Virus record (IMG/VR): IMGVR_UViG_2667527976_000002
Source: a virus
Taxonomy: Duplodnaviria; Heunggongvirae; Uroviricota; Caudoviricetes
DNA length: 31,378 nt
Reading direction: 5' to 3' (one strand)
Shown here: positions 1-31,378 of the stretch, one piece after another
How the letters are laid out: every line of letters starts with the position of its first letter
Numbering within the stretch: the first letter of the stretch is position 1
Program-made: the position numbers and the translations under genes
The notes under the pieces: generated by a model
The model's database searches: none
The model's input: the letters and a program-made list of their open reading frames with translations, nothing else
Told to the model about the DNA's origin: nothing

Positions 1-160
1 TTTTTGATGATCGCGTCACCAAACTCGCTGAACATTTCAGCAGTTTAGCGCCTTCCATCAGACGTTCGAAGTCATAGGTTACAGTCTTGGCGTTGATCGC
101 GCCTTCCATACCTTTAACAATCAGGTCTGCGGCTTCAGTCCAGCCCATATGGCGCAGCAG
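1..160 (-). pseudogene. icd: Orphan 3' fragment of the isocitrate dehydrogenase gene (last ~53 codons); prophage attachment-site remnant
   Basis: Reverse-complement translation reads [44 protein letters not shown]..., matching the Icd C-terminal region. Similarity stops abruptly near 158 where AT-rich DNA begins, and no icd body follows. An apparent 2-nt insertion near 26-27 breaks the frame before the expected EFGDAII end (judged against my recollection of E. coli Icd). Confidence 0.6.
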
Positions 161-640
161 TATATAAAAACATTAAGTTTAAGTCATTGATATTTAATAA
201 TAAAAATTATTTTATTGTTTTTTTATTAGCCAAAATCAACTTTATTCAACCATTTGATTTCATTGACGTTCGTTTTTATTTTGGGGAAAGGTTTTATCTA
301 CCATTTATATCAAAATTACAAGTCTACATTTTATTAACATCTCAATACATGTGAGGCCTTGCAGACCTTTGCGAGAGCTTATGTGTCTCAGTTTTGTCCC
401 ACCTTTTATTACGACTTGCATAGCCAATGAAGATAAATGTAGTTAATGCCTGTTATGAGCGAGGAGTGGACGTAAAAGAATTTTTAAAAATTTAAGGCTT
501 ACTAAGGTAACAAGTATCAGAGAATCTCATGAACCTATTGCTGCGTCCTAGCAGAACGAAATTTCTCTCTACTTAATACTAAAATTGTTTTATATTTTTC
601 GTAGTCTTTTGTCACTAAGTTTGTTCGTACTTGATATAAT
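161..640. other. AT-rich non-coding region next to the att junction (possible attP arm remnant)
   Basis: No ORF of 60 aa or more on either strand; strongly AT-rich with A/T runs, adjacent to the end of icd homology. Assignment as an integrase/IHF-binding arm is inference only. Confidence 0.3.
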
Positions 641-642
641 TT

Positions 643-972
643 TTAAAAATGGCTTTCGAAATCTCGTTCGAATGTAGTAGGACTTACAACCAAATCATGT
701 ACAGCGTCAACTAAATGCTGTGCTAATGAATATTTGAATTGGAGTGACTGCAAGTTTTCTTTATTGATTAATTTATATTTATCAGGGTCCACAGTATTTC
801 CTTCATTATTGAAGGGATAGATCCATTGTCCATGTGCTAGCTTGTTTCGTATTTCTATCAGGATTCGTAGCTCATTCGACAAAACATCATGTAATGCTGC
901 TCTTCGTGCGGCATGTGCTATCCCAAGAGTCCTTTCATCCAGCAGGAAACAAACTAATCCCTGTTTTGGGCC
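643..972 (-). pseudogene. Truncated Abi-like protein fragment with HEPN-type Rx4HG motif
   Basis: Open frame without an ATG runs 972 to 643 (the track ORF begins at a TTG at 880-882). Translation contains ILIEIRNKLAHGQW, which fits the Rx4-6H HEPN motif common in abortive-infection proteins. The frame is closed by a stop at 973-975 immediately next to the sit promoter, so the N-terminal part is missing. Confidence 0.35.
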
Positions 973-980
973 TCAAAGAT

Positions 981-999
981 GTTAATGATAATCATTTTC
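981..999 (+). promoter_or_regulatory. Fur box upstream of sitA
   Basis: gttaatgataatcattttc matches the 19-bp Fur consensus GATAATGATAATCATTATC at 17 of 19 positions, about 80-95 nt upstream of the sitA start. Confidence 0.6.
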
Positions 1000-1021
1000 A
1001 TTCTGTATAGGTTATGCTATA

Positions 1022-1043
1022 AAACATAGCCGTTGCTATGTTT
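1022..1043 (+). promoter_or_regulatory. MntR operator upstream of sitA
   Basis: Perfect inverted repeat aaacatagc-cgtt-gctatgttt, the same palindrome type as the MntR site of mntH (AAACATAGC...GCTATGTTT), about 33 nt upstream of the sitA ATG. Confidence 0.6.
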
Positions 1044-1075
1044 GTTCTAATTTTGCTCACTATAGGTACTAAATT

Positions 1076-1990
1076 ATGCGCTCAATAAAAAAAGTAACCA
1101 TGCTCTTGGGGGGCCTCGCACTCACCTGCTCGATCGCATTTCAGGCAAGTGCAACTGAAAAATTCAAGGTCATTACAACATTTACCATCATCGCAGATAT
1201 GGCCAAAAACGTGGCTGGAGATGCTGCAGAAGTCTCATCCATAACCAAGCCCGGTGCAGAAATTCATGAGTATCAGCCTACCCCTGGCGATATTAAACGT
1301 GCGCAGGGGGCACAACTGATTCTCGCCAATGGTATGAATCTGGAATTGTGGTTCCAACGCTTTTACCAGCATCTTAATGGGGTTCCAGAAGTAATTGTCT
1401 CTTCGGGTGTGACGCCAGTAGGGATCACTGAAGGCCCCTATGAGGGCAAACCTAACCCCCATGCCTGGATGTCGCCAGATAATGCTCTGATTTACGTCGA
1501 TAATATTCGTGATGCGTTGATAAAATACGATCCGGCAAATGCACAAACCTACCAACGTAATGCCGATACTTATAAAGCCAAGATTACCCAAACCCTTGCC
1601 CCCCTGCGTAAGCAGATTGCTGAACTCCCTGAGAATCAGCGATGGATGGTCACCAGTGAAGGGGCTTTTTCTTATCTCGCACGCGATTTGGGGCTAAAAG
1701 AGCTTTATCTGTGGCCGATTAATGCCGATCAACAAGGCACGCCGCAGCAGGTACGTAAGGTTGTTGATATGGTGAAGAAAAATCATATCCCGGCAGTCTT
1801 TAGCGAGAGTACGATTTCCGATAAACCAGCGCGTCAGGTTGCGCGTGAAACCGGCGCGCACTACGGCGGTGTACTCTATGTCGATTCCCTGAGCACAGAA
1901 AACGGCCCGGTACCTACGTATATCGACCTTCTGAAGGTTACTACCAGTACGCTGGTACAGGGAATTAAAGCCGGGAAAAGGGAGAAATAA
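1076..1990 (+). CDS. sitA: Periplasmic Mn/Fe-binding protein of ABC transporter (cluster A-I / TroA-like), SitA
   Basis: 304-aa ORF with signal peptide ([26 protein letters not shown]); ATG start at 1076; stop overlaps the sitB start. Confidence 0.9.
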
Positions 1991-2817
1991 TGATGCAATC
2001 TGCGGGCATTGTCGTTAATGATGTTACTGTCACCTGGCGTAACGGGCACACAGCACTGCGCGATGCATCCTTCACAGTACCAAGTGGATCTATTGCCGCT
2101 CTGGTTGGGGTAAACGGTTCCGGAAAATCGACGTTGTTTAAAGCGATTATGGGATTTGTGCGTCTGACCAGCGGAAAGATATCTGTTCTGGGTATTCCCA
2201 CGCGACAGGCGCTACAGAAAAACCTGGTTGCCTACGTCCCTCAGTCAGAAGAGGTTGACTGGTCATTTCCTGTACTAGTGGAAGATGTGGTGATGATGGG
2301 CCGCTATGGGCACATGGGTATGTTGCGTATAGCCAAAAAGAGGGATCGTCAGATTGTCACCGATGCGCTGGAACGTGTCGATATGGTGGATTTTCGCCAT
2401 CGACAAATCGGCGAGCTTTCCGGTGGACAAAAGAAACGCGTCTTTCTGGCGAGAGCGATTGCACAGCAGGGTGATGTGATCCTGCTGGATGAACCTTTTA
2501 CCGGCGTTGATGTGAAAACCGAAGCGAAAATCATCAGCCTGTTGAGGGAGTTACGCGCGGAAGGCAAGACGATGCTTGTCTCAACGCACAATCTCGGCTC
2601 AGTCACGACATTTTGCGATTATACGGTCATGGTCAAAGGCACCGTCCTGGCAAGCGGGCCGACAGACACCACTTTTACAGCCGAGAACCTGGAGCTGGCT
2701 TTTAGCGGCGTACTGCGCCATGTCACACTTAACGGCTCGGAAGAAAGCATTATTACTGACGATGAACACCCTTTTGTGGCACATCGACCGTCAGCGGTGC
2801 AGGGGGAAGCAAGATGA
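1990..2817 (+). CDS. sitB: ABC transporter ATP-binding protein SitB
   Basis: 275 aa; Walker [13 protein letters not shown] signature LSGGQKKR, Walker B ILLDEP; start overlaps sitA stop (translational coupling). Confidence 0.9.
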
Positions 2818-3671
2818 ACGTGCTACTGGAACCCTTCAGCTATGAATATATGCTCAATGCGATGTGGGTCTCGGCGATGGTCGGCGGTCTCTGCGCTTTC
2901 CTGTCATGCTATCTGATGCTAAAAGGCTGGTCGCTGATTGGCGATGCGCTGTCGCACTCTATTGTCCCAGGTGTTGCGGGGGCATATATGCTGGGGCTTC
3001 CGTTTTCTCTGGGAGCCTTCTTTTCCGGCGGACTGGCAGCGGGCAGCATGCTGTTTCTTAACCAACGCACTCGCTTAAAAGAAGATGCCATCATCGGCCT
3101 GATCTTCTCCTCCTTTTTTGGCCTGGGGCTGTTTATGGTGTCATTGAACCCGACATCCGTGAACATTCAGACCATCGTCCTGGGCAATATTCTGGCAATC
3201 GATCCGGCGGATATCCTGCAACTCACTATCATTGGCATTCTCTCGATCATCGTGCTTTTTTTCAAATGGAAAGATCTTATGGTGACCTTTTTCGACGAGA
3301 ATCACGCTCGTGCTATTGGATTGCATCCGGGCAGATTAAAAATCCTCTTCTTCACCCTGCTGTCGGTTTCGACCGTTGCGGCGCTGCAAACGGTTGGTGC
3401 CTTTCTGGTGATCTGTCTGGTGGTGACTCCCGGTGCAACAGCATGGTTGTTAACCGATCGTTTTCCCCGCCTGCTCATAATTGCTGTAACTATTGGCAGT
3501 GTAACCAGTTTCCTCGGCGCGTGGGTCAGTTACTTTCTGGACGGCGCGACAGGTGGAATCATCGTGGTGGCGCAGACACTGCTGTTTCTTTTAGCATTTG
3601 TATTTGCGCCCACCCATGGGCTTTTGGCAAATCGTCGGCGTGCGCATAAAGCGCTGGAGGATCGCTCATGA
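2814..3671 (+). CDS. sitC: ABC transporter permease SitC
   Basis: 285-aa polytopic hydrophobic protein; start overlaps sitB stop by 4 nt. Confidence 0.9.
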
Positions 3672-4525
3672 TGGCATTATTACTGGAGCCACTGCAGTTC
3701 ACCTTTATGAGTCACGCACTGCTGATTTCACTGGTAGTTTCCATACCCTGTGCGCTGCTGTCGGTCTTTCTGGTCCTGAAAGGTTGGGCACTGATGGGTG
3801 ACGCGATGAGTCATGCGGTTTTTCCTGGCATCGTGCTTGCCTGGATTCTGGGGTTACCTCTGGCTACAGGGGCATTCGTCGCCGGAGTATTCTGCGCGGT
3901 GGCGACGGGATACCTGAAAGACAACAGCCGAATCAAGCAAGATACAGTGATGGGGATTGTTTTTTCTGGCATGTTTGCCGCAGGTCTGATCTTGTATATT
4001 GCAGTCAAACCAGACGTACATCTTGACCATATTCTTTTCGGCGACATGCTCGGGGTAACCATCGGCGATATAATCCAGACGGTGATTATTGCCGGGCTGG
4101 TTACACTTGTTATTAGCGTAAAATGGCGGGATTTTTTGCTGTTCAGCTTTGATTATCAACAGGCGCAGGTAAGCGGTTTGCATACGAGATGTCTGCATTA
4201 TGGGCTGCTGTGCATGGTCTCTCTGACCATTGTGGCGACGCTGAAAGCGGTAGGTATCATTCTCTCCATTTCTCTGCTCATTGCGCCTGGCGCCATTGCG
4301 GTACTCCTGACACAACGCTTTCATATTGCGCTCCTACTGGCGATTGGCATATCGGTAATAGTGTCAATGACTGGTGTCTGGTTGTCCTTTTTTATCGACA
4401 GTGCACCAGCTCCGACGATTGTCGTCTTATTCGCGGTTGTGTTCATCATGACGTTCACCGTTACCAGCATCAACGCACGCACAAAGGGAAACACCCATAC
4501 ACAGGATTTGTCATCACCCAATTAG
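3668..4525 (+). CDS. sitD: ABC transporter permease SitD
   Basis: 285-aa hydrophobic paralogue of SitC; ATGATG start overlaps sitC stop. Confidence 0.9.
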   Translation: MMALLLEPLQFTFMSHALLISLVVSIPCALLSVFLVLKGWALMGDAMSHAVFPGIVLAWILGLPLATGAFVAGVFCAVATGYLKDNSRIKQDTVMGIVFSGMFAAGLILYIAVKPDVHLDHILFGDMLGVTIGDIIQTVIIAGLVTLVISVKWRDFLLFSFDYQQAQVSGLHTRCLHYGLLCMVSLTIVATLKAVGIILSISLLIAPGAIAVLLTQRFHIALLLAIGISVIVSMTGVWLSFFIDSAPAPTIVVLFAVVFIMTFTVTSINARTKGNTHTQDLSSPN

Positions 4526-4689
4526 CACAACATCCGAGGGCAGCATCGTCCGCTGGCCCACAGAAGTCCGGAAAGTCATGGAAGGTCGTTGTTGGGAGGA
4601 GGTACAAATTCTCTCATGCAAAAAATACGTAAAATCGATAATAGCTGGAAATAATTCAATACATGCACTCTCGAAAGTGCATCAGCCAA

Positions 4690-4723
4690 CCGCAGAACGT
4701 TATTGCATACAACGTTTCTGCGG
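4690..4723. repeat. Imperfect palindrome (12/13-bp arms, 9-nt loop) in the sitD to tail-fibre spacer
   Basis: ccgcagaacgtt-attgcatac-aacgtttctgcgg; a second shorter palindrome atgcact-ctcgaa-agtgcat lies at 4663-4682. Neither is followed by a T-run on either strand. Confidence 0.4.
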
Positions 4724-4876
4724 CATAATCCCAATGATTACTCCCTGACAGGGTTCGTAGGCCACTCAATATCAGGTGCAGTTGATGTATCAACACGGTT
4801 CAGCAGCATCCGATACTTTTTCCAGGCTTCCAGCAACGGGGTTTCTTCCTCCGTTGCATATACAGCTCACCTTTTT

Positions 4877-5176
4877 TCACCCACGATTAACCAACAGCCA
4901 GACCAGCAGACACGCCACCACCGGCACAGCAAAATCCATCAGGCTTGCCACATCCCATGCACGTGTATCAAAACCGCCCCACCACGGCATATTCATTCGC
5001 TTGCCATGCCCGAACATTTCGATCCAGCGATATTCTGCCTGGGTGTGTTCACGCGCAATGAAGAACGTACAACCGGCTATCGCCCCGTAAGCCCAGTTCC
5101 CGGTAAAAAGACCAATCAGTAGCTGCGCAGCCACAGCACAAAGCGCATGAAGGAAAGGTGTTATATCCATTTTCAT
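4877..5176 (-). CDS. Hypothetical small membrane protein (about 97-99 aa, three hydrophobic segments)
   Basis: Track ORF 4877-5185 begins at a TTG. In-frame ATGs at 5174-5176 and 5168-5170 (the latter with AGGA 6 nt upstream) are more plausible starts. The product MKMDITPFLHALCAVAAQLLIGLF... is hydrophobic. Function not recognised. Confidence 0.35.
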   Translation of the reverse strand: MKMDITPFLHALCAVAAQLLIGLFTGNWAYGAIAGCTFFIAREHTQAEYRWIEMFGHGKRMNMPWWGGFDTRAWDVASLMDFAVPVVACLLVWLLVNRG

Positions 5177-5185
5177 CCTACCCAA

Positions 5186-5207
5186 TAAAACGGGGCGCTC
5201 GGCCCCT
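5186..5207 (-). terminator. Candidate rho-independent terminator after the tail-fibre operon
   Basis: Minus-strand hairpin ggggc-cgagc-gcccc (5192-5206) followed by guuuuauu; located 6 nt downstream of the stop of the 346-aa gene. Confidence 0.4.
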
Positions 5208-5212
5208 TAATA

Positions 5213-6253
5213 TTATTTAGACGCAAGCGCCGCCTCAATTGCAGATAATCTTTGTCTTAATTCTGCGTTTTCTTCTTCCAGTGCTGTTATTCTGTCGTCT
5301 GACTCTCTGGCTACCTGAACAAGCAAGCCAGTAACACCAGAATAATCTACTGTGTAATAACGTTCACCTTCTTCACCTTCCGATCCGCTCGCACCGTCCT
5401 GATATTTCATTGCGGAACCTACAACTTCTGGGATTGCTTCCAGAGCTTCCTGTGCAATGACACCAGCATAGGGCATACCGTTTTCTTTAAGCGTGTATGT
5501 ATAGCCGTTCATTTTACGGATGCGGTCGGTTGCATTATCGATCACCTGAATGTTGTCTTTCAGATCCCGGTCGGAATGCTGGTTAAATGCGGTGGCATGA
5601 CATGCACCATTAACGCTTAACATATAGGTGTTATCGGTATTTTTCTGCGCATAGAACATATAAGCGCCACCATCAACACCGACTTCATAAACAACAGGAC
5701 GGCTGGAGTTGCCCCACAATTGAGCAGTAACACCAGCATAAGCGGTTCCCTGTGTGTTTAATGTCATGGTTGACCCATGATTGGCATATTTGATCTGTAA
5801 TGTGTCGGTGTAATCAAATTTAATAAGCGCGTTACTTCCACGCTTGCTGTATGACATAAGGCAGTTACCCATTTTGAGGTATCCGCTGTCACCGGGAAAA
5901 ATCATCGTACCGCCATAAAGGTTGGTAAAGTCCCAGCAAATGTTTGTCCCGTTATCGTTCAGGTTAAGGCGCGCCATTGCGTTACCTGGACTGTCTATCC
6001 ATTTTTTGAGGTATAGTTCGCAATACGCATCCTCAACACCTGCCGTCCTGTGAGTTGAGCGGAGTTTTCTCCCAAATATAGCTCCGCTAGTTGGCAATAC
6101 CTGCTGATACCATGAAGCAGACCAGTCACCAACGATTTCATCTTTGCTGTCTACATATAATTTTGTTGCGTAGCTTCCTTGATCGTTTTTTAATTTGCTA
6201 ACGTCGGATTTTAGCGTTTTGATGTCATCAGGAATTACTGTCGATGTAGCCAT
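5213..6253 (-). CDS. Tail fibre / tailspike-like protein with C-terminal peptidase-S74-type intramolecular chaperone domain
   Basis: 346 aa, ATG at 6251-6253. The C-terminal ~110 aa (HSDRDLKDNIQVIDNATDRIRKMNGYTYTLKENGMPYAGVIAQEALEAIPEVV ... ITALEEENAELRQRLSAIEAALASK) has the hallmark motifs of the autoproteolytic chaperone of endosialidase-type fibres (SDxxLKxNI, GxIAQE, terminal coiled coil). Confidence 0.7.
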   Translation of the reverse strand: MATSTVIPDDIKTLKSDVSKLKNDQGSYATKLYVDSKDEIVGDWSASWYQQVLPTSGAIFGRKLRSTHRTAGVEDAYCELYLKKWIDSPGNAMARLNLNDNGTNICWDFTNLYGGTMIFPGDSGYLKMGNCLMSYSKRGSNALIKFDYTDTLQIKYANHGSTMTLNTQGTAYAGVTAQLWGNSSRPVVYEVGVDGGAYMFYAQKNTDNTYMLSVNGACHATAFNQHSDRDLKDNIQVIDNATDRIRKMNGYTYTLKENGMPYAGVIAQEALEAIPEVVGSAMKYQDGASGSEGEEGERYYTVDYSGVTGLLVQVARESDDRITALEEENAELRQRLSAIEAALASK

Positions 6254-6262
6254 TTTTCTTCC

Positions 6263-6544
6263 TCACATCCAGCCACGAAGTTGATGCTCAACAGCAACCA
6301 CGTATTCATCGAATAATGACGATATTTGCGAATCATTAATGATGCGCACGTTTACAAAATATCCGTCTTCCTTAACACATACCGGTTCGCCATCTTCAGT
6401 CAGTTCTCCGGTTTCTTTGTACACGTTACCTATCACGTCGATAAGAATATCATCCTGCATCGACTCGTCATCATAATAGCCAATACTCTCCATAAAGGCC
6501 GAAAAGTCGGCCCTGTCTTCAAATTTGAGTGTTAAATCTTTCAT
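6263..6544 (-). CDS. Hypothetical small acidic protein (93 aa) encoded between the two fibre genes
   Basis: ATG at 6542-6544 overlaps the stf stop (TAATG); its stop lies 10 nt before the next gene; Asp/Glu-rich. Function not recognised. Confidence 0.55.
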   Translation of the reverse strand: MKDLTLKFEDRADFSAFMESIGYYDDESMQDDILIDVIGNVYKETGELTEDGEPVCVKEDGYFVNVRIINDSQISSLFDEYVVAVEHQLRGWM

Positions 6545-8943
6545 TAGATTGACTCCCCCATTTGTGCCTCAGTTAATTCTTTATGCCAAATGCGTAAATT
6601 TTTCACATGACCGAACAGGTGTCTGTTGCCACTGGATGATTGTCCACCGATATTAATATTACCGGCAGTATAACGTTGCAATGTATGCAGAGACGGGGAG
6701 CTGCCACCTAAAATTCCATCAACAACAACCTGCAACTGTTTATCTTCTGTAAACTTAAAGCCAGTAACAAATTTCCTTTTCTCTCTATTCCCATATGCTT
6801 TATATTCTGTTTTTGTTCCTTTGCCATTGGTGATAATTAGCCTTTTACCACGAGTGGTAAAACCAAAATACATATAACTTTCATCAGAAACTTCAGTCGT
6901 CGCCCCTGTAATTGAGATATTAAGCAAACGCGCAGAGCCTTCTAAATTAGGCATTTCAGAATCCCAATTAACATTAACTTCCATGAGAACACTAACTGGT
7001 GGAGTTGCCCAATTGAAAGGTATAGGTATGATTACCTGGTCACTTGCTCTCGTGGCACCGACCTCTGTTGTGATGATAAAAGATGACGCGTTTAGTCCCT
7101 TTTCGAATTGAGGGGTTGTTAACATTAATTTATCGCCAGACTTGATTGATCGTTGATGTGCTCCAAACTCAAAACGCCCATACATATTTTTTGCTTCTGG
7201 TGATTTGTAGGTAAACTCAACACGAATCCATCCATTAGACTCTCTGAATATGTTATAAGTTGCCGCCTCACCTCCAGAATAACTCAACATATCGCCAGTC
7301 TCGCAATCAATATATGCGCCAGCGGTCAGTGTGTTACTTGAGCCATCGTCGTTAACATATGATATTCTTGGACGCAACGTGATAATACCATCCCCACTTA
7401 CTTTTTTAACTCTGCAGGATAAAGTAACTGATTCATTTGCCGAAACTGAAATAACCCTGGTATATCCAGTAGAAATTAATGTCGCCCTTTCAGTTGTGGA
7501 TGTTTCTTTAACGCCAAACAAACCATAACTGAAACCATACTCATCAACTCCCGTGGTAATAGTTAAGTTAGCAGTGTCATAGTTCCACGATACTGGTGTA
7601 TTCGTATAAGAAAAAGTATTCGTTCTCTGACCTTCAATGAGCAGACCATCTTTTTCAAAACGTGGTTCATTTATCGCTGATTCAGCAAAACACCCAGACT
7701 TATCTATATACGTTGCAGTTGACGCCCTGGTAAATGAAACAACCTTTTCAGACGGCAATGCAATAACATCGTCACCAACTGTGATGCTCTTATATCCAGG
7801 AGCAAACCCGGTAATCATATCCAGTGAATCGTTAAACGGTATCCACACCTCAGGTAACGGCTGTAAGACATATTTATACGGCTCCGCAGCCTGGCTTGCG
7901 TACTCTCTGGCTGCATCTTCGCTTGCTTTAGCTGCCGTCTGGCTTGCTGCCGATGCTTTCGCTGAGTTCGCAGCCGCTGTTTCGCTCGCCTTTGCGTTGG
8001 TTTCACTGGTTTTTGCTGCTTTTTGACTGTTAGCTGATGCAGTGGCAGAAGCAGCCGCCGCACTTGCAGAACCAGCTGCAGCACTCTCGCTTTCAGCTGC
8101 TGCAGCCTGACTACTTTTCGCCGCAGTTTCACTGGCTTTGGCATTCGTTTCGCTGGTCTTCGCTGCTGTCTGGCTGGACTTTGCGTTAGTTTCACTCGTC
8201 TTCGCAGCTTTCTGGCTGTTAGCCGCAGCAGTTGCTGATCCGGCTGCTGAAGTCGCAGAACCGGCCGCCGCACTCTCGCTTTCAGCTGCTGCATCCTGAC
8301 TGCTTTTCGCCGCAGTTTCACTGGCTTTGGCATTCGTTTCGCTGGTTTTCGCTGCCGTCTGGCTGGACTTCGCGTTGGTTTCGCTCGTCTTTGCGGCTGT
8401 CTCACTGTTTTTCGCGTTGGTTTCTGATTTTTTGGCTGCAGTCGCGGAGTTTGCCGATGCAGTCTGTGAGGCCGCTGCCGCCTGTGCGCTGTTAGCTGCG
8501 TTCGTTTCTGAGGTTTTCGCCGCGTTCTTCGATGATGCCGCTGCTGTTTCGGATTTCTTTGCCGCCGCTGCGCTCTGAGAGGCGGCTTCAGCGTTGCGTG
8601 CCGCTTCTTCCACCATTTCCTCAAAACGACGCAATGCCTCCGGCATGACATCATCTTCCGTCATGGCACCGAGAAAATCATTCAGCGTCCCCGGCTTAGA
8701 ATCTTCATACACGGTGATGGTCCCGGCATGTGAAGGCGGAAAACCTTCAACCAGCAGGATAACGCTGTACTGGCCATACTCAACATCCATGCTGTAACGC
8801 CCGGCTTCATCCGGATTTTCAGAGGCCACCGTGTTCACCAGTACCGTGGTGCTGTTACGCTTTGCCTTCAGTTGAATAGTGCAGTTCTGTATTGGTTTTC
8901 CCGCACCATCTTTCAGCACACCTGAGATTTTTACTGCTGCCAT
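6544..8943 (-). CDS. stf: Side tail fibre protein Stf: lambda-like N-terminus, Ala/Ser/Thr-rich repeat shaft, non-lambda C-terminal domain (LamG-like tip)
   Basis: N-terminus MAAVKISGVLKDGAGKPIQNCTIQLKAKRNSTTV... matches recalled lambda Stf. The track ORF starts at a GTG at 8947-8949; the ATG at 8941-8943 gives the lambda-like start. The C-terminus ...NINIGGQSSSGNRHLFGHVKNLRIWHKELTEAQMGESI resembles laminin-G/concanavalin-type lectin folds. Confidence 0.85.
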   Translation of the reverse strand: MAAVKISGVLKDGAGKPIQNCTIQLKAKRNSTTVLVNTVASENPDEAGRYSMDVEYGQYSVILLVEGFPPSHAGTITVYEDSKPGTLNDFLGAMTEDDVMPEALRRFEEMVEEAARNAEAASQSAAAAKKSETAAASSKNAAKTSETNAANSAQAAAASQTASANSATAAKKSETNAKNSETAAKTSETNAKSSQTAAKTSETNAKASETAAKSSQDAAAESESAAAGSATSAAGSATAAANSQKAAKTSETNAKSSQTAAKTSETNAKASETAAKSSQAAAAESESAAAGSASAAAASATASANSQKAAKTSETNAKASETAAANSAKASAASQTAAKASEDAAREYASQAAEPYKYVLQPLPEVWIPFNDSLDMITGFAPGYKSITVGDDVIALPSEKVVSFTRASTATYIDKSGCFAESAINEPRFEKDGLLIEGQRTNTFSYTNTPVSWNYDTANLTITTGVDEYGFSYGLFGVKETSTTERATLISTGYTRVISVSANESVTLSCRVKKVSGDGIITLRPRISYVNDDGSSNTLTAGAYIDCETGDMLSYSGGEAATYNIFRESNGWIRVEFTYKSPEAKNMYGRFEFGAHQRSIKSGDKLMLTTPQFEKGLNASSFIITTEVGATRASDQVIIPIPFNWATPPVSVLMEVNVNWDSEMPNLEGSARLLNISITGATTEVSDESYMYFGFTTRGKRLIITNGKGTKTEYKAYGNREKRKFVTGFKFTEDKQLQVVVDGILGGSSPSLHTLQRYTAGNINIGGQSSSGNRHLFGHVKNLRIWHKELTEAQMGESI
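8020..8397. repeat. Tandem direct repeat (2 copies of ~189 bp plus a partial third) inside stf
   Basis: Near-identical DNA blocks (for example 8088-8215 versus 8268-8395) encode the 63-aa unit AAKTSETNAKSSQTAAKTSETNAKASETAAKSSQ(D/A)AAAESESAAAGSA...ANSQK twice, with nested ~14-aa sub-repeats. Confidence 0.7.
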
Positions 8944-8954
8944 ATCCACTCCAC

Positions 8955-8981
8955 AAAAAAGCCCGCCTGAACCGGCGGGCT
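8955..8981 (-). terminator. Rho-independent terminator downstream of lom
   Basis: Minus-strand hairpin agcccgcc-ggttca-ggcgggct followed by uuuuuu; sits between the lom stop (9008) and the stf start (8943). Confidence 0.5.
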
Positions 8982-9007
8982 GTCATAACACTGTGTTACC
9001 TGGCTAA

Positions 9008-9607
9008 TCAGAACTTATAACCGACACCCACGATGAAACCGTCAGTGCGCCAGTCACCACTGCCGGAGCCTTCATAAGCAATATCAATGGCCACGGATTC
9101 GGTCGGGTTAAACTGCACGCCAGCTCCCCACGCCAGAGACGTGTTGCTGTGGCGACCGTCATCACTTCCGGTCAGCACATCGTGCGTTTTCCCCTTGTTG
9201 TCAGTTACGCGGAGGTAATCCCCGGAAAAAGTCGAAACACGGCTGTAAGCCATACCCGCCATCGCATACGCGCTGAACCATTCATTCACGCGCACAGACG
9301 GCCCCGCCATCACGCTGAACCAGCGGTTACGCACGGAATCTTTATGCCAGCGGGTATCGCTGTAACGGGTCAGCTGACGATTCTTGTATCCTGCATAACT
9401 GAATGACGTCACCAGCCCCAGCGTGTCCGTAAATTCATAACGGTATTTCACGTTAATGCCCTTCAGGTCATCACTGCCTGGCATATCAGTATGGGTCTGA
9501 AGATACCCGGCGCTTAGTGTGGACTGATGCTCTGCTGCGCTCGCTGGCGTACCAGCGGCAACCAGCCAGACTACTGCGGACAGAATAACAGCACATAATT
9601 TACGCAT
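9008..9607 (-). CDS. lom: Outer-membrane protein Lom (Ail/Lom family beta-barrel)
   Basis: 199 aa with signal peptide MRKLCAVILSAVVWLVAAGTPASA; body closely matches recalled lambda Lom; ATG at 9605-9607. Confidence 0.9.
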   Translation of the reverse strand: MRKLCAVILSAVVWLVAAGTPASAAEHQSTLSAGYLQTHTDMPGSDDLKGINVKYRYEFTDTLGLVTSFSYAGYKNRQLTRYSDTRWHKDSVRNRWFSVMAGPSVRVNEWFSAYAMAGMAYSRVSTFSGDYLRVTDNKGKTHDVLTGSDDGRHSNTSLAWGAGVQFNPTESVAIDIAYEGSGSGDWRTDGFIVGVGYKF

Positions 9608-9674
9608 AATTACCTCTCGCTTTTCTGCAATAAAAAAGGCGTCATTTCTGACGCCCGTATTGGGGTTATAAAAT

Positions 9675-12600
9675 TCAGCTGATACTGATGCCTGCAGTGG
9701 CTTTCTTCATCACAACAACCAGCAAATCGCTGATACTTGCTGTGGGATACCAACCATTTACCCACCATGCTGATACAGAAAACTCCAGTGTCATTACACC
9801 ACTGCCTGCAGGCATATCAATAACACCCGTGTAAATCAGAGTATTATCCAGAGCCGTTCGGTTATAAATTTCAGCCCCGTTTTTCTTCACTATCAGGCGG
9901 CATGACGAATAAGTATCGCTATTCTCCCGCTCATGTCTGGCACCGCAGAAAGCCACCGCTGGAATAACAATTTGCCGGTCAAACGACTGATCGTCATAAA
10001 CCCTGACGGTAATAGTCCCTGATGGCCACCGCTCCGGTGCACGGGAGTCCCGGGGGAAAGCTTTGCCCACTGTTTTAACGAGATCGCCTTCAATCTGGTT
10101 CGCGGACAGTTTTCCCAGAACCCGACAGTTCTCGTTAATCGTGACATTATTGAGCGTCCCGGAGTTCGCATTCACGTTACCGCTGATATCGGCATTTTTC
10201 GCCGTCAGCCGCCCGTCCGGTGTCAGGGAAAATACCGGAGGATTGCCGCCACTGGTAATGGTGGGAGCCGTCAGATACTTCAGGAACACTTCGTTCATGA
10301 ATATCTGGTTGCCCTGCGCCACAAACATCGGCGTTTCATTCCCGTTTGCCGGGTCAATAAACGCGATACGGTTAGCGGCAACCAGGAACTGGCTCAGTTT
10401 GCCTTCCTCCGTATCCTCCATACTAAGGCCAAGCCCCGCGACATAATGCCTGCCGTCTTCGGTCTGCTCAATTTTGACGCCCCACATGGCATTCCATTTA
10501 TCGTTGGCGTCCTTCCACTCTTTCGAAAACTCCTCCAGTTTGCTGGCGTTATCCTCCGTCAGCTCGACTTTTTCCAGCAGCTCCTTGCCGAGATGGGATT
10601 CGGTTATCTGGCCTTTGAAAAAATCCAGGTAACCTTCCGCATCATCGCTCGGCTGACCAACAGCCTCCACGAATGCCGATTTGCCAACGGTGTTCACACT
10701 GCGGATATAAAAGTAATAATCATGGCCCGGTTTGATATTGATACTGGCAGCTATCCAGTACAGCGCCGTACCAAGATAGCGGGCTGTGGTCTCAACCTGC
10801 CTGATATCGGTAATCCGCTTTTCCGAGAACCAGAACTCAAACTGTACCGTCGGATCATAAACCGCAAGATGCGGCGTGGCAGTTATCTGAAAATAGCCCG
10901 GCGTCAGCTCAATCCGCGACGGCGCTGCCGGTGCGGCAATCCGGAACGATACCGATGCCGGATCGCCCTGCTGTCCCCACGCATTTACCGCCCGGACCGT
11001 CAGCGTGTAACGCCCCAGCGCCAGTTGCCTGAAGCGGTATGTGGTTTCCGTCGTCCTGGCCGTGCTGACCAGCCGCTCACTGCCGTCATCCGCTGCCACG
11101 GTCAGGCGAAGCATAAAGCTCACCCCCTTCACCACCTTCGGCGTATCCCAGCGCGCCAGCACCTGATACTCCCCGCTGTCTGAGGTGACTTCGGCAGTCA
11201 GGTGCTGCACCGCAGGCGGCGTGACACCATTCACCGTGCCGCTCTGGTCGCCGTCAAAGTGCGCCCCGTTATCCACGATGGCCTCTTTTTCCGGCACATG
11301 CTGCACGGCGGTGATGGCATACGTGCCGTCGTCGTTCTCACGGATACTCACGCAGCGGAACAGGCGCTGGCGCAGCGTCGGCAGCTTCAGCCCCCACACG
11401 CTGTATTCAGCAACACCGTCAGGAACACGGCTCACTTTTACCTTCACGCCGTCGGTGACGGACTGAACCTCCACGCTGACCGGATTGCCACTTCCGTCAA
11501 CCAGACTTATCAGCGTGGTACCGGAGGATGGCAGCGTGATTTCACGGTCGAGCGTCAGCGTCCGGGTCTGGCTGTTCACCGCCAGCACGCGCCCGCCGAT
11601 GCTGATACCCGCATAGTCATCATCACAGATTTCAATGACATCCCCCGGTACATGGCGAAGCCCTTCCGCACCCACGCTGAAGTCCACGGTCTGCGTTTCC
11701 AGCAGTTCCGTTTTAATCAGCCACAGCCCGGCGCGGTGCGCCTGCCCCCGGCTGGTACAGCCAAAGGCATCCATCTTCGTGACGTTACGACCGTAACGGG
11801 CAATGGCCTGCGTATCTTCAACAAGCTCTGTCGCCGTCTCCCAGCCGTTGTTCGGGTCAATCCAGTTCACCTCAACGGCATTATGGCGGTCCTTCAGGGC
11901 GCTGAAGCTGTAGCGGAACGGCGCGCCATCATCCGGCATCACCACATTACTGCGGTTATAGGTCCACACCTTATCTGATGGTCGGTCCTGCACGAACGTC
12001 AGCGTCTGCCCGTTCCATACCGGCATACAGCGCATCGCCGAGCAGAAATCACTGAGCACATCCCACGCCTTGCGCTGTGTGGTCAGCCAGGCATTACAGG
12101 TGATGCGCGGCTCCGTGCCACCAAAGCCATCCGGCACCGACTGGTCGCAATTCTGGCCGATGACATACAGCGCCCATTTGTCCACATCCGCCGCACCGAG
12201 ACGCTTCCCCATGCCGTAGCGCGGATGGGTCAGCATATCCCACAGACACCAGGCCATGTTGTTGCTGTATGCTGGCTTAAACGTTCCGTCCCAGATACCG
12301 CTGTATTGTCGCGTCTGCGGGTTATAGTTCGACGGCACCTGCAGAATGCGCCCGCGAAGATGATAATTACGACTCACCTGCTGGCTGCCGAACTGCTCCG
12401 AGTCCACCTGTACGCTGACCAGTGCCGTGTTCGGGTAGCACTGTTTCACATCGATGATTTCGGTGTATGACGACCAGAGCGTTTTGTTCTGCAGCTGGTC
12501 TGTGGTGCTGTCCGGCGTCATCCTGCGCATCCGGATATTAAACGGGCGCGGCGGCAGGTTATCCACCACCACCGAGGCCAGATACTGCGAGGTGGTTTTG

Positions 12601-13070
12601 CCTTTAATGGTGATGTCTTTTTCCGTCACCCAGCCACCGTTACGCTGTATCTGAACCAGCAGGCGGACTTCCGACGGATTCCGGTCCCCCTTTGAGGTGG
12701 TTTCCACCAGTGCCTGCACACCGAAGGTAAAGCGCAGACGGTCGATGTTTGCAGACGTGATGGTCCGGGTAATCGGCGTGTCGTACTTCACTTCCGTACC
12801 CAGCACCGTCTCGGAGCCGGAGGATTCAAATCCCTCCGGCGGTGTCTGCTCCTGCTCACCTGCCCGGAACACCACCGTGACACCGGAGATATTGGTATTC
12901 CCCTCACTGTCCAGCACCGGCGTACTGTTCAGCAGCACACTTTTTAATCCGTCCACCGGACCTTCAATCGGCCCTTCACTGATGGCGTCTATCACGCTCA
13001 GCATCTGGGATGATTTCAGGTTGTCCTTCGCTTCGCGCGGGGTATGCCCCTTACTGCTGCCTTTACCCAT
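9675..13070 (-). CDS. J: Tail tip / host-specificity protein J (central tail fibre)
   Basis: 1131 aa; N-terminus [20 protein letters not shown]... and most of the body match recalled lambda J; the C-terminal ~150 aa diverge. Confidence 0.95.
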
Positions 13071-13130
13071 TCCTCACGCTCCAGAAACGACAAAACCGCC
13101 CTGAGGCGGTTTCACACAAAACATTCTGCA

Positions 13131-13778
13131 TCAACGACCAATCACCACAACCTGACCACCATCTCCTTCATCTGCCGTGCTGATCTCCTGCGAAATCACC
13201 CGTGACCCCACGCGCATTTCACCGTACAGAACCGGCAGAACATTGCCCTGGGCAACCATGTTATCCAGTGAGGAGAAATAGGTGTTCTGTTTGCCGTTAT
13301 CCGTTGTCTGTGTACGGGGAGTTCTGGCTTTCGGTGCCAGCATCTGCGCCACACCACCGAGCACCATACTGGCCCCCGCACCATACATTCCTGTAATTGC
13401 GGCAGCCCCCAACCAACCTGCAGGGTTCCACCATGCCACCGCAATCAGCGCCGCCCCCAGCACAGCCTGAAAAACACCGCCACTTTTGGCTCCCGCCAGA
13501 CGCGGCACAATGTGGATCACGGCACCATTTGCCAGCGGTTCATTAAGACGGGCTGATAATTCAGTTTCACCTGCATCACGCCCGGCAATACGTACCTGAT
13601 ACCAGCCGTCGCTCAGTTTCTGACGAAACGCCGGAAGCTGTGTGGTCAGCGCCCGGACTGCTTCGGCCCCCGTTTTCACACGCAGGTCGATGCGGCGGCC
13701 AAATCGTTGTAAATCCCCGTAAAGGCAGATTCGCGCCATGCCCGGTGACGCCAGAGGGAGTGTGTGCGTTGCTGCCAT
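13131..13778 (-). CDS. I: Tail assembly protein I
   Basis: 215 aa, MAATHTLPLASPGMARICLYGDLQRFGRR...; overlaps K by 103 nt as in lambda. Confidence 0.9.
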   Translation of the reverse strand: MAATHTLPLASPGMARICLYGDLQRFGRRIDLRVKTGAEAVRALTTQLPAFRQKLSDGWYQVRIAGRDAGETELSARLNEPLANGAVIHIVPRLAGAKSGGVFQAVLGAALIAVAWWNPAGWLGAAAITGMYGAGASMVLGGVAQMLAPKARTPRTQTTDNGKQNTYFSSLDNMVAQGNVLPVLYGEMRVGSRVISQEISTADEGDGGQVVVIGR

Positions 13779-14419
13779 TTGTCGGTATACCTCTCTCGTT
13801 TACTCAGTTGTTCAGGAATATGGTGCAGCAGCTCGCCGTCACCACAGTAAATGGCGGCATGATTCGGCACCGATGAACCAAAACAGCACAGCAGCACATC
13901 ACCCGGTTGTGCTGATGACAACGGCACCTGATACAGCCCTGTGGCCTCCAGATTATCCAGATAGAGATTCTGGCCGTTACGCCACCAGTCATCCTCACGA
14001 TGAAAATCCGGCATCTCAATCCCCGCCAGATGGTAAGCGTCCCGGAACAGCGTGTAACAATCCGTCACCCCGTGCTCAAAGCGCCGCCCGGTAAGATGCG
14101 GCACACAGCGGAATTTATGAATCGCCCCCCGGCAGACCAGCCACCATGGCAAATCACTCTGCACCTGCAGCCGCCGGTCAGCCTCACTCAGCCAGGGCAG
14201 GCCACCGGGGTGGCTGTGGACCAGCGCCACAATCTCACCCTGCATCTCTGCCCGCAGCCAGTCCTCCGGCGACATCCGGAAATAATCCTCCGGCTCACCG
14301 GAGATATTCACGCAGGGAAAATATCTTTCCCCTTCCGACGTTCTCACCACGAAGCCGCACGACTCCGCTGGCGCACATCGCCGGGCGTGCGCCAGAATCG
14401 CTGATTCTGTCTCTGTCAT
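13676..14419 (-). CDS. K: Tail assembly protein K (MPN/JAB motif HSHPGG plus NlpC/P60-like region)
   Basis: 247-aa ORF whose ATG (14417-14419) lies 5 nt after the L stop. Lambda K is annotated shorter (199 aa) from an internal Met, so the true start is uncertain. Confidence 0.85.
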   Translation of the reverse strand: MTETESAILAHARRCAPAESCGFVVRTSEGERYFPCVNISGEPEDYFRMSPEDWLRAEMQGEIVALVHSHPGGLPWLSEADRRLQVQSDLPWWLVCRGAIHKFRCVPHLTGRRFEHGVTDCYTLFRDAYHLAGIEMPDFHREDDWWRNGQNLYLDNLEATGLYQVPLSSAQPGDVLLCCFGSSVPNHAAIYCGDGELLHHIPEQLSKRERYTDKWQQRTHSLWRHRAWRESAFTGIYNDLAAASTCV

Positions 14420-14424
14420 GGGAT

Positions 14425-15123
14425 TTACTGCGAAAGTTTGTTAATGGAAAGGAAGCCGCCAAAGTTGCCGACATTATTGCGGAACTTACAGCCACTCAGG
14501 CATTTGCTGCATTTATCCTTCGTGATTTCGGATGTCGGCTGGTCATATTCATCCGCGACCGCCGGACCGTGATAACCGCACTCATCACCGCGATAGGTCC
14601 AGGTGCAGGTATTAGCAAGCATGATGCGCCCCGGAAAAACGGCACCATCCGTTTCCGTCGGCGTGGACAGTACAAAAGAGGCACTGACCGCGCTCAGTTC
14701 GCTGCACTGCTCGATGCGCCAGCGGCTGATCACCTCCTGCTCCGGATCGGCGTCGCTGTTTCCGTTGACGAAGTTCACCGCATCCAGAAAACGGGCATAA
14801 ACCTTACGCCTGACCACCGTTCCGCCGACCAGACTCTGCAGGTCTTCCGCCATCCCGGTGACCATACCGTACAGGTTAGAAACCGTCAGCGTGGGGCGCG
14901 TACTGGTGCCTTTGCCATTCAGTTCAAAACCACTCCCCTGAATGGGATACGGCTGATACTGTCGCCCCTGCCAGGTGACCGGCTCACCTTTTTCGTTCTG
15001 CTCATTACAGAAAAAATAACGTTCTCCACCGACCTCTGTCAGGTCGATTTCCCAGAGCACCACGCTGGCCGACTGCTCCGCACGGGTGCATTCATTCAGT
15101 GTTTCCTGCCGGATATCCTGCAT
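14425..15123 (-). CDS. L: Minor tail protein L
   Basis: 232 aa, same length and position as lambda L; start overlaps M stop. Confidence 0.9.
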   Translation of the reverse strand: MQDIRQETLNECTRAEQSASVVLWEIDLTEVGGERYFFCNEQNEKGEPVTWQGRQYQPYPIQGSGFELNGKGTSTRPTLTVSNLYGMVTGMAEDLQSLVGGTVVRRKVYARFLDAVNFVNGNSDADPEQEVISRWRIEQCSELSAVSASFVLSTPTETDGAVFPGRIMLANTCTWTYRGDECGYHGPAVADEYDQPTSEITKDKCSKCLSGCKFRNNVGNFGGFLSINKLSQ

Positions 15124-15452
15124 CAGTTCACCACCTGTTCAAACTCTGCGCTGAACTCAACACGCAGCATACTGACCCGCGACGACCATTTTGCGCAGGT
15201 CACCTTTATCTGCCGCCACTCATAAGGCGGCGTCCACAGAAAGGCTTTCCAGCCCCCGTGCTCTTCCAGAAACGACTCCAGCGCCGCGGCCTCCCAACGG
15301 GGAACAGAAAGCGTCACGCTGTACGTTTTCAGGTTGGCATTCAGCCCGGCAGGCGCTCGCTGGGAATAGCCATCACCAAAGCGCACCTTTCTTACAGAAG
15401 GGGCCGAAGCCACATCCATACCGGGTTTCACTTTCCAGCGGAAGGTTTTCAT
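15123..15452 (-). CDS. M: Minor tail protein M
   Basis: 109 aa, MKTFRWKVKPGMDVASAPSVRKV...; start overlaps H stop. Confidence 0.9.
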   Translation of the reverse strand: MKTFRWKVKPGMDVASAPSVRKVRFGDGYSQRAPAGLNANLKTYSVTLSVPRWEAAALESFLEEHGGWKAFLWTPPYEWRQIKVTCAKWSSRVSMLRVEFSAEFEQVVN

Positions 15453-18013
15453 CGTCCACCTCCGGAGAACAGACCACCATCACGCATCTGCCCGGTCACA
15501 ACATCCATTGCCGCCTTACGGGCTACGTCATAAACAGCCTTCAGCGCCTGTGGCCCTATCTGACCGTTCGTGCCGTCGTTGTTAATCACCACATGGTTAT
15601 TCTGCTCAAACGTCCCGGACGCCTGCGACCGACTGTCCGCCATGCTGCCCGGTGTACCGACATAACCGCCGGTGGCATAGCCGCGCATAAGCCGGTAAAG
15701 ATTCCCCACGCCAATCCGGCTGGTTGCCTCCTTCGTGAAGACAAATTCACCACGGTGAACAATCCCCGCTGGCTCATATTTGCCGCCGGTTCCCGTAAAT
15801 CCTCCGGTCGCAAAATGGAATTTCGCCGCAGATGCCTGAATGGCTGTACCGCCTGACGCTGATGCACCGCCAATGACACGGCCGACACTCCCGACGATCC
15901 CCACCATTGCCTGCTTAAGCAGAATTTCTGTCATCATGGACAGCACGGAACGGGTGAAGCTGCGCCAGTTCTGTTCACTGCCGGTCAGCATCGCCGCCAT
16001 ATTCTGTGCAATACCATCAAAGGTCTGCGTGGCTGCACTTTTTACCTGCGACATACTGTCCGTGGCGCTCTCTTCCCACTCACTCCAGCCGGACTTCAGG
16101 CCTGCCATCCAGTTCCCGCGAAGCTGGTCTTCAGCCGCCCAGGTCTTTTTCTGCTCTGACATGACGTTATTCAGCGCCAGCGGATTATCGCCATACTGTT
16201 CCTTCAGGCGCTGTTCCGTGGCGTCCCGCGCTGCCTGCCGGTCAGTCAGCCCCCGGTTTTTCGCCTCAATGGCTGCCCGTTTTGCCCGTTGCTGCTGTGC
16301 GAATTTATCCGCCTGCTGCGCCAGCGCGTTCAGGTGCTCCTGATACGTGACCTTATCGCCAAGTGCAGCCAGCTGGCGTTTGTACTCCAGCGTCTCATCT
16401 TTATGCGCCAGCAGGGATTTCTCCTGTGCGGACAGCTGGCGACGTTGCGCCGCCTCCTCCAGTACCGCGAACTGACTTTCCGCCTTCCACAAATCCCGGC
16501 GCTGCTGGCTGATTTTCTCATTCGCTCCGGCATGCTTCTCCAGTGTCCGGAGTTCTGCCTGAAGCGTCAGCAGGGCAGCATGAGCACTGTCTTCCTGACG
16601 ATCGCCCGCAGACACTTTCACGCCGGACTGCTTCGGCTTTTTCAGCGTCGCTTCATAGTCCTTTTTCGCCGCCGCCATCAGCGTGTTGTAATCTGCCTGC
16701 AGGATTTTTCCGTCTTTCAGTGCCTTATTCAGTTCCTCCTGGCGGGCGGTATATTTCTCCAGCGGTGTCTGCAGGCGTTCGTAAGCCTTCTGCGCCTCTT
16801 CGGTATATTTCAGCCGTGATGCCTCAGACTCGGCCCGATCTTTTGCTGCCATCTCACTGGCCTTTTCAAGATCTGCCTGCAACGTGGCGGCTGAAAGCCC
16901 AAGTCGCGCATTCTCTCTCTTCTCCCATGCCCCCCGGAGATTGGCAAGAAATGCTGACGTTTTACCGCGCCGGTGGCTTCGGCTCTGATACCACTGCCAT
17001 TTTTTATCCGCTTCATCAAAAGCCTTTTCAGCTTTGGCGAGCATATCTGCAGAGGAGTCCGGGCGACCAATATCCAGCACCGCATCCCACATGGATTTGA
17101 ATGCCTGTGCAGTCTTGTCTGCCCAGGTCTCCAGCGTACCCATGTTATCTTTCAGTTTACGGGTCTGGTCATCAAACCCTTTCGTTGCGGCCTCGTTCGC
17201 CGCCTGCAATGCCCCGGCCCCATCGCCGGAACGCTGCAACTGAGCAACATACGCAATCTGTTCCGCCGTCACGTTATGGAACTGGCGCGCCATCGCCGTC
17301 AACCCAGACGTCGGGTCAGTGGTCAGCTTCCCGAAGGCTTCAGCGACCTTGTCCACCTCCACGCCGGATGCAGAGGAGAAACGCGCCACACTCTGGCTGA
17401 TTGCCTCAAACTGCTCACCACCACGCACACCGGCATTCACCAGCGCCGTCAGTGACTCGCTGGTCTGGTTAAACGTCAGCCCTGCCGCCTGCCCGGATCT
17501 GGACAGGGCCAGCATACGATCTGCCGTCAGTCCCGCCTGATTACCGGAAAGGACCAGCGTTTTATTGAAATTGGACAGGGTTGAGTCACCCTGATACCAG
17601 GCATACGCCAGCGCACCGGTCGCCACCGCCAGCGAAGTGATACCAACCATCGGCAGGGTGATCGCACCGGCAAGCCCCCTGAACATGGGGATCATCCCGC
17701 CGAAGGAGTCCTTCACCTGACCACCCTGTTGCAGCAGGATGAGCCACGGATTCTGCCCCCCTGCAAGCTGCGTGGCCACGTCGGTGAACTGCGCAGGCAG
17801 CATACGCATGGCAGCTTTATACTGCCCGACGGAAATCCCCGCTTTCTGTGCAGCCAGCGCCTGCCGGTTCATTGACTGTTCAACGACTGCCGCTGTTTTT
17901 TTCGCATCACTTTCCGTACCGGAAAAATGACGCCTGACTCTGGCCATCTGCTCGTCAAATCTGGCCGCATCCAGACTTAAATCAACGACCAGATCGCCTA
18001 CCGGTTCAGCCAT
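15449..18013 (-). CDS. H: Tail tape measure protein H
   Basis: 854 aa, long helical protein with a Gly-rich C-terminus, lambda H-like; start overlaps the T stop. Confidence 0.95.
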   Translation of the reverse strand: MAEPVGDLVVDLSLDAARFDEQMARVRRHFSGTESDAKKTAAVVEQSMNRQALAAQKAGISVGQYKAAMRMLPAQFTDVATQLAGGQNPWLILLQQGGQVKDSFGGMIPMFRGLAGAITLPMVGITSLAVATGALAYAWYQGDSTLSNFNKTLVLSGNQAGLTADRMLALSRSGQAAGLTFNQTSESLTALVNAGVRGGEQFEAISQSVARFSSASGVEVDKVAEAFGKLTTDPTSGLTAMARQFHNVTAEQIAYVAQLQRSGDGAGALQAANEAATKGFDDQTRKLKDNMGTLETWADKTAQAFKSMWDAVLDIGRPDSSADMLAKAEKAFDEADKKWQWYQSRSHRRGKTSAFLANLRGAWEKRENARLGLSAATLQADLEKASEMAAKDRAESEASRLKYTEEAQKAYERLQTPLEKYTARQEELNKALKDGKILQADYNTLMAAAKKDYEATLKKPKQSGVKVSAGDRQEDSAHAALLTLQAELRTLEKHAGANEKISQQRRDLWKAESQFAVLEEAAQRRQLSAQEKSLLAHKDETLEYKRQLAALGDKVTYQEHLNALAQQADKFAQQQRAKRAAIEAKNRGLTDRQAARDATEQRLKEQYGDNPLALNNVMSEQKKTWAAEDQLRGNWMAGLKSGWSEWEESATDSMSQVKSAATQTFDGIAQNMAAMLTGSEQNWRSFTRSVLSMMTEILLKQAMVGIVGSVGRVIGGASASGGTAIQASAAKFHFATGGFTGTGGKYEPAGIVHRGEFVFTKEATSRIGVGNLYRLMRGYATGGYVGTPGSMADSRSQASGTFEQNNHVVINNDGTNGQIGPQALKAVYDVARKAAMDVVTGQMRDGGLFSGGGR

Positions 18014-18440
18014 ACCGGACTCCTCCTGCGATCCCTTCTGATACTGTCATCAGCATTACGTCATCCTCCATCATGTCCGCCACATACGGGGAAGCGGGGA
18101 TAACTTCATTCCCGTCCGGGCCAAAACGAACGCCTCCGGCAAGCCCTGCCGCTTTCTGCATCAGCACATCATCTTCAGGCTCTTCGTCAGCCTCGCGCCG
18201 GTTAAGCAGACTGAAATCCAGCGGATGCATATCCGGATCGCTGAAAAACAGGCTGAGCACGGTGTACGTCAGCCCGGAAAAGTGCATATCCAGCAGAACA
18301 TCATGAAAATAATGGGTACTGTAAAAGCGGTGCCAGTCGGCATACTCCGTGGATGACATCCCGGCAAGCATGGCGCGCCAGTCGGGTCGCCCCATCTCAC
18401 GCGCCAGTTTCAGGGCAAAACTCAGCTCACCGACGAACAC
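18006..18440 (-). CDS. T: T segment of tail assembly chaperone gpG-T (made by -1 frameshift from G; no independent start)
   Basis: 144-aa frame that the track starts at a GTG; it is in the -1 frame relative to G and begins at the slippery heptamer. Confidence 0.85.
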   Translation of the reverse strand: MFVGELSFALKLAREMGRPDWRAMLAGMSSTEYADWHRFYSTHYFHDVLLDMHFSGLTYTVLSLFFSDPDMHPLDFSLLNRREADEEPEDDVLMQKAAGLAGGVRFGPDGNEVIPASPYVADMMEDDVMLMTVSEGIAGGVRYG

Positions 18441-18844
18441 TTTCCCGCAGAAACAGGCTCTGCAGGCCCGGCGTCATCTGCCTGTTCAGGGGAATTATTC
18501 ACCACAAACTCAGACATTCCGGACAGACGTAACACCACGTTTTCAGCCTGAGCAATTGCCTCCGTGGGCCAGGTGGTAAGCACTTCCTGCTCAATCTGCG
18601 TAATGGCTTCATTCATGGACGGCAGCTTTGTCTTCTGCGGATGGTTATGCCACAGAGACATCGCCACCAGAAACGCCCCGCCTCTGATAAGATCCTCTAC
18701 AGACACCTGCAGGTTGCCGCTGGATTCAGCCTTTTTTTCCTGCTCTTTCAACCAGGCAAGATGCTCAATACGCTGCAGGGCTGACAGTTCAGAAAGCGTG
18801 ACGGTCACGCCGTTATGTTCAAATGATTCTGTTTTCAGGAACAT
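18422..18844 (-). CDS. G: Tail assembly chaperone G
   Basis: 140 aa, same length as lambda G; ends ...AGKCSSVS. Confidence 0.9.
   Translation of the reverse strand: MFLKTESFEHNGVTVTLSELSALQRIEHLAWLKEQEKKAESSGNLQVSVEDLIRGGAFLVAMSLWHNHPQKTKLPSMNEAITQIEQEVLTTWPTEAIAQAENVVLRLSGMSEFVVNNSPEQADDAGPAEPVSAGKCSSVS
18440..18446 (-). promoter_or_regulatory. Programmed -1 ribosomal frameshift site G GGA AAG (G to G-T)
   Basis: On the minus strand the sequence cug cGG GAA AGu guu places GGGAAAG at the 3' end of G, 5 codons before its stop, as in lambda. Confidence 0.8.
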
Positions 18845-18859
18845 CGCTGACTCTCCGGA

Positions 18860-19600
18860 TTAACTGGCGGTGACGGTGATTTCTGCAACCGCAGCAAACT
18901 CACCATTACCGGATACAACCGGAATGTTGACCTTGCCTGCAGCAACGCCGTTCACGGTGATGGTCATACCACTGACCGACACGGTGGCTTTTGTTTTATC
19001 CGCTGACACCGCACGGAAGCTCTTGTCGGTTGCGCCTTCCGGCTGGAATGCCACGGTCAGCGTCGTGCTCTGCCCTTTCACTACGGAAGCACTGGCTGGC
19101 GTTACCGTCATGCCGGTGGCCGCTGTTACCGTGCTGCGATCTTCTGCCATCGACGGGCGTCCCACATTGGTGACCTTCACCGTGCGGGTGATCACTTCCT
19201 TCGCCGTCACCGCTTTACCGATACTGCTGACCCAGCCACGGAACACATCGACCGTGCCGTTCGGGAAGCGGATTTTATAGGCACGGGTATCACCTTCATT
19301 AAACCACGCCAGCAGCGCCTGCTGCCCCTGCTCTCCGGGCATCCACGCCAGCGTGAAGCTGGTATCTCCGGCTGATTTCTGCCCCTGCCCGGTCGCAGTC
19401 CAGTCCGCATCCTCATCATCGAGATAACTGTCGTCATAGGACTCAGCGGTCAGTTCGCCGGGCGTCAGGTCTTTAACTTTTGCCAGACGCGACCAGTCAA
19501 CGTCTGAAAGCGGGTTCGCATAAGGGTCACCGTTCCCCTTATAAACCCATAGTGTGGTCCCGGCCCCTTTCACCGGCATTGTAGGATTTGGTACAGGCAT
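18860..19600 (-). CDS. V: Major tail tube protein V (with C-terminal Ig-like domain)
   Basis: Lambda-like start [22 protein letters not shown] at ATG 19598-19600, preceded by GAGG; the track ORF has a 10-codon upstream extension that was rejected. Confidence 0.9.
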
Positions 19601-19607
19601 ATCGTCC

Positions 19608-20003
19608 TCACATTTCATAGGTAATGACATACGTCAGATCGGCTGAACTCCACAGGCCCGCATCATCGTCGCGTCGGTAGTCATAGCCACTGGCCACCAT
19701 ACTGGTGATCAAATCTGACAGTGCCGGAATATCGCTCATCACCGGATAAATCCGGGACTCCATCCACGAATCCAGCTCTGAATCCGGCACCTGAGCAGGC
19801 AGGAAAACTTCAATATGCAGCTCCGCCTGCCAGGTATCGCTGTCCAGCTCTTCGCCCGTGTATTCAGCGCCGGTGAGATAAACGGCAATTGCCGGAAAAT
19901 CCGCCTCATCAAAAACAGCGGGGCGACCATCAAAAAGCGTCGCCCCGGTGTCATGCTTCTCCAGTGCATCCAGTACGGCTGCACGGAGTTCAGTATGTTT
20001 CAT
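19608..20003 (-). CDS. U: Tail terminator protein U
   Basis: 131 aa; 7-nt gap to V as in lambda. Confidence 0.9.
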
Positions 20004-20578
20004 CGCTTTATTACCATTCTCAGTTGATGCTGCAGCGCATAGCCCAGCTCTTTCGGAAGACGCTCACGCCGTATCCGTTCAATATTCTGTTTAAACGCCG
20101 TGGTCAGTGGCACCGCCATCGGGATTTTCACCACATCAATGGGGTAACGGTTTTTCCCGGCCACACGCTGCATAACATGCCAGCGGCCATTTTTCAGTTG
20201 CTGAATAAACGCGCCGGGAATACGACGGTTTCCCACCACAAGCACGCTGCCGCCACCTTTCAGGGCTGAACGCTGCCCCTTTTTACGACGCCTGCGTCGG
20301 GACAGGACAATCCGCGCGTTACCCAGCTTTATTACGGGCAAATCCCCCCGGTTAACCTTGATTCTGGCCTGCGGATTTTTAACCGTGGCCCTTTTCAGCC
20401 TGGCCCTTTCCTTTACCAGTTTCCGGCGTACCTTTGTCTCACGGGCAACCTGTGACGCCGACTGCGATATCGCGGATGAAGCAACGCGGTTAATGGCCAT
20501 TGCGGCGGCACCAGGCACCGCCGTTTTGCTGATACGGCTGAGGTTTTCAACGGCCTGCTCAAGACCTTTTATGGCCAT
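20000..20578 (-). CDS. Z: Tail completion protein Z
   Basis: 192 aa; overlaps U start by 4 nt. Confidence 0.9.
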   Translation of the reverse strand: MAIKGLEQAVENLSRISKTAVPGAAAMAINRVASSAISQSASQVARETKVRRKLVKERARLKRATVKNPQARIKVNRGDLPVIKLGNARIVLSRRRRRKKGQRSALKGGGSVLVVGNRRIPGAFIQQLKNGRWHVMQRVAGKNRYPIDVVKIPMAVPLTTAFKQNIERIRRERLPKELGYALQHQLRMVIKR

Positions 20579-20589
20579 ACATCCCCCTT

Positions 20590-20943
20590 TCAGCGGCGAC
20601 GGTTAACGGCAGGCGGTACGCCCCGTCCAAGCCAGAGATGACAGCTTCCGCCATCATCCGGCGAAACACGATCTATCCAGAAGTTTTCCTCACCGATGGT
20701 CAGCGTGTCTCCACGCCGCAGTTGCCGCACATCATCAGTCCGGACAAACAGGGACGGGCTGGAGCCTTCAACGCGCACGCCCTGTCCGGCATAGCTGATA
20801 TTTTCAGGGTCATCAAAAACACCACGTATTACTGCGCCGGACTGCTCACCGGATGTCATGGTGGCTGACGTTCCCATGTACCCGCGTATCGTTTCATCGG
20901 TGCGGGCAATGGCAGCATCGAACAGGTTATCGAAATCAGCCAC
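20590..20943 (-). CDS. FII: Head-tail joining protein FII
   Basis: 117 aa, same size and position as lambda FII. Confidence 0.9.
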   Translation of the reverse strand: MADFDNLFDAAIARTDETIRGYMGTSATMTSGEQSGAVIRGVFDDPENISYAGQGVRVEGSSPSLFVRTDDVRQLRRGDTLTIGEENFWIDRVSPDDGGSCHLWLGRGVPPAVNRRR

Positions 20944-20954
20944 AGCGCCTCCCG

Positions 20955-21353
20955 TTATTGCATTCTGGCCAGGCCGCGCTCTGTCATTTCAGCTGCCACA
21001 CCGGCAGAGACACGGAACGCCGTTCCCGGCAGCACAAATGCCACAGGTTCATCCCGCGTGGCGTGAAGTGCATCAGTATGCAGCGTCACCAGTGCCACGA
21101 CCGTGACCAGTTCAGCCGTATCCTGAATCACGGTATCCGGCTGCGCTGATACCACCTCATGTTCATGCCCGGTCAGCACATTTTCCGGGCTGAGAGGGGT
21201 ATCCTGACCGGCAGTGTCGCCCGTGTCATCAAGCTCCTCTTCCAGCTCTGCCACACGGAGCGCCAGTTCTTCTTTCGTCCCCGTCAGACTGACATCACGG
21301 TTCAGTTGTTCACCCAGCGAGCGGAGACGGGCAATCAGTTCATCTTTCGTCAT
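20955..21353 (-). CDS. FI: DNA-packaging accessory protein FI
   Basis: Lambda-like start MTKDELIARLRSLGEQLNRDV at ATG 21351-21353 (132 aa); the track ORF has a 13-codon upstream extension. Confidence 0.85.
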   Translation of the reverse strand: MTKDELIARLRSLGEQLNRDVSLTGTKEELALRVAELEEELDDTGDTAGQDTPLSPENVLTGHEHEVVSAQPDTVIQDTAELVTVVALVTLHTDALHATRDEPVAFVLPGTAFRVSAGVAAEMTERGLARMQ

Positions 21354-21394
21354 GGACTCCTCCACAGAGAGAAAATGGCCCCGAAGGGCCACGA

Positions 21395-22420
21395 TTACGC
21401 CAGTTGTACGGACACGAACTCATCAGGGTCAGCCAGCAGCATCAGCGGTGCTGACTGAATCATGGTGAACTCACGCGCCGGATCGCCGGTGGTCACCCAG
21501 TTTTTCGGGTAACGGGCAGAGGCGTTAATGCCTTCGCGCTGTGCGTCCGCATCCTGAATACAGCCATAGGTACGCAGACCGCGTGCCTGAGTGTTCCCCA
21601 GCACCATCGTGTTGTCCGGCAGGAAGTTCTTTTTGACGCCGTTTTCCACGTACTGTCCGGAATACACGACGATGGCAACATCGCCATACATCCCCTTATA
21701 GGACACCGCTTTACCCAGGTCTTTCACCGCTGTCTCCAGCTCGGAATTAGAGCCACGACGGGTATCCAGCTTCTCCTTGACGGCTTTGAAGGAACGGAAC
21801 AGCGCCCAGCCTTTCGGATCAAACACGATGATATTCACCACACCGCTGGCGTTCAGCGCGTAGGCTTCGATATCGTCGGTCGGGTCATACGTGGACTTGT
21901 CACGCTTGCTCCACTCCGTGCCGCCGGACTGCGTGATGTTATTCGCCGCACTGCGGCCCATATCCACCTCAACCGGATCGAAGGCTTCACCGGTCATGGT
22001 GTATTTGCCCTTAAGCACGGCAGAAACGGCCTGCATCTCTTCGACCTGAGCAATGGCCAGCTCTTCGTCACGCATGTTCTGCATGATGATGCGACGGCGG
22101 CGGTAAGCCGGGTCCGCCAGATTCTGCGGATCTTCATCCGGCAGGCGACGCAGGGTCATCTGCGGATTCACCTCATGCTTCGGCTTGACATATCCCGGCG
22201 TAAATTCAGAGGTGGATCCGCCACGGGAACGGATAACCTCACCGGAAACAATCGGCGAAACGTACAGCGCCATGTTTACCAGTCCCGGAATTTGTGAGAG
22301 ATAGACTTTCTCCGTGGTGAAGGGATAGCTCTCACGGAAAAAGAGACGCAGAAACAGCGGATCAAACTTAAATTTCTGCTCATTTGCCGCCAGCAGCTGG
22401 GCGGTTGTGTACATCGACAT
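21395..22420 (-). CDS. E: Major capsid protein E
   Basis: 341 aa, MSMYTTAQLLAANEQKFKFDPLFLRLFFRESYPF..., lambda gpE-like. Confidence 0.95.
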   Translation of the reverse strand: MSMYTTAQLLAANEQKFKFDPLFLRLFFRESYPFTTEKVYLSQIPGLVNMALYVSPIVSGEVIRSRGGSTSEFTPGYVKPKHEVNPQMTLRRLPDEDPQNLADPAYRRRRIIMQNMRDEELAIAQVEEMQAVSAVLKGKYTMTGEAFDPVEVDMGRSAANNITQSGGTEWSKRDKSTYDPTDDIEAYALNASGVVNIIVFDPKGWALFRSFKAVKEKLDTRRGSNSELETAVKDLGKAVSYKGMYGDVAIVVYSGQYVENGVKKNFLPDNTMVLGNTQARGLRTYGCIQDADAQREGINASARYPKNWVTTGDPAREFTMIQSAPLMLLADPDEFVSVQLA

Positions 22421-22476
22421 AAAAAAAATCCCGTAAAAAAAGCCGCACAGGCGGCCTTTAGTGATGAAGGGTAAAG

Positions 22477-22809
22477 TTAAACGATGCTGATTGCCGTTCC
22501 GGCAAACGCGGTCCGTTTTTTCGTCTCGTCGCTGGCAGCCTCCGGCCAGAGCACATCCTCATAACGGAACGTGCCGGACTTGTAGAACGTCAGTGTGGTG
22601 CTGGTCTGGTCAGCAGCAACTGCAAGAATGCCAACGGCAGCACCGTCGGTGGTGCCATCCCACGCAACCAGCTTACGGGTGGAGGTGTCCAGCATCAGCG
22701 GGGTCATTGCAGGCGCTTTCGCACTCAATCCGCCGGGCGCGGTTGCGGTATGAGCCGGGTCACTGTTGCCCAGCGGCTGGTAATGGGTAAAGGTTTCTTT
22801 GCTCGTCAT
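22477..22809 (-). CDS. D: Head decoration protein D
   Basis: 110 aa from ATG 22807-22809 ([27 protein letters not shown]...), lambda gpD-like. Confidence 0.9.
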
Positions 22810-22818
22810 AAACATCCC

Positions 22819-23424
22819 TTACACTGGTGTGTTCAGCAAATCGTTAACGGCATCAGATGCCGGGTTACCTGCAGCCAGCGGTGCCGGTGCCCCCTGCATC
22901 AGACGATCCAGCGCAGTGTCACTGCGCGCCTGTGCACTCTGTGGTGCTGCGGCCAGAATACGGCGGGCCGTTTCCACGGTCATACCGGGGGTTTCGGCCA
23001 GCACGCATGCCTGTTCTTCGCGTCCGTGAGCCTCCTCACAGTTGAGGATCCCCATAATGCGACTGTTTTCTGCCGCAACCGCTGCGGTGATCTGCGCGTT
23101 CACGTCCGGCTGCGCAGCGCTGGCGTTCTCGCCCTCCGTCGCTTGCACCACGCCAGTAACGTCAGCCTGCGAAGCAGTGGCTGAAACAGTTGTTGATTGA
23201 GTCTCTTTGGTCATTCGCCCTCCTGAGAGACGGGATTTACGTGCATCCAGTGCATCACGCATGACGGTGATCGCATCGGTGCTGTTAACAAGTTCATCAG
23301 CCAGTCCGGCATCAATGGCCTCCTGACCGCTGTACACTGCAGCCTCGGTATCCAGCACAGCCTGCACAGACAGGCCGGTATATGCCGACACCTTCTGCGC
23401 AAACATCTGGCGGGTTGCATCCAT
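22819..23424 (-). CDS. Nu3: Scaffolding protein Nu3 (in-frame internal start within C)
   Basis: In-frame ATG at 23422-23424 gives MDATRQMFAQKV... and a 201-aa C-terminal product, the same nested arrangement as lambda Nu3. Confidence 0.55.
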   Translation of the reverse strand: MDATRQMFAQKVSAYTGLSVQAVLDTEAAVYSGQEAIDAGLADELVNSTDAITVMRDALDARKSRLSGGRMTKETQSTTVSATASQADVTGVVQATEGENASAAQPDVNAQITAAVAAENSRIMGILNCEEAHGREEQACVLAETPGMTVETARRILAAAPQSAQARSDTALDRLMQGAPAPLAAGNPASDAVNDLLNTPV

Positions 23425-24118
23425 CCGGGACTGCAGTGTCTCCCGGACGTCATCCAGAAGATGGCTGTAGGGGTTGCCATCCACCTTATGGCTGCCGCTG
23501 TAAATCAGCGTGATTTCCACACCCTGTTTCTCCAGCGCAGCACCGTAATTACTGTGAGCCATCATGACGCCGATGGAGCCTGTCCGGGCGGTCTGCGTGA
23601 CCAGACGCCGGGAGGCAGCACTGGCAAGCAGCTGACCTGCACTGCAGTTCATGTCGTTGGCCAGCGCCCATACCGGTTTTATGTCACGCACACGGGCGAT
23701 GATGTCAGCGCAGTCAAATGCTCCCGCCACCATTCCGCCTGGCGTGTCCATATCGAGCAGAATGCCGTCCACCATCGGATCGCTGGCAGCCTGTTGCAGA
23801 CGGGCGATAATGCCGTTGTAACCGGTCATCCCCGAATACGGCTGCAGCGCCCGCGTCCGGCTGACCAGCGTGCCGGACACCGGCAGCACGGCGATGCCGT
23901 TCATGACCTGATAACTGCGGGCCTGTCGTGGTCCGTCATCATCACCGGATAACGCCAGCGTCGCGGGTGCCTCTCCGGCAGTCAGACTGTCGCCGGATAC
24001 CGCATCCGTCAGGCGGCTGATCCCAAGCTGGCCTGCAAGCGCACAAAAGAAAACCCGCGCATAGGCGGGTTCAAGCATCAGCGGCTCATTAAAGGCCATA
24101 CTGGCAATATGCGGGAGA

Positions 24119-24138
<20 letters not shown>
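22819..24138 (-). CDS. C: Head maturation protease / scaffold protein C
   Basis: 439 aa from GTG at 24136-24138, preceded by AGGAGGAG; begins (V/M)TAELRNLPHIASMAFNEPL; overlaps the B 3' end by 20 nt as in lambda. Confidence 0.85.
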
Positions 24139-27819
<3,681 letters not shown>

Positions 27820-27845
<26 letters not shown>

Positions 27846-28365
27846 TCAGCAACCCCGGTATCAGTTCATCCAGCGCGGCTGCTTTGTTCATGGCTTTGAT
27901 GATATCCCGTTTCAGGAAATCAACATGTCGGTTTTCCAGTTCCGGAAAACGCCGCTGCACCGACAGGGGGATCCCGTCGAGAATACTGGCAATTTCACCT
28001 GCGATACGCGACAGCACGAAAGTACAGAATGCGGTTTCCACCACTTCAGCGGAGTCTCTGGCATTTTTCAGCTCCTGTGCATCGGCCTGCGCACGCGTAA
28101 GTCGATGGCGTTCGTACTCAATAGTCCCTGGCTGGAGATCTGTCTCGCTGGCCTGCAGCAGTTCTTCAACCTCCCGGCGCAGCTTTTCGTTCTCAATTTC
28201 AGCATCCCTTTCGGCATACCATTTTATGACGGCGGCAGAGTCATAAAGCACCTCATTACCCTTGCCACCGCCTCGCAGAACGGGCATTCCCTGTTCCTGC
28301 CAGTTCTGAATGGTACGGATACTCGCACCGAAAATGTCAGCCAGCTGCTTTTTGTTGACTTCCAT
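27820..28365 (-). CDS. Nu1: Terminase small subunit Nu1
   Basis: 181 aa, MEVNKKQLADIFGASIRTIQNWQEQGMPV... (winged-HTH DNA-binding N-terminus); starts 189 nt from cosN as in lambda. Confidence 0.95.
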
Positions 28366-28390
28366 TGCTCATTCCACGGACAAAAACAGA

Positions 28391-28504
28391 GAAAGGAAAC
28401 GACAGAGGCCAAAAAGCTCGCTTTCAGGACCTGTCGTTTCCTTTCTTTTCAGGGGGTGTTTTAAATAAAAACATTAGGTTACGGCGAAGAAGAACGGAAA
28501 CACC
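28391..28504 (-). promoter_or_regulatory. cosB-like terminase-binding repeats
   Basis: The 15-mer gaaaggaaacgacag occurs at 28391-28405 and inverted at 28431-28445, with a related gaacggaaacacc at 28492-28504, all between Nu1 and cosN, where lambda has its R elements. Confidence 0.5.
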
Positions 28505-28542
28505 TTAAACCGGAAAATTTTCATAAATAGCGAAAACCCGCG

Positions 28543-28554
28543 AGGTCGCCGCCC
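28543..28554 (-). other. cosN: 12-nt cohesive-end sequence GGGCGGCGACCT (minus strand)
   Basis: Exact lambda cohesive-end 12-mer; flanking sequence matches both lambda ends (...CGACAGGTTACG on one side, CGCGGGTTTTCGCTATTTATGAAAATTTTCCGG on the other). Confidence 0.85.
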
Positions 28555-29032
28555 CGTAACCTGTCGGATCGCCGGAAAGGACCCGTTGGCCGTTCTGGTC
28601 TACTTCGTAATGGGATTTAATAGCTGAACGACAAAAGTCTTGCGACCACAGTCACACAGACCTGAATACACGTCCTGTTTCTTCCACCCCCGCACAGGAC
28701 TGGCGAGCATGAGGGCCCCCCCCCCGCGAACCATAAACGCGGTAAAAACCCGGTGTGCATCGTTTTTGATTATTCCCGCACACTCACGCAGAAGGAATTC
28801 CCCGTCGGGCTACGGTCATGGTTAATGCGGGAATACGGCGACGATACAGCGCAGCTAAAAGGGTAATGGACAGATAGAGCGGTTTATTTCATTCCACAGG
28901 ATTCTGAGTGCCTCCCTCCTCCAATAGGCTGAGCATCCACCTATATAGTTTTAATTTTCATCAATCCATTTAACTATCGTTTAATTGTTGTCACATAGGA
29001 TTCTGCCGTTTTTAACAATGCAGGATAATAAG

Positions 29033-29326
29033 ATGAAAAAAATGTTGTTTTCTGCCGCTCTGGCAATGCTTATTACAGGATGTGCTCAACAGACGTTTAC
29101 TGTTGGAAACAAACCGACAGCAGTAACACCAAAGGAAACCATCACCCATCATTTCTTCGTTTCGGGAATTGGACAGGAGAAAACTGTTGATGCAGCCAAA
29201 ATTTGTGGCGGCGCAGAAAATGTTGTTAAAACAGAAACCCAGCAAACATTCGTAAATGGATTGCTCGGTTTTATTACTTTAGGCATTTATACTCCGCTGG
29301 AAGCGCGTGTCTATTGCTCACAATAA
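29033..29326 (+). CDS. bor: Bor lipoprotein (Bor/Iss family, serum-resistance associated)
   Basis: 97 aa from the ATG at 29033, MKKMLFSAALAMLITGCAQQTFTV... with lipobox ITGC; the track ORF has a 16-codon upstream extension; opposite strand to the late genes as in lambda. Confidence 0.85.
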   Translation: MKKMLFSAALAMLITGCAQQTFTVGNKPTAVTPKETITHHFFVSGIGQEKTVDAAKICGGAENVVKTETQQTFVNGLLGFITLGIYTPLEARVYCSQ

Positions 29327-29336
29327 TTGCATGAGT

Positions 29337-29354
29337 TGCCCATCGATATGGGCA
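29337..29354. terminator. Palindrome between convergent bor and Rz (possible bidirectional terminator)
   Basis: tgcccat-cgat-atgggca hairpin between the two stop codons; no strong U-tract on either side. Confidence 0.3.
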
Positions 29355-29357
29355 GCT

Positions 29358-29819
29358 CTATCTGCACTGCTCATTAATATACTTCTGGGTTCCTTCCAGT
29401 TGTTTTTGCATCGTGATCAGCCTCTCTCTGAGGGTGAAATAATCCCGTTCAGCGGTGTCTGCCAGTCGGGGGGAGGCTGCATTATCCACGCCGGAGGCGG
29501 TGGTGGCTTCACGCACTGACTGACAGACTGCTTTGATGTGCAACCGACGACGACCAGCGGCAACATCATCACGCAGAGCATCATTTTCAGCTTTCGCATC
29601 AGCTAACTCCTTCGTGTATTTTGCATCGAGCGCAGCAACATCACGCTGACGCATCTGCATGTCAGTAATTGCCGCATTCGCCAGCTTCAGTTCTCTGGCA
29701 TTTTTGTCGCGCTGGGCTTTGTAGGTAATGGCGTTATCACGGTAATGATTAACAGTCCATAACAGGCAGACGATGATGCAGATGAGCAGAGCGGAGATAA
29801 TCGCGGTTAACCGACTCAT
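29358..29819 (-). CDS. Rz: Spanin, inner-membrane subunit Rz
   Basis: 153 aa from ATG 29817-29819 ([36 protein letters not shown]...); the longer track ORF was rejected. Confidence 0.9.
29417..29599 (-). CDS. Rz1: Spanin, outer-membrane lipoprotein subunit Rz1 (embedded in Rz, +1 frame)
   Basis: 60 aa, M(R)[44 protein letters not shown]..., lipobox VVGC and proline-rich region. Confidence 0.85.
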
Positions 29820-29907
29820 GACATCAACACTCCAACAGCCAGAAACCACGGCCACGCATCGTTGCCATTGAATGCGAGCAACGCTGCCATGAAAAAGCAA
29901 ATCATGC

Positions 29908-30405
29908 TCATTGTTGCCCCCACAAACAGACTTCACGCTCAATCTCACGGCGAGTCATCAGCCCTTTCCATTGCTTACCGCCAGCGTATGTCCAGCGCCG
30001 TAGCTGATCACATGCGCCTTTGATATCGCCCTGGTTTATTTTGCGAAGAAGCGTCGATGTTCTGAAATTGCCAGCGCCCACGTTGTAAACGAATGAGTAA
30101 AGAGCGCCGCGCGTTGTTTCCGGTATATCGACTGTGATGTACGGGTTAATTTGTCTGGCGACAGTGGCAAGGTCTTTATTCAGGAGGGCTTTGCATTCTG
30201 CTTCGGTATACGTTTTACCGAGCATGATGTCTTTTCCGGTGTGTCCGTGACATACAGTCCATACGCCAACGATATCTTTGTATGGTATGTAGCTGACACC
30301 TTCCAGGCCATCGTCACCACTCGGACCAGTGATGAGCACAGACGCTATGGCAACAGCCCCACCACCAATAGCAGCAGCAATAGCCTTGCGTAATGATGGC
30401 GACAT
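29908..30405 (-). CDS. R: SAR endolysin (T4-lysozyme-like muramidase with N-terminal signal-anchor-release domain), phage 21 R-type
   Basis: 165 aa; Gly/Ala-rich weakly hydrophobic N-terminus [20 protein letters not shown] followed by an E...D...T lysozyme catalytic region; matches recalled R21. Confidence 0.85.
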
Positions 30406-30620
30406 TATTCACCTCTCGCAGCCTTACGCTTATCTTCTTTAATCTTGAAATAAAGGTTTGTCAGATACGTCAGCAAGCCAAATACCAGACTACCCAGCAC
30501 ACCTATTGCCGCCCACTGTGAGGGCGTGACTTTATCGAGCAACTGTAAAAACCAGTACCCGGCACTACCTGCTGAGGTGCCATAGGCGACACCCGTTGTT
30601 AACTTATCCATGGATTTCAT
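30405..30620 (-). CDS. S: Pinholin, phage 21 S-type, with dual-start motif M1-K-S-M4
   Basis: 71 aa, [71 protein letters not shown]; two TM segments; Met1 and Met4 are both in frame (antiholin and holin starts). Confidence 0.85.
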
Positions 30621-30749
30621 AACCCCACCTCGCAGACAAAGCGGGTGTAAATTAAGGGGATACTACGTATCGCAATAAAGGCAGAAACGTAACAGATTTG
30701 GAGTCAGTGAATAACTCAGGTATTGGGTTATCAGCTAATATCGAGACTC

Positions 30750-30782
30750 AAAAAATGGAAAAACCCGCTCGACGGCGGGTTT
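30750..30782 (-). terminator. Candidate rho-independent terminator upstream of S (minus strand)
   Basis: Minus-strand hairpin aaacccgc-cgtcga-gcgggttt followed by uuccauuuuuu. Confidence 0.35.
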
Positions 30783-31110
30783 AAGCTGTGTGACGAAGTA
30801 ACCACTCTTAACAGCATAACCAATTTTTTACGTACGTAAACTACTAAATGATATTTGTGAGAATGCCACCGAGTGTTCAAAACACCACCACAAATACATA
30901 AGAAAACTTCAACAAATAACCAATGAATAATTTCCGATGTTATTTTTAGTTTGTTTAAATTAAGCTAAAGAATTATAGAGCGCTTATAAATAAGTGCCAT
31001 TAATATAAATTAGCTAATAGATTTATTTTCGTTCAAACAAGAGCCATGAATAGGATTAGATAGAAAAGGTTCAGATAAAAATAGAGATCTACTTCACAAA
31101 TTAAATGAGA

Positions 31111-31306
31111 AACTAAAACTTACATCTTGAAATAATCGCATTGATTAGATGAATATTTATCGCGCAGTGACATCATTTTTTAATAATAGTTCAAAAAAAA
31201 GGGCGTACAACTAAAACTTACATCTTGAAATAATCTCATTGATTAGATGAATATTTGTAGTGCAGTGACATCATTTTTAAATAATAGTTCAAATAAAAGG
31301 GCTCAC
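31111..31306 (+). repeat. Tandem direct duplication (2 x 98 bp, ~90% identical) immediately upstream of the porin-like gene
   Basis: Unit aactaaaacttacatcttgaaataatc(g/t)cattgattagatgaatattt...cagtgacatcattttt...aatagttcaaa...aaaaggg at 31111-31208 and 31209-31306; the second copy ends 1 nt before the ATG. Confidence 0.75.
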
Positions 31307-31307
31307 G

Positions 31308-31378
31308 ATGAAAAAATTAACAGTGGCAATTTCTGCTGTAGCTGCATCAGTACTGATGGCGATGTCTGCTCAGGCAGC
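31308..31378 (+). CDS. 5' end of a secreted or outer-membrane protein gene, probably a prophage-encoded OmpC-family porin (truncated by the window edge)
   Basis: ATG at 31308 followed by MKKLTVAISAVAASVLMAMSAQA, a classical signal peptide ending AQA. Position (beyond the lysis genes, opposite strand) and N-terminus agree with my recollection of NmpC/Lc-type phage porins. Only 23 codons are visible. Confidence 0.5.
   Translation, partial: MKKLTVAISAVAASVLMAMSAQA

Follow-up and report, generated by a model that had tools for sequence, protein, structure and literature searches.

The icd fragment and its surroundings

The stretch of DNA analysed here (the window; 31,378 nucleotides, IMG/VR record IMGVR_UViG_2667527976_000002) opens with the 3' end of icd, the gene for isocitrate dehydrogenase, read on the minus strand from 159 to 1 as TGCTGCGCCATATGGGCTGG...ATCATCAAAAA (also written TGCTGCGCCATATGGGCTGG...GGTGACGCGATCATCAAAAA). 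An icd match to this fragment is found in 5,423 of 5,426 complete E. coli genomes (E about 4e-80). The homology starts at 159, and from 160 on the window consists of AT-rich phage DNA that is unrelated to the icd body. The fragment holds codons L364 to K414 and two nucleotides of N415, that is, 51 full codons, and the last 7 nt of the gene (T, ATG, TAA), with the stop codon, lie to the left of the window edge, as judged from relatives. An earlier account of this DNA, which we call the sequence-only reading, had described about 53 icd codons without the gene body, ending at about 158 and marking a prophage–chromosome junction. Alignments with icd and the phage DNA from 160 onward confirm the orphan gene end and the junction (attR); the size given was roughly correct, the exact values being 51 codons and 159.

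That the gene body is missing is evident from the window alone, because the 5' side of the fragment faces rightward into the window, where the sequence is not icd. Positions 159 to 1 align with codons 364–415; the fragment is a partial copy of the gene's last ~165 bp, with the body missing. It is not the end of a functional gene: no body lies 5' of 159 and a +2 frameshift is present at 26–32. Both the frameshift and the non-functional nature of the fragment follow from the alignments. The same stretch in UPEC132 and GN02350 is annotated by PGAP as a pseudogene lacking its N-terminus. In all of the near-identical genomes examined, the chromosomal 3' side of the remnant carries ymgL, ycgX and bluR, the genes downstream of icd. 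The sequence-only reading had pointed to the left of the window as the place where an intact icd body might lie in frame with the fragment, which reverses the orientation; in relatives it is ymgL/ycgX/bluR that occupy this side.

The features of the window are collected in Table 1. The sitABCD genes are cargo, with the attachment arm on one side and the tail fibre genes on the other, and the sit genes of relatives have the Pfam domains ZnuA, ABC_tran and ABC-3. The prophage body that follows is on the minus strand except for iss/bor, which is on the plus strand, and the prophage runs on past the right end of the window. In relatives it encodes Bet/Exo/Gam. Three cargo loci concerned with host interaction are present, namely sitABCD, a Lom/Ail-family outer membrane protein (at about 9008–9607) and the Bor-like iss (at about 29033–29326), and these match the catalogued PAI-icd island. 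An ORF at 643–882 (minus strand, 79 aa) matches only positions 128–205 of the 246-position phrog_12663 (E 2e-42) and bears no relation to phage 21 gene 31. It looks to be what is left of a decayed phage gene, and it lies between sitA and the attachment arm. A search of window positions 1–1300 against Rfam gave no match.

Table 1 Positions of the features of the window
Feature	Position	Strand	Basis or content
Orphan icd 3' fragment (icd' remnant at attR)	1–159	−	Alignments with intact icd, K-12 icdC and the remnants of relatives
Frameshift/mosaic junction	26–32	−	CG at 26–27 and AA at 31–32, with CTG (28–30) between
Tract of functional-icd type	33–98	−	A83 and C98, together with AA at 31–32; differs from every sister remnant
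Putative integrase crossover core	149–160	−	Predicted from the 5' boundary of phage–host homology
Phage arm of attR (P arm)	161–440	−	blastn against phage 21
Candidate arm-type integrase site	279–290	−	Exact copy of the phage 21 consensus YYTTCCCCAAAA (CTTTCCCCAAAA), ~120 nt from the junction
sitABCD iron/manganese ABC transporter	1076–4525	+	ORFs; identical genes annotated in UPEC132 and GN02350
Lambdoid prophage body	4877–30620	−	Tail fibres, Lom, J, tape measure, head, portal, terminase and lysis genes

Near-identical genomes and the far junction

Among complete genomes GN02350 is the closest, with 8 SNPs and a single 2-nt indel separating it from the window over 31,210 nt. In GN02350, UPEC132 and 15 other assemblies the order is bluR, ycgX, ymgL, icd remnant, sitABCD, prophage, xis, int, intact icd, with a prophage of 49 kb. 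The far junction lies outside the window and is read here from these relatives, which differ from it at 9 events in 31 kb. The intact icd at the other prophage end, with an integrase adjacent to it, had been anticipated by the sequence-only reading and is found in all 17 near-identical genomes, on the same strand as the remnant and accompanied by an excisionase. The tyrosine integrase of these relatives is 98.7% identical to Int of phage 21 and 60% identical to IntE of e14; many viable lambdoid coliphages with an icd segment of their own likewise have integrases ~99% identical to it.

These data bear on whether the fragment could be the end of the cell's only icd, either functional or truncated by a deletion, instead of a displaced duplicate. 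The sole point in favour is that the intact copy is not within the window. The DNA from 160 onward is homologous to phage 21 and not to the icd body, the fragment is frameshifted, and an intact icd stands at the other prophage end in 17/17 near-identical genomes; we regard this explanation as extremely improbable.

Two other private features of the window were noted in these comparisons. In the tail fibre gene at 6544–8943 (minus strand), two private synonymous SNPs 36 nt apart, at 8095 and 8131, match the corresponding bases (8284 and 8320) of the adjacent 189-nt repeat unit and so form a second patch that matches a paralogue. At the right end, 31111–31302 contains a diverged tandem copy, of about 98 nt and 93.6% identity, of the region upstream of a porin, the ompC/nmpC-like porin of the prophage (ATG at 31309); relatives have one copy of this upstream region, followed directly by the ATG, and the duplication is found in no complete E. 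coli genome. Recombination with a paralogous prophage locus may account for it, or it may be an artefact of the contig end.

Empty sites and the two icd ends

An unoccupied attB reconstructed from the icd body, the remnant and ymgL is covered over at least 80% of its length in 2,898 genomes, and thus the site exists without the prophage. The closest non-lysogen, MS 16-3, matches it at 99.4% and has a single icd with ymgL directly after it. In the lysogens, the last 165 bp of the functional icd differ from the empty-site allele of MS 16-3 at at least 6 sites, in line with the earlier proposal that the 3' end at the other junction is supplied by the phage, and this end runs on into phage DNA, where three CTTCCCCAAAAC-type repeats precede int. 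The sister remnant (that of the near-identical genomes) equals the icd end of MS 16-3 except for one 4-nt block (TTCA/CAGC), and continues into the chromosome. A divergent functional end and a remnant resembling the empty site fit integration at the 5' edge of the homology, the phage supplying the working end. The duplication extends beyond the stop codon through the icd terminator, to about 225 bp in total.

Phage arm and attachment site

On its 5' side the remnant is abutted by phage DNA homologous to the attP arm of a free phage. Arm and remnant together align with positions 27053–27490 of phage 21 (OL657228) with 412/442 identities (93%, blastn), and in the free phage the DNA matching the window arm sits to the left of the icd-like segment (the ICDH-like pseudo-CDS). 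The order in free phage 21 is the 165-bp ICDH-like pseudo-CDS, the terminator, three arm sites, int and xis. This similarity and the empty attB sites in the 2,898 genomes uphold the view that the arrangement is that of icd-integrating phages such as e14 and phage 21. One exact copy of the arm-site consensus lies in the window arm (Table 1) and is conserved in phage 21. The statistics of such a match are weak, with 42% of shuffled sequences matching at up to one mismatch; its position and conservation make it a suggestive candidate.

Excision of e14 in K-12 alters icd from codon H366 onward (PMC13626634), and codon H366 corresponds to window positions 149–151. Together with the start of homology at 159, this would place the crossover within the first ~11 nt of the homology, at ~149–160 of the window. 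Phages 21 and e14 share one attB, according to the title of a 1997 paper by Wang et al. that PMC12803456 cites. A crossover at the 3' end of the homology, which would make the remnant phage-derived, was considered and rejected, since it is the functional end of the lysogens and not the remnant that differs from the empty-site allele; the change of icd from codon 366 onward upon e14 excision (PMC13626634) also counters it.

The architecture, the phage arm and the homologies are shown by the sequences themselves; the far junction and the crossover position we infer from the near-identical relatives and from e14, and integration would have run as follows. In its attP the phage carries a copy of the final 165 bp of icd together with the icd terminator, and the tyrosine integrase would recombine at the 5' edge of the homology. 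The icd body would be fused to the phage-borne end, giving a functional gene at the far junction outside the window, and the prior chromosomal end would be shifted by about 49 kb and left, with neither promoter nor start codon, between phage DNA (160 on) and the chromosome. We therefore consider it very probable that positions 1–159 are the attR junction of a phage-21-like lambdoid prophage in icd, an element of ~49 kb of the PAI-icd kind with sitABCD and iss.

Relation to phage 21, e14 and the PAI-icd islands

The attachment system of phage 21 (OL657228; prophage NC-SV of E. coli NC101; PMC12803456) has the same attB within icd and the same attP layout. The prophage of the window differs from phage 21 in its sitABCD and iss cargo and in the region beyond 440, its attL allele in relatives (G, T, TGTTCA, AAGAA) is a different one, and the window remnant is frameshifted. 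In K-12, icdC (b4519) of e14 is likewise a 165-bp displaced icd 3' end at attR, the right end of that prophage; the functional icd ends in phage-derived sequence, and excision rejoins the icd body with the remnant (PMC6379469; PMC13626634). Unlike the present element, e14 is a 15-kb defective element with icdC in frame and another arm sequence beside it. The DNA upstream of K-12 icdC is unrelated to window positions 160–185 and, as given above, the integrases are only 60% identical. From its sequence, the element is to be classed with phage 21 and not with e14.

Islands of the PAI-icd type with Sit and usually Iss occur in 536, CFT073, UTI89, RS218, IHE3034, S88, APEC O1, LF82 and others, and most of those listed for ExPEC and AIEC strains measure 46–56 kb (PMC7545054). 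The gene content of the window matches them, with no difference of substance apart from the private remnant allele.

The sister remnant of UPEC132 and GN02350 is identical to the icd-like segment of phage 21 attP, at 100% through the terminator (OL657228 27333–27550). The displaced "host" end was thus already of the phage 21 type in this lineage, and labels of host and phage ends are blurred. This identity implies, at the level of the alleles compared, an earlier exchange between phage and host at the icd end. The sequence-only reading had taken the remnant to be the original end of the gene; it is indeed the displaced end, but not simply the original one, as the window remnant is a mosaic of both copies and the sister remnant equals the phage 21 attP segment.

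Further allele combinations are present among other remnants. In IMGVR_UViG_2541047874_000003 (locus L013), at about 9200–9450, a remnant in the same phage-arm context has a 1-nt deletion (GTAAC-TATGAC), showing that frameshifted remnants also exist elsewhere. Downstream of the intact icd of Proteus hauseri (NZ_JBEEUB010000004.1), which ends in TGC AGC GAG, come a terminator and CTTCCCCAAAAC repeats resembling the arm sites of phage 21, and this layout suggests a phage-21-type prophage in icd outside Escherichia. The icd genes of a Deinococcales MAG and a Planctomycetota MAG share near the 3' end an exact 23-nt stretch, CTGAAATGCAGCGAGTTTGGTGA, with the enterobacterial/phage allele; upstream of it both are clearly divergent, and protein-level conservation, gene transfer and contamination are candidate explanations.

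The frameshift and the mosaic structure of the remnant

The window sequence at the frameshift is CTGAAATGTTCAGCGAGTTTGG. In-frame sequences carry one of two alleles here. One, TGT TCA GAG (TGTTCAGAG), is that of K-12 icd, of icdC, of the empty-site strains and of the functional end in the lysogens; the other, TGC AGC GAG (TGCAGCGAG), is that of the sister remnants, of phage 21 attP and of the intact icd of Cedecea and Proteus hauseri, and an exact 83-mer of the sister-remnant type is present in 137 genomes. Both encode Cys-Ser-Glu and they differ by a 4-nt block, TTCA against CAGC. Decay as the source of the second allele in the sister remnants was rejected, since the change is synonymous and the allele is both that of phage 21 itself and one present in intact Cedecea and Proteus icd.

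Compared with the TGTTCA-GAG alleles (K-12 icd, icdC and the functional icd of the lysogens), the window has an extra dinucleotide CG at 26–27, which is where the sequence-only reading had seen the break in frame. Compared with the remnant of the closest genomes (TG-CAGC-GAG), the extra dinucleotide is AA at 31–32, the TT of TGTTCA. Both placements describe one sequence, with the chimeric core TGTTCAGCGAG. Written with gaps the alleles are TG-TT-CAG---AG and TG----CAG-CG-AG, and the window has the TT of the one and the CG of the other; hence the +2 frameshift.

The difference extends beyond the frameshift itself. Relative to the sister remnant the window differs at 31–32 (AA), at 83 (A, not G) and at 98 (C, not T), and position 3 and 26–27 (CG) are its only differences from the functional (attL) copy in GN02350 and UPEC132. 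The five informative sites split cleanly, with 31–159 of the functional-copy type and 1–27 of the remnant type, and the switch between alleles falls within 28–30, in the shared CAG, 2 nt out of register. Of the nine differences that separate the window from GN02350 over 31,210 nt, three fall in these 159 nt (P about 1e-5).

The chimeric allele occurs in none of the 5,426 complete E. coli genomes (best match 98.3%, to an in-frame allele) and in none of 14 further assemblies reached via the J and tail-fibre proteins, and the exact chimeric 29-mer has no counterpart in the viral, genome and metagenome contig collections. Judged by these comparisons, the frameshift is private to this sequence, and it is a mosaic, not a simple insertion or random decay.

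Origin of the mosaic

A non-reciprocal transfer (gene conversion) from attL to attR is the most likely cause, with a probability that we would put at about even. A single such event, with the functional copy as donor, the remnant as recipient and a tract that stops out of register in the CAG common to both alleles, would explain all of the differences.

Ordinary pseudogene decay would have the 2-nt insertion arise as an independent spontaneous mutation. Remnants are not under selection, and the remnant with a 1-nt deletion in IMG/VR (above) is an example of such a change. Against this, two SNPs lie within 68 nt of the insertion and all three changes equal the attL copy; the clustering of a third of all the differences in the remnant is hard to obtain from scattered mutation; and there is no local repeat that would drive slippage to CG or TT. 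Independent mutation is thus very unlikely.

A technical origin has to be taken more seriously, and we give it somewhat less than an even chance. The junction would then be real and the frameshift and mosaic the product of consensus calling or polishing in which reads of the functional icd were mixed with those of the remnant, the true remnant being the in-frame sister allele. Several observations point this way. The chimeric allele was seen in none of the complete genomes, the 14 assemblies and the three contig collections, and at each of the three variant sites the window agrees with the paralogous copy. The left end of the window is 26 nt from the junction, inside the 225-bp duplication, and both window ends lie in repeated DNA, as is the case for whole draft contigs; many assemblies do carry this prophage segment on contigs of 20–50 kb. 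The unique diverged 98-nt tandem copy at the right end and the second paralogue-matching pair of SNPs in the tail fibre repeats also favour an artefact.

Other points tell against it. A de Bruijn assembler produces the chimeric core only if it is present in the reads, and the k-mer spanning TTCAGCG is, as inferred from the sequences, in neither allele; a de Bruijn mis-join was therefore rejected as the source of the chimera, leaving alignment-based polishing as the possible technical route. Both indels would be backed by the same reads, and taking up one of them alone requires a specific behaviour of the caller. The proposal that all private SNPs derive from paralogues fails at 11397 and 13475, ordinary private SNPs with no paralogue in relatives, from which it follows that the window represents a genuinely distinct lineage. 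Causes other than gene conversion or an artefact are together unlikely.

Consequences of the frameshift and significance

In the lysogen the frameshift is without effect, because the remnant has neither promoter nor start codon. After precise excision, icd is computed to encode a protein of 422 aa in which the last 10 residues are replaced by 16 others.

Both feature and mechanism are already known, from the e14/phage 21 mode of integration and from the Sit/Iss "PAI-icd" island of ExPEC; e14 provides the 3' codons of icd and leaves a pseudo-icd' behind (PMC6379469). The fragment is a textbook case of a phage that integrates inside a gene of an essential pathway and carries a spare end for that gene, and there is little new biology in it; it does give the exact right boundary of the prophage. 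The only element that is not routine is the private mosaic frameshift, which is possibly artefactual. If it is an artefact, it shows that consensus calls within short duplications at the ends of prophages need to be treated with care.

If the frameshift is real, curing of the prophage would alter Icd, which is relevant to the construction of prophage-free derivatives, and if the altered end harms the enzyme, loss of the prophage would be penalised. It is conceivable, and to our minds rather doubtful, that a real frameshift produced by out-of-register gene conversion makes the remnant a trap and that the virulence-associated prophage is in this way genetically locked in without a toxin–antitoxin system; were this so, cells losing the sitABCD/iss prophage would pay a metabolic cost via the broken icd end. 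More generally, the 3' end of icd is a small recombination hot-spot at which phage and host alleles are repeatedly shuffled, and the mosaic of the window is one more instance of it.

Follow-up and report, generated by a model that had tools for sequence, protein, structure and literature searches.

What is the ATG-free open reading frame that lies beside the sit promoter of this prophage, and how did it come to have its present limits? The window, that is the whole stretch of 31,378 nucleotides that was analysed, begins with a fragment of icd, continues through AT-rich DNA and then enters the divergently oriented sitABCD genes (sitA start at 1076). In between, the minus strand holds an open frame at 643-972 which, read from the sequence, runs from 972 to 646 as 109 sense codons (GPKQGLVCFLLDERTLG...FERDFESHF; the start is also given as GPKQGLVCFLLDERTLGIAHAARRAALHDVLSNELRILIEIRNKLAHGQW) and then meets a TAA at 643-645. 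It encodes ILIEIRNKLAHGQW, and RefSeq annotates nothing at this position. The original prediction was of a 110-codon frame without an ATG, carrying a HEPN motif and left behind as the 3' remnant of an abortive-infection-like gene. It was right about the frame and its motif. The first elements to be placed are:

1-163, minus strand: 3' fragment of icd, which marks the attachment-site end of the prophage, from the RefSeq annotation of the identical region in strain UPEC132.
832-849, minus strand: HEPN Rx4H motif R140-N141-K-L-A-H145 (CGA AAC AAG CTA GCA CAT), read from the sequence.

The 109-aa translation has 47 homologues (E 5e-65 to 1e-8), many of which are longer at both ends. Pfam gave no match to this fragment (E up to 10) or to an intact Klebsiella homologue, P0048 (E up to 1), and the fragment's lack of a Pfam match is what speaks for a frame and a motif that arose by chance in AT-rich intergenic DNA. 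We rejected this explanation, to which we give next to no probability: besides the 47 protein matches, an intact gene shares 92% gap-free DNA identity with the locus, and the fragment matches phrog_12663 (PHROGs v4, function listed as unknown) at E 3e-44 (positions 113-205). The intact protein matches the same family at E 1e-68 (profile positions 4-239 of 246).

The gene from which the frame derives is 243 codons long. It is uninterrupted in metagenomic contig L002 and in E. coli NH-21 (L009:9006-9737, WP_338850341.1, 'hypothetical protein'). By tblastn, residues 109-243 of P0048 matched window 942-538 with 83.7% identity over 135 residues (E 6e-68). Window 456/464-942 aligned to the intact genes without gaps, the 92% DNA identity being to L002 and that to L009 being 87%. 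The frame thus belongs, as had been supposed, to the 3' remnant of a longer gene, of which 135 of the 243 codons are kept. The parts of the remnant and its surroundings are:

538-942, minus strand: pseudogene body, which corresponds to codons 109-243 of the 243-aa HEPN-family gene and covers helix 3 (bearing the catalytic motif), helix 4 and the helices of the C-terminus; from tblastn and the gap-free DNA alignment.
643-645, minus strand: nonsense mutation AAA (K208) to TAA; the intact homologues have K here, and the tail downstream is in frame.
535-537, minus strand: ancestral stop codon, from colinearity with intact C-termini.
456-534, minus strand: conserved 3' flank of the ancestral ~1.1-kb module; DNA homology to L009, L002 and L035 stops at 456-464, and four unrelated contexts share the limits of the module.
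943-975, minus strand: sit-upstream DNA that is open by chance, ten codons GPKQGLVCFL (943-972) plus the bounding TGA (973-975), common to plasmid sit loci and unlike the intact genes.
981-999, plus strand: Fur box of the sit promoter, GTTAATGATAATCATTTTC, with a 17/19 match to the consensus GATAATGATAATCATTATC and none in 100 shuffles.

The frame is real, but both of its ends had been misplaced, the true body running from 942 to 538 with its stop at 535-537, and the nonsense mutation at K208 had been overlooked. On the 3' side, the premature TAA ends the remnant's frame 36 codons early, and after it an in-frame tail, KLYQVRTNLVTKDYEKYKTILVLSREKFRSARTQQ, runs to the ancestral stop, colinear with the C-termini of the intact homologues. 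On the 5' side, gene-derived sequence begins at 942 and the ten codons of 943-972 are foreign to the old gene. The in-frame TGA at 973-975 does adjoin the Fur box, 5 nt away, as had been noticed, but it bounds the frame 5' and is not the gene's own stop.

Compared with the other members of phrog_12663 (the cluster of WP_338850341.1 and P0048), the window copy has lost its first 108 codons and has gained a nonsense codon. It starts at residue 109, just before helix 3, and keeps the Rx4H helix and helix 4; missing are the promoter, N15, helix 1, helix 2 with E59, and the insert with W90. The N-terminal 108 codons were sought by tblastn across the 31-kb window and none were found. A functional start that might have been missed was also looked for and did not appear: the longest start-codon ORF in the remnant is a 79-aa frame from a TTG at 882 with no Shine-Dalgarno-like sequence upstream. 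A sigma-70 promoter scan of window 150-1150 gave sites no more numerous than in shuffled sequence.

The position of the 5' break was defined by two further elements:

940-4554, plus strand: sit cassette, the promoter region and sitABCD (1076-4525), which the sit locus of an IncF plasmid matches at 97% across precisely this span; from ORFs and RefSeq annotation.
940-942, no strand: recombination junction, a CAG common to both parents; intact-gene homology stops at 942, and sit loci on plasmids and elsewhere on chromosomes align from 939/940 onward.

In 5,426 complete E. coli genomes, every sit locus that does not belong to this phage lineage becomes homologous to the window at 939/940, those at a second prophage site beside uspF included. 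As the match to the intact gene goes no further than 942, the break is where the sit cassette ends. The left end of sit lies at 939/940 in ~2,350 sit-positive E. coli genomes, in three settings (the icd phage, the uspF-adjacent prophage and IncF plasmids), and homology of ~960 sit plasmids to the window begins at 940. The proposal that the gene was cut off at the sit promoter therefore holds, with the break falling within 3 nt of the fixed left end of sit and just upstream of the Fur-regulated promoter. Set side by side, with a slash after the shared CAG, the intact gene reads ...CATCCAG/AGGTGC, the plasmid ...CGTCAG/CAGGAAAT and the window ...CATCCAG/CAGGAAAC; the overlap at 940-942 is 3 nt, and no IS scar is visible.

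The sit cassette behaves as a discrete unit of ~3.6 kb, window 940-4554. The idea that the remnant is itself part of this mobile cassette was rejected, as neither the ~960 sit plasmids nor the uspF-site prophages have the remnant, and both part from the window exactly at 939/940. At 1022-1043, between the Fur box and sitA, lies a perfect inverted repeat, AAACATAGC-N4-GCTATGTTT, which a terminator scan mis-called as a hairpin. We take this repeat to match the MntR operator of mntH, in which case sit would have dual Fur/MntR control.

A simple insertion of sit into the gene was rejected, because the 108 N-terminal codons are absent from the whole window; this points to replacement or deletion. 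In the mechanism that we propose, the ancestor would have been a sit-carrying lambdoid phage, Bievrevirus-like and integrating at icd, with the intact gene in the accessory 'b' region beside attP. Illegitimate recombination via the 3-nt CAG microhomology would have joined the fixed left end of sit to codon 109, removing the promoter and codons 1-108 and with them HEPN helix 1, helix 2 with its conserved acidic residue, and the helical insert. What was left of the gene has drifted since then: K208 became TAA here, and sister lineages carry a 148-bp deletion, an IS1 insertion and additional deletions. Neither the 5,426 complete E. coli genomes nor IMG/VR yielded an ancestral phage that has the intact gene in this place, so we infer the order of events, and with it that the arrival of sit itself caused the truncation. 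The suggested comparison with related prophages at icd likewise gave no intact version: the two intact copies among the complete E. coli genomes are in Qin-like prophages, and the IMG/VR search for an intact copy yielded just a P2-like prophage fragment and the same sit-phage remnant.

The truncation could also have been separate from the arrival of sit, if sit had first landed at another point of the b region and the DNA between the end of sit and codon 109 had been deleted later, possibly through IS1. The absence of the gene's 5' half beyond sit, where a simple insertion would have left it, fits such a course, as does the fact that IS1 adjoins sit on plasmids and has inserted near the junction in several genomes. 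However, the left end of sit at 939/940 is identical everywhere, and a later deletion must have stopped exactly there; moreover, the junction at 940-942 shows just the CAG overlap, with no scar of an IS. We consider two separate events unlikely, and prefer a single recombination at the end of sit.

Window 1-5179 is 98% identical to isolated, plaque-forming temperate Bievrevirus phages (Lambda_4C10, which is L026, LR595861.1; 4A7, D2, 1W and 3W). The sitABCD genes are thus carried by an active phage. Lambda_4C10 has three additional 'mobile element protein' genes between its tail fibre gene and sit, and a segment of ~255 bp right after sitD (window 4546-4800) is missing in Lambda_4C10 and L003, with both flanks matching. 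In window 5213-31378, the sizes and orientation of the ORFs (1131, 854, 801, 641 and 533 aa) form a minus-strand lambdoid late-operon pattern, and by this measure the large ORFs are consistent with tail fibres, a J-like tip, a tape measure, a portal and a terminase. With such a layout, the place of sit and the remnant past the tail fibre genes would be the classic b-region moron slot.

The break point of the remnant is identical in 298 of the 5,426 complete E. coli genomes and is shared by six isolated temperate phages of the genus Bievrevirus (those named are Lambda_4C10, 4A7, D2, 1W and 3W). In these isolated phages the remnant sits between sitA and the attP-int-xis region, and they carry the same TAA at K208, Lambda_4C10 included. 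One sister lineage has a deletion of window 490-637 (148 bp), and others have shorter remnants, larger deletions and IS1 insertions. A 237-kb E. coli record classed as a plasmid (NZ_AP026904.1, 72550-73230) contains the whole remnant and the sit junction at 99.7% identity, unlike the other ~960 sit plasmids; either a phage that has integrated into a plasmid or a problem of assembly may explain it.

In another sister variant (L003-L008), a 1-nt deletion in the sit promoter region, at the equivalent of window 973-978, changes TTTGAGG to TTTGGG, so that the TGA is lost and a TTG start is gained. This fortuitous TTG leads gene callers to report a 120-aa ORF (P0001), a spurious product that appears in public gene calls in 98 blocks of the assembly collection. 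On the window branch, 15 nonsynonymous and 8 synonymous changes were counted, against 10 and 18 on the intact branches (Fisher p = 0.05; small counts), and pairwise dN/dS between intact copies was 0.07-0.12. This pattern of substitution is consistent with relaxed constraint on the remnant, though marginally, the counts being small.

Could the fragment still work, as a short protein of 79 aa from TTG 882 or 120 aa in the variants with the junction TTG, for example as a dominant-negative partner or as a decoy for incoming HEPN toxins? Its 109 codons are open and include the catalytic helix, one sister variant has gained a start and a called product, and the remnant is retained in the 298 genomes and six isolated phages. 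Such a protein, however, would be without HEPN helices 1-2 and the conserved E59, N15 and W90, and TTG 882 is preceded by neither an ATG nor a Shine-Dalgarno-like sequence. The lesions of the different lineages (nonsense codon, 148-bp deletion, larger deletions, IS1) are mutually incompatible, the nonsynonymous excess points to decay, and the persistence of the remnant is accounted for by phage copies that have spread recently and are nearly the same (98-100% identity). A working fragment is therefore very improbable, and the fragment is very probably a dead relic. We conclude, with a probability of about 0.85, that a ~1.1-kb cargo gene, truncated at the end of the sit cassette, has left a non-functional relic at window 456-942 (minus strand). 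The feature is an ordinary pseudogene from an uncharacterised family.

That family has intact members in the two E. coli Qin-like prophages, in Klebsiella (P0048), Rahnella, Vibrio and others. It gave 472 matches in a 90%-clustered collection and 509 clusters in a HMMER scan of 1.84 billion cluster representatives, and nearly all of the best 150 of the 509 representatives are single-domain proteins of ~240 aa. For cargo of mobile elements, protein identity is unusually high, at 67-80% among Enterobacteriaceae, Vibrio, Idiomarina, Pseudomonas and a cyanobacterium. In an alignment of 63 relatives (25-64% identity), N15, W90, R140, N141, H145 and G146 are invariant, and conservation is 90% or more at E59, A144, Q147, L192 and F199. 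AlphaFold gives intact P0048 an all-helical, confident model (pLDDT 91, pTM 0.87).

The HEPN signature is an Rx4-6H motif in which the R is immediately followed by a polar residue, N/D/H (PMC3710099), and R140-N141-K-L-A-H145, with its R, N and H invariant in the 63 relatives, is such a motif. In the HEPN anatomy of Anantharaman et al. 2013 the motif lies at the end of core helix 3 and the start of the loop to helix 4 (PMC3710099); in the predicted structure of P0048, a long helix (116-144) has R140 and N141 at its end and the loop after it opens with H145, which puts the motif in the same position. The catalytic signature also includes, with R, N and H, a conserved acidic residue in helix 2 (PMC3710099). 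In the intact family this residue is E59, in the form E-x3-[KR], and in the P0048 model it stands in the second long helix (41-66) as E59-T-R-L-R63 (E-x3-R); the region is deleted from the window copy. A helical insert stands between this second helix and the motif helix, and the predicted fold resembles the four-helix up-and-down bundle of solved HEPN domains. The HEPN reading of the motif in the original prediction is thereby upheld: the motif is the Rx4H signature, invariant throughout a family whose anatomy is that of HEPN. We infer that the parent protein is a stand-alone member of the HEPN superfamily and a predicted metal-independent RNase.

Assignment to a known family is less close. 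Searches of the 109-aa translation against PADLOC and NCBIfam gave just matches to the HEPN-motif region of Cas13b/e (E ~0.01), too weak alone to classify the fragment, and neither it nor P0048 had a PADLOC match beyond the weak Cas13b HEPN-motif region (E ~0.01). Profile searches of PDB sequences with two alignments gave no match at E up to 10, and Foldseek against PDB and BFVD returned helical-bundle noise, with no E below 0.08.

The nearest curated family, marginally, is RiboL-PSP-HEPN (PF18735, of the HEPN clan), which 11 of the 63 relatives, divergent ones, match weakly; the window fragment and the close intact relatives do not match it. One such relative, P0247, scores 29.4 bits against a gathering score of 28.4, its residues 14-151 aligning to profile positions 3-162 of 191 with the RNxxxH included. 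RiboL-PSP-HEPN proteins are found in fusion with an L-PSP endoRNase or in a ParB operon (PMC3710099). Neither arrangement was seen for the phrog_12663 family in about ten genomic contexts, and compared with PF18735 the family has ~90 extra C-terminal residues.

The protein resembles Abi_2/AbiD/AbiF in being a stand-alone HEPN protein with R-N-x3-H on mobile elements, and the fragment weakly matches the 'abortive infection resistance protein' family phrog_2158 (E 0.004). Membership of Abi_2/AbiD, which had been suggested, did not survive the protein search, however: the Abi_2 Pfam profile was matched neither by the fragment (E up to 10) nor by the intact protein (E up to 1), and it was not among the top families of the 63 relatives. 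The description as Abi-like thus holds just at the level of the superfamily. Compared with the HEPN toxins of HEPN/MNT pairs (PDB 7ae2, 5yep), the protein is ~100 residues longer, with a sequence identity of 7-10%, and no MNT nucleotidyltransferase or NTP-transferase gene adjoins the intact gene in any context examined.

The intact gene moves as a module of ~1.1 kb that has the same ends in four unrelated settings. Between L009, L011, L002 and L035, DNA homology spans from ~300 bp upstream to ~80 bp downstream of the gene, with near-identical end points. In the two Qin-like prophages of E. coli and at several chromosomal sites of the Klebsiella type, the gene lies beside a Septu-like PtuA/PtuB pair. 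The Rahnella P2-like prophage carries it between the tail genes gpS and gpV; in cassette arrays of Vibrio integrons its neighbours are ParE/Phd and an ApeA-HEPN gene, and on a cyanobacterial plasmid it lies near Mrr and HNH genes. It is also found in ICE/T4SS regions of Sodalis and Pseudomonas.

The copies in L011-L018 (6001-9955), L009 and L037 consist of a near-identical intact gene followed by a 47-aa minus-strand ORF and then by PtuA (530 aa) and PtuB (279 aa, HNH), and occupy three or more chromosomal sites; an ISEc52 interrupts ptuA in E. coli NH-21. A role as third component of a Septu-like system was considered and rejected, the linkage to PtuA/PtuB being confined to these near-identical Klebsiella and E. 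coli copies and absent in Rahnella, Sodalis, Pseudomonas, Vibrio, Idiomarina, Kovacikia and L002. In L029 (6001-8052), L030 and L035, the intact gene of the Rahnella P2-like prophage is followed by a 338-aa gene with a faint HEPN_AbiU2 match, and the same pair also occurs in a non-prophage context, so these two genes may form a module. Across about ten contexts, no partner gene was conserved.

From its mobile-element contexts, the parent family would be stand-alone HEPN RNase cargo, most likely a defence or abortive-infection toxin, a reading that we hold tentatively and at slightly below even odds. More specifically, and a little less probably, it may be an unrecognised single-gene HEPN RNase defence/Abi system that moves as the ~1.1-kb module between cargo slots; these would be the lambdoid b and nin regions, the P2 gpS-gpV interval, Vibrio integron cassettes, ICEs and plasmids. 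The family could instead be an addiction toxin, a regulator or a mobile-element RNA-binding protein that has kept the Rx4H motif, as might be suggested by the lack of a PADLOC model, the unassigned PHROG function and the lack of a conserved partner. However, the strictly invariant R, N and H together with the acidic residue of helix 2 are the catalytic signature of HEPN RNases (PMC3710099), and defence neighbours recur (Septu-like PtuAB, the AbiU2-like gene, Mrr, HNH and the ApeA-HEPN gene). We regard a role outside defence as somewhat unlikely.

For annotation, the region between the icd fragment and sitA is a pseudogene fragment at 535-942 (minus strand), rather than a 110-codon or a 120-aa ORF. 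Its junction with sit is an exact scar at the molecular level, by which the gain of sit is dated and oriented; the recipient, an active temperate phage lineage, is found in ~5% of complete E. coli genomes. As for the parent family, it is well conserved, has a confident predicted structure, matches nothing in Pfam, PADLOC or the PDB sequences with its core members, and sits in classic defence hotspots; it is a cheap candidate for a phage-defence screen. If the defence reading is true, the sit phage shows a virulence/fitness cassette overwriting a defence gene at the same hotspot.

Follow-up and report, generated by a model that had tools for sequence, protein, structure and literature searches.

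The stretch of DNA analysed here (31,378 nucleotides in total, hereafter the window) carries a metal-uptake operon, sitABCD, at one end of a lambda-like prophage. The features on which the following account is based are listed by position and strand:

1-160, minus strand: displaced native icd 3' end (pseudogene), the bacterial side of the att junction; in UPEC132, a near-identical strain, RefSeq labels it an incomplete isocitrate dehydrogenase
144-160: crossover (att core) interval, between the last bacterial/phage mismatch at 143 and the end of icd homology at 160
161-540: AT-rich phage arm beside att, 29.5% GC, identical in phage 4A7
541-942, minus strand: pseudogene of a small HEPN-like (Rx4H) protein, from tblastn and alignment to homologues of 160-181 aa
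940-4554, plus strand: sit cassette common to IncF/ColV-type plasmids, 98% identity (phage matches cover 939-4545)
981-999, plus strand: Fur box GTTAATGATAATCATTTTC, 17/19 consensus positions
995-1023, plus strand: candidate sigma-70 promoter, -35 TTTTCA at 995-1000, 17-nt spacer, -10 TATAAA at 1018-1023
1007-1020, plus strand: second, imperfect MntR-type palindrome, ATAGG-TTAT-GCTAT
1022-1043, plus strand: MntR box AAACATAGC-CGTT-GCTATGTTT, an inverted repeat with perfect arms
1076-1990, plus strand: sitA, periplasmic Mn/Fe-binding protein (Pfam ZnuA, YfeA structure match, RefSeq annotation SitA)
1990-2817, plus strand: sitB, ATPase (NF011630 equivalog)
2814-3671, plus strand: sitC, permease (metal ABC permease family, RefSeq annotation)
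3668-4525, plus strand: sitD, permease (metal ABC permease family, RefSeq annotation)
4572-4707: 136-nt lambdoid intergenic sequence, 84.6% identity to L003 3827-3958
4738-4857, minus strand: 3' remnant of tfa (tail-fibre assembly), a RefSeq pseudogene with ~90% identity to the end of lambda tfa
5213-28365, minus strand: tail-fibre genes and full lambda-type late operon with lom interspersed (from ORF lengths, UPEC132 annotation and phage identity)
28543-28554, minus strand: lambda cos cohesive-end sequence GGGCGGCGACCT, intact

The operon (1076-4525) is intact, with the gene order substrate-binding protein, ATPase, permease, permease, and it is complete and translationally coupled as an earlier note on this DNA had claimed: the four ORFs are uninterrupted and each stop overlaps the next start at the three junctions (TAATG, ATGA and ATGA). 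All four are 100% identical in many strains. With 589.6 bits, SitB exceeded the cut-off of 393 set for the NCBIfam equivalog NF011630, and SitA, SitC and SitD match families of metal ABC substrate-binding proteins and permeases. SitA was recovered with Pfam ZnuA (PF01297, E = 2.4e-86) and with structures of Yersinia pestis YfeA, including 5uxs (E = 1e-124), and its alignment to 5uxs retains EIH(E/D)... and YVDSLS. The metal ligands of YfeA are His, His, Glu and Asp, and SitA is by its sequence a ZnuA/TroA-type binding protein in which the metal-ligand motifs are kept. The predicted transporter would thus consist of a periplasmic metal-binding protein, an ATPase and two permeases and would import Mn2+ and Fe2+, a transport that has been shown for SitABCD/YfeABCD homologues (see PMC3852070 for an overview). 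In a scan of genome contigs, the nearest chromosomal SitA was that of Phytobacter (87%); the same scan returned no E. coli sit locus, the species representative being without sit.

Upstream of sitA, the Fur box and the perfect MntR palindrome reported previously at 981-999 and 1022-1043 were both recovered. The former is the sole match with <=3 mismatches in the 31 kb (0.00 expected), and the arms of the latter contain 0 mismatches (0.02 expected by chance). Both boxes recur in conserved position ahead of sitA in ten genera of enterobacteria, among them Phytobacter, Enterobacter, Buttiauxella, Shimwellia, Erwinia, Salmonella, Citrobacter, Raoultella and Atlantibacter, and the ATAGC-N4-GCTAT core of the MntR box is kept in 10 genera; the boxes are therefore rightly regarded as the operon's own operators. 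A candidate promoter was recognised from a reading of the sequence together with blocks conserved in the cross-genus alignment, and the MntR box would lie between this promoter and the sitA start codon. A consensus promoter scan of the window picked no sit promoter, missing the candidate because its -10 element ends in A. At the position of the second, imperfect palindrome, the other genera mostly possess a perfect one. Downstream of sitD, a terminator scan and folding revealed no intrinsic terminator with a U-tract. Manganese-bound MntR and Fur are known to repress sitABCD, which contributes to virulence (PMC3852070, PMC8970401); this repression is established in Salmonella and Shigella, and sitA-lacZ in Salmonella displayed iron- and Fur-dependent repression (PMC8970401). 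Judging from these accounts of homologues (reviews and a later Salmonella paper), the operon in the window is probably repressed by both proteins as well.

The att junction became clear from an alignment of the window to phage 4A7, which possesses its own copy of the icd 3' end (attP), then sequence identical to 161-1100 of the window, and then sitABCD. Up to position 143, scattered mismatches separate the window from the icd copy of the phage, while the two sequences are identical from 161 on (161-1100 compared); the icd 3' end is duplicated at this junction, and the replacement copy comes from the phage. Phage 1H12 matches 1-440 of the window, icd' segment included, at 92%. With the icd remnant on one side and the tail-fibre genes on the other, the placement of sit between tail fibres and att junction is corroborated, as is its position in the lambda b region (4688-4858 correspond to lambda 22608-22437, the end of tfa), where lambda itself has ea47 and other b-region genes. 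Likewise, sit is encoded on the plus strand, opposite to the late genes on the minus strand. The GC content of sit (50.6%) exceeds that of the flanks, which is 30-36% on the left and 46.8% on the right. A composition unlike that of its surroundings, the opposite strand and operators for host repressors characterise the operon as a moron, and isolated phages carry it in the same place, between attP and tail fibres. As lambda has other genes there, the phage can evidently dispense with the operon.

The late operon comprises J, I, K, L, M, H, T, G, V, U, Z, FII, FI, E, D, C, B, W, A and Nu1, with gene lengths that agree with those of lambda; over this region, isolated lambda-like phages show 95-96% identity. 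Together with the intact cos, these full-length genes uphold the view that the structural genes within the window are apparently intact. The window covers one half of the prophage, and its immunity and integration half was seen in UPEC132, which harbours the whole 49-kb prophage: int, xis, repressor, O/P, Q and lysis genes are all there, and icd is intact at the opposite end.

Closely similar arrangements are known from several sources. Beside attP, sit occurs at about 98% identity in 27 sequenced genomes of lambda-like phages (4A7, 1H12, ev207 and others). Mathieu et al. 2020 (PMC6969025) found sitABCD on 70% of lambda phages from infant-gut E. coli, with a Fur box in every case, and Misson et al. 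2023 (PMC9928086) reported that virions of Perceval, a prophage of strain LF82, are produced and were isolated, and that its sitA-D are transcribed 4-13 fold over the prophage background. The sit coliphages and Perceval share with the window the same operon (~98%) in the same place between attP (icd) and tail fibres, the same Fur box and a late operon of 95-96% identity; in 4A7 the att arm and the abi' junction are identical to the window, and one tail primer for Perceval matches it exactly. The distal tail-fibre module, by contrast, differs, and the window retains 255 bases to the right of sit (4546-4800) which are absent from both 4A7 and 1H12. PAI-CFT073-icdA and the "PAI sit" of Shigella flexneri and E. 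coli likewise represent a prophage-type island at icd that carries sit in ExPEC. In the literature this island is variable and rearranged by homologous recombination (Lloyd 2007 and Fisher 2009, as cited in PMC2639426 and PMC7545054) and is described as an island or a cryptic prophage, whereas the late half in the window looks complete. ColV/IncF virulence plasmids contain the same cassette (940-4554 of the window) at 98% and with an identical MntR box, but it is flanked there by IS1 and colicin genes instead of phage DNA, the Fur box is slightly more diverged and the promoter spacer bears a 2-nt deletion. Finally, sitABCD of Salmonella SPI-1 and yfeABCD of Yersinia agree with the window in gene order and transporter family, but reside in chromosomal islands and not in a phage. 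The Salmonella operon also has the Fur-then-MntR operator layout, with MntR/Fur repression shown experimentally, and SitA of S. enterica subsp. arizonae is ~75% identical to that of the window; Yersinia, by contrast, is without MntR (PMC3852070).

The truncated, abi-like ORF which the earlier note described as abutting the operon is indeed a pseudogene, and the point of its truncation coincides with the sit junction, but its assignment to an Abi family found no support in profile or fold searches. Its N-terminal ~43 codons are missing, an in-frame TAA occurs at 640-642, and the alignment covers residues 44-177 of P0004. RNKLAHGQW, including the Rx4H motif RNKLAH, is invariant in 18 homologues, and it is this motif that may point to an Abi identity. 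Searches with Pfam, PADLOC, PDB profiles and folds assigned no family: the best PADLOC match was Csx1/Csm6 (CARF+HEPN; E = 0.017), and the PDB profile search yielded nothing relevant. The full-length homologue L005 has an SduA_C (Shedu) neighbour, which is nothing decisive.

To the right of sit, the 136-nt sequence of the window, which occurs in many lambdoid and Stx phages, is located to the left of sit in phage 1H12. We also considered this sequence as a tRNA or known RNA on account of a T-arm-like hairpin, and rejected it: ARAGORN detected none, folding was unremarkable (z = -1.9), and an Rfam search gave only a sub-threshold IS009 match located in the tfa remnant.

Several other explanations of these observations have to be weighed. 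That the att junction is misassigned and sit belongs to a neighbouring island instead of the prophage has a negligible probability: the linear genomes of isolated phages run from int through attP (icd copy) and the same AT-rich arm to sitABCD and the tail fibres, the bacterial genes ymgL and ycgX start directly left of the icd remnant, and we found nothing in favour of this idea, which the alignment with 4A7 refutes. A silent operon with relic operators is also highly improbable. Of the two MntR-type palindromes in this copy the upstream one is imperfect, but the downstream box is perfect, the boxes persist across genera while their flanking sequence does not, the four ORFs have stayed intact and identical in many strains, and sit is transcribed in an LF82 lysogen (PMC9928086). 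More weight attaches to the proposal, unlikely in our judgement, that this prophage copy is defective (cryptic) and sit a fixed chromosomal island of the PAI-CFT073-icdA type, which would move only via recombination, generalised or lateral transduction or plasmids and not in its own virions. The island at icd in CFT073 has been described as cryptic prophage sequence (PMC2639426), Perceval is the least-produced virion of LF82 and half of its packaged DNA arises via lateral transduction by a neighbouring phage (PMC9928086), the side tail-fibre gene is fragmented in UPEC132, and the regulatory half of the prophage lies outside the window. Yet the late genes in the window are all full length, including a side tail fibre of 801 aa, cos is intact, int, xis, repressor, replication, Q and lysis genes of UPEC132 are without annotated pseudogenes, and close relatives form plaques. 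The claim that sit phages are mobilisable accordingly holds for the relatives, which were isolated as plaque formers, and for Perceval, which makes virions; the copy in the window would by analogy be inducible as well.

The abi'/sit junction (939-942) poses a different question. In the earlier note it was taken as a sign that the cassette arrived by illegitimate recombination, in which case it would be the original acquisition scar of sit entering an Abi-type defence gene. Homology to the full-length relatives of the truncated gene ends at 942, and sit homology of the plasmids and of 1H12 begins at the same point (940 and 939, respectively); moreover, a search of 5.8 billion proteins yielded no close copy that was intact, and every E. 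coli version was truncated. Against this, 1H12 and the IncF plasmids share 56 further cassette bases to the left of the junction, so that forms of the cassette with a longer left end have existed, and 1H12 is without any abi remnant. The junction is present in only 296 of the 2337 sit-positive genomes, compared with 1264 that have an icd'-sit-tfa' arrangement. Left and right junction types occur in three combinations among the window, 4A7 and 1H12, and such reassortment among phages fits homologous exchange and secondary deletions; the lack of profile or fold support for an Abi identity adds to these objections. An acquisition scar is thus rather unlikely: because only 296 of the 2337 genomes have the junction, and because 1H12 and the plasmids keep 56 more bases, a later, lineage-specific rearrangement appears more likely than the arrival event.

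We therefore interpret the window, with a probability of roughly 0.93, as covering the attL-proximal half of a lambda-like prophage whose b region is held by a sitABCD moron that has its own promoter, is repressed by Fur and MntR when iron and manganese are available, and is packaged in virions. The prophage would belong to the lambda-like phages now classed as Bievrevirus/Jouyvirus, with phage 4A7 and Perceval as relatives, and would be integrated in the 3' end of E. coli icd. Transcription of sit would start at a promoter of its own, would not depend on the phage late operon and would converge with it. Fur (with Fe2+) and MntR (with Mn2+), both host repressors, would bind operators that overlap this promoter, so that a lysogen would express sit only under scarcity of iron and manganese. 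Since sit is situated between attP and the tail genes, every virion would package it and lysogeny would transfer it.

Two further proposals are advanced jointly and with considerable reserve, as we regard them as improbable rather than likely. One is that enterobacterial sit promoters share a conserved three-part operator, consisting of the Fur box and two tandem ATAGC-N4-GCTAT palindromes 19 bp apart, of which the upstream one is degenerate in the phage and plasmid copies of E. coli; this degeneracy might tune the response to manganese. The other concerns the ~3.67-kb sit cassette, whose ends coincide in lambda phages and IncF plasmids and which has the 136-nt lambdoid sequence directly on its left or right according to phage lineage, a pattern that would fit the entry of a circular intermediate through Campbell-type homologous recombination, with alternative deletions afterwards. 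Neither point is obviously covered in the literature examined, but either may already be described in primary papers.

The presence of sitABCD in lambda-like prophages is already published and is common; the window confirms it and had been read correctly before. As sit is present in 43% of complete E. coli genomes (2337/5426) and on isolated, sequenced phages, the window adds an instance and not a discovery. For annotation, sit beside an icd remnant marks the end of a lambda-like prophage. In biological terms, the locus would represent textbook-style lysogenic conversion, already recognised for sit phages, in which an operon for metal uptake and virulence, regulated by the host, reaches ExPEC, AIEC and commensal E. 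coli by way of a temperate phage.

The sitABCD operon lies inside phage DNA, in the attL-proximal half of a lambda-like prophage inserted in the icd gene of Escherichia coli. Its setting is as follows.

Main features of the window (coordinates, strand, feature)
1-160, minus: displaced 3' end of icd, bacterial copy
541-942, minus: pseudogene left of 940, in the window and in the isolated lambda-like phage 4A7
1076-1990, plus: sitA, ORF for a ZnuA/TroA-type binding protein
1990-2817, plus: sitB, ORF for a manganese/iron ABC ATPase (NF011630)
2814-3671, plus: sitC, ORF with a metal ABC permease family match
3668-4525, plus: sitD, ORF with a metal ABC permease family match
4738-4857, minus: tfa (tail-fibre assembly gene) remnant of 120 nt, right of sitD
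9008-9607, minus: lom/ail-family outer-membrane protein, a further moron of the same prophage
28543-28554: lambda cohesive-end sequence (cos)
29034-29327, plus: iss/bor serum-survival lipoprotein, a further moron of the same prophage
about 31208 to window end, plus: OmpC/NmpC-type porin gene (start only), a further moron of the same prophage

The linear genome of phage 4A7 has the order int, phage-borne 3' copy of icd, AT-rich arm, sitABCD and tail fibres. Alignment of the bacterial icd of the window with the phage copy in 4A7 revealed scattered differences up to position 143 and essential identity from there through 1100, which places the crossover within 144-160; all sequence to the right, including sit, is therefore phage DNA. 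The att assignment thus holds, and with it the location of sit within the prophage, on which the earlier note had depended. In the near-identical E. coli strain UPEC132, the displaced icd 3' end is directly bordered by the bacterial genes ymgL and ycgX, and the remainder of the 49-kb prophage (lysis genes, Q, nin region, O/P, cro, repressor, red genes, xis and int) is present up to an intact icd. Many isolated lambda-like phages match the late region of the window at 95-96% identity, and 27 phage records contain sit at 97.9-99.2% identity, with a coverage of 80% or more of its length. The sit locus in the Salmonella phage record SPF_0923 (ON032529.1; 99% identity) adjoins uspF and an ompN-type gene; this record has the appearance of a predicted prophage that is inserted elsewhere and flanked by bacterial sequence.

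Rightward of sitD follow the tfa remnant, a small hypothetical gene, the tail-fibre genes, lom and the J-to-Nu1 late operon; the tail-fibre genes through the late operon are all on the minus strand, and the late genes are of lambda length. Window 4688-4858 aligns to lambda 22608-22437, which comprises the final 120 nt of tfa and a further 51 nt; next in lambda come ea47 and the remaining b region. The proposed b-region position of sit, convergent with the late operon, is thereby confirmed. The side tail-fibre gene (6544-8949, minus) is an intact 801-aa ORF in the window and is annotated in three pieces in the otherwise near-identical UPEC132. The tfa remnant also gives a sub-threshold Rfam match to the candidate sRNA IS009 (4781-4879, minus; 62.8 bits, gathering score 117), and between cos and iss/bor lies a run of ten C (28717-28726), which could be a slippage-prone tract or a weak point of the assembly.

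The operon is complete and coupled, as had been claimed: the sitA/B, B/C and C/D junctions read TAATG, ATGA and ATGA, so that the stop of each gene overlaps the start of the next. SitB scores 589.6 bits against the curated equivalog NF011630 (cut-off 393), while SitA matches PF01297 (ZnuA/TroA-type, E = 2.4e-86) and solved Yersinia YfeA structures (E = 1e-124); identical genes are annotated sitA-D by RefSeq in many strains. By analogy with the Salmonella, Shigella and APEC systems, where SitABCD imports Mn2+ and Fe2+ (reviewed in PMC3852070), the transporter would import both ions here.

Phage-borne sitABCD is already known. Temperate coliphages were recovered by plaque formation from infant-gut E. 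coli, and 70% of the lambda phages among them carried sitABCD, each with a Fur box; the operon was classed as a moron (Mathieu et al. 2020, PMC6969025). Transcription of sitA-D in the LF82 prophage Perceval exceeds the prophage background 4-13 fold, and Perceval virions have been isolated and quantified (Misson et al. 2023, PMC9928086); one of the tail primers published for Perceval matches the window exactly. The CFT073 icd island, finally, is a named prophage-type island (PMC2639426). An MntR box of phage-borne sit is not mentioned by Mathieu et al. 2020 (PMC6969025). MntR control of sit is itself established, repression by Mn-MntR and Fur being documented in the review (PMC3852070) and in a Salmonella sitA-lacZ study (PMC8970401).

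Control elements upstream of sitA
981-999: Fur box GTTAATGATAATCATTTTC, 17 of 19 positions of the 19-bp consensus
995-1000 and 1018-1023: plausible candidate promoter, -35 TTTTCA and -10 TATAAA, 17-nt spacer
1007-1020: second MntR-type palindrome ATAGGTTATGCTAT, imperfect, upstream of the perfect one
1022-1043: MntR palindrome AAACATAGC-CGTT-GCTATGTTT, no mismatch

Both operators that the first reading had recognized were recovered. The Fur box is the only site with at most three mismatches in the 31-kb window (0 from shuffles), and the perfect MntR match has an expectation of 0.02; the two palindromes lie 19 bp apart, centre to centre. The candidate promoter (995-1023) was not picked by a simple promoter scan. 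If it is used, its -35 would lie under the Fur box, its spacer under the first palindrome and the start region under the second. Upstream of sitA in Phytobacter, Enterobacter, Buttiauxella, Shimwellia, Erwinia, Salmonella, Citrobacter, Raoultella and Atlantibacter (SitA 74-87% identical), the same order recurs throughout, a Fur-like box followed by ATAGC-N4-GCTAT palindromes, in flanking sequence that cannot be aligned among genera; in the alignment the tandem pair is kept in ten enterobacterial genera. Judged from this conservation, the putative Fur and MntR operators are a property of the sit operon, not of the phage.

The pseudogene at 541-942 aligns to residues 44-177 of metagenome proteins of 160-181 aa, lacks its first ~43 codons and has an in-frame TAA at 640-642; its homology ends at the exact point where that of the sit cassette begins. 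It is thus truncated, as described earlier, but the label "abi-like" is a motif-level guess: RNKLAHGQW (Rx4H, HEPN-like motif) is invariant in the family (~180 aa), which matched nothing in Pfam or PADLOC, and its confident all-helical model gave generic fold matches only. One full-length homologue adjoins an SduA_C (Shedu) gene.

The earlier note's overall reading of sit as prophage cargo is supported; its suggestion that the cassette arrived by illegitimate recombination at this junction is subject to a minor caveat, as is its term "abi-like". The cassette is shared with IncF/ColV-type plasmids over window 940-4554 (98% identity, IS1 nearby in the plasmids) and with phages over 939-4545 or 900-4545. 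Phage 1H12, another isolated sit carrier, lacks the abi remnant and shares 56 further bases at the left end of the cassette with plasmids. A lambdoid intergenic sequence of 136 nt, common among lambdoid and Stx phages and located near the ends of many, flanks sit on the right in the window (4572-4707) and on the left in 1H12 (3827-3958; 84.6% identity), and window 4546-4800 is absent from both 4A7 and 1H12; left and right junctions thus occur in three combinations among the window, 4A7 and 1H12. Among 5426 complete E. coli genomes, sit is present in 2337, the icd'-sit-tfa' arrangement in 1264 and the abi'/sit junction in 296. Together these results argue against the abi'/sit junction as the original scar of acquisition, a reading that fits less well than module shuffling. 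From the sequence comparisons, the junction pattern fits such shuffling by homologous recombination, with secondary deletions, and the literature on the sit island likewise describes shuffling by homologous recombination.

Follow-up and report, generated by a model that had tools for sequence, protein, structure and literature searches.

A lambda-type side tail fibre gene with a lectin-like distal module in a lambda-like Escherichia coli prophage

The stf locus

Here we describe the side tail fibre locus of a tailed virus (Caudoviricetes; IMG/VR record IMGVR_UViG_2667527976_000002). The window, i.e. the whole stretch of DNA that was analysed, comprises 31,378 nucleotides. It contains a lambda-like tail operon with, all on the minus strand, J (1131 aa; 9675-13070), lom (9008-9607) and, following these two as is typical of lambda-type Stf, the side tail fibre gene stf (6544-8949). 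The stf reading frame has 801 codons when counted from a GTG at 8949; its true start is probably the ATG at 8943, which has GGAG 6 nt upstream and would yield a product of 799 aa, as in phage PhiR46_1. The product matches PHROG 1419 ('tail protein') from end to end. The following features were annotated:

6544..8949, minus strand: side tail fibre gene stf (open reading frame list; PHROG 1419; place downstream of J and lom)
8548..8937, minus strand: lambda-type N-terminal virion-attachment domain, residues 5-134 (Pfam PF08400 phage_tail_N, E = 1.6e-68)
7870..8547, minus strand: Ala/Ser/Thr-rich repeat shaft, residues ~135-360 (composition; BLASTP match with lambda orf-401 as far as residue 331)
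7642..7869, minus strand: conserved neck or junction, residues 361-436, LQPLPEVWIPFNDSL...EPRFEKDG (alignment conservation; DNA matches)
7045..7641, minus strand: D1, first beta-sandwich, residues 437-635, of the GTA head-spike-fibre type (NCBIfam NF048003)
6547..7044, minus strand: D2, second beta-sandwich, residues 636-801, Laminin_G_3/ConA-like (PF13385; AF2)
6263..6544, minus strand: acidic protein of 93 aa (22 D + E, 7 K + R; PHROG 1361)
5213..6253, minus strand: second fibre protein, 346 aa (Pfam PF13884; PHROG 4563)
4877..5170, minus strand: small hydrophobic protein of 97 aa, or 102 aa as listed with a TTG start (PHROG 1443)
4741..4857, minus strand: remnant of tfa, last 39 codons (tblastn; lambda Tfa residues 156-194)

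An earlier note on this sequence had described an N-terminus and an Ala/Ser/Thr-rich shaft resembling those of lambda Stf. This description was borne out by the PF08400 match and by a 59% identity of residues 5-331 to lambda orf-401 (BLASTP, E = 4.5e-80). Residues 111-360 are rich in Ala (37%), Ser (18%) and Thr (10%), and their coding sequence contains tandem repeats of 189 nt (2.3 copies at 7976-8409) and 42 nt, corresponding to protein repeats of 63 and 14 aa. The remainder of the protein, residues 361-801 (window 6547-7870, minus strand), consists of the neck (361-436), D1 (~437-635) and D2 (~636-801) and ends in ...NINIGGQSSSGNRHLFGHVKNLRIWHKELTEAQMGESI. The gene is thus confirmed as a mosaic of a lambda-type front half and an unrelated lectin-like back half, located in a lambda-like E. 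coli prophage.

Distal domains and their exchange

The distal part bears no likeness to the corresponding part of lambda Stf. As the earlier note had claimed, the His-rich repeats of lambda are missing: residues 361-801 contain 5 His residues and no HxH motif (orf-314 has 16 and 8, respectively), and a BLASTP comparison with lambda orf-314 and Tfa gave no match better than E = 7.8, so that an orf-314-type distal domain is absent. The cognate tfa gene is reduced to its last 39 codons (85% identity to lambda Tfa 156-194, E = 1.2e-16), which RefSeq annotates as tail fiber assembly protein, marked incomplete. The G + C content is 0.40 in the tip, 0.415 in the 93-aa gene and 0.446 in the 346-aa gene, compared with 0.548 in Stf residues 1-360 and 0.567 in J. 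Judged by base composition, the tip and the two downstream genes form a low-GC island, which we count, together with the tfa remnant and the sharp mosaic breakpoints described below, as evidence for a replacement of the lambda distal half.

Profile and structure searches of the tip, both of which the earlier note had suggested, gave lectin-type matches. PF13385 (Laminin_G_3) matched the last 168 aa with 29.0 bits (E = 1.3e-6; gathering score 27.6; match at ~690-796) and the 441-aa piece with 27.2 bits, slightly below the gathering score. Precomputed PF13385 matches are present in many homologues of the tip; by these profile scores, the LamG signature exceeds chance, in agreement with the earlier note. 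D1 matched NCBIfam NF048003 (GTA_spike_fiber) with 66.1 bits (cut-off 36) over profile positions 1-181 of 182. An AF2 model based on 55 sequences, including distant representatives, had a pLDDT of 91.9 and a pTM of 0.86 for the tip as a monomer, the fibre itself being expected to be trimeric; it superseded a first run with 18 close homologues (pLDDT 62), in which D1 alone was confident. The pLDDT of D1 was 80-97 in both models, and that of D2 was mostly above 90.

A Foldseek search with the first model matched the LG4-5 pair and tandem galectin-8. A search of BFVD returned coliphage fibres (TMq 0.80-0.87) and many viral proteins labelled 'ConA-like lectin/glucanase', with alignments of more than 400 columns. 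The best non-phage structural matches were carbohydrate-binding, non-catalytic modules. When the PDB was queried with the tip sequence, nothing was returned at E values up to 10. The models show that D1 and D2 both adopt jelly-roll/ConA-like beta-sandwich folds. Homology of the tip to lambda Stf is absent and a ConA-like fold is predicted, as the earlier note had expected, but there are two lectin-like domains in tandem and not one. In hhalign, the profiles of D1 and D2 were similar only in 11 columns that had been deliberately overlapped; their origin by internal duplication can therefore not be claimed from sequence.

In the 55-sequence alignment, the neck columns are highly conserved, and conservation is lowest in the D1 and D2 cores. 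In D1, the first and last strands are conserved and the core is variable; in D2, the C-terminal strands (GNRHLFGHVKNLRIWHKELT) are conserved. Many representative proteins align only to query residues ~4-100. Among the megablast matches listed (1475 E. coli genomes), most lie within window positions 7738-7870, many of them at ~7766-7861, with 83-93% DNA identity in most of those listed. The neck is likely to serve as a recombination arm.

Comparison with close relatives revealed further breakpoints. Relative to phage 2G7b, residues 444-777 (the cores of D1 and D2) are replaced, with breakpoints at ~443/778, and DNA identity is 97.7% from residues 778-801 onward. Relative to PhiR46_1, D1 alone is replaced, with window positions 7054-7606 unalignable and breakpoints at ~447/632. 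DNA identity flanking the breakpoints in both comparisons is 88-98%. These alignments show D1 and D2 being exchanged as cassettes among close relatives, apparently via short conserved arms. The module swap at the shaft-tip junction that the earlier note had proposed is upheld as a distal replacement, but the junction is not the sole unit, as there are exchanges inside the tip (~444-448, 631, 777).

Partner genes and related systems

The start of the 93-aa gene overlaps the stf stop codon by 1 nt (TAATG), and as read from the sequence the gene is translationally coupled to stf. Its product had no match in Pfam or NCBIfam and only chance-level matches in the PDB; homologues occur in 181 phage records, and one of ~92 aa is encoded directly downstream of the fibre gene in all twelve loci inspected. 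It is thus a conserved partner of this tip type, and we propose that it acts as a chaperone or a connector. A role as mere linker for the third protein is weakened by the existence of 85%-identical copies with and without the third gene.

The 346-aa protein carries a C-terminal intramolecular chaperone domain (Peptidase_S74, PF13884, E = 4.8e-14) at residues 227-278 (window 5420-5575), which weakly matches the distal subunit of the long tail fibre of phage S16 (6F45), and is a candidate distal receptor-binding protein. Its N-terminal ~37 aa are common to otherwise unrelated third-gene products elsewhere, with 57% identity to a 224-aa protein of G3B1 and 73-100% identity to the third-gene products of JenP1, ESCO3, 2G7b and PhiR63_1. 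The triad of fibre, ~92-aa protein and protein with intramolecular chaperone (IMC) is also found in PhiR46_1, 2G7b, G3B1, VogelGryff and IrisVonRoten. In many other loci, among them the phage record Lambda_2G7a, a fibre gene and a ~92-aa gene occur without a third fibre gene; since such loci are common, docking is not the sole role of the module. Identity of the 93-aa and 346-aa proteins stays at 95-100% in phages with tips of only ~40-57% identity, and we assume that any contact would therefore use the conserved framework of the tip. The 97-aa protein, which has two hydrophobic segments, shows 90-95% identity in four of the loci inspected and stays above 90% among lambdoid prophages irrespective of the tip allele.

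The module was found in 217 phage records covering lambda-, N15-, T1-, T5- and rV5-like phages. Homologous tips are carried by a P2-type fibre beside P2 baseplate genes and by T5-, T1-, Dhillonvirus-, Queuovirinae- and rV5-type fibres; this distribution suggests that the module moves horizontally across fibre types.

The present gene shares with lambda Stf (the Ur-lambda protein encoded by orf-401 and orf-314, with Tfa as chaperone) the position after J and lom, the PF08400 domain, the repeat shaft and the tfa remnant; it differs in its unrelated distal 440 aa with two ConA-like domains, the lack of a functional tfa, and the 93-aa and 346-aa genes that follow. The distal part of gp22 of the T5-like phage IrisVonRoten (Bas32) is 42% identical to the present tip over its full length, and gp23 (92 aa) shares 39% identity with the 93-aa protein. 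In both loci, the lectin-like module is followed by a ~92-aa gene and a third gene for a fibre protein with an intramolecular chaperone and a similar N-terminal anchor motif (MxTxTVIPxDIxxLK), to which the similarity of the 346-aa protein and gp24 (574 aa) is limited. Unlike the present lambda-type fibre, gp22 has a T5-type N-terminal attachment domain. Among the phages listed, the first ~26 aa of gp24 occur only in phages that, wherever the sampled tip and 93-aa lists include these phages, also carry this tip. The T-shaped receptor-binding protein gp24 has been modelled as attached to the proximal fibre gp22, a complex that is a prediction, and the C-terminal galectin-like domain of gp22 was flagged as a possible extra receptor-binding domain (PMC11990801).

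A functional parallel is provided by LtfA and LtfB of the T5-like phages DT57C and DT571/2, which form branched, L-shaped fibres: the virion-attached fibre carries a second receptor-binding protein via the conserved N-terminal ~45 aa of the latter, and both proteins recognise O-antigens (PMC4728585). The docking region is of the phiEco32 gp14/gp15 type, and neither a ConA-like tip nor a 92-aa gene is reported; on this comparison, the similarity is functional and not one of membership. D1 matches the whole family model named after the head spike fibre of RcGTA (Rcc01080) at 66 bits, a kinship that is drawn through the NCBIfam model. The RcGTA fibre, for which a lectin-like beta structure is predicted (PMC10218006), is located on the capsid spikes of an alphaproteobacterial gene transfer agent, whereas D1 is a near-terminal domain of a tail fibre and belongs to NF048003 at the domain level only. 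Other ConA-like modules compared (CBM40 sialic-acid modules, domain 4 of the GH43 protein AbnA, pentraxins, BoNT HcN, laminin G/LNS, and the baseplate protein gp46 of Pseudomonas phage Pa193) are only 6-19% identical to the tip in sequence. A literature search found no paper using PhiR46_1 or other PhiR phage names and nothing specific on 'LamG' in combination with lambdoid side tail fibres.

Possible function of the module

We consider it likely that the locus represents a lambda-type Stf whose orf-314-type distal half, with its HxH repeats, was exchanged together with tfa for a horizontally mobile, lectin-like module of low G + C content and its partner genes. The incoming module would have comprised the neck, D1, D2, the coupled 93-aa protein and, in the present allele, the 346-aa fibre protein, whose chaperone domain would be autoproteolytic and act intramolecularly. 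By way of their variable cores, D1 and D2 may bind a polysaccharide of the cell surface (O-antigen, capsule or other glycan) in a reversible primary adsorption that would precede the encounter of J with its terminal receptor. Docking of the conserved first ~26-37 residues of the 346-aa protein might fall to the conserved portions of the module, perhaps aided by the 93-aa protein; the fibre would thereby be extended or branched and endowed with two specificities. The 93-aa protein may also serve this tip type as assembly factor or connector.

Glycan binding by the tip is plausible in view of its lectin fold, the capsular polysaccharide binding of the NF048003 namesake, the RcGTA head spike fibre (PMC10218006), and the lateral fibres of related T5- and T1-like phages, which are described as O-antigen binders (PMC8594841). 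The earlier note had set such binding against a lambda-type receptor, a contrast that is weaker than claimed because the Stf of Ur-lambda has itself been proposed to engage the O16 O-antigen (PMC11990801). Taken as a whole, the interpretation offered in that note is partly supported. The note had overlooked the downstream 93-aa and 346-aa genes, which appear dedicated to the module. These genes, and the likeness of the locus to the predicted arrangement of proximal fibre and distal receptor-binding protein in IrisVonRoten, suggest that the Stf 'tip' may terminate only a proximal fibre, onto which another receptor-binding protein would be mounted, and not the fibre as a whole.

Several other readings have to be weighed. 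The receptor classically proposed for lambda Stf is OmpC, and the tip might bind a protein such as an outer-membrane porin instead of a carbohydrate. Elsewhere, protein binding and purely structural roles of ConA-like domains also occur. We regard a protein receptor as improbable, given the carbohydrate-binding modules among the structural matches, the membership of D1 in a family with a capsule-binding namesake, and the O-antigen binding described for the lateral fibres of virulent phages that bear the module. It is likewise unlikely that D1 and D2 serve solely as an adaptor, a docking platform for the 346-aa protein without any part in host recognition. The IrisVonRoten model, in which the specificity-determining gp24 is carried by gp22 as proximal fibre, the conserved framework strands, and the intramolecular chaperone of the 346-aa protein, which is typical of distal fibres, would all suit an adaptor; the frequent loci that lack a third fibre gene, such as Lambda_2G7a, would not. 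Moreover, the cores are highly variable and swapped as cassettes next to nearly identical downstream genes, a pattern that fits specificity determinants and not a docking platform.

An enzymatic tip that breaks down surface polysaccharide in the manner of a ConA-like glucanase or depolymerase is very unlikely: the top structural matches are non-catalytic, the catalytic GH16 motif (ExDxxE/ExDxE) is absent throughout residues 361-801, and neither Pfam nor NCBIfam assigned a glycoside-hydrolase family. Even less credit is due to the view that stf is a decayed prophage pseudogene, which derives from the PGAP annotation of NZ_CP098187 (99.96% identical). There the locus is split into three pieces, two of which are flagged as incomplete: 'prophage tail fiber N-terminal domain' (pseudo), 'phage tail protein' and 'phage head spike fiber domain' (pseudo). 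The 801-codon frame is uninterrupted both in the window and in NZ_CP098187, with two substitutions and no indels between them and no frameshift or stop codon within 6544-8949; the middle RefSeq CDS is another frame of the repeat region. PHROG 1419 is matched end to end, and PhiR46_1 and 2G7b, both phage genomes, contain the homologous cassette. We reject the pseudogene reading of RefSeq because the frame is intact.

Returning to the mosaic fibre, a more tentative extension, to which we give somewhat less than even chances, is that the ~92-aa protein and the lectin framework form a socket shared across phage families, on which interchangeable distal receptor-binding proteins are mounted via the ~26-37-residue anchor (MxTxTVIPxDIxxLK...). 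If so, the ConA-tipped fibres of enterobacterial sipho- and myoviruses would be branched adhesins of dual specificity, and the 92-aa protein would be a fibre connector or chaperone of a new class.

Side and lateral fibres determine the first, glycan-level step of host range, and the locus is a real but ordinary case of the exchange of host-recognition parts among phages. The domain family on phage fibres is already catalogued (PHROG 1419, Pfam, NCBIfam) and was noted for IrisVonRoten, so that the present finding adds detail to an established picture without altering it. It offers a view at base-pair level of how a temperate lambda-like phage swaps the whole distal module and each lectin-like domain separately, and helps in reading the host range of prophages in uropathogenic and avian-pathogenic E. 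coli. The conserved junctions are natural splice points for the engineering of lambda-based delivery particles, in which Stf chimeras are already functional (10.1101/2022.09.30.509847).

In such strains, the prophage also adjoins the iron/manganese transporter genes sitABCD, which it probably carries.

The stf reading frame and its lambda-like front half

The gene of the side tail fibre protein (Stf) and the neighbouring features referred to below are located in the window as follows:

6544..8949, minus strand: stf ORF, 801 codons from GTG
4877-5170, minus strand: 97-aa gene product, PHROG 1443 (no known function), two hydrophobic segments
4741-4857, minus strand: tfa remnant, last 39 codons, 85% identity to lambda Tfa 156-194
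1076-4525, plus strand: sitABCD iron/manganese transporter operon, directly beyond the fibre cassette

Stf is probably 799 aa long: a GGAG lies 6 nt ahead of the ATG at 8943, two codons inside the GTG, and translation from this ATG agrees with the lambda start MAVKISG. Between lom and stf, directly upstream of the ribosome-binding site, a GC-rich stretch followed by a T run (window 8950-8975, minus strand; …CAGGCGGGCTTTTTTG) looks like a putative terminator.

The earlier note on this DNA had described a lambda-like N-terminus and an Ala/Ser/Thr-rich shaft, and both were recovered: residues 5-134 match PF08400 (Pfam; E 1.6e-68), lambda orf-401 shares 59% identity with residues 5-331, and residues 111-360, which are made up of 63-aa and 14-aa repeats, contain 37% Ala, 18% Ser and 10% Thr. 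Two alternative-frame ORFs across this repeat region (window 7815-8654, minus strand, 279 aa, Arg/Gln-rich; window 7637-8026, plus strand, 129 aa) are by-products of repeat composition and not genes.

The tip (residues 361-801) is encoded by window 6547-7870 and ends in exactly the peptide quoted in the earlier note. As that note held, it is unlike lambda and without His-rich repeats: a search of the tip for similarity to lambda orf-314 or Tfa found none (best E 7.8), and it contains 5 His and no HxH motif, versus 16 and 8 in orf-314. Lacking both distal characters of lambda Stf, orf-314 homology and a Tfa gene, the protein is, judged by sequence, a member of the lambda Stf family in its front half only.

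Domain content and predicted fold of the tip

Laminin_G_3 (PF13385, ConA-like superfamily; gathering score 27.6) matched the C-terminal 168 aa with 29.0 bits (E 1.3e-6) and the 441-aa tip piece with 27.2 bits; many tip homologues match it as well, one of them named a LamG-like jellyroll protein in its source. NCBIfam NF048003 ('GTA_spike_fiber') is matched over the whole model at residues 437-635 (66 bits, cut-off 36), which gives a further domain that is absent from the earlier note. AlphaFold2 modelled the tip poorly when given 18 close homologues (pLDDT 62); with 55 sequences, including homologues as low as 25% identity, the model reached a pLDDT of 91.9 and a pTM of 0.86 and is beta-strand almost throughout. 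Foldseek with the first model retrieved tandem pairs, laminin LG4-5 and galectin-8. Proteins matching over the whole length in BFVD included coliphage fibres, at TMq 0.80-0.87, as well as many from uncultured viruses under the label 'Concanavalin A-like lectin/glucanases'. The LamG/concanavalin-like fold, which the earlier note had put in its title and proposed to check by such profile and structure searches, is borne out and is not a chance resemblance.

We read the distal part as a conserved neck (361-436) followed by two beta-sandwich domains, D1 (about 437-635) and D2 (about 636-801), which showed no similarity to each other in a profile-profile comparison. Highly conserved columns are found in the neck, the opening and closing strands of D1 (EPRFEKDGLLIEGQRTN; TPQFEKG..ASSFI.T....TRASD) and the last strands of D2 (GNRHLFGHVKNLRIWHKELT); column conservation in the D1 and D2 cores is low. 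At the domain level, the profile matches assign the tip to the Laminin_G_3/ConA-like and GTA_spike_fiber families. The fibre family is already known: it is represented in PHROGs (Stf matches PHROG 1419 over its full length), PGAP has a name for it, and authors have noted its lectin-like domain in print.

Module replacement and cassette exchange

Four independent lines support the replacement of the lambda distal half by another module. The G + C content, 0.548 in Stf 1-360 and 0.567 in J, drops to 0.40 within the tip; it is 0.415 in the following gene, of a 93-aa protein, and 0.446 in the one after, of a 346-aa protein. Since the last 39 tfa codons survive, the insertion took the place of the distal stf half and of most of tfa; window 4741-4857 is a fossil of the displaced stf-tfa arrangement. 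A homologous tip (75% identity) is carried by a P2-type N-terminus with adjoining P2 baseplate genes, and others by fibres of T5-like, T1-like, Dhillonvirus, Queuovirinae and rV5-like phages. Tip homologues were present in 217 phage records, 196 of which match at least 80% of the tip length, and in 1412 clusters of a 1.8-billion-protein library.

The module swap proposed in the earlier note is right as such, and coarser than the real mosaic, in which D1 and D2 are exchanged within the tip. The fourth line is the breakpoints against close relatives. DNA identity to phage 2G7b is 92% down to window 7619 (residue about 443); the DNA is then unalignable to window 6616 (residues 444-777), and 97.7% identical through the remaining genes. 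With the N15-like phage PhiR46_1, the sole unalignable stretch is window 7606-7054 (residues 448-631, the D1 core). These sharp breakpoints indicate that D1 and D2 are swapped as cassettes between short conserved arms. Consistent with such exchange, most of the listed megablast matches of the tip in 1475 E. coli genomes fall within window 7738-7870, many at about 7766-7861. The tip allele is carried over 80% or more of its length by only 38 genomes.

Downstream genes and proposed function

The stf stop overlaps the start codon (TAATG) of the acidic 93-aa protein (window 6263..6544). In all loci examined, the homologous fibre gene is followed by one for a homologue of this protein (39-98% identity): lambdoid prophages (L004-L008), lambda-like phages 2G7a and 2G7b (L012, L013), N15-like PhiR46_1 (L003), T1-like G3B1 (L010), Seuratvirus VogelGryff (L014), T5-like IrisVonRoten (L011) and an rV5-like phage (L015). 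Homologues occur in 181 phage records; searches of Pfam, NCBIfam and PDB yielded no relative.

The 346-aa protein (window 5213..6253) carries a Peptidase_S74 intramolecular chaperone, the domain with which distal fibres or spikes usually end. Many loci have no third fibre gene; equivalents are present in PhiR46_1, 2G7b, G3B1, VogelGryff and IrisVonRoten. Because one 93-aa type (85% identity) occurs both with and without a third gene, the 93-aa protein probably has a role for the tip itself, that of assembly factor or cap, beyond any linker function. The third-gene products differ in their bodies and have the N-terminal ~37 residues in common (57% identity to the G3B1 product; 73-100% to those of JenP1, ESCO3, 2G7b and PhiR63_1). 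Over the first 50 residues of the 346-aa protein, identity is 96-100% in several phages from different genera (2G7b, Tritos, HannyBb, PhiR63_1, ESCO3). The preceding tips are only about 40% identical in the two checked (PhiR63_1, ESCO3), and the D1 and D2 cores of 2G7b are unalignable at the DNA level; recombination of the tip is therefore independent of that of the downstream genes. Any contact with the tip must use conserved surfaces, since even phages with tips of only 40-57% identity have 93-aa and 346-aa proteins at 95-100% identity.

The locus matches the gp22/gp23/gp24 arrangement of IrisVonRoten, in which the distal part of gp22 is 42% identical to the tip and gp24 has been modelled as attached to the proximal fibre gp22 in the BASEL-2025 paper (PMC11990801). 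Of the phages listed as having the first ~26 residues of gp24, those included in the sampled lists are all tip carriers; residues 27-69 occur far more widely. Coliphage-type fibre sequences are also found in records labelled 'Listeria phage' (OR847733.1, OR849447.1; 1.6-1.8 kb) and 'Campylobacter phage' (MG0656xx), one of them 100% identical to the gp24 N-terminus; these are probably contaminant or mislabelled.

Domain content, predicted fold, breakpoints and gene linkage of the tip are established. The variable D1 and D2 cores would bind surface polysaccharide in reversible primary adsorption, because capsule is bound by the gene transfer agent (RcGTA) head spike fibre, from which the D1 family takes its name (PMC10218006), and O-antigen binding has been described for lateral fibres of virulent phages with this module (PMC8594841). 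Carbohydrate recognition, as claimed in the earlier note, is a reasonable proposal; the contrast drawn there with the lambda-type receptor is weakened by the published suggestion that Ur-lambda Stf may itself engage O16 O-antigen (PMC11990801). A second specificity would come from the 346-aa protein, whose anchor would dock on the conserved framework, perhaps on framework and 93-aa protein jointly, analogous to LtfA/LtfB of DT57C (PMC4728585). Most worth following up are the unstudied 92-aa partner and the N-terminal anchor common to the third proteins.

A protein receptor would be permitted by the fold, but the homology context argues against it; against a glucanase stands the absence of an ExDxxE or ExDxE catalytic motif from the tip. 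A purely structural adaptor is disfavoured by the hypervariable cores and by loci that consist of the fibre and ~92-aa genes only. The split of stf in RefSeq would make it a pseudogene, but the ORF is intact and the split is an annotation artefact. In NZ_CP098187.1 (L001 5045-7444 = window 6544-8943), from which the window differs by two substitutions only, PGAP gives three features for the intact 801-codon ORF, of which two are pseudogenes marked 'incomplete' and the third is a 109-aa 'phage tail protein' (WP_072007368.1). The latter is probably a spurious call, because its CDS ends at the same stop as the out-of-frame 279-aa ORF.

The 97-aa protein is 90-95% identical across lambdoid and N15-like phages regardless of the preceding tip allele, and may be a lysogenic-conversion or exclusion factor. 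The deposited 46.7-kb phage genome record of Lambda_2G7a contains the sitABCD operon too (L012 5439-8263), so the operon in the window is probably cargo of the prophage rather than a neighbour on the chromosome.

Follow-up and report, generated by a model that had tools for sequence, protein, structure and literature searches.

The window analysed here is the whole stretch of 31,378 nucleotides of IMG/VR record IMGVR_UViG_2667527976_000002. It contains a gene J, coding for the tail tip attachment or host specificity protein, that closes the tail operon: it follows the I, K, L and M genes and precedes lom and the side tail fibre gene, and homologs of lambda head and tail genes lie upstream of it (as seen from the ORFs of the window). 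An identical arrangement is annotated in Escherichia coli UPEC132, over a stretch that is 100% identical, and in phage PhiR47_1. Because the gene order is that of lambda and recurs in these two records, we consider the window as part of a lambda-like E. coli prophage. Its late operon is open all the way between terminase and the side tail fibre gene. On the J protein six Pfam models are found above their cut-offs and in the order known from lambda (FNIII-A_GpJ, Phage-tail_3, Ig_J, Ig_J_second, Phage_Tail_Tip and Ig_GpJ_C; E-values from 1e-35 to 1e-43). Two ORFs overlapping J, at 9893-10171 on the minus strand and at 10063-10446 on the plus strand, both lie wholly inside the conserved J reading frame. 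All features are collected in Table 1.

Table 1. Coordinates of gene J, its segments and the neighbouring features in the window.
Feature	Position	Strand	Basis or remark
Gene J (tail tip attachment / host specificity protein)	9675..13070	-	ORF list; 3396 nt, 1131 aa + stop
Lambda-like part of J, aa 1-982 (hub domains, FNIII domains, helical shaft, central straight fibre)	10125..13070	-	943/982 identical to lambda
Conserved junction stretch, aa 960-982	10125..10193	-	last stretch common to all aligned J alleles
Divergent receptor-binding segment, aa 983-1131 + stop, assigned to the 1A2-type allele	9675..10124	-	identities to other J alleles
Ig_GpJ_C (PF12421), Ig-like receptor-binding domain proper, aa 1001-1131	9678..10070	-	Pfam
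Hypervariable sub-segment 1, aa 1041-1062	9885..9950	-	7/16 differences vs O157/1A2 type; dS 1.08
Hypervariable sub-segment 2, aa 1081-1106	9753..9830	-	T/S1081, S/H1090, V/H1092, W/L1103, G/N1106; dS 0.88
lom (Ail/Lom outer-membrane protein)	9008..9607	-	Pfam Ail_Lom, E=6e-122
Side tail fibre, 801 aa	6544..8949	-	lambda-Stf-like N-terminus (PF08400)
ORF of 93 aa	6263..6544	-	without Pfam match
Tail-fibre-like protein, 346 aa	5213..6253	-	C-terminal Peptidase_S74 (endosialidase-type intramolecular chaperone)
Stretch of 173 nt	4688..4858		90% identical to lambda 22437-22608
Four genes matching SitABCD	1076..4525	+	Pfam ZnuA, ABC_tran and two ABC-3

Compared with lambda J (NC_001416, 15505-18903) the protein shows 1003 identities over residues 1-1131 (89%, BLASTP), but these are distributed very unevenly. 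Within lambda residues 1-982 the two proteins agree at 943 of 982 positions (96%), and within residues 983-1132 at 60 of 150 (40%). On the DNA level the identity in bins of 90 nt amounts to 86-100% up to about residue 960, to 73% for residues 961-990 and to roughly 50% beyond. The continuous blastn block shared with lambda (92% identical) ends at window position 10125, the last base of J codon 982, and past this position no DNA homology to lambda was detectable by blastn over the rest of J. Such a drop from 96% to 40%, located at one point, by far exceeds what chance would produce. This confirms the initial annotation, which had described J as lambda-like over about 980 residues and divergent over the last 150 or so, and had placed the divergent part at 9678-10130, an upper bound within 5 nt of the breakpoint. 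The 41-residue peptide it quoted from the C-terminus is present in the protein, and high identity of this end to lambda J was not found. The stretch of residues 960-982 just before the divergence is likely the recombination joint.

Modular exchange of the receptor-binding end of J is a textbook example of lambdoid mosaicism, and the J tip swap seen here is an already known, ordinary and well-documented module swap. The exchanged piece is larger than the end of J. Past the J stop codon blastn finds no lambda homology at first; the next homologous DNA begins at window position 9135, in the last ~130 nt of lom, and the Lom protein of the window is only 45% identical to lambda Lom. This gap between 9135 and 10125 together with the low Lom identity shows that the exchanged cassette comprises the receptor-binding end of J plus most of lom, and not the J end alone.

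Further features lie beyond lom. The side tail fibre contains long repeats rich in Ala, Ser, Thr, Glu and Lys, and its C-terminal half diverges from PhiR47_1 Stf (58% identity overall) and has a lower GC content of 0.38-0.45; it is a second mosaic specificity determinant. The tail-fibre-like protein with the Peptidase_S74 domain is preceded by the gene of the 93-residue protein; a similar pair is found in PhiR47_1 and may represent an extra fibre or spike that is absent from lambda. The short stretch matching the end of lambda tfa and the DNA just beyond it has a counterpart in UPEC132 that is annotated as a partial tail-fibre-assembly gene, and seems to be what is left at the site of an older fibre module that was replaced. 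The four genes with matches to SitABCD, an iron/manganese ABC transporter, lie directly beyond the tail fibre genes. UPEC132 has them annotated as sitA-D, with a partial gene for isocitrate dehydrogenase (icd) behind them, which suggests that a prophage integrated at icd carries them as cargo at its end.

The divergent end of J corresponds to a known domain. PF12421 matches residues 1001-1131 over all 135 positions of its profile (E=5.6e-37; score 127 bits, cut-off 26.2), and this end-to-end match means that we deal with an alternative allele of the J receptor-binding domain and not with a new domain. The view that the divergent part is the domain that binds LamB in lambda was therefore correct. 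A phmmer search of PDB with the last 186 residues of J retrieved gpJ 713 of A8 (9wca/9wcb, E=1e-72) and lambda J (8xcj, 8iyk, E of about 1e-49). A solved structure that is 61-68% identical and the strong Pfam match fix the fold of the segment.

Among 50,697 phage records searched by tblastn with the J C-terminus the matches fall into discrete classes. The class at 91-99% includes PhiR47_1, many Stx2a and PPompW prophages of O157, 2G7b and JLK-2012; 1H12, 4A7, BP-4795 and Stx1a phages follow at 62-65%, Fels-1 at 48%, lambda at 44.6% and finally 434, WGPS6 and cdtI at 43-44%. For those alleles that were put into a multiple alignment (residues 983-1131, J of the window as reference) the identities are 99% for PhiR47_1, 91% for the O157 phage WGPS2, 66% for 1H12, 61% for A8, 48% for Fels-1, 41% for 434 and 40% for lambda. 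gpJ 1A2 reaches 90%, a figure that is approximate because its sequence was rebuilt from an OCR-damaged listing with seven unreadable codons. The DNA of gpJ 1A2 and A8 in the supplement of PMC11338833 is recoded, was machine-read and carries indels; for this reason a frameshift-tolerant dynamic programming alignment was applied, by which the 1A2 tail agrees with J of the window at 165 of 183 positions (90%) over readable codons and the A8 tail at about 64%. gpJ 1A2 itself is 96% identical to the O157 type represented by WGPS2. Judged from these identities, the segment of the window is a member of the 1A2-type allele class. In the J of a UTI89 prophage the last 186 residues are 100% identical to those of the window.

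It might be argued that J is a decaying remnant of a defective prophage and that its divergent end has no current function. Many lambdoid prophages of E. coli are defective, and in UPEC132, whose locus is 100% identical, the side tail fibre gene is annotated as broken and is followed by a tail-fibre-assembly remnant. We regard such decay as very improbable, since the J frame is open over its full length with all six Pfam domains, the late operon is open in the window from terminase to side tail fibre, and synonymous changes greatly exceed non-synonymous ones in comparison with the O157 type (omega 0.15). Furthermore, a C-terminal domain that is 99% identical is carried by PhiR47_1, which was deposited as a phage genome and has a host listed, so the allele must be regarded as functional.

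The distribution of these alleles in nature was assessed in 5426 complete E. coli genomes with the 456-nt divergent segment as query and a DNA identity of at least 88%. The allele class of the window occurs in 3355 of them, the median copy number being two per genome, and 355 records match at an identity of at least 95%. The segment of lambda itself was found in 98 of the 5426 genomes, always with at least 99% identity, and the five carriers among the matches listed are laboratory K-12, B and DE3 strains. Hence, the LamB-binding allele of lambda is the rare and unusual one in nature and the class described here is the common natural one.

The receptor of this class can be approached via its relatives. 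In the chimeras gpJ 1A2 and gpJ A8 (Brödel et al., Nature 2024, PMC11338833) lambda J is joined at residue 964 to the C-terminus of a J protein that occurs naturally in E. coli prophages. Lambda particles with these proteins were selected on a lamB deletion recipient in search of another receptor, and in delivery assays with a lamB/ompC double deletion strain complemented by plasmid-borne OmpC variants 21 of 23 variants supported efficient delivery by A8, 1A2 or both (PMC11338833). A8 accepts the OmpC of both K-12 and EDL933, whereas 1A2 accepts OmpC of EDL933 but not of K-12; 1A2 particles also delivered DNA into UTI89 (PMC11338833). PDB entry 9wcb, with three chains of A8 gpJ 713 and three of OmpC, represents a solved receptor complex of the neighbouring allele class. 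The 434-type domain, which is present in WGPS6, the closest relative of phi330, targets OmpC as well. Other J proteins illustrate the variability of receptor use: LamB is the receptor of lambda and Phi21, in both of which porin receptors were changed or added by one to four mutations, Gifsy-1 J binds OmpC, OmpX and BtuB, and in other siphophages LamB-using J domains unrelated to that of lambda were found. A receptor-prediction preprint from 2026 covers GpJ of the Drexlerviridae type and excludes the lambda C-terminus. Full-text literature searches retrieved no published receptor data for PhiR47_1, no paper on the A8 gpJ-OmpC structure and no temperate-phage study on ECOR13.

From these sequence relationships we conclude that the J allele of the window probably binds OmpC. 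Three allele classes (434, A8 and 1A2) with 41-90% identity to it use this porin, so that OmpC use appears robust across J alleles, and since UTI89 carries the exact allele and takes up 1A2 particles, the OmpC of this host lineage is evidently accepted by a member of the class. Sequence class and receptor do not correspond one-to-one, as the 434, A8 and 1A2 types share only about 40-60% identity and all use OmpC. This is also a point that could be raised for continued recognition of LamB, i.e. that distant alleles can share a receptor just as the three OmpC-using classes do. The domain of the window belongs to the same fold family as that of lambda (PF12421), and LamB is used by the unrelated J domains of siphophages mentioned above. 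Nevertheless, with only 40% identity to the lambda domain, and with the closest characterised relative 1A2 having been recovered on a lamB deletion strain and being OmpC-dependent, recognition of LamB has hardly any likelihood. The initial annotation had proposed a receptor other than LamB and an alignment with J proteins of known receptor. In this alignment gpJ 1A2 (about 90%) is the nearest characterised protein, followed by A8 (61%); the proposal is thereby well supported and can be narrowed to OmpC as the predicted receptor. This provides a receptor prediction for a prophage family that is common in uropathogenic and other E. coli.

How OmpC binding may lead to infection can be outlined on the basis of lambda. 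There four loops at the bottom of the trimeric receptor-binding domain enter the mouth of the LamB trimer on its extracellular side (Ge and Wang, PMC11101478). The bases of the domain then spread, the beta-prism fibre twists, the helical shaft flips, the FNIII strings are released and the tail tip opens (PMC11101478). As the upstream 982 residues of J are 96% identical to lambda, the signal-transmission machinery is presumably the same: tail-tip hub, two FNIII domains, helical shaft and beta-prism fibre would relay the receptor-bound signal to tail opening. The Ig-like receptor-binding domain from residue 983 onwards has been exchanged by recombination, probably at the conserved joint of residues 960-982, and as a trimer it would dock with its bottom loops to OmpC, likewise a trimeric porin, and not to maltoporin LamB. 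Binding to OmpC would then start a conformational cascade of the lambda type that ends with DNA ejection. At present, such an OmpC-triggered lambda cascade is the best-supported reading of J in the window.

Within the receptor-binding domain a second level of mosaicism is visible. At residues 983-1131 the window departs from the O157/1A2 type in 16 amino acids, and 12 of these fall into the two hypervariable sub-segments given in Table 1, which are presumed to be loops in contact with the receptor. Compared with the O157 type, dS is 0.09 at residues 983-1040 and reaches 0.9-1.1 in the two variable segments, a tenfold variation. Positive selection between the sub-alleles was tested and gave no sign, omega being at most 0.2 everywhere. 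The jump in dS combined with low omega looks like old polymorphism that was shuffled by recombination within the domain and not like recent positive selection. In lambda J the hot spots for indels and host range are positions 1048-1049, 1077-1078 and 1107, and D1107K is required for the use of OmpF (Maddamsetti et al. 2018, PMC6646904). Sub-segment 1 aligns with the indel hot spot at 1048-1049. G1106 of the window pairs with D1107 of lambda in the multiple alignment, but a pairwise alignment shifts it by one to two residues, so that this correspondence is uncertain.

Since the differences from 1A2 are located at host-range and indel hot spots of lambda, the specificity could differ. The uropathogenic-strain subtype might recognise another porin or discriminate sharply between the OmpC variants of different E. 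coli lineages, which we consider doubtful. In that case the domain would be of the 1A2 class with its loops retargeted to another outer-membrane protein (e.g., OmpF) or to a narrow set of OmpC variants. Lambda and Phi21 need few mutations to gain OmpF or OmpC as a further receptor, 1A2 already tells OmpC variants apart and Gifsy-1 J binds three different receptors. Retargeting is nonetheless unlikely in view of the 90% identity to an OmpC user, of the more distant A8 (61%) and 434 (41%) classes that also use OmpC, of the UTI89 lineage, which possesses this very allele and admits 1A2 particles, and of an omega in the variable segments so low that it does not point to recent adaptive change. If it were true, the shuffling of sub-alleles within the domain would determine the lineages that are open to these prophages. 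With OmpC as the probable receptor, the clustered sub-allele differences are candidate positions for tuning the specificity for OmpC variants in engineered lambda delivery particles.

With respect to known systems, exactly this phenomenon was described by Maddamsetti et al. (2018, PMC6646904), who analysed 1207 J homologs, mostly from prophages, and found that variation is concentrated in a "specificity region" of residues 960-1132 with its own recombination history; natural allele classes are given there without receptor assignment. The allele class itself is characterised functionally (Brödel et al.) and a related class structurally, and the exact protein is annotated in many RefSeq genomes, where the product of the 100%-identical loci is named gpJ. 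The closest characterised counterpart is gpJ 1A2, which combines a lambda-like body with a C-terminus of the same class at the same conserved joint. It differs from J of the window in about 15 residues, mostly at positions 1041-1062 and 1081-1106, and is nearest to the O157-prophage subtype, whereas the window represents the uropathogenic-strain subtype. A8 gpJ, an OmpC binder, shares the Ig_GpJ_C family and aligns over its full length (E=1e-72) but has a deletion of 4 residues after FPR and an insertion of 5-6 residues in the loop at about residue 1047. The domain of lambda J is of the same family, occupies the same position and has the same length within one residue; in contrast, its identity from residue 983 on is as low as 40% and its receptor is LamB (PDB 8xcj, 8xck). 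Finally, the J domains of 434, WGPS6 and phi330 are C-terminal Ig-like domains too, with the 434 type targeting OmpC, but with 41% identity and other loop lengths they constitute a separate allele class.

Follow-up and report, generated by a model that had tools for sequence, protein, structure and literature searches.

The 31,378-bp stretch of DNA analyzed here (the window) makes up the complete contig AOQO01000103.1 of a 2013-era NCBI draft assembly (GCA_000397485.1). Close to its right end, the promoter and leader of a prophage porin gene stand twice in tandem, and this 98-bp repeat is probably an assembly mis-join of two paralogous alleles rather than a real feature of the bacterium's DNA.

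A tandem repeat upstream of a prophage porin gene

A repeat search and TRF agreed on an array with a period of 98 and 2.0 copies, comprising 31111-31208 and 31209-31306 (TRF score 342). The two copies are identical at 90/98 positions (92%), with zero indels and in perfect register, and their eight mismatches lie at unit positions 28, 49, 51, 53, 71, 86, 95 and 96. The original prediction had described two copies at these positions with ~90% identity, followed by a start codon at 31308, and all of these values were right (ATG, 31308-31310). The sequence that it had found shared by both copies was confirmed as CTTACATCTTGAAAT, located at 31119-31133 and 31217-31231; its interpretation overall is partly supported, as discussed below. 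A pattern spanning the junction between the copies occurred once in the window and in 0 of 100 shuffles; the repeat is therefore beyond chance and really present in the deposited sequence. A 21-codon ORF also runs over the junction (31149-31214, + strand; MNIYRAVTSFFNNSSKKRAYN); it lacks a ribosome-binding site and probably has no significance.

Each copy matches a different widespread allele

The two halves of the array were found to match different alleles. The distal copy (copy 1, 31111-31208, + strand) and its upstream flank are 100% identical to one allele, termed A. This identity extends over 31000-31208, and allele A was present in ~300 complete genomes, including prophages aligned with the window over 25-31 kb. 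The proximal copy (copy 2, 31209-31306, + strand) and the adjoining 31307-31378 are 100% identical, over the whole of 31209-31378, to a second allele, B. Allele B was found in ~600 genomes, where it has no lysis-gene context and, in ExPEC such as Nissle 1917 and MCJCHV-1, adjoins yedE-yedF-yedK. At the junction (31209-31210, + strand), the fit to allele A extends through 31210 and that to allele B begins at 31209, leaving a 2-nt overlap (AA).

The yedK-side porin ('porin OmpC', WP_000737290.1, in Nissle 1917 and MCJCHV-1) belongs to a separate chromosomal locus with the order yedE-yedF-yedK, porin, ybcM-ybcL, and its upstream sequence diverges from the window left of 31100. This second lc/nmpC-type porin locus of ExPEC, lying between yedK and ybcM-ybcL (526960-528042 in Nissle 1917 and 2045298-2046380 in MCJCHV-1), has no adjoining lysis genes and resembles a remnant of a prophage. 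Among the alleles of the family seen, the one in its promoter region is the most divergent. Both alleles were observed together in one strain, MCJCHV-1, whose complete genome has A at one locus and B at another. In each of the closest relatives of the window, two or three places match.

On the prophage side, positions 6300-31208 are 100.0% identical to GN02350, UPEC132, N50 and others. Over 1-31210 (31,210 nt), the window differs from the icd-integrated prophage of uropathogenic UPEC132 by 11 mismatches and one 2-nt gap, and the UPEC132 locus contains one copy of the unit. A recent duplication would have given identical copies, and an old one would not have given two perfect matches to widespread alleles, so neither fits the array. 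An ancient duplication followed by divergence was rejected on the same grounds, since for both copies a widespread single-copy allele is 100% identical.

The unit is single copy in related loci

We searched 36 phage and 3,194 E. coli records for matches to 30780-31378. In all matches listed, the 599 bases of the window aligned to ~501 subject bases, in two pieces or, where IS1 was inserted, three, which indicates one copy of the unit in those records. A 91-nt probe over the junction was covered at ≥80% at 0 of 3,603 places in 2,885 complete genomes and in 0 of 32 phages. The exact junction pattern, written with degenerate positions, gave no match in IMG/VR, one genome per GTDB species or JGI metagenomes. 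A relaxed pattern (leader, 20-50 nt, OmpR box), which would also catch other breakpoints, recognized the window itself and gave no match in IMG/VR or JGI metagenomes. When arranged in single-copy order, as a positive control, these elements were recovered from at least 120 viral contigs. One copy was likewise present in each of the 126 loci that we extracted, representing 26 distinct alleles; the single-copy state of the UPEC132-like type reads ...AAAAGGGCGTACAATGAAAAAATT.... PA-2, K-12 and the other loci examined thus have one 98-bp unit, whereas the window has two.

The duplication is not a conserved design. It had been suggested from the sequence that the doubled elements could alter the regulation of a phage porin, a reading that is not supported, on three counts: the related loci examined all have one copy, the two copies are pre-existing alleles, and their join has the geometry of a mis-join. 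The repeat is also not a common intergenic element unlinked to the promoter, as it consists of promoter and leader and is private to this contig.

Contig geometry points to a probable assembly mis-join

Alleles A and B are identical in two segments of this region. The first, S1 (31101-31137, + strand; 37 nt, TTAAATGAG...AATAATC), has its final 26 nt repeated at 31210-31235, and the second, S2, covers the last 71 nt of the contig (31308-31378). Between S1 and S2, the alleles show nine differences over exactly 72 nt. The order in the window is S1, the 72 nt of A, the last 26 nt of S1, the 72 nt of B and S2. Using a script, we observed that the two arms of such a bubble, written in series, reproduce 31101-31378 exactly at k = 27 and at no other k; the period of 98 equals 72 + 26, the count of 27-mers in one bubble arm. 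A forward variant, in which the A arm is followed by the first k-1 nt of S2 and then by the B arm, was rejected, as it fits for no k. The A part stops on the last A/B-discriminating base, 31209 being the final base that tells A from B before S2. The right end of the contig is the last base shared by A and B, with nucleotide 72 of the gene differing between them.

Such an array could have arisen as follows. In a strain of this type, the icd-integrated sitABCD prophage can carry allele A, and the remnant beside yedK allele B. The 72-nt stretch flanked by S1 and S2 would then form a two-arm bubble in a de Bruijn graph, and the assembler would have written the A arm and then the B arm in series (with k fitted as 27), stopping at the next A/B difference. 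Consistent with this scenario, each part of the array comes from a different paralogue, both of which are able to share one genome; the breakpoints and the period follow the allele markers and k-1, and the contig ends at the next marker. Two points weigh against it: the junction contains no Ns, and a plain de Bruijn graph would have no edge between the arms, so that an extra scaffolding, merging or consensus step has to be assumed.

The left contig end (1-140) lies in a 168-bp piece of icd (icd') marking the attachment site. Here, we observed a hybrid of two copies of the icd 3' end, in which ACTCGCTGAACATTTC merges icd' (ACTCGCTGCATTTC) and icd (ACTCTGAACATTTC) and contains two extra nucleotides (31-32); icd-like bases are also found at 83 and 98. 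Among 7,041 places in 5,407 complete genomes, the best match to 1-140 reached 97.9%, and none was ≥99% identical or had the 2-nt insertion. The presence of a singular paralogue hybrid at each end of the contig points to the assembly, not to the bacterium.

Assemblies are known to acquire false tandem duplications when both of two alternative alleles (haplotypes or paralogues) are placed in them; this class of error is usually described for heterozygous diploids and at scaffold gaps. The array studied here resembles such errors in its near-identical alternatives in series, its breakpoints at allele markers, its position at a contig end and a junction without support elsewhere. It differs from the usual cases in that paralogues of a haploid genome are involved and the join is seamless. 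With hybrids at both of its ends, contig AOQO01000103.1 is a cautionary case: draft contig ends in paralogous repeats can hold seamless false tandem duplications that resemble regulatory innovations.

The downstream gene is an lc/nmpC-type porin

The gene that follows the array (31308-31378, + strand; MKKLTVAISAVAASVLMAMSAQA plus 2 nt) coincides with S2, its 71 nt being the same in A and B, and leaves the window at that point, cut by the contig end. These 71 nt are identical to positions 1492-1562 of PA-2 lc, that is, to the first 71 nt of this gene (GenBank J02580; Blasband, Marcotte & Schnaitman 1986); the record annotates 1492-1560 (69 nt) as signal peptide. The ORF is the lc/nmpC-type porin of lambdoid prophages, which bears out the original prediction of a porin-like signal peptide on a gene starting at 31308. 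GenBank annotators have named this prophage porin lc, NmpC, OmpD or 'porin OmpC'. The porin gene measures 1,083 bp in complete relatives, and a homologous locus in another genome, reached via the terminase protein of the window, encodes a porin of 360 aa (PF00267/PF13609). The porin is placed between antiterminator Q and holin S, antisense to the late operon, the holin side being visible in the window and the Q side in relatives only. Both the ORFs and the annotation of relatives agree with the proposal that the gene lies past the lysis cassette on the strand opposite to the late operon, and the Q-porin-S arrangement is the same as in DLP12 of K-12.

PA-2 is 92-93% identical to the window over 30780-31378 (599 bp). 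Its lc gene and nmpC of the DLP12 (qsr') cryptic prophage of K-12 have the same place and orientation by the holin/lysis genes. Judged by alignment, the CRP site, OmpR box, -35/-10 elements and ribosome-binding site of lc/nmpC would also be as in the window. The K-12 nmpC gene is interrupted by IS5, whereas the gene studied here is truncated by the contig end. Descriptions of the lc/nmpC gene, its position, its catabolite control and its repression by OmpR go back to Blasband et al. 1986 and Coll et al. 1994, as relayed in PMC11677980 and PMC5438342. The system, in which a prophage porin between Q and S is activated by CRP and repressed by OmpR, is already described, and nothing in the window departs from it except the 98-bp repeat.

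Promoter and leader elements in the 98-bp unit

Promoter elements were placed by alignment to K-12 nmpC and PA-2 lc and by using two published data sets. The nmpC promoter PnmpC is a sigma-70 promoter with its start at a G; Crp activates nmpC at two sites, OmpR, IHF and MprA repress it, and RyhB targets it (PMC11677980). For OmpR, a ChIP-exo peak is reported for nmpC at 576106-576166 of NC_000913.2, with mode 'Rep' and a start-site distance of 43 bp (PMC5438342, Supplementary Table 1). We moved the peak coordinates to NC_000913.3 by +777, an offset that gives the table's value for ompF (-87.5) exactly. In K-12, the OmpR peak spans ...CTACTTCACAAATCAAACGAGAAACCAAAACTTACATCTTGAAATAATCACATTGATTAGATG, and its centre lies ≤7 bp from the centre of the box CTTACATCTTGAAATAATC. 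The base 43 bp downstream of the peak centre is a G (position 3371 of locus L006, equivalent to window 31164), while the other reading of the table's ambiguous sign leads to an A. Since the nmpC start was reported as G, we prefer this G, as mapped from the peak, as the start site.

On the + strand of the window, the OmpR-type box located by the K-12 ChIP-exo mapping lies at 31119-31137 in the distal copy, overlapping a putative -35 element (TTGAAA, 31127-31132), and at 31217-31235 in the proximal copy, again overlapping TTGAAA (31225-31230). The distal unit would have its -10 element GAATAT at 31151-31156 and its start-equivalent G at 31164 (31151-31164, + strand). In the proximal unit, the corresponding positions would be 31249-31254 and 31262 (31249-31262, + strand). 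The putative -35 and -10 elements are separated by an 18-bp spacer in each unit. From the proximal start, a leader of 46 nt (31262-31307, + strand) would extend to the gene, with the Shine-Dalgarno sequence AAGGG at 31297-31301, 6 nt before the ATG.

A putative homologue of the distal CRP site lies at 30786-30806 (+ strand), its annotation carried over by alignment from PA-2 lc (J02580 1067-1087). The core of the proximal CRP site, AGAGATCTACTTCACA (31083-31098; TGTGA-N6-TCTCT on the - strand), is the homologue of J02580 1363-1383; it is located outside the repeat and is hence single. Relative to the distal start, the CRP centre lies at -73.5 (-71.5 if the G two bases further upstream is taken instead); relative to the proximal start, it lies at -171.5. 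A CRP site ~72 bp upstream of the start would occupy a class-I-type position. By homology to K-12 and PA-2, the CRP site and the OmpR box appear to stand at the positions described for nmpC/lc, the regulation itself being taken from the literature. OmpR bound over the -35 element TTGAAA would block RNA polymerase. This placement over the -35, associated with repression, differs from that at ompC, where the OmpR box lies upstream of the -35 and serves activation.

The suggestion that each copy contains an OmpR box is right in substance and already known, as the homologous box of K-12 lies under the ChIP-exo peak and nmpC is repressed by OmpR (PMC5438342, PMC11677980). The sequence match alone, however, is not significant: the box agrees with the 15-nt ompC C1 core at 12/15 positions (3 mismatches), and the window contains three such matches, versus 0.91 ± 0.92 expected. 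When the unit was aligned locally to the ompC upstream region, the highest-ranking match was the C1 core TTACATTTTGAAA (12/13); compared with C1, the second half-site of the unit is without the conserved AC.

A further proposal, that the proximal copy resembles the ompC leader, was not upheld. Local alignment of the whole unit scored 21 versus 18.5 ± 2.8 for shuffles, with 65 of 300 shuffles as good. The leader alone scored 16 against the ompC leader (shuffle mean, 16.8), and the sole segment aligned between the unit and the ompC upstream region plus leader was the 13-nt OmpR core. An Rfam scan of 30600-31378 at a permissive E-value identified no family; a single sub-threshold match to Trp_leader on the other strand was rejected (20 bits versus a gathering score of 41). 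Folding of the 46-nt leader and of a hypothetical 144-nt leader gave structures no stabler than those of shuffles (z = -0.63 and +0.27, respectively) and thus no sign of a selected RNA element or structured leader. A generic sigma-70 scan reported no + strand promoter at its thresholds. The sole consensus sigma-70-like site in the S-porin intergenic region (30972-31000, - strand; ATGGCA-17-TATAAT, 10/12), a count lower than in shuffles, is probably due to chance.

Alternative explanations for the repeat

A real duplication private to the isolate appears unlikely, although several observations would suit it. Template switching or ectopic recombination involving the porin locus of the prophage and its paralogue beside yedK would have fused the prophage leader, up to and including the A of ATG, to the paralogue at its position -99, with 2-nt microhomology at the join and downstream homology resolving the event. 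Such microhomology fits illegitimate joining, lambdoid prophages are mosaic, and the alleles at the porin locus are visibly recombinant. Seamless k-mer assembly without Ns normally needs reads containing the junction, and 18-52 k-mers of the window over the junction are present in neither parental locus. In addition, the array leaves intact the two core promoters, the two OmpR boxes and the proximal ribosome-binding site. On the other hand, >4,000 loci provided no second example, and the junction occurred in no independent sequence among complete E. coli genomes, phages, IMG/VR, GTDB genomes and JGI metagenomes. For a biological breakpoint, a position on the last allele-discriminating base together with a period of one arm plus k-1 would have a chance of a few percent by rough estimate. 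The left contig end is a unique paralogue hybrid as well, and two rare real events at both ends are improbable. The folding results for the short and the long leader given above also count against a real duplication.

If the duplication were true, the distal promoter would keep CRP at ~-72 and yield a leader longer by 98 nt, which would have to pass the second OmpR box, while the proximal promoter, with CRP at ~-171.5, would probably be weak or largely CRP-independent. This would constitute regulatory rewiring by paralogue recombination, with the proximal promoter uncoupled from CRP and a second OmpR operator added. As a regulatory variant of a porin gene familiar since the 1980s, it would be minor and private to the strain, and of modest interest for the rewiring of prophage morons.

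Highly improbable is the original view of the doubled promoter and leader as an ompC-leader-related regulatory design for osmoregulation or small-RNA control: each copy does contain an OmpR-type box that is bound in K-12, and two boxes separated by 98 bp might in principle be occupied cooperatively by OmpR, but the array is not conserved in any relative, even those 100.0% identical over 24.9 kb, its copies are heterologous alleles rather than a diverged ancient duplication, and it shows no ompC-leader similarity above shuffles, no Rfam family and no structured leader.

Prophage surroundings

The window represents a lambdoid prophage on the minus strand, with tail and head genes and, among others, terminase A (25920-27845, - strand) and Nu1 (27820-28365, - strand). 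Its lysis cassette begins with the holin gene (S/EssD; 30405-30620, - strand), as assigned from the ORFs and the annotation of the near-identical UPEC132 prophage, and further includes the endolysin (29908-30405, - strand) and Rz/Rz1 (29358-29948, - strand). The element, a sitABCD/iss prophage inserted at icd in uropathogenic E. coli, is the virulence-associated icd prophage already known from ExPEC. Besides the porin, it contains three cargo ('moron') loci: the iron/manganese transporter sitABCD (1076-4525, + strand), which adjoins the attachment site, a Lom/Ail outer-membrane protein (9008-9607, - strand) and the bor homologue iss (increased serum survival; bor/iss moron, 29033-29326, + strand). 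In PA-2 lysogens, the porin replaces OmpC, the receptor of the phage, which represents a case of lysogenic conversion.

A terminator-like hairpin is located on the late-operon strand at 30761-30782 (- strand), with an 8-bp stem containing 5 G-C pairs and a T-rich tail. It lies ~140 bp upstream of the holin start and is conserved in PA-2 and K-12 DLP12; late transcripts from Q/pR' must run antisense through the porin gene and subsequently pass this hairpin. The window also encodes a variant of the tape-measure protein (R712; 15449-18013, - strand) that, in a collection of 15 billion proteins, occurs in one contig only, AOQO01000103.1.
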